Assembly: GCA_038207335.1 (NCBI GenBank)
Contig: JBBQZX010000002.1
Span: 128,001-192,000 of the forward strand
DNA from: Chthoniobacterales bacterium
GTDB taxonomy: Bacteria > Verrucomicrobiota > Verrucomicrobiia > Chthoniobacterales > Chthoniobacteraceae
DNA: 64,000 nt
Direction: 5' to 3'
The notes under the pieces: generated by a model
Told to the model about the DNA's origin: nothing
What the model saw: only the letters and a program-made list of their open reading frames with translations
Database searches by the model: none
Shown here: one piece after another, positions 1 through 64,000 of the stretch
Layout of the letters: every line of letters begins with the position of its first letter
Position numbering within the stretch: position 1 is the first letter of the stretch
Translations under genes and position numbers: made by a program

Positions 1-934
1 GCTCCTCCACCTTCCAGCGCGCCACCACCTGAAACGCCGCCGTATCGATCACCGCCACCGCAGCCTGCCCCCAGAGACTCACATAAAGTCGCCCCTTCTC
101 CTCATCCAGCACGCAGCAGTAGGGGAAAGGCTCGTCACCCCGCGCCTTGTCCATCGTCACCAGCGCACGCTTGGTGATCGAAGGATCGTCCGTCGGCAAA
201 ATCCCTGTAAAAGGCACCGCTCCACCCTTGCCCGTCGTCTCCGCCTCTCCGCTTCGAGGGGCGGCGTTCGGCGTTGGAGGTTCGGCCTTGTCCCCTTCCT
301 TCACCGCGGGTTTCTCCTCCTCCGCAGGCGCTCGCACGTCCTCCTTCAGCGCCAGCTCCGACACGAGCTCCTTCCCATTTTCTCCCTGCGAAAATCGCGT
401 CACCGTCTGCCCCCACACATTTGCGATGAACCCACTCCCATATTTCTCCCCGATGGCAAACCCCGCCGGAATCCCTCGCACGCGCGGCTCATTCACCTTC
501 AGCACATCATCCTTCCCGATGGTGCCCGTCTCCGGCTCGAACTCGAACCCGTGCAACTCCTCATCGCCGCCCCCAGAGCAGATTAGCCCCTTCCCCTCCT
601 TGAAAAACGCGATCCCATAAAACGCCTCATTGATGTTCCTGCGCGACGCCACCTTCCCTGTCTTCAGGTCTAAAATCGCGATCTCGTGCTGTCCATACCC
701 GCAGTGCAGCACCGCGGCCCATTTACCATTCGGATGCACCGCGATATTCACCGGGAAATCGCCCACCGGCACCTGCTTGCCCACCGGGCGCAGCACCCAT
801 TGATTCGGCAGCAACACCGACCCATCCGCCCGCTGCCCCGGCACCTGCGCCACCGCCTGCGGCGGGGCTGCATTAATTCGAGCCACGGCGAACGCAGCGG
901 ACGTGGCGATAAGAAGCAGGGAGGATGTGCGCAT
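1..934 (-). CDS. Secreted YVTN/YncE beta-propeller protein, probably the N-terminal part of a beta-propeller/phosphoesterase fusion; runs off the window start
   Basis: Not in the ORF track because there is no stop in the window. Manual translation from ATG 934 gives MRTSSLLLIATSAAFAVARINAAPPQ...GSVLLPNQWVLRPVGKQVPVGDFPVNIAVHPNGKWAAVLHCGYGQHEI...PYCCVLDEEKGRLYVSLWGQAAVAVIDT, a signal peptide plus typical YVTN blades. Confidence 0.75.
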   Translation of the reverse strand, partial: MRTSSLLLIATSAAFAVARINAAPPQAVAQVPGQRADGSVLLPNQWVLRPVGKQVPVGDFPVNIAVHPNGKWAAVLHCGYGQHEIAILDLKTGKVASRRNINEAFYGIAFFKEGKGLICSGGGDEELHGFEFEPETGTIGKDDVLKVNEPRVRGIPAGFAIGEKYGSGFIANVWGQTVTRFSQGENGKELVSELALKEDVRAPAEEEKPAVKEGDKAEPPTPNAAPRSGEAETTGKGGAVPFTGILPTDDPSITKRALVTMDKARGDEPFPYCCVLDEEKGRLYVSLWGQAAVAVIDTAAFQVVARWKVEE

Positions 935-1128
935 TGGGAGGAACAGGAGTTTTCGGATTTGAAAATGTCTATCCACGAACTCGCGAATGACGCACAGAAA
1001 TCCTAAAAATTCCGCGCCTCTGCAGGTGAGAAGCTACCCGAACTTCTGCGCTGCCCAGTCACTACTTCGCGGCGAGAAATGTCCGCGTCTCGCCACCGGC
1101 GCGGCACGAAAAACGAGGGCTTGCTTTT

Positions 1129-2256
1129 CTAATGCTCCACCGGCACCGGCGACGTGCCCGGCTTCACCTCGCTGCTCGGCAGCGATGCTGGTGGCGCGGG
1201 TGCTTTTGGCGGCTCCGGTGGTTTCGGCGGCTCGGGCGGAGCCGGCGGCTCAGGACGCTTTGGCTCTGGCGGTTTCGGCGCAGGCGGCTTTGGAGGCGCG
1301 GCATCCGTCGATGCGACCTGCGTAGAATTTGCGGCCGCGGGCACTGCCGCAGCGGACGGCTTCTCGAGCGGTACGGCTCCTTCCGGCGCGGAGGGCGCAG
1401 GCGGCGGTGGAACTGCCGAATCTGCGGGCGCGGGCACCGGAGGAGTTGATGCCGGAGGCACCGGTATGGGAGCAGGCGCGGGCGCGGCGTCCGCCGGTGG
1501 CATTGGCACAGGAGCTGGAGCCGCTGGTGCCTCCGCGGCCGGAGCCGGAGTCACTGGTGTCGCTGGCGCAGGTCCGGCGTTCGCCGGAGCGGGGAGCGCG
1601 GCCTCAGCGGGCACGGGCGTCGCAGGTTCCGGTTGCTTCAATTTCTGAACCTCCATCAACGCCTCGCGCGCGAAATTCGTCTGCCCAAATTGCGCGACCA
1701 CATCCTCGTACACGCGCTTCGCCTGCTCGATCTCACCTTTCACTTTCAAAATCCGCGCCTCCGCCAGCATTGCCACCGGCGCGCTGAAACTCGCCGGATA
1801 AGTCGTCGCCACTTTCTGATAAGTCGCCAGCGCCTCGTCCGGCTTACCCGCCGCTTCCTGCGTCACCGCGAGGCTCGTCCACGCGCCGCTCACGAGCGGA
1901 TGTTGCGCGTGCTCGCTCGTGAATTTCGCAAGCGCCTTCGCCGCCTCCTCATACTTTCCGTCGCCGCGCAGCTTCTCCGCAAGCAGCAGTTCCGCATTCC
2001 CCGCCACCACCGACCCCGGATGATCGGCGATCACTTTTTGAAAATCATCCACCGACTTCGCCATTGCGAATTCCCGCTCCGCAGACTCCCTCGATTTCCG
2101 CTTCGCGAATTCCACAGCACCAGCAACGACCAGCGCCACGATCAGCACGAGCACGAGCGCCACGATCTTCGACTGGTGCTGAATCCAAAACGCGAGCAGA
2201 TCGAAACTCGTGTCGGGGGGGGACGGCTGCTGCTCGGCTTCTACGGGGCTGGACAT
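1129..2256 (-). CDS. YfgM-like membrane-anchored tetratricopeptide-repeat protein with a long Pro/Ala-rich C-terminal tail
   Basis: N-terminal TM helix (IVALVLVLIVALVVAGAV), TPR-like helices (GKYEEAAKAL, GKPDEALATYQKV) and PPKPPEPP repeats; start placed at MSSPVE. Confidence 0.75.
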   Translation of the reverse strand: MSSPVEAEQQPSPPDTSFDLLAFWIQHQSKIVALVLVLIVALVVAGAVEFAKRKSRESAEREFAMAKSVDDFQKVIADHPGSVVAGNAELLLAEKLRGDGKYEEAAKALAKFTSEHAQHPLVSGAWTSLAVTQEAAGKPDEALATYQKVATTYPASFSAPVAMLAEARILKVKGEIEQAKRVYEDVVAQFGQTNFAREALMEVQKLKQPEPATPVPAEAALPAPANAGPAPATPVTPAPAAEAPAAPAPVPMPPADAAPAPAPIPVPPASTPPVPAPADSAVPPPPAPSAPEGAVPLEKPSAAAVPAAANSTQVASTDAAPPKPPAPKPPEPKRPEPPAPPEPPKPPEPPKAPAPPASLPSSEVKPGTSPVPVEH

Positions 2257-2302
2257 AAGGGCGGAGAACGTTCCAAAGGACCCGCCCCAGCGCAAGCCCC
2301 GA

Positions 2303-2980
2303 TCAGCTCCGCCGTGTGCTGATTTCGTGCGTCTGCTTGATTTTCACCACCGAATCCGCCGGTGCCACACCCCGCCACTGCACCCCTGGATACAGCACGC
2401 TCCGGCGCCCGATCATCGATCCCGGATTGATGATCGAGTTGCATCCGATCTCCGCGTGATCGCCGATCACCGCACCAAATTTTTTAAGCCCCGTTGGCAC
2501 TAATCCCTGCGGCGTCGAGATCGTAATTTCTCCGCGATCGAGCTTCACATTCGACAAAATCACGCCCGCTCCGAGATGCGCGCGAAAGCCGACGATCGAA
2601 TCGCCCACGTAGTTGAAATGCGGAATCTGCGCTTCGTCGAAAATGATCGAATTTTTGAACTCGCACGAATTTCCCAGCACGCATCCCGAACCGACGATCA
2701 CGTTCTCGCGGATGTAGCACCCATTGCGAATCTCGCATCCCTCGCCGATCCACGCCGGCCCCTTGATCATCGCCCCCTGCTCGATCACCGTACCTTTCCC
2801 GATGAACACCGCGCCGCTAATGAACGGCTTCCCGATCAGTCGCCCTTGGATCGACGGCTTCAAGCGAAACTGCAAATAGCTCGTGATCTGCTTCAGCGCG
2901 TCCCACGCATTCGTCGCATTTTCGAAAAGCATCCGATGCTCCGTGTGGTTCAGGTCGAGGTAGTCTTCCGGGGCAAACAT
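2303..2980 (-). CDS. Stand-alone hexapeptide-repeat (LbH) acetyltransferase resembling the GlmU C-terminal domain
   Basis: Hexapeptide repeats and the motifs EFKNSII, IPHFNYVGDSIVG, LGAGVILSN, KKFGAVIGD; no nucleotidyltransferase domain. Confidence 0.8.
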   Translation of the reverse strand: MFAPEDYLDLNHTEHRMLFENATNAWDALKQITSYLQFRLKPSIQGRLIGKPFISGAVFIGKGTVIEQGAMIKGPAWIGEGCEIRNGCYIRENVIVGSGCVLGNSCEFKNSIIFDEAQIPHFNYVGDSIVGFRAHLGAGVILSNVKLDRGEITISTPQGLVPTGLKKFGAVIGDHAEIGCNSIINPGSMIGRRSVLYPGVQWRGVAPADSVVKIKQTHEISTRRS

Positions 2981-3168
2981 GATGAGTCGGTTGAATATGG
3001 AAATCGGCGGCGCGAGCGCACGGTTCTAAGGCAAATCGACGGCGAGCCAATTCGGAAATCCAATCGTGCTCGTCAGCCTCCGCGGTTCTCGCCATGCGGC
3101 GAAAGTCAACGCTCTTTTCCATCCTCGCACCCCGCGAAGTCCGCGGCGCTCTCGGCCTTCCGGAAAGA

Positions 3169-4590
3169 TCAACGCGGCGTCAATTTCGCGCCGTCCTTCG
3201 TGTCCTTCACCACCCAGCCCAGCGCCGCGATCCGGTCGCGCAGCTCATCGCTCAACGCCCAATTTTTCTCCGCCCGCGCCTGCTGTCGTTGCTCGACCAA
3301 GCTCATCAGGTCATCGGGAATCACGGAAACGTCGCGTCGCAACGCGAGCACGGATTCAACTCGGTCCCACTCGGCAAGCAGCCTGCCTGCTTGATCTCCG
3401 GAGAGGCTAGCCTCGTCCATCGCCTTGTTGGTGGAGCGGATAAGTTCGAAAAGATGGCCCATCGCACCCGAGATATTCAGGTCGTCATCGAGCGCCTCGA
3501 AGAATGACGCGATTTGCAAATTCGCAGAAGTCGTCAACTCATCGGACCCGTGGAGGTCGCCCTTTTCGCGATCTGCCAGCGTCCGCAGCCGCTCCAGCCA
3601 TTCGTCGATGCGGCCTAGCGCCACACGTGCAGCCTCCAGCCCCGCGATCGTGAAATTGCACGGCAGCCGATAATTCACCGTCAGCAGTGCGTAACGCACC
3701 TCGCGCCCCGCGAATCCCTTCTCCGTCAAATCGCGCAGCGTGTAAAAATTCCCGAGCGACTTCGACATCTTTTGCCCCTCCACCATCAGGTGCGCGCAGT
3801 GCAGCCAGTAGCGGACAAACGTCTTCCCCGTGCAGCATTCCGACTGCGCGATCTCCGCCTCGTGATGCGGGAAAATGTTGTCCACGCCACCGCAGTGAAT
3901 GTCGATTTCAGGCCCCAGCAGCGCCGTCGCCATCGCGCTGCACTCGATGTGCCAGCCCGGCCGTCCCGGCCCCCACGGCGAGTCCCAGCGCACGTCCCCA
4001 TCCGCCTCATCCCACGCTTTCCACAACGCAAAATCGCCGATGTTTTCCTTCTCGTACTCGTCGCTGCTCACCCGCCCGCTCGGCCGCAGCTCGTCGAGAT
4101 TCAGATGCGCGAGCTGCCCGTATTTCGGAAACTTTGAGAGCCGAAAATAGACCGACCGATCCTCCGCCACATACGCGATTTCCTCCCGCACGAGCTGCCC
4201 GATCATCGCAATCATTTTCTCGATGAAGCGTGGCTCAGTCGCCGACGGCGTCTCCGCCGGACGCGCAATCCGCAGCATCGCGATGTCCTGAAAAAACGCG
4301 TCCTTGTAAATCTGCGTGAAGTCCGCGAGCGCCCGTCCCGCCTTGCGAGAATCGCGGATCGTCTTGTCATCCACGTCCGTCAGATTCATCACTCGCTCCA
4401 CGAAATACCCGCGTGCCTCAAGATGCCGCTGAAGCAGATCCTCGAACACATACGCGCGAAAATTTCCGATGTGCGCGTGATTATAAACCGTCGGCCCGCA
4501 GGTGTACATCTTCACCTGCTTGCCCGCCGGTTCGATCGGGCTGAAATCTTCGACCTCGCGGGAGAGCGTGTTAAAAAAACGGAGCGGCAT
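3169..4590 (-). CDS. cysS: Cysteine--tRNA ligase
   Basis: MYTCGPTVY, HIGN, GRPGWHIECSAM, FPHHEAE and KMSKSLGN motifs. Confidence 0.97.
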   Translation of the reverse strand: MPLRFFNTLSREVEDFSPIEPAGKQVKMYTCGPTVYNHAHIGNFRAYVFEDLLQRHLEARGYFVERVMNLTDVDDKTIRDSRKAGRALADFTQIYKDAFFQDIAMLRIARPAETPSATEPRFIEKMIAMIGQLVREEIAYVAEDRSVYFRLSKFPKYGQLAHLNLDELRPSGRVSSDEYEKENIGDFALWKAWDEADGDVRWDSPWGPGRPGWHIECSAMATALLGPEIDIHCGGVDNIFPHHEAEIAQSECCTGKTFVRYWLHCAHLMVEGQKMSKSLGNFYTLRDLTEKGFAGREVRYALLTVNYRLPCNFTIAGLEAARVALGRIDEWLERLRTLADREKGDLHGSDELTTSANLQIASFFEALDDDLNISGAMGHLFELIRSTNKAMDEASLSGDQAGRLLAEWDRVESVLALRRDVSVIPDDLMSLVEQRQQARAEKNWALSDELRDRIAALGWVVKDTKDGAKLTPR

Positions 4591-4691
4591 TAGCAAAAAC
4601 GGGAGCGGTGACTTTGAGTGAAGAGACGGCGATGTAGAGCGATGTAGAGAAAAGCAGCCGTCCCGGCGAGCGGATGTTCAGCCGAAGAAAA

Positions 4692-5612
4692 CTACGACGC
4701 CAGCCCAGCGAGCTTCTCCCAGAGCGTGCGCTCCTCCGCGTTGAGCGTGGTCGGCAGTTCCACCTCGAGTTGCACATAAAAATCCCCGCGCCCGCCAGCA
4801 CTCGTGGGCATCCCCCGTCCCTTCACTCGAAACCGCCGTCCCGGCTGCGAGCCCGCCGGCACCTTCAGCTTGATCGATCCCTCCGGCGTCGCCACCTCCA
4901 CCTCGCAGCCCAGCACCGCTTTCCACGCCGGAGCTTCAAGTTCAAAAATCAAGTCCGTACCTTCGATTCGATAATCCGGGTGCCGCTCGAAGCGCACCCG
5001 CAAAAACAAATCCCCCGCGGCCCCGCCCCGCCCCGCTCCACCCCCCTGCCCCGCCAGTCGGATGCGCTGCCCCTCGCGAACTCCTTTCGGGATTTTCACG
5101 TCATACGTTTCCACGCGCGGATTCCCGTCACGACGAAACGAAATCTTCTTGCTCCCGCCATGCAGCGCCTCCTCGATCGTCACCAGCAAATCCGCCTCGA
5201 TGTCCTCCCCACGCACGCGATCCTCCCCGCCCATCCCCGCAAACCCTCCCCCTCCCTGACGCCCGGCACGTCCACCAAAGAACTGCTCGAAAAAGTCGCT
5301 GAAACCCGTTCCCCCAAAACTCGCGCCACCTCCTCCATTCGCCTGCCCCCATCCCGGCGGAGGTCGCTGCGCACTGCCCCCTCGCTCCCAATCCGCACCG
5401 AGCGTGTCATATTTTTGCCGCTTCTCCGCATCACCCAGCACCTCGTACGCCTCATTAATCTCCTTGAATTTCGCCTCCGCCGTCTTCTTGTCCTTCGCCA
5501 CGTCGGGATGATGCACCCGAGCCAGTTTGCGAAATGCGCTGCGAATCTCATCGTGCGACGCCGACTTCTCGACGCCCAAAACTTTGTAGTAATCCTTATA
5601 TTGAACAGACAT
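4692..5612 (-). CDS. CbpA-like class B J-domain protein (DnaJ without zinc finger)
   Basis: DYYKVLGV...HPD J-domain, G/F-rich linker, C-terminal GDL...GRGMP...GDFYV DnaJ_C domain; no CxxCxGxG repeats. Confidence 0.92.
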   Translation of the reverse strand: MSVQYKDYYKVLGVEKSASHDEIRSAFRKLARVHHPDVAKDKKTAEAKFKEINEAYEVLGDAEKRQKYDTLGADWERGGSAQRPPPGWGQANGGGGASFGGTGFSDFFEQFFGGRAGRQGGGGFAGMGGEDRVRGEDIEADLLVTIEEALHGGSKKISFRRDGNPRVETYDVKIPKGVREGQRIRLAGQGGGAGRGGAAGDLFLRVRFERHPDYRIEGTDLIFELEAPAWKAVLGCEVEVATPEGSIKLKVPAGSQPGRRFRVKGRGMPTSAGGRGDFYVQLEVELPTTLNAEERTLWEKLAGLAS

Positions 5613-5744
5613 GAGCCGCGCACTCTACTGAGCGGCTCGCCGTCTGCCAATCGCGCCGCGCAAAATCACGGAACTTTGCGAGTTTGGAATAAACGATCTG
5701 AACCGTGGTGAGAATCCGCCGTGAACACGCGATGACAACGGCTC

Positions 5745-8700
5745 TTAGTGTGGCGAGAAGTGCTTGGTCGAAACCACGCGGAAGCGGTAGTACGGATCGA
5801 CCTTTTTAGATTCGCGATCGTAATCTCTCAGTGCGGGATCGTTCGGGTCGATGAAGCGCTCGATCGTCGCCGAGCCGCGATACTCGCTCACCACCTGATC
5901 ATGCTTCGGGTCAAACACCTTCGCCTCTGCATCGGTCTTCGAGGATTTGCGGATCGCCTGGCAGCGCATATGGACAGTATACACATTCGACTTCGTGGTC
6001 AGCCGAGGAAAAATATGCGTATAAGGGCGCTCCCGCATATTGTCTCCCGTAATTGAATTTTTGGTCCAATAAGCATTCCAATCGCCGCCTACCCCACCAA
6101 GGGGATACAAATCGATATCGCAAATCTCCGAAGCACTCCGAAACAGCGTCGTATCACGGCTCGGAATCTGTGAACCTTGATCGTTGAGCCGAAATTCCAT
6201 CTCCTGCAGAGTTTTATCCAAATCAATGGGGTAACGCAGCGTTAATGTCGGCGCGTCTTTCACCGGGGCCTCCGCGTGAGCCCCCTCCGGCGTATTTGAC
6301 GGAACGGCCATGACGAATGTCGAGCGAAGCACTCCGCGTAGAGCCGTATCGCGACGAAGATAAGAACGCGGATTTGTCGTGTTCGGATTCGTCGTTTTTC
6401 CCCCGCTGACCTTCGACTTGGCATATCCAAATGGTGCGATGACATAATTCATATTCACCTTTCCCCCAGTAGAAAATGGCTCACTGATTGCGTAAGGCTC
6501 GATGACGGGAACCTGAAAATAATCCAACCAGATATGGTCGGGCAAACCTTGTGATCCTGGATGACTCGTCCCCGTTTCACGGTCCGGGCGAAGCAAAAGG
6601 GTCTGCCACGGCTTGTGAGCAAGAGCGCCCGTAGGTAGCGAACCGATCATCGCGACCGAAGGAAGCTGACGATTCGGGCTGAAGAAAGACTGCCCGGTCT
6701 CCTCAATGCCACGACCACGGAAATACGGGGCTCGACCGCTAACGCTCGCATCGGGGTAGTTGAAGTTCAAGTTGCCTTCATCCACCTTATTTCCGAATGC
6801 CCCATCCATGTGCTTGGAGAGACCGCGATCAAAATCACCCGGGCCGCCGTCGCTCCGCTTCACTCCGTTGACATACGCGGGCAGGATCGGCGGCTTGGCA
6901 CCTCGGAATGTGGCGCCAGCAGCCAGACGACCACCGCCAAGATAGCCACCGTTAGCCATCGGATCGCCGTGGGATGCGGTCAGATTGTGAATCTGTCGCC
7001 GCGTGCTCGAATAGAGGACTCCACCCGCAGGATTTTCCACTTTCCGAAAATCGGATGCCACCAGAATTGGCTTCATTGCTCCAATTCTCAAATCTCCCTC
7101 GCCACCCGCTGCAACGCCTTGACCGACATACTCAACACTCCTTACAACGTCGTCTGCTAAGATGTAATCGCGCTTACCGTCTTTCGAACCGTCGAACCGC
7201 TTGGACCTCTGGGAGTTGAAAGACTGATCACCCCCTGTCGGAAGACCTGTAACAGTGAAAGGAGTACTGAAATCAACCGTTGCGGTTTGAACGAGGGTGG
7301 CACGCGGATCATCAAAAGCTTCGCCAGACCAAATCTCGATCTCAAACGATCCACCCTCGACAGTGAGGTCATACGTCCCAGGCGAATTAGTCGGAATCGG
7401 AACAGGAGCACTGACATACGGGTAACGAGTCACGGTATCACCTCCCTGCGACTGGCGCTTATAACTAGCATTCTTCCCCTTCTCGAACGTTTTGATGTAA
7501 ACAGTGAAATTTTGATTACGGGAAGGATCAAGATCGGGATTCGACAATCCTACCGCATCAAAATAGTCATTGGGATGCGAAGGCTTCGTGTGCTCAGCAA
7601 AATAGTGCATTGAGGAACTTGAACCCTGAACCGGCATGAACCCACGACCGTAGGTAACCTCGTGTGGCGCAATGTTACAAATATTGTATTCTGGCGTAGT
7701 ATTAAACTGCATATCAGTCCGCAGTGACGTGAATCCTGGCATATTGGAATTCTTCACAGTCGCAAACGTAGGCGTGATCGCTCGGACCTTCGTAAAATAA
7801 GTCGGTCGAATCGCGGGGAAACCAGGCATCGTCGTGGCTATCTCTAGGGAAAGCACCGCCTGCATCACCTGCGCGTTGCCGCTACCCCCGTTGGTCGGAG
7901 GCACCCGATCATTGTCAGTTGAACGGTGAAAGATCAACGCAGCCTCGCTCAACGTCACAAACCGCCCCAATCCTTGCGTGTTGTTAACCTTGAGTGGCAC
8001 GACCATTCCAGACCAATCCACCGACCGGGCGTTGCGCCCCGAATAGCCGCCCGTCGAGTTTGTTTCACTCACTCCCTCCTTGAAAAAACGCGGGGTATAG
8101 GGTGAGAATTTATTTCCGCCACGGCCCGGAGCGCCCGTGTCCACCAAGTTGACTGAACGACTGTAATCAAAAATCTCGGTAATAATCTGATCGCGATCGT
8201 CGTGATACTTAGTCTCGAAATTTGACCCGAAACCCGGGGTTTCGGGATGAGCAGTGCCGGTAAAGCTATGGACGAAGTCCCACATGTCTTTTGTAGCTGT
8301 CCCTGCCGCAATATCGGCCGTGGCGCTCGTGGCGTCTTGCCGGGTGATGTAGTACGGCTTATCGTTTCCAACGTTGCCATTAGGATCTTTATAAACCGTC
8401 GAAGTAAACGCAAACAGATCGTCCTCATGAGTACGCAAGCTGAGTTGGCCAGCCTTCGCATCGGGATGGATTGGCCACATAGTGATGCGTGGACGTCCAA
8501 AAAGGTTTACCTCGGGCGCGCGGCTGTTGGCAGTTAGGAAGAAGCGCAGCTTTTCGAGAGCAGCAGGAGTCATTTCCGGGTTGAGTTCGGTCACAGGCTT
8601 GGATCCTCCAGTATTGCGATCCGCTGGGAAAAGCATCTCGTCGATCGTCGCGTATAAATGTTTCGTCCTAATATCAAGAATCGCCTCTGCCTTATTTGCT

Positions 8701-9968
8701 CCAATTCCGGCAAGTTTGATATAAAAATTCTTATTCTCCCGTGCATCAGGATCAGAATTCCGCGTTCCGCCTTCGGTTGTGGGATAATCAAATGGGGTGA
8801 ACCCCGAGATCTGATAGAGAGCTTCTTTATACTCCTTATAACCTGGCGCCAAAGGGTAAGGACCGTTTCTGAGGTTGAGCTTCCACAGCCAACCCAGCGC
8901 AGGACTCAGGCAAGTCGTAGCGGGATGACCCGGGTAACGTTGAAACTCACCTCGCGTCGGCTGGGACGAAGCCAGATTCAAGAGGTCTGCCCGTGTTGGT
9001 TTCAAGTCACCAGAATTATCTTCAACGTACCCGCTTTCCTGCATCGTGCTCACACTTGGGGTATCCCAAAACGTGCCTTCGGATGCGGTGTTGATATTGA
9101 GCTTGCACGTTTCGTCATCAGTCCAAAATGCGGTTCGCCCGATCGCAGGATTCTTCGCCGTCGCAAGACTAATGTCCCCAACTGTCCCGTCTTGAAGTAC
9201 GTAGAGCCATTTAACAGGCATTGGAAGGTAGGGCACCGCTTCGCCCTTCCCAGATCCGCTCACATCGACCATTTTTAACTTAGGATCCGTGTTGATAGAA
9301 GCGTCGAAGCCTTCGACAATCCCCTTTTGGTCAGCCGCTTTTTCAAGGTCGTTGTATGCAGCGCGTGGATCCAACACTGGATAGTAGGGCTCGACTGTCT
9401 GCCCGGTCGCGTCAATGTCCTTGCGCGCACTCAACACCGGTTCGTTGATATCGACGAATGTCTTATCTTGTGTAGTGTCCCAATCTTCGATGATTTTAGT
9501 TTCTACCGGGAGGTCTGTGCCACTATAGTCTGAAGATGTGACTTTCATTCGGTCCGACGAATACAATTTATAGACAAAATCGTTTGACCCCGGATTGTAG
9601 GTGCGATAGGTAGCTCGATCCGGCAGCGACTTGCGGGTCGCCGAGAGGCTCCCAGAATACGTGCGAAGTGCACCAGGCTGAGAAGCCCATGTCATGTTCT
9701 CTACCACCGTTCCGTTGCGGTCTGTGGAACTCGTAGCGTCGCGGATTTGGCCGATCACCAAATTGACTGTGCTATCGGCGATTTGGCGTGCTCGGGCGCC
9801 GTTTGAGGCGGTTTGTGCTGCCGACCGCTCAGTAGTCGCAGATGTCATGAATGCAACCAGTATGCCAGATAGTAGCACGAGCATGGCGAGGACAATGATC
9901 AGCGCAACGCCAGCCTCGCGCGGTCGAACGCTGGGAAATGAATCAGTGAGTAAGCGGGAGGATTTCAT
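5745..9968 (-). CDS. vccA: Verru_Chthon cassette protein A (large PilX-like protein)
   Basis: 1407 aa; PilX-like N-terminus GVALIIVLAMLVLLS; family-typical PMPVKWLYVLQDG, GRTAFWTDDETCKLNINTASEG, FQRYPGHPATTCLS, TGDNMRERPY, YRGSATIERFIDP. Confidence 0.9.
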   Translation of the reverse strand: MKSSRLLTDSFPSVRPREAGVALIIVLAMLVLLSGILVAFMTSATTERSAAQTASNGARARQIADSTVNLVIGQIRDATSSTDRNGTVVENMTWASQPGALRTYSGSLSATRKSLPDRATYRTYNPGSNDFVYKLYSSDRMKVTSSDYSGTDLPVETKIIEDWDTTQDKTFVDINEPVLSARKDIDATGQTVEPYYPVLDPRAAYNDLEKAADQKGIVEGFDASINTDPKLKMVDVSGSGKGEAVPYLPMPVKWLYVLQDGTVGDISLATAKNPAIGRTAFWTDDETCKLNINTASEGTFWDTPSVSTMQESGYVEDNSGDLKPTRADLLNLASSQPTRGEFQRYPGHPATTCLSPALGWLWKLNLRNGPYPLAPGYKEYKEALYQISGFTPFDYPTTEGGTRNSDPDARENKNFYIKLAGIGANKAEAILDIRTKHLYATIDEMLFPADRNTGGSKPVTELNPEMTPAALEKLRFFLTANSRAPEVNLFGRPRITMWPIHPDAKAGQLSLRTHEDDLFAFTSTVYKDPNGNVGNDKPYYITRQDATSATADIAAGTATKDMWDFVHSFTGTAHPETPGFGSNFETKYHDDRDQIITEIFDYSRSVNLVDTGAPGRGGNKFSPYTPRFFKEGVSETNSTGGYSGRNARSVDWSGMVVPLKVNNTQGLGRFVTLSEAALIFHRSTDNDRVPPTNGGSGNAQVMQAVLSLEIATTMPGFPAIRPTYFTKVRAITPTFATVKNSNMPGFTSLRTDMQFNTTPEYNICNIAPHEVTYGRGFMPVQGSSSSMHYFAEHTKPSHPNDYFDAVGLSNPDLDPSRNQNFTVYIKTFEKGKNASYKRQSQGGDTVTRYPYVSAPVPIPTNSPGTYDLTVEGGSFEIEIWSGEAFDDPRATLVQTATVDFSTPFTVTGLPTGGDQSFNSQRSKRFDGSKDGKRDYILADDVVRSVEYVGQGVAAGGEGDLRIGAMKPILVASDFRKVENPAGGVLYSSTRRQIHNLTASHGDPMANGGYLGGGRLAAGATFRGAKPPILPAYVNGVKRSDGGPGDFDRGLSKHMDGAFGNKVDEGNLNFNYPDASVSGRAPYFRGRGIEETGQSFFSPNRQLPSVAMIGSLPTGALAHKPWQTLLLRPDRETGTSHPGSQGLPDHIWLDYFQVPVIEPYAISEPFSTGGKVNMNYVIAPFGYAKSKVSGGKTTNPNTTNPRSYLRRDTALRGVLRSTFVMAVPSNTPEGAHAEAPVKDAPTLTLRYPIDLDKTLQEMEFRLNDQGSQIPSRDTTLFRSASEICDIDLYPLGGVGGDWNAYWTKNSITGDNMRERPYTHIFPRLTTKSNVYTVHMRCQAIRKSSKTDAEAKVFDPKHDQVVSEYRGSATIERFIDPNDPALRDYDRESKKVDPYYRFRVVSTKHFSPH

Positions 9969-9973
9969 GGGGT

Positions 9974-11293
9974 TTATTTCGTTTTAGGGTCTCGGCTCCA
10001 CTTGGAGCCACGGAGCACTACATCTGTAGAAAATATGCGGTAATTGACGCCCTTCTTTTGCAACGCCTTTTCAAGTTCCTGAACGTCGTTTTGATACTCA
10101 TCCACCTTCTTCGCCACCTTGAACAATTGTGTGCCACCGATGTCTGTCAGAAGGTCAGGAACATTGGTCGCACTGGGGTTTAGACGGTCCATCGAGACAT
10201 CGTCCACAGCGACCATAGTCACCTGAACGATCGGAGGGAGGAGATTATCGCGGGCGGAGTTATCGATATATCTTCCTCGATCGTCTTTCGTTGCGCCTCC
10301 CTCCAGAACTCTCCACGAGTCAAATTGATAGTTTGGAGCGAGCTCTAGTACTGTTGGATCGTATTTGACGGGATCCGATTTGGGCACCGCTCGATCGCGT
10401 TCCGCCAGCTTCGGCAGAATGATCATAGCGACGATATTTTCGGCACGGACACTCGCGTAGCGGAACCGCTTTGACTTCGGAGTAATCCCCTTGATCGTAT
10501 CGCGCACGATCCCTTGCTTCATCCAAAGTGGCGGCAACCACTTATCATTGATCTCACGGTCTTTGTCCACAAGCCCAACGTAATATTCTGAATTGATGTT
10601 ATACGCCCGAGGCTCCCGCATGGTTTTTTCTTCGCGGAGCGTATTTGGGTTGGTGGTGTTGTTGGGTCGCTGGAAGATCGTGAGGGACTCCGTTGGCAAC
10701 GTCATTTCCATCAATCGGTAGCGATAGCGATTTGGATAGTTGAGGTCGTTAATAAATGTCGGACGGTCCGGGTCCGGACCATACTCAACAAAATATCCAC
10801 AGGCACACAGCGCGCTATCGATGCGTGCGAAACGCAGTACATCAGGCTTACTGGAGCTGACGGGTTCTTGAGTGAAACCTAAAGGAGCTTGAAAGAATAT
10901 ACAATCACCCGGATAAGATTTTTCTGTCGGTTGAATCAGGCTGTCGCTGACGGACGGCAGGGCGTCGAAGACTCTGGCAGTCGGAGCCGACATAAATTGC
11001 AAATCCGCTTGACGGCGAAATTTATAGGAGACATTCAACTTGGTGACGTCGCTGTCATACGCCCGCCAATAAGTGTTTAACGTCGCCTGGCTCAACCGTC
11101 GGGTCATTGATTCGAAAGCGTCTCGCGCGCCTTGGAACTGCGTTGTTTTTTGGTTCGTACGACGGACGACCCGCTGCGTCTGATCCACAGTGGTCAGCAA
11201 TAGCACCATGATCGTTCCGAGCAGAGCTGTCGAAACGAGAAGTTCAACAAGGGTAAATCCGAGGGAGCGTGTGTTTGTGTGTCTGGGGCTCAT
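9974..11293 (-). CDS. vccC: Verru_Chthon cassette protein C (prepilin-type N-methylation, PilW-like)
   Basis: GFTLVELLVS prepilin motif; FQGARDAFESMTRRLSQATLNTYW, FFQAPLG, CGYFVEYG, LPPIVQVTMVA, SKWS. Confidence 0.9.
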   Translation of the reverse strand: MSPRHTNTRSLGFTLVELLVSTALLGTIMVLLLTTVDQTQRVVRRTNQKTTQFQGARDAFESMTRRLSQATLNTYWRAYDSDVTKLNVSYKFRRQADLQFMSAPTARVFDALPSVSDSLIQPTEKSYPGDCIFFQAPLGFTQEPVSSSKPDVLRFARIDSALCACGYFVEYGPDPDRPTFINDLNYPNRYRYRLMEMTLPTESLTIFQRPNNTTNPNTLREEKTMREPRAYNINSEYYVGLVDKDREINDKWLPPLWMKQGIVRDTIKGITPKSKRFRYASVRAENIVAMIILPKLAERDRAVPKSDPVKYDPTVLELAPNYQFDSWRVLEGGATKDDRGRYIDNSARDNLLPPIVQVTMVAVDDVSMDRLNPSATNVPDLLTDIGGTQLFKVAKKVDEYQNDVQELEKALQKKGVNYRIFSTDVVLRGSKWSRDPKTK

Positions 11294-11312
11294 GGGAGAT
11301 AATTTGATGCGA

Positions 11313-11918
11313 TTAATTGCTGGCGATCGAGCTATCCATCTGAGCGACGACGATCGCCCGCGTATGAATCTCGCTGCCTTTGTCAGTCTTTTTCAAGTCT
11401 TCGGCGGTCTTGATTGAATCGAAGGTAGCCATTACTCCGGGCTTGAATGACGGAGCGAACAAAAGAACGACTCGATAGGCGCCGGGGAGTTGTTCCGCTT
11501 TTTCGCCGTCAGCACGCGGTCTTTCGGCATTGTCGATGATCAGCTTGACCGCGTATCGGCGCTCGGAAGTGACCTTGGCATCGCTGGAGCCGGCGTGGCT
11601 CGTGGAGACCCAGTCCGTCATCTTTCCCTGCTCGTCAAAGTAGTAAATAGTATCGCTTTTGTCCGAGCCGAGATCACGGACTTTCGACCAGTCGGTGACT
11701 TGGATCATCGAACTGATGTCCTGCATGATCCATGTTTCGTTGGAGGAGTCGATCGCGCCGCGGAAGGTGTTCAGGCCGGTCGGGAGCAGACCGAAAAGGG
11801 CGACGAAGGCGAATGCGATGATCCCGATCGCGAGGGTGATCTCGACAAGGCTGAAGCCGGACTCAGAATTCTGGCGGTACGAAAAGCGGTCGCCGAGCGG
11901 GGGGTGCGGGAAGTGCAT
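11313..11918 (-). CDS. vccB: Verru_Chthon cassette protein B (prepilin-type, PilV-like)
   Basis: GFSLVEITLAIGIIAFAFVALFGLLPTGL and YYFDEQG motifs. Confidence 0.88.
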   Translation of the reverse strand: MHFPHPPLGDRFSYRQNSESGFSLVEITLAIGIIAFAFVALFGLLPTGLNTFRGAIDSSNETWIMQDISSMIQVTDWSKVRDLGSDKSDTIYYFDEQGKMTDWVSTSHAGSSDAKVTSERRYAVKLIIDNAERPRADGEKAEQLPGAYRVVLLFAPSFKPGVMATFDSIKTAEDLKKTDKGSEIHTRAIVVAQMDSSIASN

Positions 11919-11924
11919 ACTTTG

Positions 11925-11953
11925 TATTTACATTGCCAATTTTTGAACGTCAA
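11925..11953 (-). promoter_or_regulatory. Possible sigma70-type promoter for the vccB-C-A operon
   Basis: Minus strand TTGACG-N17-TAAATA in an AT-rich patch ending 6 nt before the vccB ATG; the -10 match is imperfect. Confidence 0.35.
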
Positions 11954-12036
11954 CGGTTTTGCCGAATTTTTTTCCCCCAAACTCGGTTTTTTCTCGATGA
12001 ACGTGGTCCGCCATCGGAATGGATGCGGCTCACCGA

Positions 12037-12885
12037 ATGAGTGACATTGTCATCCAAAAACACACCGCGTGGGATTTGAGGCTCGGAGATTGTCTCACAG
12101 GGATGTCCGCGCTGGCGGAGGAGTCGGTCGATGTTGTGGTGACTTCGCCGCCCTACAATCTGGACATCGCGTATGCCACGTTTCGAGACGATGCGCCGAG
12201 GGCGAATTATTTGGAATGGTGCGCGGCTTGGGCAGCGGAGTTGCGGCGCGTGTTGAAGCCGGGCGGATCTTTTTTTTTGAACGTGGGCGCTTCTCCGAAG
12301 AATCCGCTGCTCCCGCATGAACTCGTGATCCGGCTGCGCTCGATTTTTCAACTCCAAAATACGATCCACTGGATCAAGTCGATCACGGTGCAGCCAAGGC
12401 GCGCGGCGGAGATTTCGGTGGGCCATTTCAAGCCGATCAACTCGAAGCGTTTTCTCACGGACTGCCATGAGTATGTTTTTCACCTAACGAAAAATGGCGA
12501 CGTGCCGCTCGACCGACTCGCGGTGGGGGTCGAGTATGCGGACAAGAGCAACATAGCGCGATGGGGGCACACGAGGGGGCACGACCGGCGGTGCCGCGGG
12601 AATAATTGGTTCGTGCCGTATGAGACGATCGTGAGCCGGAAGTCGGAGCGTCCGCATCCGGCGACGTTCCCCGCGCGGCTGGCAGAGATGTGCGTGCGGC
12701 TGCATGGGGTGCGCAATGGGATGACCATGCTCGATCCGTTTCTCGGGATCGGGCACAGCGCGCTGGCGGCACGGACGTGCGGGGTGGCGCGGTTCATCGG
12801 GTTCGAGATCGACGCGGGATATTTGCAGGAGGTGCGCGCGCGGCTTGAACTTCCTGCGGCACCGCACGACGCTGCGCCGGAGTAA
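12037..12885 (+). CDS. Site-specific DNA amino-methyltransferase (N4-C/N6-A, beta-class motif order), orphan
   Basis: LGDC, catalytic VTSPPYN near the N-terminus, HPATFP, SAM-binding DPFLGIG near the C-terminus, GFEID. Confidence 0.9.
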   Translation: MSDIVIQKHTAWDLRLGDCLTGMSALAEESVDVVVTSPPYNLDIAYATFRDDAPRANYLEWCAAWAAELRRVLKPGGSFFLNVGASPKNPLLPHELVIRLRSIFQLQNTIHWIKSITVQPRRAAEISVGHFKPINSKRFLTDCHEYVFHLTKNGDVPLDRLAVGVEYADKSNIARWGHTRGHDRRCRGNNWFVPYETIVSRKSERPHPATFPARLAEMCVRLHGVRNGMTMLDPFLGIGHSALAARTCGVARFIGFEIDAGYLQEVRARLELPAAPHDAAPE

Positions 12886-13836
12886 ATGCTCGCATTCATT
12901 TTCCGCCGCACTATCGGCATGGCTGTCGTGCTGCTGTGCGTCATCACGCTCACGTTCTTTCTCGTGCGGCTCGCGCCTGGCGGGCCGTTTTCGACGGAGC
13001 GGAAATTGCCCGAATCGGTGGAGAAGCAGTTGCTCGCGCGGTTCAATTTGGGCGGATCGAAGTGGGAGCAGTTCACGACGTATCTCGGCGTGCGCCTGAA
13101 CAATTCGGGGCAGTTCAGCGGGCTGCTGGAGGGGGATTTGCAACCGTCTTTGAAATATCGCGATCGGTCCGTGAATGGTCTCATCGCTGATTCGCTGCCA
13201 GTCTCGGCAGTGCTCGGCGGGAGCGCGTTTTTGCTCGCGACGCTCGTGGGCGTGTGGCTCGGAAGCGTGGCGGCCGTGAGGCAGCACACGGTGATCGACA
13301 CGGCGTCGATGCTCGCGGCGCTGGCGCTCATCAGCGTGCCGGCATTCGTCGCAGGGCCTGTGCTGGTGCTGGTCTTCGCGCTGTGGCTGCGCTGGCTGCC
13401 GGTCGGCGGCTGGGGCTCGCCGGCGAGTCTCGTGCTTCCGGCGTTCACGCTCGCTGGGCCTTACATCGCGTACATCGCGCGGCTTATGCGCTCGAGCATG
13501 CTGGAGGTTTTGCATCAGGATTTCGTCCGCACGGCGCGGGCGAAAGGGCTGCGCGAGACACGCGTGATCGCGAAGCATGTGTTGAAGGTCGCGCTGCTGC
13601 CGGTCGTGAGTTTTCTCGGGCCGCTCGCGGCAAATCTCCTCACGGGCTCGATCGTCGTGGAGACGATTTTCAACATCCCCGGCATGGGCGGGTTTTTCGT
13701 GAACTCGATCCTGAACCGCGACGTCTTCCTCCTCAGCGGCGTGGTCATCGTCTATTGCGCGCTACTCGTCGTGCTGAATCTCTTCGTCGATGTCGGCTAC
13801 ACGCTGCTCGACCGCCGCATCAAGCTCTATGACTGA
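12886..13836 (+). CDS. oppB: Oligopeptide ABC transporter permease, OppB family
   Basis: LAPGGPF, MRSSMLEVLHQDFVRTARAKGL (EAA loop), ETIFNIPGMG, LDRRI. Confidence 0.92.
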   Translation: MLAFIFRRTIGMAVVLLCVITLTFFLVRLAPGGPFSTERKLPESVEKQLLARFNLGGSKWEQFTTYLGVRLNNSGQFSGLLEGDLQPSLKYRDRSVNGLIADSLPVSAVLGGSAFLLATLVGVWLGSVAAVRQHTVIDTASMLAALALISVPAFVAGPVLVLVFALWLRWLPVGGWGSPASLVLPAFTLAGPYIAYIARLMRSSMLEVLHQDFVRTARAKGLRETRVIAKHVLKVALLPVVSFLGPLAANLLTGSIVVETIFNIPGMGGFFVNSILNRDVFLLSGVVIVYCALLVVLNLFVDVGYTLLDRRIKLYD

Positions 13837-14779
13837 CGCCGCGCCGCCGCCGCCCGGCGCATGGCAGCGCCTCCGCCGCAACCGCGTGGCGCTCCTCGCG
13901 ATGTCCCTGCTCGCGATCATCGTGGCCTTCGCGCTATTTGCGCCTGTCGTCTTTCACACCGATCCGCACTCGACCTCCGGCGCGCAATTTTCGCCGCCCT
14001 CCGTGCAGCATTTCTTCGGCACGGACCTGAATGGCCGCGACGTCTTTTCGCGCGTGATCGAAGGCGCGCGCATCTCCCTGCTCGTCGGCCTCAGCGGCGC
14101 GCTGGTGAGCTTTTTCATCGGTACGGCGTACGGCCTGGTCGCCGGATACGCGGGCGGCGCGGTCGATTCGCTGATGATGCGCTTCGTGGAAATCCTCTAC
14201 GCGATCCCGCGGCTCATCATCATCATCATCGCGTCATTCGTGCTCGACCCGATCGTGAAGGCGTGGCTCTCCGAACCCCATTTTCAAATCACGATCGCAT
14301 CGAACCACTACGCGCTGAATGTTGCCGCGCTCATCGGATATTCGAAAATCCTGATCCTCATCCTAGCGCTCGGCCTCATCGAGTGGCTCACGATGGCGCG
14401 CATTGTCCGCGGTCAGGTGCTCGCTTTGAAAAATCAGCAATTCGTGCTCGCGGCGCGCAGTCTGGGGCAGAGCCATTTCAAAATCATCACGCGGCACTTG
14501 CTGCCCAATCTGCTCGGCGTCGTCGTGGTGTACCTGACGCTCACGATCCCCGCAGTCATCCTCGACGAGTCGTTTTTGTCCTTCCTCGGCCTAGGCATCC
14601 AGGCGCCGCAAGCGAGCTGGGGCAGCCTCCTCGCCGACGGCGCGCAAGTCATCAATCCTATCAAAAGCTACTGGTGGCTGCTCGTCTTCCCCGCCGCCGC
14701 GATGTCGCTCACGCTCGTGTCGTTGAATTTCCTCGGAGACGGCCTCCGCGACGCGCTCGACCCGCGCCAGCGGCGGTGA
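13829..14779 (+). CDS. oppC: Oligopeptide ABC transporter permease, OppC family
   Basis: WQRLRRNRVA, HFFGTDLNGRD, ARIVRGQVL, ESFLSFLGLG, GDGLRDALDPR; start overlaps the end of oppB. Confidence 0.92.
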   Translation: MTDAAPPPPGAWQRLRRNRVALLAMSLLAIIVAFALFAPVVFHTDPHSTSGAQFSPPSVQHFFGTDLNGRDVFSRVIEGARISLLVGLSGALVSFFIGTAYGLVAGYAGGAVDSLMMRFVEILYAIPRLIIIIIASFVLDPIVKAWLSEPHFQITIASNHYALNVAALIGYSKILILILALGLIEWLTMARIVRGQVLALKNQQFVLAARSLGQSHFKIITRHLLPNLLGVVVVYLTLTIPAVILDESFLSFLGLGIQAPQASWGSLLADGAQVINPIKSYWWLLVFPAAAMSLTLVSLNFLGDGLRDALDPRQRR

Positions 14780-14799
14780 TGCTGAGCGGCCAACGTGGA

Positions 14800-15144
14800 C
14801 TAAACGTCCGCTCCCAGCGCCCGCAACTTTCTCCGGCACTCCTCCGGGACGGAAAGAAAAGCCACCGTCGTCCGAAACATCCGCTTGTCCCCCACCCGCA
14901 CCATTTCGCACCTCGCCACCAATCCCTCCACCGCCGATCGCTCCTGCTCTCCACTGAACTCCGACTTCACACAAGCCACCGAAATCACCGACCCCTCCTC
15001 GAATTGCCAGCAGGAATGGAAACACATGCCGTGCTCGCTCACCTCGAGTTCTCCCGGTTCGCACACCTGCGAGTCCGCTCCGAAATCGAGGAACAAGACC
15101 GATGCCTGCCTGGTTCTGGGGATGTCGATCGCGCTCTGAATCAT
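14800..15144 (-). CDS. Small PilZ-like beta-barrel protein (non-canonical)
   Basis: EVSEHGMCF...AVEGLVARCE...TTVAFL resembles the PilZ pattern; no RxxxR motif; start placed at MIQSAID. Confidence 0.5.
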   Translation of the reverse strand: MIQSAIDIPRTRQASVLFLDFGADSQVCEPGELEVSEHGMCFHSCWQFEEGSVISVACVKSEFSGEQERSAVEGLVARCEMVRVGDKRMFRTTVAFLSVPEECRRKLRALGADV

Positions 15145-15232
15145 ACCGGAGTGCGTAAGGCTAACACGCGAAGGCACCGTGTCAAAAAAGCGGCTGCAAA
15201 TTTCCGGTCGAAGCGAAGCGGGCCTTCGCCGG

Positions 15233-15469
15233 CTACGGAGCTTCGATGGAACGCGGGCTCCGCTCCCAGATTTCACGCACCTCTTCCTGCGTCAGCAGTG
15301 GCGCACCTTTGACCATCCGGCAGAATTCTTTCTTGCTCACACGATGGTGCTCGCCTTCGCCCGTCAGCAGATTTCTGACCACCTTAAACTGCACCTCCAA
15401 GCGCTCGAGCTGCACGATGCGCAGGAAAGTCTCACCCTGCCGATATACCTGATTTTGAGCGAGCTTCAT
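15233..15469 (-). CDS. Small hypothetical protein
   Basis: MKLAQNQVYRQGETFLRIVQLERLEVQFK...VSKKEFCRMVKGA has protein-like composition and fills the gap between same-strand genes. Confidence 0.65.
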   Translation of the reverse strand: MKLAQNQVYRQGETFLRIVQLERLEVQFKVVRNLLTGEGEHHRVSKKEFCRMVKGAPLLTQEEVREIWERSPRSIEAP

Positions 15470-15583
15470 GCCCCGATCGTGCGCGGAAAAGGGCACGCGG
15501 CGCGAGTGCGGAATCGTATCGAGAATTGAGGCTAGCTCGCGCGTGGGGCTGCTATTCGCCTAACGCGCGTCGGGGCGTTTTTT

Positions 15584-16675
15584 TTAGTGAATCGAAACCG
15601 GCACGCCTTTCGTGACTTTTCCCGCGACACGGACCACGTCCCAATTCGCGAGCCGGATGCAGCCGTGACTCTCGGAGCGACCGATCGAATCCGGGTCGCT
15701 CGTCCCGTGCAAACCGATACCCTTTTTATTCAGAGCGATCCACATCACGCCGACCGGATCGTTCGGACCGGGAGGCAGGATGTGAAAATTGTCGCTTCGC
15801 TCGCCGTGATTCAGCATCGCTTCATCCCAGCGAAAGTTCGGCATTTTGGCGATCGTGGTCACCTTCCAATCGCCGATCGGTGAGACGTTTTGATTCGACC
15901 CGATCGTCACCGGAAACGCGGCAATGAGTTTCTCTTTCTCGAAAATGCTGACCATGTTCGTCTTTGTGTCGATCCTCACCGAAATCGACGACGGCGCGGA
16001 CTTGTCATCCGATTTCGTGTCCTCTTTTTTCGATGAATCGGCACCGGATTTCTCGTCGCCGAGATCGTTCGCGGCGATGTCGCTACCGGGTTTCAAGTCC
16101 TTCACTTCTGCGAGTTCAAACGGCTCGACGTTCGGCACCTTTAGCTGATCGCCCGCCTTGATCTCCTTCGTTTTCCCCGGATTGATCTCGGCGAGGAAAT
16201 CGATGTCACAGTGAAATTTTTCGGCGATGGCCTCGGCCGCACTTTGATAGGGGAGCGACTTCAGCTTTGCTTTCGCAGGCACGGAATCCGGCACCTCGCC
16301 GACGTTCTTCAAATCCGCATCCGTGACGGTATAGCTGATGAACACAGGGTTCACGCTGGCGAGATCAAGCCCCGCGGTGTCTGGCGTCGGCTGCTTCGGC
16401 GCGCCCTTGGTTTGCTCTTTTTTCCTAGACTCCGACGTCGCGGAAGGCGCGGGCTTCTCGCCGCGCGATTCACGATAAAGCGCGAGAGCTTTGCGCGTGA
16501 ATTCGCCACTGCGTCCGTCGATTTTTCCGGGTCCAAACTCCGCGCGATCGAGGAAAACCTGAAGTCGAGTGCCGGCCTCGATTTGTGCGTTTGTCAGTGG
16601 CTTCGCCTCTGCGGCGTTGAGCGATGCCGCTGAGATGAGAGCCGCGAAGAGAGCGAGTGGAGCGATGGAGTTCAC
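15584..16675 (-). CDS. L,D-transpeptidase (YkuD/ErfK family), secreted
   Basis: Signal peptide, LQVFLDRAEFGPGKIDG PG-binding-like segment, PPGPNDPVG, catalytic GLHGT...SHGCIRL. Confidence 0.92.
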   Translation of the reverse strand: MNSIAPLALFAALISAASLNAAEAKPLTNAQIEAGTRLQVFLDRAEFGPGKIDGRSGEFTRKALALYRESRGEKPAPSATSESRKKEQTKGAPKQPTPDTAGLDLASVNPVFISYTVTDADLKNVGEVPDSVPAKAKLKSLPYQSAAEAIAEKFHCDIDFLAEINPGKTKEIKAGDQLKVPNVEPFELAEVKDLKPGSDIAANDLGDEKSGADSSKKEDTKSDDKSAPSSISVRIDTKTNMVSIFEKEKLIAAFPVTIGSNQNVSPIGDWKVTTIAKMPNFRWDEAMLNHGERSDNFHILPPGPNDPVGVMWIALNKKGIGLHGTSDPDSIGRSESHGCIRLANWDVVRVAGKVTKGVPVSIH

Positions 16676-16711
16676 CCTCTTCTATCGGCCAATCGCAAAT
16701 TGGTGGCTGTG

Positions 16712-17440
16712 CTATCGGCGCGAGATGTGGACCTCGGGGCGGTAGGTTACGCGGACGAGCAACTCTCCTCGCCCGCCTCGGGGCTTCGGCATTCCCTCGT
16801 TTGGAATTCGCAGGATTTCGCCGCGCCCAACGCCCGCCGGAATGCTGATGCGCAATGGCGCGCCGGTCGGGCCAGAGAGCATTTCCGATGCACCTTTTGC
16901 CGCGCGGCGCGCGTCGATTCTCAGATCGCAGCGCAGGTCTGAGCCGCGCACTTTGAATCGAAAGCCCGGCAACGCGCGCAGCCTCACGACGACGAATCCA
17001 TCTTCGAATGGCGCGGTGCGCGGAATGCGGAAACGCGCGCCAGGCGCTGTGCCGGCGGGCACTGCGAGCTGATACTGCTCCGCTCCGTTTGGGTTCGCCG
17101 GATCGTTCACACGGATCTCGAGCGAAGCGCCGCGAATGAAATCCTCGATGCGAAGATGCGCGTCCTTCGCGATGTTTTTTTCCAGCTTCGCTGCGCGCTT
17201 CGGCTCGCGCGGGATATCGGCGGCAGCGAGTTCGCGATCATATGCGCGCCGCCGGGCAGGGTCGCTCAGTGTCTCGTGCGCCGCGTTGAGTTCGCGCGTG
17301 CGCCGGGCTGCGTCCGAGTCTGGATTGACGTCGGGATGATGGCGTTTCGCCAAGATGCGAAACGCGCTGCGAATCTGCGCAGCGGTGCATCGTCGGTCGA
17401 GGCCGAGCGTCGCGTAATGATCCGTTTCCAGCGATTCCAC
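16712..17440 (-). CDS. J-domain protein with DnaJ C-terminal domain
   Basis: DHYATLGL...HHPDVNP...[11 protein letters not shown]-terminal [17 protein letters not shown]. Confidence 0.88.
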
Positions 17441-17479
17441 CCTGCAACGCTACATCGCCCTCTGCGCACCGAAATGAAT

Positions 17480-20400
17480 TTAAACCACACCGACCACAAG
17501 ATGGCCGTGCCGCCGGGCACCACCGCGGCGGCGCAGGCCGAGGCCAGCGACAGCCGCGAGCAAAAGGCCAAGTGAGCCGGGTTCCGGGATGGAAAGGAGC
17601 TGCACGGCGACGTCGTTCCCGGAGCCGACGGCGAAGTTGCTCGTCGCGGCATCCGCGCTGTAGTTCACGAGCACCCGGAAGTTGTTACCGTAGTCGATCG
17701 TGCCCGTTCCGTTGCCGTTGTTCGCGGCGTTGGCAAAGGTGCCGAAGACGCTGTCGCCGCCGTCATTCAGAATGATGAAAAAGGTGTCGTTCACAGCTGG
17801 CGTAAAACCGCCGATGATCGACGAAAGCAGATCGCCGCTAAGGGAAACGGCGCCTGTCACATTCAGCCGGTCGAAGCTGCCGATCGTGGTGCCACCGAGT
17901 TCGATGGAAAGATGCGCGGTCGGCGCGCTGAGATTGAAATCACCGGTGGCCAGCGTGCCCGTGCCCACGACTCCCGGCGCGATTGTCGCGCCCGCGGCGA
18001 CGGTGGTCGGGCCCACGACCCGCCCGGTTCCGCCGAGCATGCCGGCGTTCACGTTCACCGAGCCGGTGATGGAGCCGTTCACGAAAAGAGGCCCGCCCGC
18101 GACGCTTACACTGCCCGTGCCCGTGCCTGCGCCGGCGATGGCGAGAGAGCCCGCGCCGGTTTTCACGAGTCCACCGTTATTGCCCAGATTCACAACACCG
18201 ATGGTGACAGCGTTGCCCGCCGCGAGGTCGAGCGTGCCTTGCGTGAAGTCGCTCTGCAGTGTGATCGAATCGGCAGCACTCGCCAGCGGAGCGGCGTGAC
18301 TTTTCAAAACGAGGCTCCCCGAGCCGCCTGTGAAAGTGATCGCATCGGCCGTAAAGCCGCCTGCACTCAAGGTTCCGGAGTCGTCGATGCGGAGCTGGCC
18401 GCCCGGCGTATTCGGCGCCGAGAACACGCCGAGCTGCGTCGCGGAGCCGGGATTGATGAATGCCTGTGTGGCGAATGCGACGCCCGACCCGATGGCGAAT
18501 TTCGCATCGATCTGCGCGCCGCCCGTACCGTTATAGTAGCCGATGGCAAATTTGTAGCTGCCCGCGGCGAGGTTCACCGTGTTCGTCACGGTGACGACGC
18601 CGTGCGGCCCGAGGTTGCCGATGACACGCTCGTTCGTCTCGAAGATGCCGTTCTGATTCAAGTCGATGTAGATGCTGCTGCCGTCGTCGCTGTTCGTGCC
18701 AAAGCTGATGTCGCCCGCCGGCAGATTTGCTCCGCCAACATTCAGTCGCCCGACCCACGCGACGCCTTCGTTGTCGGTGTTCGCGTAAAAATTCGGAACG
18801 ATCGCATTCGCTCGAGTTTGAATGTCCCCACCGTTGAAGTTGAGGTTCACATTTGTGAGGGTGCCAATCGCACCGGGAGTGAGCGTGCGGAAAGTGTTTC
18901 CGTTTTCAAATGAGATGAATGGGTCGCCATTTGCGCCCGTAAAATCCCCGACGCCGACATCACCCGGGCGGAAATAGCGGCCTTGGAGCTGGTCGGCTGG
19001 TCCTGCAGTCGCGTGCGGTTTCGTCGTCCCAATCACGATGTTGCCGAGGTCGGCTACCCCGCTTTTTACCTGCAAAACCGAGTCGTTCGTGATCCCCGTG
19101 CCCGCGAAGGACGCGGACCCGCCGAAGCCCGCGTCGAACTGCAGCGTGCCGCCAGTGACGTTGACTGTCGTCGAACCGATGCCGCCGGTCGCCGCGGTAA
19201 CGTGCGCGATGCCGCCCGTGATGCTGACTGGACCGGCGGATATGAGCGCGGCGCTGCCGTTGTAAGTACCACCGCTGACCACGAGATTGTTCACGCTGAT
19301 CGGAACGTTCGCATTGAAAACGCCACCGCTGACGCTAGCCGTACTTGGGATCGCGAGCCCGCCATTCACGGAAAATACGCCGCCGGAAACCACGAGCGGG
19401 CCGGCAAAATTATTCGTCGCGCCGTTTAAATTCACGGTCCCCGTGCTAGTCACGCCACCCGCGCCGGTGATGTTCCCCGCGACGTTCAGCGTGTAGCCGT
19501 TCGCGGTGCCGAGCGTCACCACTTTACCTGCAGCCACGGTCACGTTCTTCGTGCCGCCAATCTGGACGAATTGATTCGCCGCACCGCCTGTCGCCTGCAG
19601 CCCTTGGATCGTCGCATTTTGTGCGACCGTGACGGCATTGTCGAAAGTGGCAAACGTCGTGCCGCTCAGCCCGAGCGTGCCGCCGTTCAGCGTCACCGTC
19701 CCAGCGCCGAGCGCCGAATTATTCCCATCGCTCAGCGCTGCGAGCGTGCCGCTTTGAATCGTGAACACCGTCGTCGCCGTCGCGCCCGATGGCGCGCTTG
19801 TGCCCGCGAGCGTCCACGTCCCCGCATCTTGCTTCGTCACGTTTCCGCTGCCGGTGAGCGGCGAAGTGATCGAGCCGTTGCCAGCGCCGAGCAGCGTCAG
19901 CGGTGCAGCACCATTCACGACCGTCCCGCCAACGGAGAAGAGCTGCCCCGGCGCCGCAGACTCCAGTCCGCCGCCGCCCGCAGCGAGCGTGATGCCGCGC
20001 TGGGTCGTCGCGCCATTGCCCGTGTAGCGGAGCGTGCCCGCAGTTGCCACGTCGCCTAGCACGAGGTCGCTCGTACCCGCGCCGAGCGGTTGCGGCGTGC
20101 CCGTGGCCGCAAATCCCGGCACGCTGAGCGTTCCGTTTTTCACGGCGACCGAGCCGCTGAACGTATTTGCACCGGTCAGCGCAAGCACGCCGGCACCGAT
20201 CTTCGTGACCCCGCCGACGCCCGCGATCGTCCCATCAAACGCTCCGGAACTCAGCGACAGCTCAGTCGGCCCGGCGAGATTGACCGTCCCCGATGCGACG
20301 CCGGTGAGCGCGCCGAGCGTCTGCGTCGATCCGAGAAAAATCGCGCTGCCGGCGACATCGAGCGCGGTCGTGGAACCGAGCGCGCCGAGCGACGAGACAT

Positions 20401-23400
20401 TCAGCGCCGCGCCGGTTTTCACATTGAGCGCCGGCGTGTTCAGCGTCCCCGCGACGGTGAGCGTCCCACCATTCACGTCGAATTTCGCCGTCGAGGCATA
20501 CGTTCTCCCTGCGCCGACCGTGAACGTCCCGCCCGATGTCGCCGTGATCGGCGTCGTCACATTCGTGTTGAAAGTCACATTGCCCGCCTGGCTTTTGCTC
20601 ACGCCCGCGCCCGCCGTCACAGTGATCGCGCCGCCGCTGAAATCGTAACTCGTCGCCGAGTTCGCGAGCGTGATCGTGTTCGCAGAGACGCCGCCTGCCG
20701 TCACCACGACGCCCGGTCGCGCCGCTCCGAACTCGTCGAACGTCACATTCGCACCCGTCGAAAAGACGTTGTTGTCGCCCGTCCAATTCGCCGTCCCCGT
20801 GTCCCAGCTTCCATTCACCGCGCCCGTCCACGTCAGCAGCGGATTGCCCGCCAGCACTTGCAGCAGCAGCGTTCCCGCGGGCACTGCACCACCGCCCGCC
20901 GCCGCGTCGATCGCATCGCCGGGCTTCAGCACGGAATAGTTGAAATTCGGTTTGCCGTTGATCGTGAAAGTCGCGTTGTCCGTGAAGGTCCCGCTGCCGA
21001 TGACTTTGATCAGCGGATACGTCCCGATGCCAAACCCCGAACTGGCGAGCTGCGTGATATTCAGCACATCGCCGCCCGCGTTCATCAGCAGATTTCCCGT
21101 TCCCGTGATGCTCACCAAATCGCCGTTGCCCGGACTCCCGAAATTGTAGTCGAGCCCGCCCCCGGCATTGATCGTCAGGTTGTTGTTGATCGTGAGCGTG
21201 TTGAATGTGGTTGCGCTCATGTCAGGCGAGAGGTGCCCGGTCGATGTCACCGTCACCGCGCTGTTGATCGTGCCGTTGCCGCCGAGCGTCCCGAAGAGCG
21301 TGCCGTTGCCGACCGAGACGGGAGAGTTGAACAGGGCTGCCGTGCTCGTGAGCGCTGTGCCGGAGCCGATCAGCAGCGTGCCGCCGACGATGCTGGTCGC
21401 GCCGGAAAAGCGGTTATTGGTCCCGCTCAAAGTCTGCGTTCCCGTACCGACTTTCGTCAGAGAGCCGGCGCCCGCCGTCGTGTTGTTCGTGCCGTAAATC
21501 GATCCGATGAAAGCCGTCGAGAGATTGTTCCCACCGAGGATCAAGCCGCCATTCGTCGTCGAGTTGTGATTGGCAATATCGATATTCCCCGCGAGCGAGC
21601 CGAAATACTGGTATTTGCTGGCGATGTCGATCGACTTGCCCACCGTGTTCGGCACCACGTCATGCGTCGCATTATCCCGCACCGTCGTGATCGTGACCGC
21701 CGAGTTGTGCGGCACCTGATCGTTCGCGTCGAAAGTGATGTTCTCCAAGGCATTCCCGCCGCTCCCGTCGTTCCCATCCGTGTAGCTGAACCAAAAATTC
21801 GTCGCGCCCTGATAGTCGTGATTAGCGACGCCGCCGGTTCCCTGCGTGTTATTGAGGTGGATGATCGCTCCGCCACCGCCCCCAGTCTGGCGCGCGTAAT
21901 AGGAGAAACCGCCAACTCCCGTGATCTTGTTCGTGATGATCGCATTCGCTCCGCCCGTGTAGGAGAACGCGCCGCCACGCGTGCCGACCGTCCAGCCCTG
22001 AGTCGCGGTCGTCGTGAACCCCGCAAACGTCCGCAATTCACCTCCATTGAAAGTCACATTGTCCGCCGCCGAACCCGACCCGCCGAGCTGCCCCGCCGCG
22101 TTAATGAGCAGCACGCCTTCATTGATCGTCACCTTTCCTGAAAACGTGTTGCTGTGCTTCGCGTTCTGGTTGTTGCCGTTGCTCAGGTCGAGCAGCCCCG
22201 GCCCGGATTTTGTAAGCCCGACCGGCGAGCCGTTGTCCGTGATAATCGAGGCGATGCGCAGATTGCTGTCGGTATAAACGATCAAATCCGGCACGCCCGC
22301 GCCCGTTGTCACGTTGCCATTTGCACCACCGCTTTCATCGAAGAGATACCCGATGAATGCCATGTTCGGGATGTCCGCCTTGTTGTTGTAAAAGCCCGTG
22401 CCCGTCGCCCCGCTCGAGATGATGCCGCCCGAACCGACCGTCAACGTCACCGTCCGCACGCCCGCCGCACCGTTCGAAAATGTGATGCCGTTTCCATACG
22501 CGCGAGTCGGTGTGGCAGAGCCCGTCCCATTCACCACATAGCTGGCGGGGGGGATGACACCGGAACCATTCACCGGCGTGCTCCCACCGGTCAGGAAAAG
22601 CGAGTTCACCGTCGTGTTCGCCGTCAGATTCACCGTGCTCCCGCTGCCCGCGTCGTACTTCGCATTGTCGGTCGAAACTGAGCCCGCCGTGAATGGCGAA
22701 TAGGCAGTGAACGGCACGACGAGCCCGCTGCCATCCGTCGTCGCGAAATTCAATCCCGCCCCCGCCGAAGTCCCAGTCACCGCCCAACCGCCGATAATCC
22801 CATTCGATAGCGTCACATTCGGCGCGGCTACGATCGAGCCGGGATCGATCGCAAAAAGAACCGTCCCGCCGCGCGAGCGATTGAAGCTCGGCGTCACCCC
22901 GGCCGCTCCGAAAATGAACCCCGATCCTGAGCCCGTGGCCTGCACCACACTCGCGCCCGAAGCGACTCCGAGCGTGCCGACCGTCTCGACCGTGCCCGAC
23001 GCATTTCCAATGAGCCGGATGATCCCGCCACTGCTCGTGATCGTAGTCCCATCCGAGATCCGATTCGCATTCTGCACCGCGCTCGAGTCGAGCGTCAGCG
23101 CGGTCCCCGCACCGAGCGCGATGCCACTGGTATTGAGGATCGAGCCCGCGCCGCTGAGCGTCAGCGAACCGGTGAAAACCGACGTCGCTCCAGCATACGT
23201 ATTGGCGTTTGTGAAGTTGAACTTTCCCGAGCCCGCGATCGTCAGCGCATTCGCCGCCGCTCCCGAAATCACGCCGCTCTGCGTGTACTCGCTCGCTGAA
23301 TTATTCGTCCATCGCTGCGAAGCGCCGAGCGCCACCGCGCTGCTCACAGTCACCGTCGCCGAGCCATTGTGCGTCACGCCACCGCTCCCGATCGTGAGCA

Positions 23401-23761
23401 AATTCCCGCCGCCGATCGTCACCGGCGTCGTCGCAAGCGGCGTGAAATTCAGGCTCCGAATTGCGAAGTCAGCGCCGAGCTGCGTGTTGAGATTTCCCGC
23501 GCCCGCGAGATTGAAAAACACATCGTCGCTCGAGCCAGGAATGCCCGCTGTGCCTTGATTGAAGTCCCCCGACGACGACCAATTCGTCCCCGCCGGACCC
23601 GCGATCGTATTCCAAAAACCATCGCTGTCCCCGAACCAAAATAATGACGCCGCCTGCACCGACGCGCCCGTGAGCACAGCCGTGCAAGCAAGCTTGAGAG
23701 ACAAACGACCACGCGAAATGCGCGCGGGTTTTGTCGACTGATGAGAGTGAGAAATGTGCAT
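17480..23761 (-). CDS. Large (2093 aa) PEP-CTERM surface protein with autotransporter-associated beta-strand repeats and a PA14-like domain
   Basis: Signal peptide (..GASVQA), repeats of the type LTKVGTGTQTLSGTNNRFSGATSIVGGTL, PA14-like FGTNSDDGSSIYID...YYNGTGGA, and C-terminal IPEPGSLGLLLAAVAGLGLRRR. Confidence 0.9.
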   Translation of the reverse strand: MHISHSHQSTKPARISRGRLSLKLACTAVLTGASVQAASLFWFGDSDGFWNTIAGPAGTNWSSSGDFNQGTAGIPGSSDDVFFNLAGAGNLNTQLGADFAIRSLNFTPLATTPVTIGGGNLLTIGSGGVTHNGSATVTVSSAVALGASQRWTNNSASEYTQSGVISGAAANALTIAGSGKFNFTNANTYAGATSVFTGSLTLSGAGSILNTSGIALGAGTALTLDSSAVQNANRISDGTTITSSGGIIRLIGNASGTVETVGTLGVASGASVVQATGSGSGFIFGAAGVTPSFNRSRGGTVLFAIDPGSIVAAPNVTLSNGIIGGWAVTGTSAGAGLNFATTDGSGLVVPFTAYSPFTAGSVSTDNAKYDAGSGSTVNLTANTTVNSLFLTGGSTPVNGSGVIPPASYVVNGTGSATPTRAYGNGITFSNGAAGVRTVTLTVGSGGIISSGATGTGFYNNKADIPNMAFIGYLFDESGGANGNVTTGAGVPDLIVYTDSNLRIASIITDNGSPVGLTKSGPGLLDLSNGNNQNAKHSNTFSGKVTINEGVLLINAAGQLGGSGSAADNVTFNGGELRTFAGFTTTATQGWTVGTRGGAFSYTGGANAIITNKITGVGGFSYYARQTGGGGGAIIHLNNTQGTGGVANHDYQGATNFWFSYTDGNDGSGGNALENITFDANDQVPHNSAVTITTVRDNATHDVVPNTVGKSIDIASKYQYFGSLAGNIDIANHNSTTNGGLILGGNNLSTAFIGSIYGTNNTTAGAGSLTKVGTGTQTLSGTNNRFSGATSIVGGTLLIGSGTALTSTAALFNSPVSVGNGTLFGTLGGNGTINSAVTVTSTGHLSPDMSATTFNTLTINNNLTINAGGGLDYNFGSPGNGDLVSITGTGNLLMNAGGDVLNITQLASSGFGIGTYPLIKVIGSGTFTDNATFTINGKPNFNYSVLKPGDAIDAAAGGGAVPAGTLLLQVLAGNPLLTWTGAVNGSWDTGTANWTGDNNVFSTGANVTFDEFGAARPGVVVTAGGVSANTITLANSATSYDFSGGAITVTAGAGVSKSQAGNVTFNTNVTTPITATSGGTFTVGAGRTYASTAKFDVNGGTLTVAGTLNTPALNVKTGAALNVSSLGALGSTTALDVAGSAIFLGSTQTLGALTGVASGTVNLAGPTELSLSSGAFDGTIAGVGGVTKIGAGVLALTGANTFSGSVAVKNGTLSVPGFAATGTPQPLGAGTSDLVLGDVATAGTLRYTGNGATTQRGITLAAGGGGLESAAPGQLFSVGGTVVNGAAPLTLLGAGNGSITSPLTGSGNVTKQDAGTWTLAGTSAPSGATATTVFTIQSGTLAALSDGNNSALGAGTVTLNGGTLGLSGTTFATFDNAVTVAQNATIQGLQATGGAANQFVQIGGTKNVTVAAGKVVTLGTANGYTLNVAGNITGAGGVTSTGTVNLNGATNNFAGPLVVSGGVFSVNGGLAIPSTASVSGGVFNANVPISVNNLVVSGGTYNGSAALISAGPVSITGGIAHVTAATGGIGSTTVNVTGGTLQFDAGFGGSASFAGTGITNDSVLQVKSGVADLGNIVIGTTKPHATAGPADQLQGRYFRPGDVGVGDFTGANGDPFISFENGNTFRTLTPGAIGTLTNVNLNFNGGDIQTRANAIVPNFYANTDNEGVAWVGRLNVGGANLPAGDISFGTNSDDGSSIYIDLNQNGIFETNERVIGNLGPHGVVTVTNTVNLAAGSYKFAIGYYNGTGGAQIDAKFAIGSGVAFATQAFINPGSATQLGVFSAPNTPGGQLRIDDSGTLSAGGFTADAITFTGGSGSLVLKSHAAPLASAADSITLQSDFTQGTLDLAAGNAVTIGVVNLGNNGGLVKTGAGSLAIAGAGTGTGSVSVAGGPLFVNGSITGSVNVNAGMLGGTGRVVGPTTVAAGATIAPGVVGTGTLATGDFNLSAPTAHLSIELGGTTIGSFDRLNVTGAVSLSGDLLSSIIGGFTPAVNDTFFIILNDGGDSVFGTFANAANNGNGTGTIDYGNNFRVLVNYSADAATSNFAVGSGNDVAVQLLSIPEPGSLGLLLAAVAGLGLRRRGGARRHGHLVVGVV

Positions 23762-23932
23762 AATACTCGCGGGTAATGAACGGGGGGTTGACCGGAACCA
23801 GAGCGCACGACGGGAAGCCGCACGCACAGTTTGTGTTACGCGACCGTCACACGACCGCAACATGAATCCTCGGAATCCTCGGACATTTTCCGATAACCAC
23901 CGCTACTGCTCCACCGGAGCCTCCCGCCTGTC

Positions 23933-24700
23933 CTACGTCTTCACCGTGCCCCACCGTCGGTGCAGAAATCGCTCCCACGGCGAGAACAAAATCTTATCCG
24001 CGAGCAGACCGATCGCCACGATGATGAGCATGATCCCGATGACCTGATCCATCGCGTGCAGGTCGCGACCGTAGTTGAGCAATTGACCGAGCCCGAAGCC
24101 CGTCAGGATCGTGACGTAAATCTCGGCCGCCATCAGCGAGCGCCATGCGAATGCCCAGCCCTGCTTGATTCCGCTCACGATGAATGGCAGCGATGCGGGC
24201 AGAATCACTTTGAACCATGTGTGGATGCCGTTCGAGCCCATGCAGCGGGCGGCGCGAGCGTAAATCGGCGGCACGTTTTTGACCCCGGTATCCGTCGCCA
24301 ACGCGACCGACCAAACCGTGCCCATCACCACCACGAACAGCATCGCCATCTCCGTCTGCCCAAACCAAATCAACGCCAGCGGGACCCAGCAGACGCTCGG
24401 CAGCGCCTGCAGGCCGAGCCCGAGCACGCCGATCGTGTCATGCGCCCACTGGAATCGCGCAGTCAGCAAACCGAGCGGCACGCCGACCGCGACTCCCGCA
24501 AAATAGCCGAGCAGGAGCCGCTTCGTCGTGACCGCGAGCGCCTGCAAAAGCGTGCCGTCGGCAATCGCGCCGTGCAGATATTCCCAAACCGCGATCGGAG
24601 GTGGTAGGATGACAGGCGACCACTTCCCACTCGCCGCGAGCGCATACCAGACACCGACGAGCGCGGCGAAAAACACGAAAGCTGCAAAAGCGCGTTTCAT
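23933..24700 (-). CDS. NitT/TauT/Ssu-family ABC transporter permease
   Basis: ILPPP, LQALPSVCWVPL, AARCMG EAA loop, AWRSLMAAE, GLGQLL. Confidence 0.9.
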   Translation of the reverse strand: MKRAFAAFVFFAALVGVWYALAASGKWSPVILPPPIAVWEYLHGAIADGTLLQALAVTTKRLLLGYFAGVAVGVPLGLLTARFQWAHDTIGVLGLGLQALPSVCWVPLALIWFGQTEMAMLFVVVMGTVWSVALATDTGVKNVPPIYARAARCMGSNGIHTWFKVILPASLPFIVSGIKQGWAFAWRSLMAAEIYVTILTGFGLGQLLNYGRDLHAMDQVIGIMLIIVAIGLLADKILFSPWERFLHRRWGTVKT

Positions 24701-25527
24701 CAGTCCGCCACCTCCCCGGTGCGGTGCGATTTGAGCGCCGCGGTGATCTCCGTCGAGTAATTCGCGAGGCTCGGGCTGTTGATGTCCCGCGGCCGCGGCA
24801 GGTCGATCTTGAACTGCTCCCGGATGCGGCCCGGATGCGGCGAGAATAGCACGACGCGATCGGCCAGACACGCGGCCTCGCGGACATTGTGAGTCACGAA
24901 CACAATCGTCTTTTTGCGCGCCTGCCAGATCGTCTGAAGATCGCCGTAAAGCTGCTCGCGCGTCATCGCATCGAGCGCGGCGAATGGCTCGTCCATCAAG
25001 AGCACACGAGGGTTCGGAGCCAGCGACCGCGCGAGCGCCACGCGCTGCCGCATCCCACCGGAGAGCTCATGGATGTTCGATTTCGCATACCGTTCCAGCC
25101 CGACGAGCTTGATGTAAAACATCGCGACTTCCTGCCGCTCCTTGTCTTTTAACCCTGGCTTGAGCTTCAGCCCGAAGAGCACATTTCCGATCACATTCAG
25201 CCACGGAAAAAGCGCCGATTCCTGAAACATCACCATCCGGTCGCGGGCCGGCCCCGTCACCATTCGGCCCTCCGTCATCACCGCGCCCTGATCGGGAAAA
25301 TCGAGCCCGGCAATCATGTTCAAAAGCGTCGATTTTCCGCAGCCACTCGGCCCGACGAGGCAGACGAACTCACCTTCGCCGACCGTGAGGCTCACGTCGT
25401 CGATCGCGTGCGTCTGAACCACGCCGTCACGAAACCATTTAGACACGCCATTGATCGAAAGCTTTGCCGGCGGGAGCACGCGCAGCTCCTCCGCAACTGC
25501 GTTTGTTTTCGACATTTCTGGCTCCAT
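24700..25527 (-). CDS. NitT/TauT/Ssu-family ABC transporter ATP-binding protein
   Basis: GPSGCGKS Walker A, LSGGMRQR signature, LLMDEPF Walker B; start uncertain (25527 or 25515). Confidence 0.92.
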   Translation of the reverse strand: MEPEMSKTNAVAEELRVLPPAKLSINGVSKWFRDGVVQTHAIDDVSLTVGEGEFVCLVGPSGCGKSTLLNMIAGLDFPDQGAVMTEGRMVTGPARDRMVMFQESALFPWLNVIGNVLFGLKLKPGLKDKERQEVAMFYIKLVGLERYAKSNIHELSGGMRQRVALARSLAPNPRVLLMDEPFAALDAMTREQLYGDLQTIWQARKKTIVFVTHNVREAACLADRVVLFSPHPGRIREQFKIDLPRPRDINSPSLANYSTEITAALKSHRTGEVAD

Positions 25528-25583
25528 CGGGCGCAGAAGATTTTCGCTGGCGTCGCGCCGGGCAAGTCCCAAATCTGCGGCGC

Positions 25584-26579
25584 TCACTTCGGGATATCGA
25601 CGAGCCGCCCAAGGTCCGCGGAGCCCTTCAAAAAGCCCACCGCCTGGGCGTCCTTCAGCAGCCCCTCGAAGCTCGCCGCCGAAATTTGATTCGTAAATTT
25701 CATTCGCGGCCACGCCCGCTCCATTACCTCCGACGGTAGCTCCCTCTTCGTGATTTCCTTCAGTGCCGAGCGAACAAGTTCCTTCGCCTCCGCCGGATGT
25801 TCATTGATCCACTGCGTCAGCTCCGCATGCGCCGCCGCGAATTTCTTCACGAGTTCCGGCTGCTCGCGCAACGCCTTTTCGCTCGCCGCAAGCACCGTCG
25901 TCACCGCCCCTTTTTCCTCGAGGAAAATCTTCCCCTTCGACTCCAGCTCCAACCGCGAAACCCACGGCTCCACCGTCCACGCGCCGTCGATCTGCCCATT
26001 CTGGAAAAGGGTTAGTTGATCAGCATTCGCGGTCGGCAGCACCGTTACGTCGCCGCCGAGTTGTGTGAGTTTGTAGCCCTGCTTTTGCAGCCACACGCGC
26101 GCCGCCACATCCTGCGTATTCCCGAGCTGGGGAGTCGCGATTTTCTTCCCGAGAAAATCTTCCGCCTTCGCAATCCGTCCATCGCCCTGCACGACGAGCG
26201 CCGCACCGCCATCCGCCGCGCCGGCGATCACGCGGATCGAATTCCCCTGTGCGCGGATGTAGGCATTCAGCACCGGCCCCGGCCCCACGTAGGTCAGGTC
26301 AATCGACTCTGCAAACATCGCCTCCATCGCCTGCGGCCCTGCATTGTATATGAACCACTGAATCTCCACATCCGGGCCGAGCCGCGACTCGAACCAGCCC
26401 TTTCCATCGCGCTGGAGCTGGGTCGCAACGAGCGCCTGCGCGTGCGTCACATTCGGAAAATGCCCCACGCGCAAGACGGTCTTCCCATCAGCGCGCTTCG
26501 CCGATTTCGCCGGTCCGCAGGCGGGAAGTAACACGGCGAAAATCACGACAACAAAAGTGAGCAGACGTTGCAATTTCAT
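25584..26579 (-). CDS. SsuA-like ABC transporter substrate-binding lipoprotein (aliphatic sulfonate family)
   Basis: Lipobox LPAC; VGHFPNVTHAQA, AGP, YVGPGP, ATPQLGNTQDVA, EPW motifs. Confidence 0.85.
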   Translation of the reverse strand: MKLQRLLTFVVVIFAVLLPACGPAKSAKRADGKTVLRVGHFPNVTHAQALVATQLQRDGKGWFESRLGPDVEIQWFIYNAGPQAMEAMFAESIDLTYVGPGPVLNAYIRAQGNSIRVIAGAADGGAALVVQGDGRIAKAEDFLGKKIATPQLGNTQDVAARVWLQKQGYKLTQLGGDVTVLPTANADQLTLFQNGQIDGAWTVEPWVSRLELESKGKIFLEEKGAVTTVLAASEKALREQPELVKKFAAAHAELTQWINEHPAEAKELVRSALKEITKRELPSEVMERAWPRMKFTNQISAASFEGLLKDAQAVGFLKGSADLGRLVDIPK

Positions 26580-26661
26580 GGGATGGCGCTCTTGGAGCCG
26601 CAGTGAAATCCACGGGAGTCGCACGGCTTGCAATCCATTTTCGCTCCAAGGAGCACACGAC

Positions 26662-27552
26662 TCACCCGCGTTTGTATTCCGCACTCGCCGCGGTGATCCC
26701 CGACGTCACGCATTCCGGACACATCCGCCGCTCGGAATCTTCATCTTCCGCCTCCTCCGCCAGCAGGAAAAGCCGGTGACATGGGTCGTGCAGGCAATTC
26801 ACAAACCGGCTCGTCGGGCGACCCGTGTGAGCGCATTTGCCGACCTGCACGAGCCCTTCGTCCACCTTCACTGTCATGCGCTGGTCGAAGACGAAACACT
26901 CCCCGAGCCAGTGCTCATTCCCGAACTCCTTCTGGTAGCTCAGGATGCCGCCGTGCAACTGATGCACCGACGCAAAACCCCTGCTGCGAAGCAGCGCGGA
27001 CGCCTTTTCGCACCGAATCCCACCCGTGCAATACATGAGGATCGGCTTCGTTTTCAGATGCTCGATCTGCGCGACGAAATCCGGCAGTTCGCGGAAATTC
27101 TCGATCTCACACGCGACCGCATTTTCAAACTTCCCCGCGTCCGACTCATACCGATTCCGCACGTCGAGCACCACCGCTTCGGGGTCGCCTTCCATCCGCG
27201 ATTTCCACTCCGCAGGCGTGAGATGATTGTCCACATCCGGCGCGGCGATTTCCGGCGCATTCAGCGTCACGATCTCCCGCCGCACTTTCACGACGAGCTT
27301 TGGAAAAGTGCGTGCATCGCCGTCGCTGATCTTGAATTCCACATCCGCAAACCGCGCATCCCCCTGCAGCGCGCGGCGATACTCCGCGGTCGCCGATTCC
27401 GTCCCCGCGAGCGTCCCGTTGATGCCTTCCTCCGCGATCAAGACCCGACCTTTCAACCCAAGCGACTCGCACAAAACACGCTGCTCCGAGGCGAACGCGG
27501 CAGGGTCGGCGATGGGGACATATTTGTAGAAAAGGAGGACGGGGTGAGTCAT
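26662..27552 (-). CDS. trhO: Rhodanese-related protein, TrhO/YceA family (tRNA uridine hydroxylase)
   Basis: VLLFYKY, GRVLIAEEGINGT, LDVRNRYE, YCTGGIRCEKAS, QLHGGI, GECFVFDQR; true start taken as MTHPV (C-terminal part of the 755-aa track ORF). Confidence 0.88.
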   Translation of the reverse strand: MTHPVLLFYKYVPIADPAAFASEQRVLCESLGLKGRVLIAEEGINGTLAGTESATAEYRRALQGDARFADVEFKISDGDARTFPKLVVKVRREIVTLNAPEIAAPDVDNHLTPAEWKSRMEGDPEAVVLDVRNRYESDAGKFENAVACEIENFRELPDFVAQIEHLKTKPILMYCTGGIRCEKASALLRSRGFASVHQLHGGILSYQKEFGNEHWLGECFVFDQRMTVKVDEGLVQVGKCAHTGRPTSRFVNCLHDPCHRLFLLAEEAEDEDSERRMCPECVTSGITAASAEYKRG

Positions 27553-27568
27553 GCGCGGTGAGGCGGAA

Positions 27569-27608
27569 AACGTCGGACATCCAACGCCGAACGTCGAATG
27601 CCGAAGCG
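27569..27608 (+). repeat. Degenerate heptamer tandem repeat (AACGTCG/AACGCCG type) between the divergent trhO and valS
   Basis: aacgtcg gacatcc aacgccg aacgtcg aatgccg aag. Confidence 0.55.
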
Positions 27609-27669
27609 CGGCGCAGTGCATTCCGCTTTGCCAAATGAGCGGCGGTCGCCGACATTCCGCGCCCTTTTT

Positions 27670-30567
27670 ATGGCCGAAATCCCAAAGACCTACGAGCCCA
27701 CCGCCATCGAGGAAAAGTGGTACGCGCAGTGGCTTGCCGACGGTGAGTTCACCGCCCATCCCAACTCGCAGAAGCCCGCGTATTCCATCGTCATCCCACC
27801 GCCGAATGTCACCGGCGTCCTCACGCTCGGCCACGTCCTGAACAACACGATCCAGGACATCCTCGCCCGCCGCGCGCGCATGCTCGGCAAGGAAGTGCTC
27901 TGGCTGCCCGGCACCGATCACGCGGGCATCGCCACGCAGACTGTCGTCGAGCGGACGCTCAAAAAAAGCGGCGCGATCCGGCACCGCGACGACCTCGGAC
28001 GCGATGCATTTTTGGAGAAAGTCTGGGAGTGGAAAGAGAAGCACGGCGGCATCATCATCCAGCAACTCAAGAAGCTCGGCTGCTCCTGCGACTGGTCGCG
28101 CGAGCGCTTCACGATGGACGCCGCCTACTCCGCGTGCGTGTCGCGCGTCTTCGTCGATCTTTACAAAAAGGGCCTCATCTACCGCGGCAAGCGCATGGTG
28201 AATTGGTGCCCTGCCTCGCTCACCGCACTGAGCGACGAAGAGGTCATCATGAAGCCGCAGAACGGCACGATGTATCACTTCAAAATCGCCGTCGCGGAGG
28301 AACCGCTCACCTTCCTCACCGTCGCCACCACGCGCCCCGAGACCATCCCCGGCGACACCGCGATCGCCGTGAATCCCAGCGACCCGCGATACGCGCGCTT
28401 CATCGGGAAGCACGCCATCCGCCCGCTGCCGCTGCACCTTTTCGGCGAGCAAAAACTCATCCCGATCATCGGCGACACAGCGGTCGATTTCGAGTTCGGT
28501 ACCGGCGTTTTGAAAGTCACGCCAGCGCACGACAAGGCCGACTTCGAGATCGGCCAGCGGCATCGCCTGCCGGTCATCGACGTGATGAATTCCAACGGCA
28601 CGATGAACGCGCACGCCGGAGAATCGCTCGCCGGGCTCGATCGCTTCGAGGCGCGGAAAGTCGCCGTGGAGCATCTCCGCGAGCTCGGCTTTTTGGTGAA
28701 AGAAGAGCCGTATCAAAACAACGTCGGCTATTCCGAGCGCGCCGACGTGCCCGTCGAGCCGCGCCTCAGCGAGCAGTGGTTTTTGAAATATCCCAGCGTC
28801 AAGCAAGCCCGCGCCGTCGTGGCCGATGGCACGATGAAATTTCATCCCGAGCGGTGGGCCAAGGTCTATGACCATTGGCTCGGCGGCATTCAGGACTGGT
28901 GCATCTCGCGGCAGCTTTGGTGGGGGCACCGCATCCCCGTGTGGTATCGGCGCGAGAAGCTGGACGCCGCCATCGAGGCATCCGTTGCGGATGAAATGCT
29001 CGAAACCGCGCTCGATGCCGGCGAAGCCGATCTCGCGATCCCGCGGCAGGAGTTAAGTGTGAAAATTCACGGGCCAGTTGTGCCGCTCGGGGTTCAGGAT
29101 GCGGGCGGCGAAAGCGTCGCGCAGACATCGACCGCCGACATTCATGTCGGTGTTGAGCCGCCGGAGGATGTGGAGAATTGGACCCAAGACCCCGACGTTC
29201 TTGACACTTGGTTCAGCTCGTGGCTCTGGCCTTTCGCCACGATGGGATGGCCCGAAAAGACGCAGACGCTCGCGAGATTCTACCCGACCACCGACCTCGT
29301 GACCGGGCCGGACATCATCTTCTTTTGGGTCGCGCGGATGATCATGGCCGGCTTCGAGTGGACTGGTGAGCCGCCGTTCAAGAACGTCTATTTCACCGGA
29401 ATCATCCGCGACAAACAGGGTCGCAAAATGTCGAAGTCACTCGGGAATTCGCCCGACCCGCTCGACCTCATCGCGGGCTTCGGAGCGGATGCGCTGCGCT
29501 TCGGTGTGATGAGGAGCGCTCCGCTCGGCGTGGATATTTTGTTCGATGAAAAGAACGTCGAGCTGGGCCGGAATTTCTGCACAAAGCTCTGGAACGCCAC
29601 GCGTTTCCGCCAGATGCACGGCGGCGAAACCGAGGCCGAGATCGACCCCGCGCTGCTCACATCCGACGACCGCTGGATTCTCCTCCGCCTCGACGGCGCG
29701 ATCCGCGAAGTCACTCTCGCGCTCGAAGAATACCGTTTCAGCGACGCCGCGAATGCCCTCTACCGCTTCTTCTGGGGCGAGTTCTGCGACTGGTACCTGG
29801 AGGCGGCCAAAGCCGCGCTGGGGAATTTGGGAAGTAAAGAGGACGCGTCCGAAAGCGCCGTCGAACTTCCTAAAATCCACGTGCTCAATCCCGCTTCCGC
29901 GAACACCCTCGCCGTCATCGACTTCACCCTCGCGCATACGCTGCGGCTCATGCACCCGTTCATGCCGTTCATCACCGAGGAGTTGTGGCACGCACTCGGA
30001 TTCCACGACGACATGCCCGCCGACCAGGGCGGACGCACCATCATGTTTGCGCACTGGCCCGCGCCGTTCGACGACGACTTCAAGATCCACTACGGCCTCA
30101 CGCCCGAAGCCGACGCAGCGGCTCTCGCAAAGCACGACACGGTCACGCTCGGCCGCGGCCTGCGTCGCGACTCGGGCATCGCCGCGAACAAACGCGTCCG
30201 CTTCGTCCTCAAGCCCGCCGCCGAACTCCCCGCGCACGACGCCGCCGTCCTGAAAATCCTGCTCCACGCCGAGACGCTCGACCTCGATCCCAACTACCTC
30301 CCGCCGCGCGCGACGCCCGTCGCGCTCGCCCCGCTAGGCGAACTCTTCCTCCCGCTGGAGGGCCTCATCGACGTCGAAGCCGAGCGCGAGCGGATCGGCA
30401 AAGAGATCGCCAAAGTCGAGCAGGAGCTCACGAAGGTGCGCGCAAAACTCGGCAGCGAAACATTCGTGAGCGGCGCGCCCGCGAAGGTCGTAGAAGAGCA
30501 TCGCAAGCGCGAAATCGACTGGCAGGAAAGGCTTTCCCAGCTCCAGCGCATCAGCGCAGACCTGTAG
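27670..30567 (+). CDS. valS: Valine--tRNA ligase
   Basis: PPNVTG, PGTDHAGIATQ, ATTRPET, DWCISRQLWWGHRIP, DVLDTWFSS, KMSKSLGN and C-terminal coiled coil. Confidence 0.97.
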   Translation: MAEIPKTYEPTAIEEKWYAQWLADGEFTAHPNSQKPAYSIVIPPPNVTGVLTLGHVLNNTIQDILARRARMLGKEVLWLPGTDHAGIATQTVVERTLKKSGAIRHRDDLGRDAFLEKVWEWKEKHGGIIIQQLKKLGCSCDWSRERFTMDAAYSACVSRVFVDLYKKGLIYRGKRMVNWCPASLTALSDEEVIMKPQNGTMYHFKIAVAEEPLTFLTVATTRPETIPGDTAIAVNPSDPRYARFIGKHAIRPLPLHLFGEQKLIPIIGDTAVDFEFGTGVLKVTPAHDKADFEIGQRHRLPVIDVMNSNGTMNAHAGESLAGLDRFEARKVAVEHLRELGFLVKEEPYQNNVGYSERADVPVEPRLSEQWFLKYPSVKQARAVVADGTMKFHPERWAKVYDHWLGGIQDWCISRQLWWGHRIPVWYRREKLDAAIEASVADEMLETALDAGEADLAIPRQELSVKIHGPVVPLGVQDAGGESVAQTSTADIHVGVEPPEDVENWTQDPDVLDTWFSSWLWPFATMGWPEKTQTLARFYPTTDLVTGPDIIFFWVARMIMAGFEWTGEPPFKNVYFTGIIRDKQGRKMSKSLGNSPDPLDLIAGFGADALRFGVMRSAPLGVDILFDEKNVELGRNFCTKLWNATRFRQMHGGETEAEIDPALLTSDDRWILLRLDGAIREVTLALEEYRFSDAANALYRFFWGEFCDWYLEAAKAALGNLGSKEDASESAVELPKIHVLNPASANTLAVIDFTLAHTLRLMHPFMPFITEELWHALGFHDDMPADQGGRTIMFAHWPAPFDDDFKIHYGLTPEADAAALAKHDTVTLGRGLRRDSGIAANKRVRFVLKPAAELPAHDAAVLKILLHAETLDLDPNYLPPRATPVALAPLGELFLPLEGLIDVEAERERIGKEIAKVEQELTKVRAKLGSETFVSGAPAKVVEEHRKREIDWQERLSQLQRISADL

Positions 30568-30585
30568 CCGGGATCGCCGATCCTT
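30564..30585 (+). repeat. Possible GTAG-type REP-like hairpin overlapping the valS stop codon
   Basis: GTAG followed by CCG GGATCG C CGATCC TT, a short palindrome. Confidence 0.35.
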
Positions 30586-30644
30586 GCAGCCCTGCGATCC
30601 ACACCCGTTTGACACCGCCCAGCCCAGCAGGATAGTCGCCGCCT

Positions 30645-31709
30645 GTGATCCGACCACTCTTCGCGCTGACCCTCAGCGCGCTGCTTTCTACTGCCGGAGC
30701 ACAGACGACCACCCCGCCGCCTCCCGTACGCTCCACCGTCTATTTCGCGCAAAACCCGGACGCGATTTCGCGCTATGAAGAGCGCCCGGAAATCACTCGC
30801 CGCATGGTCGATGACCTCGTCATCGCAACGACCGGCCAGCGCGACATCGCAGCCGCCTGGCGCTCGCTCGTGAGCCCGAAAGATCAAGTCGGCATCAAGG
30901 TTTCCGCGTCCGGCGGCCTCTATTTTTCCACTCACCGAGGCATCGCCGAGGCGGTCGTCGCCGGCCTCGAAAAAGCCGGCGTTTCACGCTCCCAAATCAT
31001 CGTCTGGGATCGCGATGCCGAGTCGCTGCAAGAGGCCGGCTTCCACACCACGCGCGGAGGCGTCGCGGTGCGCGGAATCACTCCCGCATCCGGCTACGAT
31101 CGCGCGGCGGAAGTGATCGCGCCGGTGCTTGGGCGCTTGATCTGGGGCGACCTCCTCTTTTCAGAAAAGCAGATCAAGCCGCTTGGCCAACGTCTGTCCG
31201 AATCCTCGCAACTAAGCTCCACAAGCCACATCGCCACCATCCTCAGCCGCGGCGTCACGAAAGTGGTCAACCTCCCCATCCTCAGCAACGAACCCGGCTG
31301 TGGAGTCGCCGGCGCGATCTACAACATGACCGTGCCAAATCTCGACAACTGGCGCCGCTTCACCTCGCCCGGCGACGCCTCCGCCAGCGATGCGCTCGGC
31401 GACATCTATGCCGACCCGCGCATCGGCGGAAAAATTGTCCTCACGATCATGGACGGCCTCATCGCCCAATACGCCGGCGGTCCGTCCGGCAATCCGAATT
31501 ACGCCTTCGCGCACGAGACAATTTACGCGAGCAAAGACCCCATCGCGCTCGATGCCACGGCCCTCCGCAGCCTCGAGGCGTGGCGGCGCGAAGCTCATCT
31601 GCCGCCGATCGGCCGACGGGCCGATTGGCTCCCAGCCGCCGCCGATTCCGGGCTTGGGCGCTTCGCTGAAAATCAGATCGATTTGAAACCCGTGGGTTCC
31701 GCTCGATGA
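30645..31709 (+). CDS. Secreted DUF362-domain protein
   Basis: Signal peptide; AAWRSLVSPKDQVGIKV, IIVWDR, VNLPIL...GVAGAIYNM, DGLIAQYAGGP, SKDPIALDA. Confidence 0.75.
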   Translation: MIRPLFALTLSALLSTAGAQTTTPPPPVRSTVYFAQNPDAISRYEERPEITRRMVDDLVIATTGQRDIAAAWRSLVSPKDQVGIKVSASGGLYFSTHRGIAEAVVAGLEKAGVSRSQIIVWDRDAESLQEAGFHTTRGGVAVRGITPASGYDRAAEVIAPVLGRLIWGDLLFSEKQIKPLGQRLSESSQLSSTSHIATILSRGVTKVVNLPILSNEPGCGVAGAIYNMTVPNLDNWRRFTSPGDASASDALGDIYADPRIGGKIVLTIMDGLIAQYAGGPSGNPNYAFAHETIYASKDPIALDATALRSLEAWRREAHLPPIGRRADWLPAAADSGLGRFAENQIDLKPVGSAR

Positions 31710-32674
31710 CGACCGCCGACCTCGCCGGGCCGCTTCTCGCATCGGTCTCGCGCTCCTTCTATCTCACAATCCGCATCCTGCCCGCCGCGCTGCGCGCACC
31801 CATCGGATTGGCTTACTTGCTCGCTCGCGCGTCTGACACCATCGCCGACACCGCCGATGCGAGCGCCGAAATCCGGCTGCGGCACCTCGCAAACTTCGGC
31901 GAAATGATCGCCACCTCCAGCCGCGAAGATCTCACGGATTTGCAACGCGAAATCTGTCCCGCCGATGCAGGGGAAATGGAGCTGATCGCAAAACTAGACC
32001 GCTGCCTCGCGTGGCTCGATTCACTCCCAGCGAGCGACCGCATCCAGATTGCCGCCGTGATGAAAAAGATCATCCATGGCCAGACGCTCGATCTGCAGCG
32101 CTTCCCCGCTTCGGATAAAATAACCGCACTCAAATCCGCCGCGGAGCTCGATCAATACACGTATCTCGTCGCCGGTTGTGTGGGCGAATTTTGGACGCGC
32201 ATCTGCCTCCAGCACCTCCCGAGATACTCTCATCTTCCGCCCGAAGAACTCTGCCGACTCGGCACTAATTTCGGCAAAGGACTCCAGCTCGTGAACATCA
32301 TCCGCGACCTCCCCGCCGACCTCCGGGCGGGCCGCTGCTACCTCCCATCGGATCAATTTTCCACCCGTTGCCCGACCCCGGACGACCTTGTGTCCGAGCC
32401 AATCTCCGCGCGTCCCGTCGTGGATCACTGGCTCGCGCAAGCCAGCGCACATCTCGCCGACGGACGCCTCTACATCGCCTCCCTCCGCTCGGCCCGTCTC
32501 CGCGCTGGCTGTTTTCTGCCGTGGTATCTCGGCCTTAAAACCATCGCGCTCATGCGCGCTCACCCGCCGCTCGAGTCCGCGCAGAGAATCAAGGTTCCCC
32601 GATCCACCGTCCGCACCGCGCTCGCGCTCGCGCTCCCTGTCGCATTCACGAACCGCGCGTTGCCCGCCGCTTAA
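31706..32674 (+). CDS. Squalene/phytoene synthase family protein
   Basis: VSRSFYLTI, YLLARASDTIAD, YTYLVAGCVGEFW, GKGLQLVNIIRD...GRCYLP; ATGA overlap with the upstream gene. Confidence 0.9.
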   Translation: MTTADLAGPLLASVSRSFYLTIRILPAALRAPIGLAYLLARASDTIADTADASAEIRLRHLANFGEMIATSSREDLTDLQREICPADAGEMELIAKLDRCLAWLDSLPASDRIQIAAVMKKIIHGQTLDLQRFPASDKITALKSAAELDQYTYLVAGCVGEFWTRICLQHLPRYSHLPPEELCRLGTNFGKGLQLVNIIRDLPADLRAGRCYLPSDQFSTRCPTPDDLVSEPISARPVVDHWLAQASAHLADGRLYIASLRSARLRAGCFLPWYLGLKTIALMRAHPPLESAQRIKVPRSTVRTALALALPVAFTNRALPAA

Positions 32675-32686
32675 CTTCTCGCGACT

Positions 32687-34486
32687 TTATCGACCAGACG
32701 CCGCGGTATCGGCGAGATAGGCTCGCCAGCCACCGTGCTCGGTGATGTCGATTCCGCCGTCGAGAGCGCAGGGCTCGCAGGCAAAACCTTTTGCAGTCGA
32801 ACCGTCGGCGAGTTCGACGGTGCCAATGGTCATCGGTGCGGGGACTTCGGCCACGAATGAACCGAAAGCAGCTTCGCTCAATGCCCACACCTCGACTTCG
32901 ATTCCGCGGGCTTGTGGGTCGGTGGTGCGGACAAGTCCGGGCTTCGGCGGCGTGGTATTTGCGAGCGCGTAGAGACGATACGTTGGCGCTGTTTGCGTTG
33001 CTTTCACAAACCGCGCACCGCGACTTGTGAGCTGGTGATTGAGCGGCATTCCGCTCAAGTGCGCGCCGACGACAGTGAGAAAAATATCGCGCGCAACAGG
33101 CGCGAAGACCTCCGGTTGATCGGCCATTTTCGCGCTCGTCACGCCGAGATTTCCGCCGCCCGCCCGATGAAGCCGATCACCGAGCGCGAGAAGTGCGCGA
33201 TCGGAGAATGCGGGTGCCATAAGCGTGACTCCGAATGGCAGGCCATCTCCGCGAAAGCCCCCCGGCACAGCGATGGCGGCAAGATCGAGCAAGTTCACAA
33301 AGTTTGTGTAAAAGCCGAGATTGGAGTTCAGCCGGATGGGGTCGGCCTGGACTTCAGCGATCGTGTAGGTGGTGCCGGCGGTCGGCAGCAGGAGCACGTC
33401 CATCCTCCCCCACTCCGCCCGCGCGGCGGCGGTGAGCGCCTGCAATTTGTAGGCGGCATCGAACGCATCCCGCGCGCTGTATTTGTCCGCTCCGCCGATG
33501 ACCGCGCGCACGGTCGGGTCCATCGCCTCCCCTTTCCGATCGAGAAAATCGCCGAGCGCGTGGCGCCGCTCTGCGACCCACGGCCCTGCGTACAGCAATG
33601 CCGCCGTCTCGCGAAAGGGCGCAAAGTCGATTTCCACGCGCTCGCATCCGAGCGCGGTCAGACGGGTTGCCGATTGCTCGAAAAGTCGCGCGGCATCGGC
33701 ATCACCAAAGAACTCGAGTTGGTCCGCCTTGGGCACGCCGAATCGCGGGCGCTCAGTCAGAACCCGATCGGTTAGCACGCGTGAGAATGCGTCTTCGGAA
33801 TCAGTGCCAGCAGCCGCATCGAACACCACACGCGCATCGGCGCTGCTGATCGCGAAAATCGAGACGCAGTCGAGCGAGCGGCATGCGGGGAAAACACCGC
33901 GCGTGCTGAGCACGCCTTTGCTCGGTTTGAGGCCGACGATGTTATTGAACGCCGCCGGCACGCGACCTGAACCCGCGGTGTCCGTGCCCAGCGAAAACGC
34001 AACCATTCCCGATGCCACGGCGACCGCGGAGCCGGAGCTCGATCCGCCGGAGATGTAGCGTGGATCGAAGACGGACGAGCATGCGCCATGCGGCGTCCGC
34101 GTCCCTACGAGGCCCGTTGCGAACTGATCCATATTAGTTTTTCCAATCGGAATCGCGCCCGCCGCCATGAGACGCTCGACCACGGTCGCCGAGCGTTCCG
34201 GCGTGAACGCAAACTCCGGACACGCCGCCGTGGTCGGCACGCCTGCGAGGTCAATGTTGTCCTTAATCGCAAACGGCACGCCGAACAGCGGAAGCTTTTC
34301 GATGTCTGAAGGCGTGAGCTTTTCCACGAAAGTCATCACCTCTTCCCGGCTCAACAGCGTGATCCAAACATGCGGTTGCGCGGCGCGCCGCAGCGCTTCA
34401 TCGATCACGTCCGAAACGGTCACAACGCCTTCGCGATACAGCTTTCGAAGCGTCGGAATGGTGAAATAAAGTTCGGAGAGATTCAT
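32687..34486 (-). CDS. atzF: Allophanate hydrolase
   Basis: Amidase signature KDNID, GKTNMDQFATGLVGTR, GGSSSGS, GTDTAGSGRVPA; C-terminal VVGAHLSGMPLN domain. Confidence 0.95.
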   Translation of the reverse strand: MNLSELYFTIPTLRKLYREGVVTVSDVIDEALRRAAQPHVWITLLSREEVMTFVEKLTPSDIEKLPLFGVPFAIKDNIDLAGVPTTAACPEFAFTPERSATVVERLMAAGAIPIGKTNMDQFATGLVGTRTPHGACSSVFDPRYISGGSSSGSAVAVASGMVAFSLGTDTAGSGRVPAAFNNIVGLKPSKGVLSTRGVFPACRSLDCVSIFAISSADARVVFDAAAGTDSEDAFSRVLTDRVLTERPRFGVPKADQLEFFGDADAARLFEQSATRLTALGCERVEIDFAPFRETAALLYAGPWVAERRHALGDFLDRKGEAMDPTVRAVIGGADKYSARDAFDAAYKLQALTAAARAEWGRMDVLLLPTAGTTYTIAEVQADPIRLNSNLGFYTNFVNLLDLAAIAVPGGFRGDGLPFGVTLMAPAFSDRALLALGDRLHRAGGGNLGVTSAKMADQPEVFAPVARDIFLTVVGAHLSGMPLNHQLTSRGARFVKATQTAPTYRLYALANTTPPKPGLVRTTDPQARGIEVEVWALSEAAFGSFVAEVPAPMTIGTVELADGSTAKGFACEPCALDGGIDITEHGGWRAYLADTAASGR

Positions 34487-34525
34487 AATTTCACGCGGCA
34501 GCGACTTTGAGCGAGCGCTCCCATT

Positions 34526-37500
34526 TCATTCCTCGACGAGAACGAGCAGCGCCTGTCCCGGATCGACCGTGCGGCCTTGCGCGCAGAGCAGCCGCTGCAC
34601 TTTCCCACGAGCGGGTGCGACGATCGCGGTCTCCATTTTCATCGACTCTAAAATCACCAGCTTGTCTCCTTCCTCCACCGCATCGCCCTCGCTCACGAAC
34701 ACCTGCCAGACGCTGCCCGGCAGTGGCGCGGAGACGACGCGGCCCCCCGGCGGCAGCTCGATTTCCGGGCGTGCAATTTCAGGCTCCGGATCTGCCTCCA
34801 CAAGGTCCTGCCCCGCTGCCGCCCATCGGTCGCGCTCGGCGGAAAAGGCGGCTCGTTGCGTTTGCCGAAAGGCCCCGATCGAGTCGGCGTTCTCAGCGAG
34901 GAAAGCCTGATATTCCGAGAGTCGAAATGTCGTCTCCTCGACCCGCACCTCGAAGCGGCCGTTCAGGAAATCGGCGCGATGCCGCAACAGCTCCTCCGCG
35001 CTCACGGGATAAAATCGAACCTGATCGAAGAACCGCAGCAACCACGGTTTTCCCGCCTCGAAATTCCGAGTACACCGCCATGGATTCCAGCACTGCACGG
35101 TGCGCCCGACGAACTGATAACCGCCCGGCCCCTCCATCCCGTAAATGCACATGTAAGCTCCGCCGATGCCGACCGCATTTTCCGGCGTCCAAGTGCGCGC
35201 CGGGTTGTATTTCGTGGTTACGAGCCGGTGCCGCGGATCGAGCGGTGTGGCGACCGGCGCCCCGAGATAAACATCGCCGAGCCCGAGCACGAGATAGCTT
35301 GCGTCAAAGACAATGCGCTTCACTTCCTCGATATCCGAAAGCCCGTTGATGCGGCGGATGAATTCCAAATTACTCGGGCACCACGGCGCGTCCGAACGCA
35401 CGGATTGCATGTATTTTTGGATCGCTAGCTGAGTCGCCGGGTCGTCCCACGAAAGCGGCAGATGAACGATGCGCGATGGAACTTCGGTCGCGTCGAGCGG
35501 CGGGAGTTGCGTTTCGGCCTGCTGCAGTTTTGCCAAAAGATCGCGCAGCGGAAGCACCCGCGCGTCGTAGTGAATTTGCAGCGATCGAATGCCAGGCGTG
35601 AGGTCGAGGATCCCGCGCAGATGATTCGCCTCGAGCCATTGCATCAGTGCGTGAACGCGAAAACGGAGGGCCAGATCGAGGACGAGTTCGCCGTATTCGA
35701 CGAGCAGATTTCGGTCTCCCGCGCGGCGATACGTGACCGGCACGCCGGCATCGGATGACTCTCGCAAAGGCGCAAAGGCGCAGAGATTGGGAGCAGAAAG
35801 CGGCTCGGGATCGGCGCTCATTGGGTCGTTCTCCGGCCTCGCGTTTATGCGGACCGAAGTCCGAATCTCTTGATCCTGAGCGGCTTCACGAGCGTTCGCA
35901 TCGTCGAGCGCGATGCGGATGAAACGGACGGTGTCGCCCGGCTTGAGCTGTCCCATTTTCCACAGCTCGCTCTGCACGATGCACGCCGGGCAGACGAATC
36001 CGCCGAGGCTCGGGCCGTCGGGGCCGAGGATGATTGGCATGTCGCCGGTGAAATCAACGGCGCCGATTGCGTACGCATTGTCATGGATGTTCGACGGATG
36101 CAGTCCCGCCTCGCCGCCATCGGTTCGCGCCCATTTCGGCTTCGGGCCGATCAATCGGACACCGGTGCGGTTCGAGTTGTAATGCACTTTCCAAGGCGTC
36201 GCGAAGAACATCGCGATGTCGGCGTCCGTGAAAAAATCCGGCGCACCGTGCGGCCCGTAGAGCACGCCGATTTCCCACTCATTCGTGTAGCTCGGGACGA
36301 GCGCCGTCGGAAGCGGAGCGGTAAAATCTGAGCGCTCAAGAATTCCCGACTCCACAGCGGCGAGATGCAAAACATCGCCGATCCGCAACGCGCGCCCGCC
36401 GTGACCGCCAAACTTCCCGAGCGTGAAAGTCGAGCGGCTGCCAAGGTATGCGGGCGTCTGAAATCCGCCCGTCACTGCAAGGTGCGCGCGCGCGCCCGGC
36501 CCGCTCACCGCGCGCATGCACAGCACATCGCCCGCGGCGACCCGATGCGCCGTCCAGCGCGCGAGCGGAATGCCATTCAGCTCGGCGGCAAAGTCCGCGC
36601 CGCACAACGCGATATGAGTCGGTACGTTGAAGCGCAGCGTGGGGCCGGTCATCACGATCTCGAGCGCCGCCGCGGATTCGGGATTGCCGATGATGCTGTT
36701 CGCGAGGCGGTGCGCAAGATGATCCATCGGACCCGAGGGCGGCACGCCGACCGCCCAAAATCCGATGCGCCCCGGGAAATCCTGCACAGTCGTTTGCGCG
36801 CCCGATTCAAGCACATCGACTGTGCGCGGCGCGTATGCGAAATCGGCCAGAAATCGCGTGGTGACTTGGCCCGCAGCAAATTGCGGCGTCGCGATGACTT
36901 CGCCCAAGTAGGCGAGATTGCACTCGATCCCCCCAAACACAGCAGCCGAAAGCGCGGCCTGCAAACGCGTGACTGCCTCCTCGCGACTCGGCGAGTGAAC
37001 GATGATCTTCGCGAGCATCGGATCGTAAAATTGCGTCACCTCAGTGCCGCTTTCAACCCACGTTTCGCACCGCGCGTTTTCGGGCAAAACAACCTCGGTA
37101 AGTGTTCCGCAGCTCGGCTGAAAATTTTTGTGAGGATCCTCTGCATAAACGCGGACTTGGATCGAATGGCCGCGCGGCGCGTGCGTGTAAGTGTCGAGGA
37201 AAGTGTCGTCGCCCGCCGCGAGCCGGACCATCCATTCGACAAGATCGACGCCGGTCACTTCCTCCGTCACGCCATGCTCGACCTGCAAACGCGTGTTCAC
37301 TTCGAGAAAATAAAACTCGCCGCTTTCCGCATCGAAAACGAACTCGACGGTGCCCGCGGAGCGATAGTTCACGGCCCGTCCCAGCTTCACCGCAGCGGCA
37401 AAAAGCTGAGCGCGCTGAGCGTCCGAAAGGCCCGGCGCAGGTGTCTCTTCGATCACCTTTTGATTCCGCCGCTGCGTCGAGCAATCCCGCTCCCCCAGCG

Positions 37501-38164
37501 CCACAACTCGCCCTTTTCCATCGCCGAAAATCTGCACCTCGATGTGCCGCGCACGTGCCACGAACTTCTCCAAAAATATGCCGGACTCCTTGAAGTTGCT
37601 GCGGCTCAACCGCTCCACCGAGGCGAACGCCTCCGCGAGTTCATTGCGATTTTCACACACGCGCATCCCGATGCCGCCGCCGCCCGCTGTGCTCTTCAGC
37701 ATCACGGGAAAGCCGATTCTCTCGGCCTCTACCATTGCGATCTCTGCGGTCGCGAGAAGGCCACTTCCGGGCAAAAGTGGCACTTCATTTTGCTCAGCAA
37801 TTTCCCGAGCGGTATGCTTCAAGCCAAAGCGCCGCATCTGCTCCGGCGTCGGCCCGATGAACTGGAAACCCGCTTGCTCACAGGCTTCCGCGAACTCCGC
37901 ATTTTCGCTCAAAAAGCCATATCCCGGGTGAATCGCCTGCGCGCCAGTCCGCCGCGCAGCGTCCAAAATCTTCTCCATGCGCAGATAGCTCTCACTCACA
38001 GGCGGCGGCCCGAGCAGCACACTTTCATCAGCATCGCGCACATGCAGCGAGTCGGCGTCCGCCTCGGAAAACACCGCCACCGCCCGGACTCCAAGCCGAT
38101 GCAGCGTGCGTGTGATGCGGCGCGAAATCACCCCGCGATTGGCAATGAGAACTTTGTCGAGCAT
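34526..38164 (-). CDS. uca: Urea/guanidine carboxylase (biotin-dependent), guanidine-type active site
   Basis: [27 protein letters not shown], carboxyltransferase [28 protein letters not shown] and [11 protein letters not shown], biotinyl ESMKME. Confidence 0.95.
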
Positions 38165-38805
38165 CAGTCCCAGATGAGCAGGCGCACGGGTGTCGGGTTA
38201 TAGCCGTTGCACGGGTTGTTGAGCTGCGGGCAGTTCGAGATGACTGCGAGCACGTCCGTCTCGGCGCGCATCTCGACATAACGGCCGGGAGCGGAGATGC
38301 CGTCGGCGAAAGTCAGACCGCCGTCAGGAGTCACCGGCACATTCATGAAAAAGTTGATGTTATTTGTGATGTCCCGCTTTTCCCACTCCGCGCCGCGCAG
38401 GCGCAGCGCGCGCCAGAAACTGTCGCGGCAGGCGTGCATGTGCCGCTTCTCCAGCGCATAGCGCACCATGTTGCTCTCGCACGCGCACGCTCCGCCCAGC
38501 GTGTCGTGGCGTCCGCAGGTGTCGGCGATGATCGTCAGCAGTGCATTCCCGCGCGTGGAAAAAAGGCGCGTGCCAGTGGTGAGGTAGATGTTCTCCTGTT
38601 CACGGATCGTGTCCTGCGCGCTGTAGCGGTCGGCTGGGTCGTGCAGGTCGTAAAAGAGAGTGTCAGCGGCTTGATTTCCCTCCAGGTCGACGATGCGAAA
38701 CGTCTGACCGCGCAGGATTTCGTTCGACCAGCCTTCTCCCGCCGGGAGCGTAAAGTCATAACTCGCTTGCTCAGCTTCAAGCGTGCTTTCGGTCAGTGTG
38801 TTCAT
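38164..38805 (-). CDS. cgdB: Urea carboxylase-associated DUF1989 protein, carboxyguanidine deiminase subunit B
   Basis: [57 protein letters not shown]. Confidence 0.88.
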
Positions 38806-39527
38806 TGAAAGTAACGCTCCGTCAGAATAAAGCCGCGTTCGTTTTCAGCGCATGAGTTGCGACATGTATCCGCTGCCGTGACCGGAGGTAAACTCCACAC
38901 GATCAAGCTCACGGACTTTGGAGCGTAGGTGGGTGAAGGATCGAGCGGATGCGGACAGGTATTCAGCACGACAATCACATTCATCTCGGCGCGAAGATCG
39001 ACGAATGCGCCAGCCTTTGAGCTGCCGGGGTGGTAGCTCATCGCCCCGAGATCATCGACCGTCACTTTGCCGAAAAAGTTGACGTTCATCGCAAGGTCGC
39101 GCTCCCCGAGATTGTATTTGCCGAGCTCGGTCAGGAACCCGTCGTGCGCATTGCGATGCCATTCGTTGCGGGCCTGCTGGTAAGTCAGTTCGCCATACTT
39201 TGCCGCGATGTTTCGTGCATTCGAGCAGCCTGTAAGCGGGTCGTGCCAGCCGCAGGTATCCTCGGTGATCGAGACCAGGATGCGACCCATGTCCGAGTAG
39301 AGGCACGCGCCTTTCGTAAGCTTCGCAATGTGCTGACACTTGAGCGTATCGGGCAGATTCAGGCGCTCGGATGGCAGCTCGAAGTTGTAGAAGAGCGCGG
39401 AGACATTGCCATCCCCTTCGAGGTCGATGACTCGGAGCGTGGTGCCGCGCTTGAGCACATGCGACCAGTTGGCGCCGGGCATCACGGTTTCGGTGAATCG
39501 GATGAGAGAAGGATCGAGTTCGGGCAT
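38802..39527 (-). CDS. cgdA: Urea carboxylase-associated DUF1989 protein, carboxyguanidine deiminase subunit A
   Basis: [44 protein letters not shown]. Confidence 0.88.
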
Positions 39528-39967
39528 CAGTAGATCGGTGGGAGCACCGTCGAGGTGACATTGAGGTATCCGTGCTTCACGCCTTTGCAGGCGATCAGTT
39601 CGTCCGCGATGAGCTTCAGACGCACGCCCGGCGCTTGGGCCAGGATGACTTCTAGGCTGTGGTGGTTCTCAAGATGGACGTGCTGGGACGAGATGATCTC
39701 CTTCAAGTAGCGGTGCTGAATCTTCATCAAGCGGCTCTGCAACCCCGGCTTCGTGTGGTCGTAAATAATCGTGATCGTGCCCGCCATGACCTGACGCCCG
39801 AAGCGCTGTTGATGAGCGACGAGTTGCTCGCTGATCATCTTGGAAATGGCTTCCGAGCGGCTGGCATGGCCTTTTGCGGCGACCATCGCATCGAGCTGAC
39901 CGTGGAGTTCGACGGGAAGAGAGATGCTGATTCGTGCGGCGTTTTTGCGTTTTCGGATATTAGCCAT
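39527..39967 (-). CDS. nikR: NikR-family ribbon-helix-helix transcriptional regulator (Cys-to-Ser variant)
   Basis: RISISLP...LDAMV...G..SRSEAI RHH domain; GTITIIYDH, QH, HVHL, LEVI and GVKHG of the NikR C-terminal domain; stop overlaps the cgdA start. Confidence 0.88.
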   Translation of the reverse strand: MANIRKRKNAARISISLPVELHGQLDAMVAAKGHASRSEAISKMISEQLVAHQQRFGRQVMAGTITIIYDHTKPGLQSRLMKIQHRYLKEIISSQHVHLENHHSLEVILAQAPGVRLKLIADELIACKGVKHGYLNVTSTVLPPIY

Positions 39968-40024
39968 GAGCGGGGCGGAAGGCCAAAAGCAGTAAACGTG
40001 CGCACCGCTGAAACGCTCAGATGA

Positions 40025-40052
40025 GTATTACTTGTTCCCTTATTCGTCCTAC
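40025..40052. promoter_or_regulatory. NikR-type operator 1
   Basis: GTATTA-N16-TCCTAC versus the E. coli NikR site GTATGA-N16-TCATAC; outer flanks extend to a perfect TGAGTA...TACTCA inverted repeat (40022-40055). Confidence 0.7.
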
Positions 40053-40110
40053 TCACCACGTGGGCCTCCGGAACCGATTTGCGCACATCGGATGGCTCAC
40101 TTTGCGCATC

Positions 40111-40138
40111 GTGTGAAGAATCGCACCTTTCGTCATAC
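40111..40138. promoter_or_regulatory. NikR-type operator 2
   Basis: GTGTGA-N16-TCATAC, an 11/12 match to the E. coli NikR operator with the exact 16-bp spacer. Confidence 0.75.
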
Positions 40139-40218
40139 GCCACAATCAAGCAGGCAACGGCCTGCGGAAGCTGATGGCATCAGGGCTTCGAGACAATTTG
40201 CAGGGCCGGAGTGCCGGC

Positions 40219-40234
40219 TGGCACGGGTGCTGCA
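40219..40234 (+). promoter_or_regulatory. Sigma54 (-24/-12) promoter for the ABC importer operon
   Basis: TGGCAC-GGGTG-CTGCA; GG (40220-21) and GC (40232-33) at the canonical spacing, about 47 nt upstream of ATG 40282. Confidence 0.75.
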
Positions 40235-40281
40235 TACAGGCCGCGAACCGCTTCGCATCCACACTCACTCCACTTCGAACC

Positions 40282-41250
40282 ATGAAATTCAAAACTCTTC
40301 TCACCGCTGCACTTTCACTCGGCCTCGCCACCGCGCTTCAAGCCGAGACGTTGAAGATCGGATATTCCGATTGGCCGGGCTTCACCATCCTCGAAGTCGC
40401 CAAACAAAAAGGCTGGTTCAAGGAAGCTGGCGTCGATGTCGATCTGGTCTGGTTTGATTACCTGCCTTCGCTCGACGCGTTTGCCGCGGGCAAGGTGGAC
40501 GCTGTTACTGCGGTCGCGACCGATGCTCTCGTCAACGGGGCCAGCGGAGCGAAGAGCAAACTGATCGCGCTGCTCGATTTCAGCGAAGGCAGCGACATGA
40601 TCATCGGCGCGCCGGGCGTGACCTCGATCAAGGATTTGAAAGGAAAGAAAGTCGGGGTCGAACTTACGCTCGTCGAGCATCTGCTTTTGCTCAAAGCGCT
40701 GAAGGCGAACGGCATGAAGCCGAGCGACGTGACGCTGGTCAAGACGACCACCAACGACACGCCTCAGGTGCTTGCCAGCGGGAAAGTCGCGGCGATCGGC
40801 GCTTGGTATCCGGTATCGGGGCAGGCTCTCAAACAGGTTCCAGGATCGAAGGCGCTTTTCACGAGCGCCGATGCGAAAGGGCTGATTTACGACACCCTCG
40901 CGGTGAATCCTGTGAGCTATGCGAAGAACAAGGAGGACTGGGCAAAAGTGGTGTCGATCTACTACAAGTGCGTGGATTACCTCAAGGATCCGAAGACAGC
41001 CGACGATGCGGTGAAGATCATGGCGGCGAAAGTCGGAGCCACCGTGGAGGAATACGCGAAGAATGTTCCCGGCACTCACTTCCTCACGCTTGCGGAGGCG
41101 AAAGCGGCTTACAAAAAGGGTGATGGGCTGAATTCGATCTACGGGTCGATGGCGATCGGCAATCAGTTCAATCTCGACAACGAAGTCTATAAAGTGTCGC
41201 AGAAGCCCGAGGGCTACATCGTCCCGAGCGTGGTTACCGGGTTGAAGTAA
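40282..41250 (+). CDS. ABC transporter substrate-binding protein (NitT/TauT family), probable guanidine/urea uptake
   Basis: Signal peptide ending ALQA; IGYSDWPG, WFDY, DFSEGSDMII, DLKGKKVGVE; divergent from the carboxylase operon. Confidence 0.85.
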   Translation: MKFKTLLTAALSLGLATALQAETLKIGYSDWPGFTILEVAKQKGWFKEAGVDVDLVWFDYLPSLDAFAAGKVDAVTAVATDALVNGASGAKSKLIALLDFSEGSDMIIGAPGVTSIKDLKGKKVGVELTLVEHLLLLKALKANGMKPSDVTLVKTTTNDTPQVLASGKVAAIGAWYPVSGQALKQVPGSKALFTSADAKGLIYDTLAVNPVSYAKNKEDWAKVVSIYYKCVDYLKDPKTADDAVKIMAAKVGATVEEYAKNVPGTHFLTLAEAKAAYKKGDGLNSIYGSMAIGNQFNLDNEVYKVSQKPEGYIVPSVVTGLK

Positions 41251-41264
41251 ATCTCTTACGCCGG

Positions 41265-42278
41265 ATGGCGCATCGAGATTGGCTGGGCTTGAAAATGGAG
41301 CTGCCGCGGAAGCGGCGGCTCCTTCTCACGTTGCTCTCCTTTCTCGCACCGCTCGCGGTCTGGTGCGCAGTGAGCTATGTGACGTGGCTCTGGCATCCGC
41401 TGGTGCATATCACGGCGCAGGGGGATGTGGATTACTTTGCCGAGGACATGGATGTGGCGCGCGCGGACTTCGACCGGGAGTTGGCAAAGACCCGCGCGGA
41501 TGGCACGGCGCCGCCCGAAGGGTTTCGCGTGAATCCAGTCTATCTCCCCGCGCCTCATGAGGTGGCGCGCGCCTTCTACACGGCCTTCAAGACACCGCCG
41601 CGCATGGCCTCGGAGCCTTGGTTGCATGAAAGCCTGGGGCACAGTATTCGCACGATATTCTGGGGATTCGTGCTGTCATCGCTCTTTGGTGTTCCGCTGG
41701 GAATCTTGTGCGGATCGTACCGCTTTTTTTCGAGACTGCAGGAGCCCTTCATCGAGTTCTTTCGCTACCTTCCCGCGCCGGCATTCGGCGCGCTTTGCAT
41801 TGCCATTCTCGGTATCGATGACGCGCCAAAGATCGCGATCATCGTCATTGGCACATTCTTCCAACAGGTGCTCGTGATCGGCAATACGGTGCGAAAGGTC
41901 GATCCTGCGCTCATTGAAGCGGCGCAGACGCTTGGCGCATCCGGCTGGCAGCTCGTGCGGCGTGTCATCATCCCGGCATCGATCACCGACATCTACACGG
42001 ACATGCGCATCCTGCTCGGATGGGCCTGGACTTACCTCATCGTGGCGGAGGTCGTCGGCAGCATGTCGGGCATCACCTACTTCATCAATCAACAGGCACG
42101 CTATCGGAACTTCGACAACGTCTATGCAGCCATCATGATGATCGGCATCATCGGCTTTTCGTGCGACCTCTTCCTTGCGTGGTTGGGGACGGGATTGTTT
42201 CCTTGGAAAAGGAAATCGCGCTCCGGTTCGCGTATTTCCTTTTGGGACCGATTGCGTCCGAAGCTGATTCCCGCTTGA
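41265..42278 (+). CDS. ABC transporter permease (NitT/TauT family)
   Basis: YLPAP, EFFRYLPAPAFG, LIEAAQTLGA, GWAWTYLIVAE. Confidence 0.92.
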   Translation: MAHRDWLGLKMELPRKRRLLLTLLSFLAPLAVWCAVSYVTWLWHPLVHITAQGDVDYFAEDMDVARADFDRELAKTRADGTAPPEGFRVNPVYLPAPHEVARAFYTAFKTPPRMASEPWLHESLGHSIRTIFWGFVLSSLFGVPLGILCGSYRFFSRLQEPFIEFFRYLPAPAFGALCIAILGIDDAPKIAIIVIGTFFQQVLVIGNTVRKVDPALIEAAQTLGASGWQLVRRVIIPASITDIYTDMRILLGWAWTYLIVAEVVGSMSGITYFINQQARYRNFDNVYAAIMMIGIIGFSCDLFLAWLGTGLFPWKRKSRSGSRISFWDRLRPKLIPA

Positions 42279-42295
42279 TCCACTAGCCCGTCGAG

Positions 42296-43192
42296 ATGAT
42301 CTCCAGCGAATTCGATTACCGCAAAATGTCCCCTGCCGTTGCGGAGAGATTCGCGCGCATCCGACAGCGCCCGGTCATTCTCAGCGTGCGCGATTTGGAA
42401 AAGCGGTTCGGCAGCGAGGAGGGAGCGCATACCGCGTTCCAAGGTGTGTCGCTCGATATTCATCGGCGCGAGTTCATCTGCGTCATTGGGCCGTCGGGCT
42501 GTGGAAAGTCGACATTCATCCGCATCGTCGCGGGACTGGATGAAGCGAGCGATGGCGTTGTCTTGCTCGATGGGAAAGCGGTGACGGGACCTGGTCCCGA
42601 CCGTGGGATGGTCTTTCAAGGCTACACGCTTTTCCCGTGGCTCACGGTGCGGGCGAATGTCATGTTTGGCCTTCAAATGTGCGGAAAGGACAAGCTGGTC
42701 GCCGAGAGTGAAGCGCGCGAGTGGCTCGACATGGTGGGTCTCACAAAGTTCGAGCACTCCTATCCGCACGAGTTGTCGGGCGGCATGAAGCAGCGGGTGG
42801 CCATCGCGCGGGCTTTGGCAAATGGTCCGCGCATTCTCATCATGGACGAACCTTTTGCCGCTCTCGATGCGCAGACTCGGTGCCAGATGCAGAGCTATCT
42901 GCTGCAGATTTGGAAGAAGGTGGATGTCACCATTTTGTTCATCACGCACGATCTCGAAGAGGCGGCTTATCTTGCCGATCGCGTGCTGGTGATGGGCACG
43001 AATCCGGGGCGCGTGGTGGAGTTCATCGACAATCCGGTGCCGCGTCCACGTAGCTCGGCGCAGTTTCTATCAACTGAGTATCTGGCGTTGAAAGCGCGCC
43101 TTGATGAACTCATCCATCCGCCGGTGGAAGTCGGAGACGAGGATCTGCTGCCGATGGTAAAGCTGACATCAGCCGGGGATGATGTGGAGTAA
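42296..43192 (+). CDS. ABC transporter ATP-binding protein (NitT/TauT family)
   Basis: GPSGCGKST, LSGGMKQR, IMDEPF, ITHD. Confidence 0.93.
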   Translation: MISSEFDYRKMSPAVAERFARIRQRPVILSVRDLEKRFGSEEGAHTAFQGVSLDIHRREFICVIGPSGCGKSTFIRIVAGLDEASDGVVLLDGKAVTGPGPDRGMVFQGYTLFPWLTVRANVMFGLQMCGKDKLVAESEAREWLDMVGLTKFEHSYPHELSGGMKQRVAIARALANGPRILIMDEPFAALDAQTRCQMQSYLLQIWKKVDVTILFITHDLEEAAYLADRVLVMGTNPGRVVEFIDNPVPRPRSSAQFLSTEYLALKARLDELIHPPVEVGDEDLLPMVKLTSAGDDVE

Positions 43193-43279
43193 CTCAATGC
43201 TTCGGCTCGAAGTATCGGAGTAGCTCTCGCGGAAGATTCTTTGTTGACACCTATGAGGTAGAGTTCTAACTGCGAGTCT

Positions 43280-43711
43280 ATGTCTGACTCCAAATCGTTC
43301 TGGAACCATCCTATCGACAAGCTCGAAGAAGCTCTGTCCATCCGCAAACAAATCGACTCACTGCAAGCGAAGCTCGCAAAGATCTTCGGTGGCGACAGTG
43401 CTTCGACGGCAGCCACCAAGCCCGCTAAGAGCAAGATCACCGTCCCCGCTGCTGCGAAGCGCAAGGGTGGGAAACGTATCGTCTCGGCGGAAGCTCGCGC
43501 GAAGATCGCCGCGGCGCAGAAGGCGCGTTGGGCTGTGAAAAAAGGAACTACCGCGAAGCCTGCAAAGGCTGCGAAACCGGCCAAAGCGGCGCCCGTTGCA
43601 AAGGCTGCGAAGCCGGCGAAGCGCAAGAGTGGGCTCACGCCGGAAGGCCGTGCGAAGCTGGCCGAGGCGATGAAGGCCCGCTGGGCAGCTCGCAAGAGTG
43701 CGCAGGCCTAA
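43280..43711 (+). CDS. Small basic Lys/Ala-rich putative nucleoid-associated DNA-binding protein
   Basis: N-terminal coiled coil, two copies of a (S/T)xE(A/G)RAK(I/L)AxAxKARWA motif, and PAKAAK histone-H1-like repeats. Confidence 0.7.
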   Translation: MSDSKSFWNHPIDKLEEALSIRKQIDSLQAKLAKIFGGDSASTAATKPAKSKITVPAAAKRKGGKRIVSAEARAKIAAAQKARWAVKKGTTAKPAKAAKPAKAAPVAKAAKPAKRKSGLTPEGRAKLAEAMKARWAARKSAQA

Positions 43712-43738
43712 TCGATCCACCCCAAACCAAACCTCTAC

Positions 43739-43776
43739 AACGCCGTGCGTGCTTTGAGCTGCACGGCGTTTTTCTT
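43739..43776 (+). terminator. Rho-independent terminator
   Basis: AACGCCGTGC...GCACGGCGTT stem followed by TTTCTT, just downstream of the small basic protein gene. Confidence 0.75.
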
Positions 43777-43907
43777 GTACGCGCGGCTCACTGAGCGTGC
43801 ATTTCTTTTTGGAAAATCGCGGCGCGTTGTCCTACAAGCGTGGCTTCGTTCGTCGCTTTTAAAAGCAAATCATCGCGAAGCCAGCCAACTCCTAATCTTC
43901 ACAACTC

Positions 43908-45023
43908 ATGAGCAAAGTAAGAGTCCTCGTCGGCACCAAAAAAGGTGCCTTCATCCTCACTTCCGATGGGAAACGGGAGCAGTGGGATGTGGCCGGTCCG
44001 TTCTTTACGGGTTGGGAGATGTTTCATTTGAAAGGGTCGCCGGTGGACCAGGATCGCATTTATGCCTCGCAGACAAGCGGTTGGTTTGGGCAACAGATTC
44101 AGCGTTCGCGTGATGGCGGGAAGACGTGGGAGCAGGCGGGCAATGACTTTCAATACGATGGCACGCCGGGGACGCATAAGTGGTATGACGGCACGCAGCA
44201 TCCGTGGGAGTTCAAGCGCATCTGGCATCTGGAGCCGTCGCTCACCGACCCGGATACGGTGTTCGCGGGGGCGGAAGATGCGGCGCTTTTCAAGACGACG
44301 GATGCGGGGCAGACGTGGCAGGAATTGCCTGCGCTGCGCGCGACGAAGGGCGATCTGTGGCAGCCGGGCGCGGGCGGGATGGGGCTGCATACGATCCTGC
44401 TGGACCCGTCGAATCCGCAGCGCATTTTCGCGGCGATCTCGGCGGCGGGGGTCTTTCGGACGGATGACGGCGGGGCGAACTGGAAGCCGATCAATCGCGG
44501 GCTGAAGTCTGCATATGAGATTCCCGATCCCGCCGCGGAGGTGGGACATTGCGTGCATCGCATCGCCATGCACAGCTCGCGACCGGAGGTGCTCTTCATG
44601 CAGAAGCACTGGGATGTGATGCGGACGGATAACGCGGGCGAGATGTGGTACGACATCGGCGAGGGGCTGCCGACCGACTTCGGCTTTCCGATCGATGTGC
44701 ATGCGCATGAGCCGGAGACGATCTATGTGGTGCCGATCAAGAGCGACTCGGAGCACTTTCCGCTCGACGGGGCGCTGCGGGTGTATCGCAGCCGGACGGG
44801 CGGGAATGAGTGGGAGCCGCTGACGCGTGGGCTGCCGGAAAAGGACTGCTATGTGAATGTGCTGCGGGATGCGATGGCGGTCGATTCGATGCCGGAATGC
44901 GGGATCTACTTTGGGACGACGGGCGGGCAGGTCTATGTGTCCGCCGATAGCGGCGACTCTTGGAGCGCGATCGTGCGGGACCTCCCGGCTGTTTATTCGG
45001 TGGAAGTGCAGACGCTGCCGTGA
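43908..45023 (+). CDS. BNR/Asp-box beta-propeller protein (sialidase-like fold, function unknown)
   Basis: Repeated SxDGGKTW / TDAGQTW / TDDGGANW / SADSGDSW Asp-boxes; no signal peptide. Confidence 0.88.
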
Positions 45024-45316
45024 TCCGCGTCGTCCTGCCATTTCACCTCCGCACGCTGGCCGGGGTGGGCGGCGAGGTGGCCGTGGAGGTGGCCGCGCCT
45101 GTCACCATCGGCGCGATTCTGAATGCGGTGGAGGCGTGCTACCCGCAGTTGCGCGGGACGATCCGCGATCACGGGACGCTGCGGCGCCGGGCTTTCCTGC
45201 GGTTTTTCGCCTGTAGAGAGGATATTTCGCTGGAACCCGCGGACACGCCGGTGCCGGAAGCCGTGGTGCGCGGAGAGGAGCCGTTTCTGATCGTCGGGGC
45301 GATGGCGGGAGGCTGA
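45020..45316 (+). CDS. MoaD/ThiS-family ubiquitin-like protein
   Basis: [15 protein letters not shown]...IVGAMAGG with C-terminal GG; GTGA overlap with the BNR gene stop. Confidence 0.85.
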
Positions 45317-45357
45317 GCAGCGCAGGTCGGAGGCTTTCGTTTTCCGGGCGGTAGGAA

Positions 45358-47006
45358 TCAACTGCAGCGACGACGGCGGCGCAGGCCGAGGAGCATGGCT
45401 GTGCCGCCGATGAGCGAAAGCGCGGCGCTTGGCTCGGGGACGAGGACAAGCCGTCCCCGCCAAGGACGACGCGACTACCCGCGCCGGTTGTGGAGGAACG
45501 TCGGAGGAGAATGTTGCTATTCCCCAGCGCGAGGCCGCCGGTGCCGATCGCGACCACGGATTGCGCGGCATTGTTTCCGAAGAGGCCGAACACGCCCGGC
45601 GCGCCGTTTGTTCCGGCGGAGATGGTGTTTGCATGTTGGTGAGGGTAAGGCTGTTGAAGGTGGAAACGGAGCCGTTGCTGCCGGTGTAGGAGGCGCCGCC
45701 GGTGAAGGTCGCAGCGTTTCCGATCGTCCACTGCGAGGTGGTGCCGGCGGTGAAATTGCCCGTGCCGCTGACGTTCAAATTTGCGAACGTCTCATTGATC
45801 GACGCCACTCCGCTGCCGAATCCGTTGGCATTCAGAAAGCCAGCGGTGACATCTCCGTTGCGGTGTCCGCGATCTGGTTGTTCCGGCCCGAGGTGTAAGT
45901 GACCGCCCCGCCAGCGACCGTCAGGTTACCGCCGATCGCCTGCACATCAGTTGCCTTGTTGAGCACGACCGTGCCCGCGTTCACCGTCACGAGGCCCGTG
46001 AAGGTATTCGCTCCGTGCCGCTGAGCGTGACCCGCCCGGTCCCTTCCTTCGTGAAGCCGAAGCCACTCCCGTCATCGCCCAGTGCGCCATTGAGCGTCAA
46101 GGACAGGACCGCGCCGGTGGGATTTGCGACGGAAAAAGTGGGCGATCCAGTCAACGTGTGCGTGCCCGTGAATTGCGAGACCTGCGTTCCGCTGGTAGCC
46201 AAACCAATCGCGTTGGCGGTCAGCGTCTGCGCGCCGATTCTCAGACTCCCCAATGTCATGGTTACGCCGCCACTTCCGCTGCTGGGGCCGGTGTTGATCG
46301 TCGAGTTGCCCGAGACGGTGACCGGCGTGGTGAAAGTCGTGCCCGTCGCGAGTTGCCAAGGTTAGGGTTCCGCCGTCGAGATTGACCGTCGCCGCACTCG
46401 TCAGGGCGTTGGCAGCCCTGAACACAAGAGCGCTCTCCCGCACAGTCACCGTGCCGATGTAATCATTCGCAGCGAAAAGGTGCAGCTGATCCACCCCAGT
46501 CTTCAGCAGCGGACCCGAGCCGGTGAGTTGGTTGACCGTGCCGAGGTTGATTCGCGTCGTCGTTTCAATGGTGTCCCCGGTCGCGACCGTGAAATTCCGC
46601 TGCACCGGACTAGCGCCACGCTCAAATTCTCGTCCGCATTTACGCTACCGATCATCACGCTCCGCGCGTTGCTCACCGAATCGACGGTGAAATCTCCGCC
46701 GAGCGTCGCAGTGCGATTCGCGGCAAACCCGGCTAGCGTAAGATTTCCCGGGCCAGCGTGGAGAAGATTCCACGCAGCGGGCAGCGTGCGGTCGGCGGAA
46801 AAAAGGATCGTCTGATCGCCCGCGACCGAGAGCGTCGGAGGGAAAAGATCGTCGATGGTGCCGCCCGCCCAGTTCGCGGTGTCGTTGTATTCGTAAGTGC
46901 CGGCGGCGGGTTGCAGCCAATCCGCGCGCACGCTAATAGTGGCGATGAGTGCTGTGATCCCGACGGCGAGGGGGAGGGTGGCAGTGAAGCGAAGGGTCAT
47001 GTGCAT
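45358..47006 (-). pseudogene. Frameshifted and partly deleted PEP-CTERM autotransporter-repeat protein
   Basis: Signal peptide at 47006; repeat fragments in shifting frames (LLKTGVDQLHLFAANDYIGTVTV; FTKEGTGRVTLSG; NTFTGLVTVNAGTVVLNK); terminal VPEPSAALSLIGGTAMLLGLRRRRRCS* ending at 45358. Confidence 0.8.
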
Positions 47007-47089
47007 GGGATGGTTTTTGAGGGGATGTGCGGCAATTAAAGCTGCGCAAAAATCCGCTCCTACGCCGCGGCGGGCAACCGACCGCGCAT

Positions 47090-49030
47090 CTATCGAAAGT
47101 CATACTGCCGACCTTGCGGCCTACTCGCCGTCCGCTTGGAGCGACAAGCGCCAGAAGTCGCGCGGCTGGGTGGGGCCGAGCGGGGCGGCGAGCGAAAGAC
47201 ATACTCGCGGAGGCTCTGCGTCAGCAGGAGTTGATCGAGAAAGACCGGCTCCTCCGCACTCCAGTTCACGAGTTCGCTGGAGTACTGCGGCAGCAGCCGC
47301 AGGTCGTCGATGAGGCTGGAGGCGCGGAAGCGAAAGGTGAGCCATTCGCCGGGGAGGCCGCGCGGCGTCAAATCCTCGATCGCGGTGGATGGCGTCCAGC
47401 TTTCGGGAGGGTTCCTCGGGTCCGTCTCGCCGAGATAATCAAACCCATTCGCAAGGCCGTGGGCGTAGGGATTCGCCGCGAGGCCGGCGACGGCGGGGTC
47501 GAGGACTTCTCCCGGCGTAAAGTGAGACGCCTGCCAGTCGCCAAAGGTCTGCGTGCCGGTGCGCGTGGATTGCACATGGAGCTGGTTGTTCACGATGTCC
47601 GTCTCGATCGCGCTCTGGCTCGCGGCGACATCCGTCAGCTCGTACGGCGCGGCCTGCAAATCGTACAGATCATATACCGGCGGCGTGCCGGATGCGACGA
47701 GCCGCCAGCGCTCGTGGCTCGACGAGGCCGGTAGCCGGCACTCCGCGAAAGGACATACCCGGCGCGCGGATGATGAGCGCCGAATGCAACGAGCGCTCGA
47801 GCACGGTGTGCTTGCCGAGCAAATCGTAGTCGTCGAGCTGCCAGCCGTGGTCGCCCCAGAGCACGACAATCGTATTCTCCGCGAGCCCGAGCGTGTCGAG
47901 CGTGTCGAGCGCGTCGAGCACTTTGCCGATCTGCGCATCGACGTATGAGACGCTGGCAAAGTAGGCGTGGCGCAGCTTGCGGCGATAAGCGTCGTCGGTA
48001 TGCACGCCAGGATCGCCGGGATAGTAGCCGTGGCCGTAGTTGCCGAGTTCGCCCGATTGCATCGTAGTCGCAATCGCGGCGCCAGCCGGCTTCACGAGAG
48101 GGTAAGGCTCGGGCAGCGTCGCGGGATCATAGAGATCGTCGTAGGCTTTCGGCGCATTGAACGGCAGGTGCGGCCGAAAGAAACCGACGCCGAAAAAGAA
48201 CGTCGTTCCGTAGTCCTTCAGCTCGCGCAATTTCTCGACCGCGGTCTCCGCGATGCGGCCATCCTGATACGCCGTGTCGGGCAGCGAAGCGCCGTTCGCA
48301 TCGATGCCGATTTCATAAGCGAGTGAAGCGCCCGCGGTGCGCCCGTTGCCCGCGGCATAGTTGAAAATCGGGTCGCTCCGTGCGCCCCAGCGGCCGTGAT
48401 CGAAGAGCAGTTCATCCCACGTCTGCGGCGCTTCCGCACTGCCGACGAGCGTCCGTCCGCGGTCGTCGCCACCGAGCCCGGCGGTGGTCGTCCAGCGAAA
48501 CCCATCCGGCTCGTGCGAGAGCTTTCCGAGGCCGACCGTGTGCCAGCCGTTGTTGCGCAGCAGATGGCCCCACGTCTCTGGATTTCCCGCGAGCAGGTTT
48601 GAACGCGTTGTTGCCGGTGAGCGCAATTTCGACAGGCTGCCCGGCGACCGTCGTGAAGATGAAGCCAAGCACGGGGATTTGCGCATCGGAGATGAACGTG
48701 GTCGCCAGCCCATCGGCACCGAGCACGGTCGGCTGCACGCTGCCTTTCAACACTCCGGCGATGCGACCTTCGATCGTCGTGCGCGTAGTGGGACTCGCGC
48801 CTTCGGCAAATGCGAGGCCGCTGCCGTTGAAAGTGTCGAGATGCGTGCTCCGGAAATAATACGTGCCGGATGGCAGCCCGCCGATGCGCAGCGTGATCGC
48901 GCCATCGCGCGCACCGAGGAAATCGGCGACGAGAAAGGGCTGCGACGCGGTGTCCGCCGAGCCGTGTGGTCCGCCATCCCAGTCGGCGCGACCAGCGAAT
49001 GAACCGATCCGGAAAGCCCCACACTGCCCC
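47090..49030 (-). pseudogene. Fragmented sulfatase (iduronate/choline-sulfatase-like) with accessory domains
   Basis: GWHTVGLGKLSH, FFFGVGFFRPHLPF, YFASVSYVDAQIGKVL, VLWGDHGW and LYDLQAAPYE lie in different frames; the N-terminal DD and CxPxR catalytic motifs are not found; boundaries approximate. Confidence 0.75.
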
Positions 49031-49251
49031 AGCGGTTTTACCGCGTGGAAGAAGTGAACGACACCGTGCCGTAGGACGATCGGGACGGACCGCACGTCAT
49101 CGAGCCGAGGAGTGCCGTCAACCCGAATAGCGGTCGAGCGGAGCGAGGCCACGGTTCACAACGAAATGCGAAAGCCGCGTCAGCCGCGAAACGCGATGGC
49201 TACGGGGTTTGCGCCGCTGCACGGCATCGGCGGGCTACGACTTGTGAATGC

Positions 49252-50556
49252 CTAAACTTCCTCCAACGGCCGCACGGCGTCGCCGAACGTTTTTGGACGG
49301 AGGTTCATTTTGTCCATGAGGGAGAGGTAGAGGCGGCACATTTGGCGGTCGGGTTTGTCTTTGTAGTCGAGGATGCGTCCGCCTTTGATTTTACCGCCGC
49401 CGCCGCCGAGGAGGAGGACGGGGAGCTGGCTGGCGTCGTGGCTGCCAGTGAGCATGGAGGAGCAGTAGAGGAGCATGGTGTTGTCGAGGGCGGTGCGGGG
49501 GCCTTCTTGGATTGCGTCGAGGCGCGCGGCGATGTAGGCGAGCTGTGAGAGGAAGAATTGGTTCACTTTTAGCCAATCCGCAGTGTCGGTGTGGGAGAGG
49601 AGGTGGTGGATCATGTAGTCCACGCCGAGGCCGGGGAAGCGGAGGGAGCTGTGGTCGTTGTTGAGCTTCAGGGTGCAGAGGCGCGTGGTGTCGGTCTGGA
49701 AGGCGAGGACGAGGAGGTCGCTCATGAGGCGCATGTGCTCGGCGATGTCCTGGGGGATGCCGTCGGGGGGACGCGGGATGTTCGGGGCGGCGAGGGTGGG
49801 ACGCCAGCCTTGGAGTTCGCCGCGGTGGCTGGCGCTTTCGATGCGTTGTTCGACTTCGCGGACGGAGGTGAGGTATTCGTCGAGCTTTTGCTGGTCGCGG
49901 GCACTGATGGCGCGGCGCATGTCTTTGGCGTCGTCGAGGATGGCGTCGAGGACGCTGGCGTCGCCGCGGGCGGCGGTGTCTTTGAAGAGGCGGTCGAAGG
50001 CGAGGGCGGGGTAGAGCTCGAGGGGGGTGGGGGTGGTGGGGCTGCTCCACGAGATGTGGGAGCTGTAGAGCATGGAGTAGTTTTTGTGGACGGAGGGGTT
50101 GCTCTTTTCGCAGGCGAGGACGAGGGAGGGGACTTTGGTGCTGCGGCCGTAAGTCTGGGCGAGGAGCTGGTCGATGCTGGTGCCGGAGCGGATTTCGCCG
50201 CCGGAGGCAAGGGGGGCGCCGGAGAGGAGGTTGCCGGTCTGGGAGCTGTGGATGTTGCCTTTCTGGGCCTCGGCGTTGTAGAGGCCGCGGATGAAGAGCA
50301 TTTTCTCGCGGAAGGGGGCGAGAGGCTGGAGAACTTGGCCGAGTTCCATTTGCGCGCCTTCACCACGTGCCCACCACTCTTTGGAATGGAAGCCGTTGCC
50401 GGAGAAGAGGACGGCGAGCCGCGTGGGGGCTTCGCTGGCGGGCTCGGAGGTGCGGGGTTCGTCGCCCCAGACGGTGAGGGATTCCATCCAGGGGAGGGCC
50501 ATGGTGACTCCGAGTCCGCGGAGGAAGGCGCGGCGGGTGAAGCGGTGGGTGGGCAT
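49252..50556 (-). CDS. DUF1552 domain protein (Tat signal), partner of the PSD/DUF1592 protein
   Basis: TRRAFLRG..LPWMESL, SIDQLLA, ISW, AFDRLF, KLDEYLTSVREVE, AFQTDTTR, HHLLSH. Confidence 0.9.
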   Translation of the reverse strand: MPTHRFTRRAFLRGLGVTMALPWMESLTVWGDEPRTSEPASEAPTRLAVLFSGNGFHSKEWWARGEGAQMELGQVLQPLAPFREKMLFIRGLYNAEAQKGNIHSSQTGNLLSGAPLASGGEIRSGTSIDQLLAQTYGRSTKVPSLVLACEKSNPSVHKNYSMLYSSHISWSSPTTPTPLELYPALAFDRLFKDTAARGDASVLDAILDDAKDMRRAISARDQQKLDEYLTSVREVEQRIESASHRGELQGWRPTLAAPNIPRPPDGIPQDIAEHMRLMSDLLVLAFQTDTTRLCTLKLNNDHSSLRFPGLGVDYMIHHLLSHTDTADWLKVNQFFLSQLAYIAARLDAIQEGPRTALDNTMLLYCSSMLTGSHDASQLPVLLLGGGGGKIKGGRILDYKDKPDRQMCRLYLSLMDKMNLRPKTFGDAVRPLEEV

Positions 50557-50574
50557 GGTGTGTGTGGGATGACG

Positions 50575-53307
50575 CTAGGGGTTGCTTTTAGAAAGGAAGT
50601 CCTGGCCGCGGATACTGCGGAACTGGGGGCTGCGGACGATGCTGTCGATGACAGAGGAGATGCGATCTTCGTGCTGAGGAAGGGCGGCGAGGATGTCGTC
50701 GAGCAGCGGCCGGTCGGTGAGGATGACGGCGCGGCCGAGGGCGAAGCCGAGTAGTTTTTTGGCGAACTGGTGCTCGAAGTCGGCGGGGCGCTGAGTGAGG
50801 AGGTAGGCGCGAAGGCCGGGGAGGCCGTCGAGCGGGGTGCCGTCGAGGAGCTTCGAGTGCGTATCGATGGGAAGGCCCGCGGCGTCGGTGCTGCGGAAGC
50901 GGCCGATGGCGTCGAAGGACTCGAGCGCGAAGCCGAAGGGGTCCATGCGCTGGTGGCAGCGGGCGCACTTCGGGTCGGTGCTGTGGCGCTCGGTGAGTTG
51001 GCGCTCGGTGAGGCCGGCGGGGGCTTCGTCGGGGAGCGTGGGGACGCCTTTCGGCGGGCGCGGGAGGCGGTCGCCGAGGAGGGATTCGGTGAGCCAGTTG
51101 CCGCGCAAGATCGGGCTGGTGCGGGAGGCGCCGCTTTGCTTTGCGAGGGTGGCGGCGAAGGCGAGGATGCCGCCGCGACCCCGCGCGCGCAGGCCATCGA
51201 CCCGGCACCACTCGTCGCCGGCGATACCGGAGATGCCGTAGTAGGCGGCGAGGGCGGCGTTCAGGAAAGTGTGGTCGGCATCGAGGAGGGAAAGGACTGG
51301 GCGGTCGTGCTGGAAGAAGTCGGTGAAGAACTGCACGGGCTCCTCGGCTATGGCGGCGCGAAGGGCTTTAAAGGTGGGGAACTGCTGGTCGCTTTTTTCG
51401 TCGAGCTGGTCGAAGTCGCGGACCTGGAGCCACTGCGCGCCGAACTCGACGGCGAGCCGGCGAATGCGCCGGTCTGCGGTCATGCGGCGCGCCTGCGCAG
51501 CGAGGATGTCGGGTTCGTGGAGTTTCCCTGCCGCGGCAGCGGCGAGCAGCTCAGCGTCCGGCGCGGAGGACCAGAGGAAGTAGCTGAGGCGTGAGGCGAG
51601 TTCGTAGTCGCCGACCGGGGCGGGCTCCACGCCGGGTGACGGGCGCTCCATTTTATAAAGGAATGCCGGCGCAGTGAAGATGCGCGCAAGAGTGAGCCGC
51701 AGCGCTGCGTCGTGCGGGAGGTCTTCGCCACGGAGCTTCTGGTAGAGGCTGCGGAGCGCGGCATTTTCCGAATCGGCGAGAGGCCGGCGCCACGCCGATG
51801 ACGCGAATTTCATGACGGCGTCGAGCTGCGCGGGCTCGGCGTCGGTGAGGAGTTTGCGGAAGTCGGCGGCGCGTTGCTTGATCGGCTCGCGCATCGGCTC
51901 GATGACGGTGGGGTCGCCGTCCTGGGTCATGAATTGCCAGAGCTGGTCGAAGCCGTCCACGAGCTTCAAGGCGTCGCGGCTCACGAAGCGCAACTCGGCC
52001 CAGAGGCAGTCCAGCTCGGCGGCCTGCGCGTCGTCGAGGAGGAGGCGGCGGAGCTGGTCGTCTTCGCGGTAGAAGAGCGTGAGGGTGACGACTTCATCGA
52101 CAGGCACGATTTTCGAGTAGCAGAGCGCGGCGGGGAAAAGCTGGCGGAAGTCCGCGAGGGCGGCGTCGATGCGCTGTCGGTCGTCCCCCGCCCCGTCGGG
52201 CAGCGTGAGCGTCGTATCGCCGAGATGGATTTCGCGGCCGGTGATCGGCGGCGTCGCGGGCTCCTGCCACGCCTTCGCGCCGCCGCGTCTGCCGATCGCG
52301 CCGACGGGGCTGAAATGCCACAGCGGCTTTTGAAATTGCGCGACGAGGGCGGCGAGCGCGGGCGCGTCTTCGGGCTTCGCGTCGCGCCAGCGGGCGCGCA
52401 GGGAATCAAGCAGCAGCGACGGTTCCGGGCTGGTAATGGCGGTCCAAAGCGTGCCGAGATATTTGGCGCTCAACCCCCGCTCGGTCGCGACGGCAGCGAT
52501 ACTTTTCGCACCGCTCGCCAGCGCCGCGCGCTCCGCCAACGTGGCGGCGAAATACTTTTCCAGCGGGAGAATCCCGCCAGCGTTCGTGTCGAATTTGATC
52601 CCCTGCAAATCGACCGCCGTGCCGCTGCCCGTCGTCGTGAACCGCGCGTAAAAAGCGCGAATCGCCGCGAGCTTTTCATCCGTCCAATCCCGCTCAGAAG
52701 TGCCGCGCGAAAACGCGACGCCATCCGGCAGAAGCGCCGCGTGACGCGCAATGTCCTTTGCCGAATCGAGATATTTTGCGAGCAGCGCGGGCGACATCAC
52801 GAGCGCCGCACCCGCATTCGTGAACCCCTCGCCCGCCGCCCCATCGACGGGAAATTCGCGCGCCGGATCGAGCGACTCGACGCCCGTCAGGTCGCGGATC
52901 GTGTGCGTGTATTCGGCATTGGAAAGCCGTCGCAGCACGACCGGCCCCGGATCGCCCGCGTGCTCCCGCGCCATCTCGCCGAGCGCGCCGTGGAGCCAGC
53001 TCGTGAGCTGCACGCGTTGCGCCGGCTCGAGCTGCGGCTTGTCGTGCGGCGGCATTTCGCCGAGCGCGAGCTGCTCCTCCACGCTCAGCCACACCTCGGG
53101 ATCGCCCCGCACCCCATCCGCGGAAACGAACCGTTCGAGATCGAGATCGCCCTTCTGTTTCTCGGTCGAGTGGCACTTGTTGCAGAACTCCGAGACCAAT
53201 GGACGGATGTCCCTTTCAAAATCCGGCTCCGCAAAAACCGAGCGCGCACTCAGCACCGCGAGCAGCAATGCAGGTCGCGTGAAAATGGAAAACGTTGGTG
53301 AAAACAT
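50575..53307 (-). CDS. Planctomycete cytochrome-c / DUF1587-1595-1592-1588-1585 (PSD) domain protein
   Basis: CNKCH heme motif, EMPP, RRLSNAEY, AWRRP, ELASRLSYFLWSS.PD, TSPILRG, CARCH, DPFGFALE. Confidence 0.9.
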   Translation of the reverse strand: MFSPTFSIFTRPALLLAVLSARSVFAEPDFERDIRPLVSEFCNKCHSTEKQKGDLDLERFVSADGVRGDPEVWLSVEEQLALGEMPPHDKPQLEPAQRVQLTSWLHGALGEMAREHAGDPGPVVLRRLSNAEYTHTIRDLTGVESLDPAREFPVDGAAGEGFTNAGAALVMSPALLAKYLDSAKDIARHAALLPDGVAFSRGTSERDWTDEKLAAIRAFYARFTTTGSGTAVDLQGIKFDTNAGGILPLEKYFAATLAERAALASGAKSIAAVATERGLSAKYLGTLWTAITSPEPSLLLDSLRARWRDAKPEDAPALAALVAQFQKPLWHFSPVGAIGRRGGAKAWQEPATPPITGREIHLGDTTLTLPDGAGDDRQRIDAALADFRQLFPAALCYSKIVPVDEVVTLTLFYREDDQLRRLLLDDAQAAELDCLWAELRFVSRDALKLVDGFDQLWQFMTQDGDPTVIEPMREPIKQRAADFRKLLTDAEPAQLDAVMKFASSAWRRPLADSENAALRSLYQKLRGEDLPHDAALRLTLARIFTAPAFLYKMERPSPGVEPAPVGDYELASRLSYFLWSSAPDAELLAAAAAGKLHEPDILAAQARRMTADRRIRRLAVEFGAQWLQVRDFDQLDEKSDQQFPTFKALRAAIAEEPVQFFTDFFQHDRPVLSLLDADHTFLNAALAAYYGISGIAGDEWCRVDGLRARGRGGILAFAATLAKQSGASRTSPILRGNWLTESLLGDRLPRPPKGVPTLPDEAPAGLTERQLTERHSTDPKCARCHQRMDPFGFALESFDAIGRFRSTDAAGLPIDTHSKLLDGTPLDGLPGLRAYLLTQRPADFEHQFAKKLLGFALGRAVILTDRPLLDDILAALPQHEDRISSVIDSIVRSPQFRSIRGQDFLSKSNP

Positions 53308-53358
53308 TTCTCCCGTCCCATAACCCGCTTGGGAGAAAAACGATAGTCCGGTCAGCGC

Positions 53359-53964
53359 TCAGTCCGCCGCGGGAATGGCAGCGTCGAGATGCGCGTGCAT
53401 GTCGGCAGGCGTGTCGATGTCGATCGCGCCATCGGGAAAATCGATCGTGCAGACTTCGGCACGATGCGCGGCGAGGATCACTTGGGCACCGCGTCCGTCG
53501 GGGAGCGAGAGGAGATGCGGGAAAAAATCGCGTCCGAAAAGCGCGGGCACGCCGACGGTATCGGCGTAAGAACAAGCGCAGATCGGCATTCCCGAGCGGA
53601 CGTGCGCGTCGATCACGTCACGCAGAGTGCCGCTCGTCACGAATGGCTGATCGCAAACCATCACCACGAGCGCGGTGAGATGAGGCGTCCCGGCGAGAGC
53701 ATGAGCGACTCCCGCGCGAATCGAACTGCCGATGCCTCGATGCCATTCCAAGTGATGAAACACCCGCACCGGAAGTGCACTGACCTCCTCCTCGATTCGT
53801 CGCTTTTCCTCGCCCGCAACAATCACGACAGGTAAACATCCCGCACCGCACGCCGCGAGCGCTGCGCGCCGCACGAGAGTCTCGCCGCGATGAAGCAGCA
53901 GTTGCTTCGGTGCGCCGAGCCGGCTCGATCCGCCCGCCGCCAGCACCACGGCTCCGATCATCAT
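53359..53964 (-). CDS. MocA-like molybdenum cofactor cytidylyltransferase
   Basis: VLAAGGSSRLGAPKQLL, GIGSSI, CDQP, GVPALF, DIDTPAD; ATGA overlap with the XdhC-family gene. Confidence 0.88.
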   Translation of the reverse strand: MMIGAVVLAAGGSSRLGAPKQLLLHRGETLVRRAALAACGAGCLPVVIVAGEEKRRIEEEVSALPVRVFHHLEWHRGIGSSIRAGVAHALAGTPHLTALVVMVCDQPFVTSGTLRDVIDAHVRSGMPICACSYADTVGVPALFGRDFFPHLLSLPDGRGAQVILAAHRAEVCTIDFPDGAIDIDTPADMHAHLDAAIPAAD

Positions 53965-54857
53965 GCCAGCGCAAGCGCCACAATCCGTGGCGAGTGAATC
54001 GGAGCTTTCCGATCGCGCAACGACTGCGCGGAAGCTGCCGCAAACACCGCTTGGATTTCCGCGACGATCGCGAGAGCAACCGTTTCCGGAGCGTCCCCGC
54101 CAAGATCGAGCCCGGCTGGTGCGAAAAGATTCGGCACGGCCGCAAAGCCTGTATCCATCAGGTCTCCGAACAGTTGCTCCCGCCGGGCACGCGGACCGAT
54201 GAGGCCAATGTATCGCAGTCCGAGTGGTGCCAAGGCGCGGAGAGCGGCGAAGTCGCGTCCGTAGTTGTGAGTCTTCACGACCGCGGCGGTCCACCAGTCG
54301 TACGATTCATCGAGGTAACTCGCATTTTCGACGCAGAGCACGCGCCAGCCGAGCGCGTCCGCCATTGCTCGCACCGCGTTGCTTTCGGGCCCATCACCGA
54401 TCACGAGCAACTGGGTCGCAGGCTCGACGCGTTGGAGCAAAACCCCCTCCCTCTTGACATCATCGAAGGCGACACGGCTCCCGCATTCTCGTGCAAACGC
54501 TGTGGCAATCAGGCACGGACGCCTTTCCTCGAATGCGCATGACAGCTCCTCGAGAAAATCGGCGCGCGCCCGCTCGACCAAAATCTCAATCACTCCGTTG
54601 CAGCCGAAGCGTTTGCGCGTGTCGAAAGTCAGCGTTTCGGGAGAGCCGGTAAGCAAAACCTCGCGTGCGTGCTCCGCCACCTCCTGCTCGAGGCATCCAC
54701 CGCTTAGCGACCCCACCGTGCGCCCATCACCGGCGATCAGCATCCGCGCACCCGGTCGCCGGTAGCTCGAGCCCCTCGTCTGCACGAGCGTCGCGAGCGC
54801 AAACGCCTCGCCGGGACGACGGCGATACTCTCGAACGATGTCGCCGATTTCCTTCAT
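53961..54857 (-). CDS. XdhC/CoxI-family molybdoenzyme maturation factor
   Basis: GSSYRRPGARM, GSLSGGCLE, GCNG, YIGLIGP, PAGLDLG..PETVALAIVAEI. Confidence 0.9.
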   Translation of the reverse strand: MKEIGDIVREYRRRPGEAFALATLVQTRGSSYRRPGARMLIAGDGRTVGSLSGGCLEQEVAEHAREVLLTGSPETLTFDTRKRFGCNGVIEILVERARADFLEELSCAFEERRPCLIATAFARECGSRVAFDDVKREGVLLQRVEPATQLLVIGDGPESNAVRAMADALGWRVLCVENASYLDESYDWWTAAVVKTHNYGRDFAALRALAPLGLRYIGLIGPRARREQLFGDLMDTGFAAVPNLFAPAGLDLGGDAPETVALAIVAEIQAVFAAASAQSLRDRKAPIHSPRIVALALA

Positions 54858-57103
54858 CAGATCAGCTTGTCGAGCGTGATCGGCAAATCGCGCACGCGTT
54901 TTCCAGTGGCATGGAAGACCGCGTTCGCAATCGCCGCTGCTGTGCCGGTGATGCCGATCTCGCCCATGCCGCGCGCGCCCATGGGGTTGAATTGGTAATC
55001 GGGCTCGCCGACGAAATGTACGTCGATGTCGATGATGTCGGCGTTCACCGGGAGGTGATATTCGGCGAGGTTCCGGTTCACCGGCAGGCCGGTGGCGGGA
55101 TCGTAAATCGTCTCCTCTTCGATCGCCATCCCGATGCCCATCACAACACCGCCGAGGATTTGGCTGCGCGCGGTTTTCGCGTTGATCACCCGCCCGCAAT
55201 CCATCACCGAAACGATGCGTGTGACCTGCACGCGCGGCAAATCGGGATCGATCATCACCTCGCAGAATTGGGCGCCGAACGATTGGAACGCCACGTCCGG
55301 TTCTTTCGTCGGCGGTTTGAAACCGCCGTTGCCCTCGACGAATTCCCTCCCCGCGCGTTGCAGGAGTTCGGTGAGAGAATCCGATTTGCCCGAGCCATCC
55401 GACGCACCGAGTCGGGCCGGCTCAGCGAGTTCGATCTTGTCAATATCGACACCGTGCAGGGGTGAGCGCGTATCTGCAGTTGCGAGGTTCGCGAGCTGCG
55501 TTTTGAGATCGTCTGCGGCCGCGTAAATGGCGGAGCCGACCGTTGCGGTCGTATTCGAGCCACCGGCGACAGGGCCGAACGGGAGGTCGGAATTGCCGAG
55601 CTCAAACGTCACTTTTTCGAATGCCAAGCCGATCGCCTCCGCGCTAATTTGCGCGAGCACCGTGTAGGCTCCGGTGCCGATATCGTGCGCCGCACATTGC
55701 ACAAGCGCCGTGCCGTTTTTGTGCAAACGGATGCGCACTTCAGCCGCCATTTTGTATCCGGGATACGTCGCCGTCGCCATGCCCCAGCCGACGAGCAGCC
55801 CGTCCTTTTTCATTGAGCGCGGCTCCGGCGTGCGTCGCACCCAGCCGAACTTTTCCGCTCCGAGCTGATACGCCTCTCTCAAATGCTTCGTGCTCCATGG
55901 CACGCCCTTGATCGGATGCTCGTCGGCGTAGTTCGCGAGCCTCAGCGCGATCGGATCCATCTTCAACTCGACCGCCAGCTCATCCATCGCGCACTCCACC
56001 GCGTATGTCCCGGGGCACTCGCCCGGCGCGCGCATGAAGGTCGGCGTCGCCACATTCACGGTAAATACGGTTTCATCCACCGAGATCGCCGGACTGCCGT
56101 AGAGCACGCCTGTCGAGCGTGCCCCGCAGCTTTCCACAAACTCGCCGACGCTCGATTGCAGCGTCTCCGTGCGGTGCCGGATCGCGCGCAATTTCCCCTC
56201 ACGCGTCGCTGCCAGCGCGATCGTCTGCGTGGTCGGCGTGCGGTGCCCGATTCCGCTGAACATGTTGTGCCGGGAAATCGCAAATTTCACCGGCGCGCCC
56301 ACTGCTTTCGCCGCCATCGCGGCGAGAAAAACATGCGGCCACACCGCGCCTTTGCATCCAAATGCGCCACCGACGAATGGACTGATGACGCGAACATTTT
56401 CGAGCGGCAAATCAAACGCCTGCGCGAGTTCGTCCTGCACGCCTTTCACATATTGCGTGGCGTCGTGGACAGTCAGACGATCGGGCGCGACCCACTCCGC
56501 GACTGTCGCCGACGGCTCCATCGGATTGTGCGTCTCGGTGGGCGTCTCGTAGATGCGCTCGACGATCACGAGCCCCGCTTCCTCCATTGCTTTCTCCACG
56601 TCCCCTTTTTGCAATTGCACCGGCTCGCCGTTGTTTTCCTTCGGCTTTTTGCCACCGCCGGGCGCTTGTTTTTGGGTCAAAAGCGGTGCGTCTTTCTCAT
56701 ACGAAATCTCGATGAGCGACGCAGCGTAGCGCGCCTGCGCGAGCGTCTCCGCGACGACCAGCGCGACGTACTGCCCGCCGTAGTAAATCCGGTCGTCGCT
56801 CAACGGCAGACGGGACTCGTTCAAAATCCCGCCGCCGCTGTTCTTACGCGCCTTGGGCTGATCGAGCTTCGGCCTGCTCTGGTGCGTGAGTACTGCACGC
56901 ACGCCGGGCGCATTTTCCGCACGGCCTGCGTCGAGTTTTCGAATGCGCCCATTCGCGATGCTGCTCGTCAGCGCGAAGGCTTGCAGCACGCCGACCGGGT
57001 TGAATTCCGCCGCGTATTTTGCTGCGCCGGTAACCTTGAGCCGGCCATCGACGCGGTTCAACGGCTTGCCGAGGATGCGGGGGGAAAGTGCTGGCGTACT
57101 CAT
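54857..57103 (-). CDS. Xanthine dehydrogenase-family molybdopterin-binding subunit (PaoC/YagR-like)
   Basis: [54 protein letters not shown]. Confidence 0.92.
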
Positions 57104-58095
57104 GCTTTCGCGGCGGTTTCGGTGAGCGCTCGGACGATCGTGCGGCGCGCGAGTTCGATTTTGAAAGTGTTGTGCGCGTAGCCTTTCGCGCCCGCCAGCG
57201 CGGCGGTCGCAGCGGCCTTGAATGCCTCCTCGCCCGCGCTTTTTCCCGCAAGCATTTCCTCCGCTTCCATCGCGCGCCACGGCTTGTGCGCCACGCCGCC
57301 CAGCGCGATTCGCGCGGTCTTGATTTTGCCGCCGGGCTCCAGGTCGAGCGCTGCCGCAACGCTCACCAGCGCGAACGCGTAGCTCGCTCGATCGCGCACT
57401 TTCAAATAGTGTGACCGCGCCGCGAACGGATGCGAGGGCAGGTCCACGGCGGTGATGAGTTCATCCGCCGAGAGGGTCGTCTCGATCTCCGGCGTCTCAC
57501 CCGGGAGCCGGTGAAAATCGGCCATCGCGATCTCGCGCTCGCCGCGCGGTCCGCGCACGCGCACCACGGCTTCGAGCGCCGCGAGCGCCACGCACATGTC
57601 GCTCGGATGCGTGGCGATGCACTGCTCGCTCTGGCCGAGGATCGCGTGGATGCGGTTGAAGCCGTGCAGAGCGCCGCAGCCGCTGCCGGGCACGCGCTTG
57701 TTGCACGCGGGAAAAGCGGGGTCGTAGAAATAGTAGCAGCGCGTGCGCTGGAGCAGATTGCCGCCGGTCGTCGCGCGGTTGCGGAGTTGCGGGCTCGCGC
57801 CCGCGAGCAGCGCTTCACTGAGCACGGGGAAAGACTTCACGATGAGCGCGTGCTCGGCCACGTCGGAGTTGCGCGCGAGTCCGCCGATGCGCACGCCTTT
57901 TCCCTCCGGCAGCTCCTCGATCGCGGCGAGCGGGAGGCGGTTGATGTCGATGATTTTACCAGGGGTCTCGACGCCCATTTTCATGAGGTCGAGCAGGTTC
58001 GTCCCGCCGCCGAGCAGTTTACCATTCGGCTTCGAAGCGAGTTCCGCTACTGCCGCCGGTGCATCGTCGGCGCGTGAATAGGCGAAAGGATTCAT
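57100..58095 (-). CDS. Xanthine dehydrogenase-family FAD-binding subunit (PaoB/YagS-like)
   Basis: [33 protein letters not shown], Cys cluster [19 protein letters not shown]. Confidence 0.92.
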
Positions 58096-58748
58096 GCTAG
58101 GGGAACGGTCTTGGCTTTTGCGTCGCGGATCGCCGCGAGGATGTTCGAATAGGCGCCGCAGCGGCAGATGTTACCGCTCATCCACTCGCGGATTTGCGTG
58201 TCGTCGGTCGCGTGCCCTTCCTTCAAGAGAGCGACCGCCGAGCAGATTTGGCCTGGCGTGCAGTACCCGCATTGGAAGCCGTCGTGCTCGATGAAAGCCG
58301 TCTGGACCGGGTGGAGTTCATCCCCTTTCGCCAACCCCTCGATTGTCGTGATTTCCTCACCATCGTGAGTCACCACGAGACTCAGGCAAGAGTTGATCCG
58401 CCGTCCATCGACCAGCACCGTGCAGGCCCCGCACTGGCCGTGATCGCACCCTTTTTTCGTGCCGGTCAGCGCGAGATGTTCCCGCAGTGCATCTAGCAAC
58501 GTCGTCCGCGGATCGAGCCGCAACTTGGTTTCCCGGCCATTGATGACGAGCCGCACATCGACCAGCATTCCATTTTCTTGCGCTGTGGACTCCGATCCCG
58601 ACGCCGCGAAAAGATGCGGACCAATGGCAACCGCTGCGCCTGTCCCGGCGACCTGCTTTAGGAATTTCCGACGCGTGGCGGGATCACCGAAAGTGAGCTG
58701 TTCGTCGAGCTCGCTTTCATCGGGAAGAGGTCGGGAGTCGTCGTGCAT
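58092..58748 (-). CDS. 2Fe-2S subunit with Tat signal (PaoA/YagT-like)
   Basis: TRRKFLK Tat motif; [30 protein letters not shown]. Confidence 0.92.
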
Positions 58749-58927
58749 CTCGTTGGATTGGACGAACAAAAATCGCGACCGCGATGCTCGGCGGACGGGT
58801 GAAATTTTTTGCGAGCGACCATCAGGGGCTTCCGAATACCGTGCGTCACTAGAAATTCACGCGTCCGTCTGCGCTCCTCCACCGACCCACCACATCGTCG
58901 AATTCGGAAGTCACCATCCGATCGGCC

Positions 58928-59212
58928 ATGACCAAATACCGCAAATTTCAGTGCCCGCGATGCGGCCAGAAGAGGACCTTCCGTCGCCCCGGCATCAATC
59001 ACCTCCACCACTTCGCGCTCACCGCCGTCACGCTTGGTCTGTGGAGCATTTGCTGGGTTTCTGTCGCCATCTACAGGTCCTTCAGCCCGTGGTGCTGCCG
59101 TTATTGCTCGCACGATCGAGCGGGAAATCTGCCGCCCGAAGATCCCACCCGTCCCTCCAATCGCGAAGTCCTCCCCGCTCCCCGTCGTCGCGCTCCGAGG
59201 CCCGTCGCGTAA
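58928..59212 (+). CDS. Small membrane-associated zinc-ribbon (LITAF-like) protein
   Basis: CPRC...NHLHHFALTAVTLGLWSICW...CRYC: two CxxC pairs flanking a hydrophobic segment. Confidence 0.6.
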   Translation: MTKYRKFQCPRCGQKRTFRRPGINHLHHFALTAVTLGLWSICWVSVAIYRSFSPWCCRYCSHDRAGNLPPEDPTRPSNREVLPAPRRRAPRPVA

Positions 59213-59240
59213 CGCGTCGGGTTTTGAAGTCTGTCGCCGC

Positions 59241-59281
59241 AAAAAAAAACGCGCCTCATCGGAGAAATCCGATGAGGCGCG
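59241..59281 (-). terminator. Rho-independent terminator between convergent genes
   Basis: Perfect 14-bp stem CGCGCCTCATCGGA-GAAA-TCCGATGAGGCGCG preceded by A9 (a U-tract on the minus strand). Confidence 0.85.
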
Positions 59282-59297
59282 CTGTTGCTAAAAGGTT

Positions 59298-59756
59298 CTA
59301 CTTCTTGTCCGCCGGCTTCACATCGGACGGTTTTGCGGAGGTCGCATCCGCCTTTTTGTCTTTGGCGCCGATGATGACTTTCGTCGCTTCCCATTTGCCC
59401 TCGCCTTGCTTGATGCGCGTGCCACGGACCACTTCGTCGGCCTTGATGTCCGCGAGAGTCCCGGCACTGCCGTCGGCTTTCTCGATCGTCGTTTTGTCAG
59501 TCACGCTGAAGACGTTTTCTTTCCCGTCTTTGTTCTTCGTGGTGAAGGTTTTTGCAGCCGCATCGACGCTCGCGACTTTGGCTTGGTAAGGTAGCGCTTT
59601 GACTGCCCCGACGGCTTTTTCTTCCGCCGCCGCGGGCTTCGTTGCAGCGGGCGCAGCAGGCGCGTCGGCTTTTTTCTTGTCGGCGGCAAATGCGCCGAAG
59701 GGGGCCGTGATGGCGAGTGCCGCGATCACCGCTGGGAGGATACGTTGTAGTTTCAT
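59298..59756 (-). CDS. Small secreted Lys-rich beta (OB-fold/DUF5666-like) protein
   Basis: Signal peptide ending AFA; KVASVDAAAKTFTT...FSVTDKTTIEK...LADIKADEVVRG...WEATKVII. Confidence 0.7.
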   Translation of the reverse strand: MKLQRILPAVIAALAITAPFGAFAADKKKADAPAAPAATKPAAAEEKAVGAVKALPYQAKVASVDAAAKTFTTKNKDGKENVFSVTDKTTIEKADGSAGTLADIKADEVVRGTRIKQGEGKWEATKVIIGAKDKKADATSAKPSDVKPADKK

Positions 59757-59978
59757 GTTTGTGCTTTCCATTTGGAGGTTTGACCGAATTCGATCGGCAA
59801 CCACTGCCGACCTTTCCCCTGCCACTAATGAGACGAGCGCTAACGGTCAAGCCGCCATTCCGAGCCGTGATTTTGATGCCACGGAATTGGCCGTCTGAAA
59901 CTCCCTCGCGCACCGCTCTCGATGGCGGCAGAAAGGACTTGAAAACCAACATTTGAACTCGAATATCCCGCCCCGAAA

Positions 59979-60239
59979 ATGTCCGAACCCGACCTGCGCA
60001 CAGCCATCAAGGAAATGATGGTCGAGAACCTCATGCTGAAAGTGACGAAAGAAGAGATCGCCGACGATCTGCCGCTTTTCGGCCCCGACGGTCTCGGGCT
60101 CGACTCGATCGACGCGCTCGAACTCGTCGTCTCGCTCGAGAAGAAATTCGGCGTCAGTGTGCCGAATTCCGAGGCCGCGAAGTCCGCTCTCGCAACCGTG
60201 AATTCGATCCACGACTACGTGGTAGCGAATCGGAAGTAG
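59979..60239 (+). CDS. Acyl carrier protein
   Basis: 86 aa, acidic; GLGLDSIDALELVV phosphopantetheine-attachment motif, EKKFGV. Confidence 0.9.
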   Translation: MSEPDLRTAIKEMMVENLMLKVTKEEIADDLPLFGPDGLGLDSIDALELVVSLEKKFGVSVPNSEAAKSALATVNSIHDYVVANRK

Positions 60240-60258
60240 TTCCGACAGCAGCGTATCC

Positions 60259-61332
60259 TCACTCCGTTTCCGATGCGTTGATCGTGTCGATGATGAGCCG
60301 AAAGCGCCCAAAATTCTTCCTGCACGGCGTAAAGACGAGGCGCGGCAGGTCGGCGAGTTCGGGCTCGTTGTGCTCCTCGGGCAGCGCGGCGGATTGACTG
60401 AAAGTTGTGCCCCCAAGCAGGTCGGCGAACTGCTCGTTTAACGTGCCGACAGCAGCATCGGTGAGCTTTTTCTCCAGCCGAAAAACCAGCCGCCGCCCGA
60501 CCCAGCGATACGAACGGAAGACTCGGTAGAACTGCTCGATCTCCGCGACCGCGCCCTCCACGTCGTGCGCAACTTTGAAAAGATGGAAGTCGTCTTTCGA
60601 GACGAGGCCGAGCTTCAAAAGATAGTCGCCGAGGAAGGCGAACCAAGTCTCCCAATACCGCCCTCCCGGCTTGTCCACGAGCACGACGGGCAGGATGCGC
60701 GCCTTGCCGGTCTGCATGAGCGTGAGGACTTCAAAGCCTTCATCCATCGTGCCGAAGCCGCCGGGAAAGAGCGCGACCGCATGCGTCTCTTTCACGAAAT
60801 TCAGCTTCCGCGTGAAGAAGTAGTTGAAGTTGATGAGCTTCTCGTCGCCGTCAATCGTCTCGTTTGCGCGCTGCTCGAATGGAAGTCGGATGTTCAGCCC
60901 GAAGCCGTTCTCCCGCCCCGCGCCGCGCTGCGCCGCGCCCATGATCCCGTCGCCCGCGCCCGTGATCGTCATGTATCCGATCTCGCGCATCCGCCGCGCA
61001 AATTCCTCCGCCTCGATCGCCTCCGGCTCTGTCGGCAAGGTGCGCGCGCTGCCGAAGATCACGACCTTTCTCCTATCCCGATACGGCGCAAAAACGCGCG
61101 ACGCATATCGCAGCTCATTCAGCGAGCGATTGAACAATTTCAGGTCCGCGACGCTGATCTTGTCGCGCGACATTTTCAGCGCGGTCACAATGAGCTGCTC
61201 GATCATTTCGCACGAAGTCTCGCATCCAAAATCCGCAACGAGTTTGCGGATGCGCTGGTCGATCGCGGGATCGCCGCAGGAGCCGCGTTGAGTCGGGAGT
61301 GCGTGGATGCCGCCGCCGGTAAAATCGTGCAA
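60259..61332 (-). CDS. LOG-family (TIGR00730 Rossmann-fold) protein with N- and C-terminal extensions
   Basis: IFGSAR, TGAGDGIM, GLNIRLPFEQ, YFFTRK, PGGFGTMDE; start codon uncertain. Confidence 0.88.
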   Translation of the reverse strand: MHDFTGGGIHALPTQRGSCGDPAIDQRIRKLVADFGCETSCEMIEQLIVTALKMSRDKISVADLKLFNRSLNELRYASRVFAPYRDRRKVVIFGSARTLPTEPEAIEAEEFARRMREIGYMTITGAGDGIMGAAQRGAGRENGFGLNIRLPFEQRANETIDGDEKLINFNYFFTRKLNFVKETHAVALFPGGFGTMDEGFEVLTLMQTGKARILPVVLVDKPGGRYWETWFAFLGDYLLKLGLVSKDDFHLFKVAHDVEGAVAEIEQFYRVFRSYRWVGRRLVFRLEKKLTDAAVGTLNEQFADLLGGTTFSQSAALPEEHNEPELADLPRLVFTPCRKNFGRFRLIIDTINASETE

Positions 61333-61336
61333 GTGT

Positions 61337-61426
61337 GTTGTGAGTTGGGAGTTGAGAGATGAGAGTCGCGGCCCTAAAACCGCGCGCCTTTGCTACCGCT
61401 CCACACTCAACTCTCAACTCCCAACT
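61337..61426. repeat. Inverted pair of heptamer tandem arrays
   Basis: GTTGTGA GTTGGGA GTTGAGA GATGAGA ... ACTCAAC TCTCAAC TCCCAAC; perfect 16-bp inverted repeat 61343-61358 / 61411-61426. Confidence 0.75.
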
Positions 61427-61432
61427 TTCCAA

Positions 61433-62449
61433 ATGATCGTCGTCATCCACCCCAATACACCGCGCGAAAAAATCGACGAGGTCATCGCTGAAGTGAAAGC
61501 GCTCGGATACGATCCGCGCCCGATTTTCGGTACAGAGCAGACGATCATTGCGGCGATCGGCGACGAGCGCACGCAGCACACGCTGGAGTCGCTAAGTGTG
61601 ATGCCGCAGGTGGAAAAAGTGCTGCGTGTGCAAAAGCGCTACAAGCTCGTAAGCCGCGAATCGCATCCGGCGAATTCGATCGTGAACGTCGATGGCGTCG
61701 AGGTCGGCGGGGTGAAATTCACGATGATGGCGGGCCCATGCTCGGTGGAAAGTGAGGAGCAACTCATGAGCACCGCGCGCGCCGTGAAGGCCGCGGGCGC
61801 AACGATCCTGCGCGGCGGCGCCTACAAGCCGCGCACGTCGCCGTATGAGTTTCAGGGGCTGGGAAAAGAGGGGCTGCGGCTGCTGCAGGTTGCCAAGCAG
61901 GAGACGGGGTTGAAGATCATCACCGAGGTGCTCAGCGAAAATGACGTCGATCACGTCGCCGAGTCATCGGACATTCTGCAGGTCGGCGCGCGCAATTCGC
62001 AGAACTACCAACTGCTTATCGCGTGCGCCCGCAGCGGGAAGCCGATCCTGCTGAAACGCGGGCTCAGCGAGCGAATCGAGGAGTGGCTCCTTGCCGCCGA
62101 ATACATCCTCGCGCACGGAAATCCGAACGTGCTTTTCTGCGAGCGCGGCATCCGCACATTTGAGACTTACACGCGCAACACGCTCGATCTCTCCGCGGTG
62201 GCGATCATCAAAAAGGAGTCGCACCTGCCGGTCATCATCGACCCGAGCCAGGGCTGCGGGCGCGCCGATCTCGTCCGCGCGATGTGCGGCGGCGCAGTCG
62301 CGATGGGTGCCGACGGCCTCCTCATCGAAGTCCACCCGCATCCTGCTGAAGCACTCAGCGACGGCCAGCAACAAGTCGATTTCGACGGCTTCAGAGAGCT
62401 GATGACCGGCCTCGGGCCGCTCCTCACCGCGATGGGACGGACGGTGTAG
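61433..62449 (+). CDS. aroF: 3-deoxy-7-phosphoheptulonate (DAHP) synthase, class I-beta with N-terminal regulatory domain
   Basis: AGPCSVES, RGGAYKPRTSPY, QVGARN, LKRG, CERGIRTF, IIDPS, IEVHP. Confidence 0.94.
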   Translation: MIVVIHPNTPREKIDEVIAEVKALGYDPRPIFGTEQTIIAAIGDERTQHTLESLSVMPQVEKVLRVQKRYKLVSRESHPANSIVNVDGVEVGGVKFTMMAGPCSVESEEQLMSTARAVKAAGATILRGGAYKPRTSPYEFQGLGKEGLRLLQVAKQETGLKIITEVLSENDVDHVAESSDILQVGARNSQNYQLLIACARSGKPILLKRGLSERIEEWLLAAEYILAHGNPNVLFCERGIRTFETYTRNTLDLSAVAIIKKESHLPVIIDPSQGCGRADLVRAMCGGAVAMGADGLLIEVHPHPAEALSDGQQQVDFDGFRELMTGLGPLLTAMGRTV

Positions 62450-62467
62450 CAGCGCGGCTTTTCGGCC

Positions 62468-63835
62468 ATGCTGAATTGGATCTGGCTCAGCTTCCTGCTC
62501 ATCGCCGTGCTTGTCGGCGGGTTCACAGGAAAGCTGCCAGCGATGACGAACGGAGCGTTCGACACCGCCAAATCGGCAGTGATGGAAATCGCGCTGCCGC
62601 TGATCGGGCTCATGGCGATTTGGCTTGGAATCATGCGGCTCGCCGAGCGATCGGGGCTTGTCCAGAACATCGCGCGCGCGCTGCGTCCGCTCATGCGCCT
62701 GCTCTTCCCCGAAGTCCCCTCGGAGCACCCGGCAATGGGCGCGATGGTGATGAACATGGCCGCCAACATGCTCGGCCTTGGCAACGCCGCGACCCCGCTC
62801 GGCCTCCGCGCGATGGAGCATCTCGAGCGACTCAACCCGCGCCCCGGCACCGCGACCAACGCGATGTGCACCTTCCTCGCGATCAACACCGCCTCGATCC
62901 AACTCGTCCCGACCACCGCGATGAGCCTGCTCGCCGTCGCCGGCTCGAAAAATCCCGCGGCAATCGTCGTCACCGCATTTCTCGCGACCTGCTGCGCCGC
63001 GTGTTCCGGCGTGCTCGCCGCGAAAGTCCTTGAACGTCTTCCGATTTTCCGCCTTTCCGCTGCCGCGGAGAAAACCGCCACTGTTTCTGCCGAAGACGCC
63101 GCTCCAATCACGCAGATGGAGATGGAGAAAATCGAGCCCACCGCGCTGACGCTCACCGGCCGCATCATCCTCGCGCTCTTCATTTTCGCCTTCGCCGGAA
63201 TGCTCGTGCTCCTCGCCTTTCCCGACGCGATCGCTGCGCTGCACGCCGGCATTTCCATGCCGCCCGCGCCGGAGATCATGAATGGCAAGCCGCCCTTCCT
63301 GCGCGTCCTCTTCTCCATCTCGATCCTCGCAGTGCCGTTCCTGCTATCGTTCTTCCCTCTCTACGCCGCGCTGCGCGGAGTGAAGGTCTATGAGCAATTC
63401 GTCGAGGGCGCGAAGGAGGCATTTGGAGTCGCGCAGCGCATCATCCCTTTCCTCGTCGCGATGCTCGTCTCCATCCGCCTCCTCCGAGATGCCGGCGTTA
63501 TCGACCTCCTCACGCGCACTCTTCAGCCCGCGCTGAACTTCATCCATTTCCCCGCCGACCTCCTGTCGATGGTGCTCATGCGTCCGCTCAGCGGCAGCGC
63601 CACGCAGGGCATCTTTGTCGAACTCATCAACCGCCTCGGCCCCGACACGCTCGTGAGCCGCATGGCCGGGACCATCTACGGCAGCACCGAGACGACCTTC
63701 TACGTCCTCGCCGTCTATTTCGGCTCCGTCGCGGTTCGCAAAACCCGCCACGCCGTCATCGCCGGCCTCACCGCCGACACCGTCGCCGTCATCGCTTCGA
63801 TCACCATCTGCAGGCTGCTCTTCCGGGGAAGTTAA
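62468..63835 (+). CDS. Fused SpmA-SpmB (nucleoside-recognition Gate domain) membrane protein
   Basis: MLNWIW, ANMLGLGNAATPLGLRAM (SpmA); VYEQFVEGAKE, RPLSGS, GSTETTFYVLAVYFGSV (SpmB). Confidence 0.9.
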   Translation: MLNWIWLSFLLIAVLVGGFTGKLPAMTNGAFDTAKSAVMEIALPLIGLMAIWLGIMRLAERSGLVQNIARALRPLMRLLFPEVPSEHPAMGAMVMNMAANMLGLGNAATPLGLRAMEHLERLNPRPGTATNAMCTFLAINTASIQLVPTTAMSLLAVAGSKNPAAIVVTAFLATCCAACSGVLAAKVLERLPIFRLSAAAEKTATVSAEDAAPITQMEMEKIEPTALTLTGRIILALFIFAFAGMLVLLAFPDAIAALHAGISMPPAPEIMNGKPPFLRVLFSISILAVPFLLSFFPLYAALRGVKVYEQFVEGAKEAFGVAQRIIPFLVAMLVSIRLLRDAGVIDLLTRTLQPALNFIHFPADLLSMVLMRPLSGSATQGIFVELINRLGPDTLVSRMAGTIYGSTETTFYVLAVYFGSVAVRKTRHAVIAGLTADTVAVIASITICRLLFRGS

Positions 63836-64000
63836 TCCGCCGGCTGGGCTTGGGCGGTAAAAATCAGACCCCTTAAAACTCTCCACCTTCGCGCCATCAC
63901 GCCTTCGCTGGTAAACACAGTCACGGCGCTTTTTGCGGTGCTGGTATCAACCCGGACTTCTGGAGCGAGGCCCTGCCAGTGGCGCTCTGAAAAAAATCGA
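63832..64000 (-). CDS. Possible 3' end of a convergent gene entering from beyond the window
   Basis: Open minus-strand frame ...RFFSERHWQGLAPEVRVDTSTAKSAVTVFTSEGVMARRWRVLRGLIFTAQAQPAD* whose stop overlaps the spmAB stop; no motif recognised. Confidence 0.3.
   Translation of the reverse strand, partial: RFFSERHWQGLAPEVRVDTSTAKSAVTVFTSEGVMARRWRVLRGLIFTAQAQPAD

Follow-up and report, generated by a model that had tools for sequence, protein, structure and literature searches.

The locus described here lies in a window of 64,000 nt on contig JBBQZX010000002.1 of a Chthoniobacterales bacterium and comprises eight open reading frames, each of which was found at the position, and matched the family, first proposed for it (Table 1). 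The genes on the minus strand are tightly packed: start and stop codons overlap at nikR/cgdA, cgdA/cgdB and cgdB/uca, and the coordinates leave 39 bp ahead of atzF. An ABC importer is transcribed divergently, separated from the nikR-like gene by 314 bp. The earlier note had described this arrangement and placed two NikR-type operators and a sigma54 promoter in the 314-bp gap; all of these are present, and the three elements are conserved among relatives. New here are a degenerate minus-strand sigma54-like site and a tandem pair of 16-bp activator-type sites in the same gap, as well as the lost nickel site of the regulator.

Table 1. Genes and predicted regulatory elements of the guanidine locus (positions within the window)
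Feature	Position	Strand	Evidence or remark
atzF, allophanate hydrolase, 599 aa	32687..34486	-	TIGR02713 815 bits, cut-off 511
Guanidine carboxylase (annotated urea carboxylase), 1212 aa	34526..38164	-	TIGR02712 1874 bits; alignment to 5i8i
UAAP2, carboxyguanidine deiminase subunit (CgdB)	38164..38805	-	TIGR03424 330 bits, PF09347
UAAP1, carboxyguanidine deiminase subunit (CgdA)	38802..39527	-	TIGR03425 336 bits, PF09347
NikR-fold regulator, 146 aa	39527..39967	-	NF003381 126.9 bits (cut-off 105), PF08753, PF01402
Degenerate sigma54-like -24/-12 site facing nikR, C for G at -25	39988..40003	-	predicted leader 10 nt
Operator 1, NikR-type 6-16-6 dyad	40025..40052	.	conservation and matrix scan
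Candidate activator site A, 16 bp, TG...CA	40070..40085	.	matrix score 9.1
Candidate activator site B, 2 bp from operator 2	40093..40108	.	matrix score 9.4
Operator 2, NikR-type 6-16-6 dyad	40111..40138	.	conservation and matrix scan
Sigma54 -24/-12 promoter of importer	40219..40234	+	predicted leader 37 nt
ABC substrate-binding protein, NMT1/NitT type, 322 aa	40282..41250	+	PF09084; substrate presumed from context
ABC permease, 337 aa	41265..42278	+	PF00528
ABC ATPase, 298 aa	42296..43192	+	PF00005

The guanidine carboxylase pathway itself is already known. CgdA, CgdB and allophanate hydrolase are all encoded and supported by profiles (TIGR03425, TIGR03424 and TIGR02713, respectively); we take UAAP2 to be CgdB and UAAP1 to be CgdA. 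In the alignment of the carboxylase to 5i8i, Asp704 and Asp964 occupy the K. lactis positions 1330 and 1584, at which Asp is the criterion for a guanidine carboxylase in the methods of PMC11410670. Asp704 at the 1330 position thus supports the earlier assignment of the operon to guanidine rather than urea. The same Asp signature occurs in 28 of 29 related loci, the remaining one being frameshifted. The binding protein of the importer scored 124.6 against TIGR03427, under the cut-off of 333.9, and had no close match among solved structures; it is 46% identical to its counterpart in a riboswitch-bearing Acinetobacter guanidine locus.

Operators and their linkage to the pathway

Allowing at most one mismatch, operator 1 was found in 28, operator 2 in 29 and the sigma54 site of the importer in 27 of 38 intergenic regions, and each pattern in none of 760 base-shuffled copies; since the patterns were derived from those very sequences, these counts speak for conservation, not function. 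An operator matrix built from relatives only, scanned over the 5.17-Mb genome, ranked the two operators first and third (scores 31.0 and 26.6), while ten permuted matrices peaked at 17.3–22.3. The second-ranking match (27.5) falls within a long open reading frame on another contig and was dismissed as a sign of a wider regulon. The guanidine locus is the only place in the genome with strong intergenic operator sites; the scan found no operator at the urease locus of the source genome, and the amtB promoter is without one. The putative sites resemble the canonical operator, that of E. coli NikR being likewise a 6-16-6 dyad.

A neighbourhood survey, as suggested in the earlier note, found cgdA directly after the regulator gene in 34 of 37 near loci, the other three ending at a contig edge, versus 0 of 42 outgroup loci. 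In a Verrucomicrobiota sample picked by cgdA alone, 22 of 28 genomes contain the regulator, and operators scoring at least 20 were present in 20 of the 21 regulator-bearing long loci vs none of the 6 loci without it. No operator was seen at L148, a phylum locus with the regulator, or at L169, a locus of the family. Within the source family, Chthoniobacteraceae, all 15 genomes with a regulator lacking the nickel-ligand Cys carry cgdA; the seven lower-scoring family matches inspected are all canonical NikRs, and the three that were checked adjoin nickel transporters. Regulator, operator and cgdAB-carboxylase genes are tightly linked in Verrucomicrobiota, Alpha- and Gammaproteobacteria. Cultured strains with a homologue of the regulator include Asticcacaulis excentricus CB 48 (ASTEX_RS18115), whose genes are likewise arranged divergently, and Novosphingobium sp. 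EMRT-2.

Sigma54 promoters and the sign of regulation

The genome encodes RpoN and six enhancer-binding proteins, one of which (on C10) best matches NtrC in a scan of AAA+ domains. The activator-type motif recurs 101 bp upstream of the sigma54 promoter of amtB, where it scores 19.9. The two sites in the window score at about the 99th percentile of background, random 180-bp windows reaching 9.6, and were obtained with a single-site matrix; a 40-bp tandem matrix did no better than its permuted controls and failed to pick up the sites in the window. The site type common to the amtB promoter supports the nitrogen control via sigma54 that had been proposed for the locus. A sigma70 promoter was sought in the gap and not found, nor was a sigma54 site found ahead of the urea transporter/urease genes.

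The minus-strand sigma54-like site is found with at most one mismatch in 30 of 38 intergenic regions, and its distance from operator 2 is 122 bp in 22 of 31; it scores poorly against the forward-promoter matrix and has no G at -25. Transcription is predicted to start at 40245 for the importer and at 39977 for the nikR side. The distance from operator 2 to the promoter falls into three classes about 11 bp apart, namely 93–95 (4 of 31), 105–108 (18) and 115–119 bp (9).

In the phylum sample, 16 of 32 operators begin 1–17 bp past the sigma54 -12 element, and an operator over the start site points to repression. The window's own operators do not overlap start sites, so for this locus repression is carried over from other lineages. 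Autoregulatory-type operators stand ahead of nikR in many loci of the sample. The tandem activator sites of the gap lie between the two operators, operator 2 abutting site B, and bound tetramers would therefore block the activator. Judging from these arrangements, the NikR-fold regulator likely binds the operators and represses.

The opposite sign would follow if the ligand-bound tetramer were a co-activator in the divergent layout, bending DNA or recruiting the enhancer-binding protein for the two sigma54 promoters, of which one is weak. Both operators lie between the activator sites and the promoters, where DNA-bending proteins act, their spacing is phased, operator 2 touches site B and the minus-strand promoter is degenerate. 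Canonical NikR moreover binds DNA in its liganded form, and H. pylori NikR can activate. However, half of the operators in the phylum sample, with other gene orders, cover a start site, an Acinetobacter operator ends 5 bp ahead of the -24 element, and in 2 of 6 phylum loci whose operons are without the regulator, sigma54 sites are present all the same, judged by pattern. We regard co-activation as highly unlikely.

The regulator and its nickel site

The regulator consists of a ribbon-helix-helix and a NikR_C domain: PF01402, PF08753 and NF003381 all scored over their cut-offs, and a fold search agreed. NikR binds nickel through a His3Cys site composed of His76 (His76'), His87, His89 and Cys95, as given in PMC7055735. 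In an alignment to solved NikRs, the ligand Cys found in the proteins of P. horikoshii, H. pylori and E. coli gives way to Ser104 in the window's protein, whereas the three ligand-site His are retained (His85, His96 and His98). Among 156 close relatives (37 loci and 119 proteins, overlapping sets), this column holds Ser in 143, Thr in 11, a gap in 2 and Cys in none. Arg stands at the His87 column in 64 and at the His76 column in 11, so that it replaces one or the other ligand His, never both, in 75 of 156. By comparison, all four ligands are kept in 42 of 42 outgroup NikRs. More distant Cys-less members drift at all four ligand columns, down to a single His. By sequence, the regulator is a NikR-fold protein without the nickel-ligand Cys; it is predicted to form a tetramer.

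Other features are conserved. A C-terminal Pro-Pro tail is present in 67 of 80 Cys-less proteins vs 0 of 101 canonical NikRs, and the tail, Glu90, Gln111 and Pro113 are conserved even in the distant Cys-less members. In the tetramer model, these elements would converge at the dimer–dimer interface. The model scored 0.90 (best control 0.01; 98% of contacts common to runs; pLDDT 83) and passed; the pass mark was also reached by 20 of the 30 solved pairs and by 1 of the 23 single chains, and resemblance to solved NikR may account for the result. No conserved pocket with the aromatic or acidic residues typical of guanidinium binding could be demonstrated in the regulator, and there is no conserved ligand pocket at the old metal site. 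The potassium-site positions of NikR (Glu30/Asp34) correspond to Glu39/Lys43 here and to Gln/Glu in distant members, and canonical NikRs of the same family also change the first; the idea that Lys43 replaces the potassium ion as a general feature was dropped, as it holds only for the near clade. A quick tree grouped 78 of the 80 Cys-less rows together, separated from the rest by a weakly supported branch (SH-aLRT 81), the other two falling among canonical NikRs.

These data bear on the suggestion of the earlier note that the regulator activates the nickel-free route under nickel scarcity, in which case it would still sense nickel, or another metal, through a His3 site. The three His of the window's copy and the likeness of its operator to the canonical one fit such a nickel-sparing switch, as does the distribution of urease, which all 15 regulator-bearing family genomes carry (42 of 80 overall; 5 of the 8 with cgdA but no regulator). 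In 7 of the 37 near loci the importer is also followed by urease genes, with a HupE/UreJ gene in at least one. Yet the Cys is gone in all close relatives, and a ligand His has become Arg in many of them, including 5 of the 7 urease-linked loci, which makes the idea unlikely. According to PMC11672702, NikR proteins sense nickel only, and an allosteric response is not supported by non-native ligand sets. Furthermore, a urease in the importer unit would be co-regulated with the carboxylase instead of oppositely, and the urease locus of the source genome is without an operator. With the site broken across the clade, we give the nickel switch very little credence.

Riboswitches, inducer and proposed control

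The Rfam scan proposed in the earlier note put no family over threshold in the window, and around the gap the sole match with E ≤ 10 was noise within the nikR open reading frame. The guanidine-I, -II and -III models had no match in the source genome; the blank for guanidine-III is weak, because its control matched nowhere. At 37 and 10 nt, the predicted leaders are shorter than these models (107, 48 and 67 positions). A novel riboswitch in the leaders was considered and rejected, as no column was more than 70% conserved in 36 leaders and no fold was shared by the 12 that were folded. Nor was a guanidine-I riboswitch found in any of 81 genomes of the source family, with or without the regulator. 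In contrast, two Acinetobacter records that have the regulator combine an operator, a sigma54 site and a guanidine-I riboswitch (scores of 77.6 and 82 bits against a cut-off of 63) ahead of cgdA. Acinetobacter strain NCu2D-2 is an example with both layers, and the atzF promoter there is free of a riboswitch. The proposal that a protein acts instead of a riboswitch hence stands locally, where a dedicated regulator has its own operators and no riboswitch was found, but not as a rule: Acinetobacter has both, the family shows no guanidine-I match regardless, and 8 of its 22 other cgdA genomes are without the regulator as well.

We infer DNA binding, the sign of regulation, the identity of the activator and the inducer, and our best reading, which we hold to be fairly probable, is that the protein is a pathway-specific repressor of the guanidine genes, freed by guanidine or an intermediate and placed under global nitrogen control. 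The tetramer would repress both flanking sigma54-type promoters via the two operators, bound tetramers keeping the activator from its sites or from looping to reach either promoter. The repressor would be released by guanidine or by an intermediate of the pathway, while an NtrC-like activator would bring the signal of nitrogen limitation. The outcome would be an AND gate requiring nitrogen limitation and substrate. Within this reading, guanidine itself is a tentative candidate for the inducer; carboxyguanidine, allophanate or a substituted guanidine seems somewhat less likely in that role. It counts against this reading that in 6 phylum and 8 family loci the pathway genes stand without the regulator, without an operator and without any detected riboswitch.

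Alternatively, the regulator might bind its operators with no small-molecule inducer, or gauge nitrogen status with the help of a partner protein or by way of a general metabolite; it would then act at the sigma54 promoters as a damper or architectural factor, not as a sensor of substrate. Arg at the former His position looks as if the DNA-binding state were metal-independent, the old metal site has no conserved ligand pocket, and the role of the conserved tail and of the Glu90/Gln111 patch may be structural. Autoregulatory operators ahead of nikR in many loci fit as well. In Acinetobacter the riboswitch is already present, so a second guanidine sensor would be redundant there, which favours another signal. 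Against this, the regulon is confined to the guanidine locus and leaves out amtB, and the sigma54 layer already provides a pure nitrogen signal. In 5 of the 8 regulator-less family genomes with cgdA another one-component sensor protein is encoded at the operon, an indication that the genes require a substrate signal. This alternative appears rather improbable to us, and the inducible repressor is preferred.

Compared with NikR (E. coli 1q5v/2hzv, P. horikoshii 2bj1, H. pylori 2ca9), the regulator shares the ribbon-helix-helix, the ACT-like domain, the predicted tetramer and the 6-16-6 dyad, and is ~43% identical to the P. horikoshii protein. It differs in its broken His3Cys site and Pro-Pro tail, and its predicted targets are sigma54 guanidine genes, not nickel importers. 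In the Pseudomonas hut operons, catabolic genes are likewise under both a global nitrogen activator (NtrBC) and a local repressor (HutC), to which the NikR-fold regulator is unrelated in fold and operator. HutC is a GntR-family protein, and the hut operons are induced by the intermediate urocanate. The guanidine-I/II riboswitch operons of Raoultella terrigena and Klebsiella michiganensis (PMC12186494) have the same Asp-signature carboxylase, CgdAB, allophanate hydrolase and ABC importer; unlike these, the present locus has no riboswitch, leaders too short for one, and a protein regulator with operators, Acinetobacter possessing both layers. Synechocystis gdmH/gimABC similarly pairs a global nitrogen activator with a second pathway-specific layer and a NitT-type importer, but uses NtcA, a riboswitch and a nickel enzyme where sigma54, a protein regulator and a nickel-free route are found here (PMC12704784). 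The literature searched contained no description of the Cys-less regulator; Rodionov et al. 2006, Schneider 2020, Sinn 2021 and the supplementary tree of PMC2667541 may mention the clade, and a table of the latter marks A. baumannii as NikR-positive without comment.

Guanidine-specific gene control is so far known via riboswitches, and the regulator, if our reading is true, would be a protein sensor. It is possible, though doubtful, that a widespread NikR branch turned from a nickel co-repressor into the first protein guanidine sensor, with the tail and the Glu90/Gln111 patch as its site, and was recruited alongside sigma54 by riboswitch-free Verrucomicrobiota, as was, independently, a PDC-sensor LuxR protein. 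A metallosensor would then have switched to an organic ligand, possibly with opposite logic, and might serve as a biosensor that reports guanidine or intermediates derived from it. Because its operator is defined, the metal-free NikR branch offers a route to how riboswitch-less guanidine operons are induced, and many ‘nikR’ annotations in Verrucomicrobiota, sphingomonads and Acinetobacter would be no sign of nickel control.

A guanidine operon headed by a variant NikR

Re-examination agreed with the earlier note on all eight ORFs and how they overlap, on the 39 bp separating atzF from the carboxylase gene and on the 314-bp intergenic region. The closest relatives come from genomes under the names Chthoniobacter or Chthoniobacteraceae, which makes this family the probable source of the window. 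The carboxylase carries Asp704 at the site of Asn1330 in the K. lactis urea amidolyase and Asp964 at position 1584, the two positions by which guanidine carboxylases are called in the methods of PMC11410670 and in a passage of the review PMC12186494. The specificity Asp is kept in 28 of 29 related loci covering that position. Carboxylase, CgdAB and AtzF together make up the guanidine carboxylase pathway; the putative guanidine specificity of the importer comes from gene context only.

Several neighbouring genes were observed as well (see table). The DUF362/squalene-phytoene-synthase pair is not kept beside the operon in relatives. The 143-aa ORF, rich in Lys and Ala, had no Pfam or NCBIfam match and no counterpart in 79 related loci; it gives the impression of a histone-like DNA-binding protein. 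The importer unit contains an inserted creatininase-family hydrolase and a glutamine-synthetase-like ligase in 7 of the 37 loci of close relatives of the regulator (near loci) and in many loci of the phylum, and at some loci a Rieske oxygenase gene and one resembling polysaccharide deacetylases accompany them; close copies of hydrolase and ligase were not found in the window's genome. The oxygenase and SMR transporter genes on the Acinetobacter sp. NCu2D-2 plasmid resemble, by description rather than sequence, the pair for methylguanidine demethylation in PMC12508155.

The regulator gene directly precedes cgdA in 34 of the 37 near loci, the other three being cut by contig ends, and in none of 42 outgroup NikR loci. 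A regulator-blind search of 301 genomes of the phylum with a cgdA model gave 28 further positive genomes, with the regulator directly before cgdA in 15, divergent at the operon head in 5, at the operon tail in 1 and on another contig in 1; the locus held none in the remaining 6, nor did the 3 of these searched genome-wide. Within the Chthoniobacteraceae, the regulator type occurs in 15 of 80 genomes (one by inspection, the others assigned from score and position), all with cgdA, and 8 of the 22 genomes with full-length cgdA are without it. Seven lower-scoring hits in this family were canonical NikRs on inspection, and three canonical ones checked adjoin CbiM- or NicO-type nickel transporters; one family holds both kinds of NikR, with differing neighbours. 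Five of 77 matched plasmid records were inspected: annotated hits from Novosphingobium, Sphingobium, Asticcacaulis and Acinetobacter have the same context and a Cys-less protein (4 of 4), as does an unannotated A. baumannii record.

The regulator passes the NikR model NF003381 and resembles NikR in a fold search. Whereas solved and outgroup NikRs have a His-His-His-Cys nickel site (kept in 42 of 42 outgroup proteins; ligands as in PMC7055735), the alignment places Ser104 at the Cys position. Among 156 close relatives, which combine overlapping loci and protein hits and are not independent cases, this column holds Ser in 143, Thr in 11, a gap in 2 and never Cys; Arg occurs 64 times in the His87 column and 11 times in the His76 column, and no protein has it in both. 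In the best 150 matches of a profile search over 1.84 billion representatives, the broad Cys-less group varies in all four ligand columns and keeps Glu90, Glu100, Gln111, Pro113 and a C-terminal Pro-Pro tail. This tail is present in 67 of 80 Cys-less vs none of 101 canonical proteins, and in a quick tree omitting 31 near-identical loci and 56 of the 101 canonical rows, a branch with weak support has 78 of the 80 on the same side. A four-copy model passed with a high score against a best control near zero, a pass that may stem from likeness to solved NikR; in this model the tail and residues 88-90 and 111-113 would converge at the dimer-dimer interface, distant from the former metal ligands.

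By these features the regulator departs from a standard NikR. In the 2024 review PMC11672702, nickel is the sole signal of NikR proteins and the allosteric response is absent with non-native ligand sets. Pathway and NikR family are already known, and the regulator is a variant of that family on that pathway. We found no description of it in the literature searched, which mostly lay outside subscription sources; passages of PMC2667541, PMC12623156, PMC12508155, PMC12704784, PMC12829801 and PMC2536512 do not mention it.

Promoter anatomy and sign of regulation

Coordinates of features in the window and at related loci (L, inspected loci in other genomes or records; G, genomes, G000 being that of the window; C, contigs)
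Feature	Location	Strand	Remarks
Degenerate sigma54-like site	39988-40003	-	conserved position
Operator 1	40025-40052		predicted; conserved position
16-bp TG...CA site, first	40070-40085		score 9.1; conserved position; 23 bp from second
16-bp TG...CA site, second	40093-40108		score 9.4; conserved position
Operator 2	40111-40138		predicted; conserved position
Sigma54 promoter	40219-40234	+	good match; conserved position
Further sigma54-like site	G000:C4:200533	-	upstream activator-type site, score 11.1
DUF362 and squalene/phytoene-synthase-family genes	30645-32674	+	convergent on atzF, 12-bp gap
143-aa ORF	43280-43711	+	past ATPase gene
Creatininase-family/ligase insert	L008:5538-7792		also L007, L012, L014, L015, L025, L033
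2-oxoglutarate oxygenase, hypothetical gene, SMR transporter (after importer genes, behind an operator)	L157:5398-7624		Acinetobacter sp. NCu2D-2 plasmid
Urease/Urt-linked loci	L013, L016, L021, L024, L026, L029, L030, L124
Urease and Urt together	G000:C29:21000-32300		another contig of window's genome
Operons with three DUF1989 genes	L130-L135		G013, G010, G175, G136, G002, G220
PDC-LuxR gene	L166:7529-8509	+
PDC-LuxR gene	L161:13919-14884	-
PDC-LuxR gene	G317:C40:84433-85368		also L162, L167

The genome encodes RpoN and six activators, and promoters were read against the sigma54 consensus. The spacing between operator 2 and the promoter falls at three values separated by roughly a helical turn, and such phasing is expected for looping. 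A matrix of the 16-bp site from 31 relatives gave a score of 19.9 at a position preceding the amtB promoter, the top of 37 sigma54-like hits genome-wide and far above the 99th percentile of the background (9.6), which the window's own sites (9.4 and 9.1) approach. According to PMC5343134, the core targets of NtrC in Proteobacteria include amtB, and the regulon is known to extend to atzF, urease and urea transporters. Two results count against a nitrogen-control layer: the genes for urea transporter and urease in this genome showed no preceding sigma54 site, and a tandem matrix of the activator site failed.

With the Chthoniobacterales operator matrix, sites of at least 20 bits were present in 20 of 21 long loci (cgdA loci of the phylum sample) with the regulator vs none of 6 without. 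Half of the operator sites in long loci (16 of 32) start 1-17 bp past the sigma54 -12 element and span the predicted start, which is a repressor's position. In the window, the operators flank the activator sites, from which we infer that the regulator would exclude the activator; in this divergent layout it may instead serve as a co-activator.

Riboswitches and candidate signals

The lack of a riboswitch reported earlier was borne out by an Rfam scan of the window, which gave no match. The guanidine-I, -II and -III models matched nothing in the 94.7% complete genome, the class III control being silent too, and the leaders, predicted at 37 and 10 nt, are unconserved. Absence of a riboswitch is a lineage trait: 81 family genomes gave no guanidine-I match under stricter filters, and in the phylum sample none of the guanidine riboswitch families matched the short (28) or the long (27) cgdA loci. 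At the loci with three DUF1989 genes, regulator, operator and riboswitch were all not detected, and a short dyad-like motif recurs upstream of a sigma54-like site.

The proposal that the regulator acts instead of a riboswitch fits the window but does not extend to two Acinetobacter records. In these, from Acinetobacter sp. NCu2D-2 and from A. baumannii, an operator, a sigma54 site and a guanidine-I riboswitch (77.6 and 82 bits) precede cgdA, with more operators upstream of nikR-atzF and of the importer unit; three alphaproteobacterial records gave no guanidine-I match. Given this coexistence, the regulator is no simple riboswitch replacement. Guanidine would be the simplest inducer, but given the Acinetobacter arrangement the signal may instead be a pathway intermediate, for instance carboxyguanidine or allophanate, or the regulator may respond to no small ligand.

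The earlier note also considered a switch responding to nickel scarcity. In favour of a metal link, the window's copy keeps three His, and urease occurs in 15 of 15 family genomes with the regulator vs 42 of 80 overall, a co-occurrence that may record descent from a urease-linked NikR. Nickel sensing is nevertheless unlikely: the ligand Cys is lost throughout the close relatives, Arg often replaces His87 or His76 (His87 in 5 of 7 near loci with linked urease), and the urease locus of this genome has no operator. In 7 of the 37 near loci the importer is followed by urease genes, with HupE/UreJ in some, and in 8 the Urt genes for urea transport lie convergent to the carboxylase gene.

Heading other cgdAB-carboxylase operons is an alternative one-component regulator, which combines a PDC sensor (PF22673) with a LuxR helix-turn-helix. 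It was found with at least 55% identity at or near the operon in 5 of the 8 family cgdA genomes without the regulator, and no close copy was found in the 15 with it. This protein is a second candidate sensor for the guanidine pathway, and its distribution suggests a substrate-specific protein switch as the rule where a riboswitch was not found. To the known pathway and family, the locus adds a two-promoter anatomy with a site common to amtB, an operator geometry arguing for repression, the joint presence of regulator and riboswitch in Acinetobacter, and an alternative regulator.
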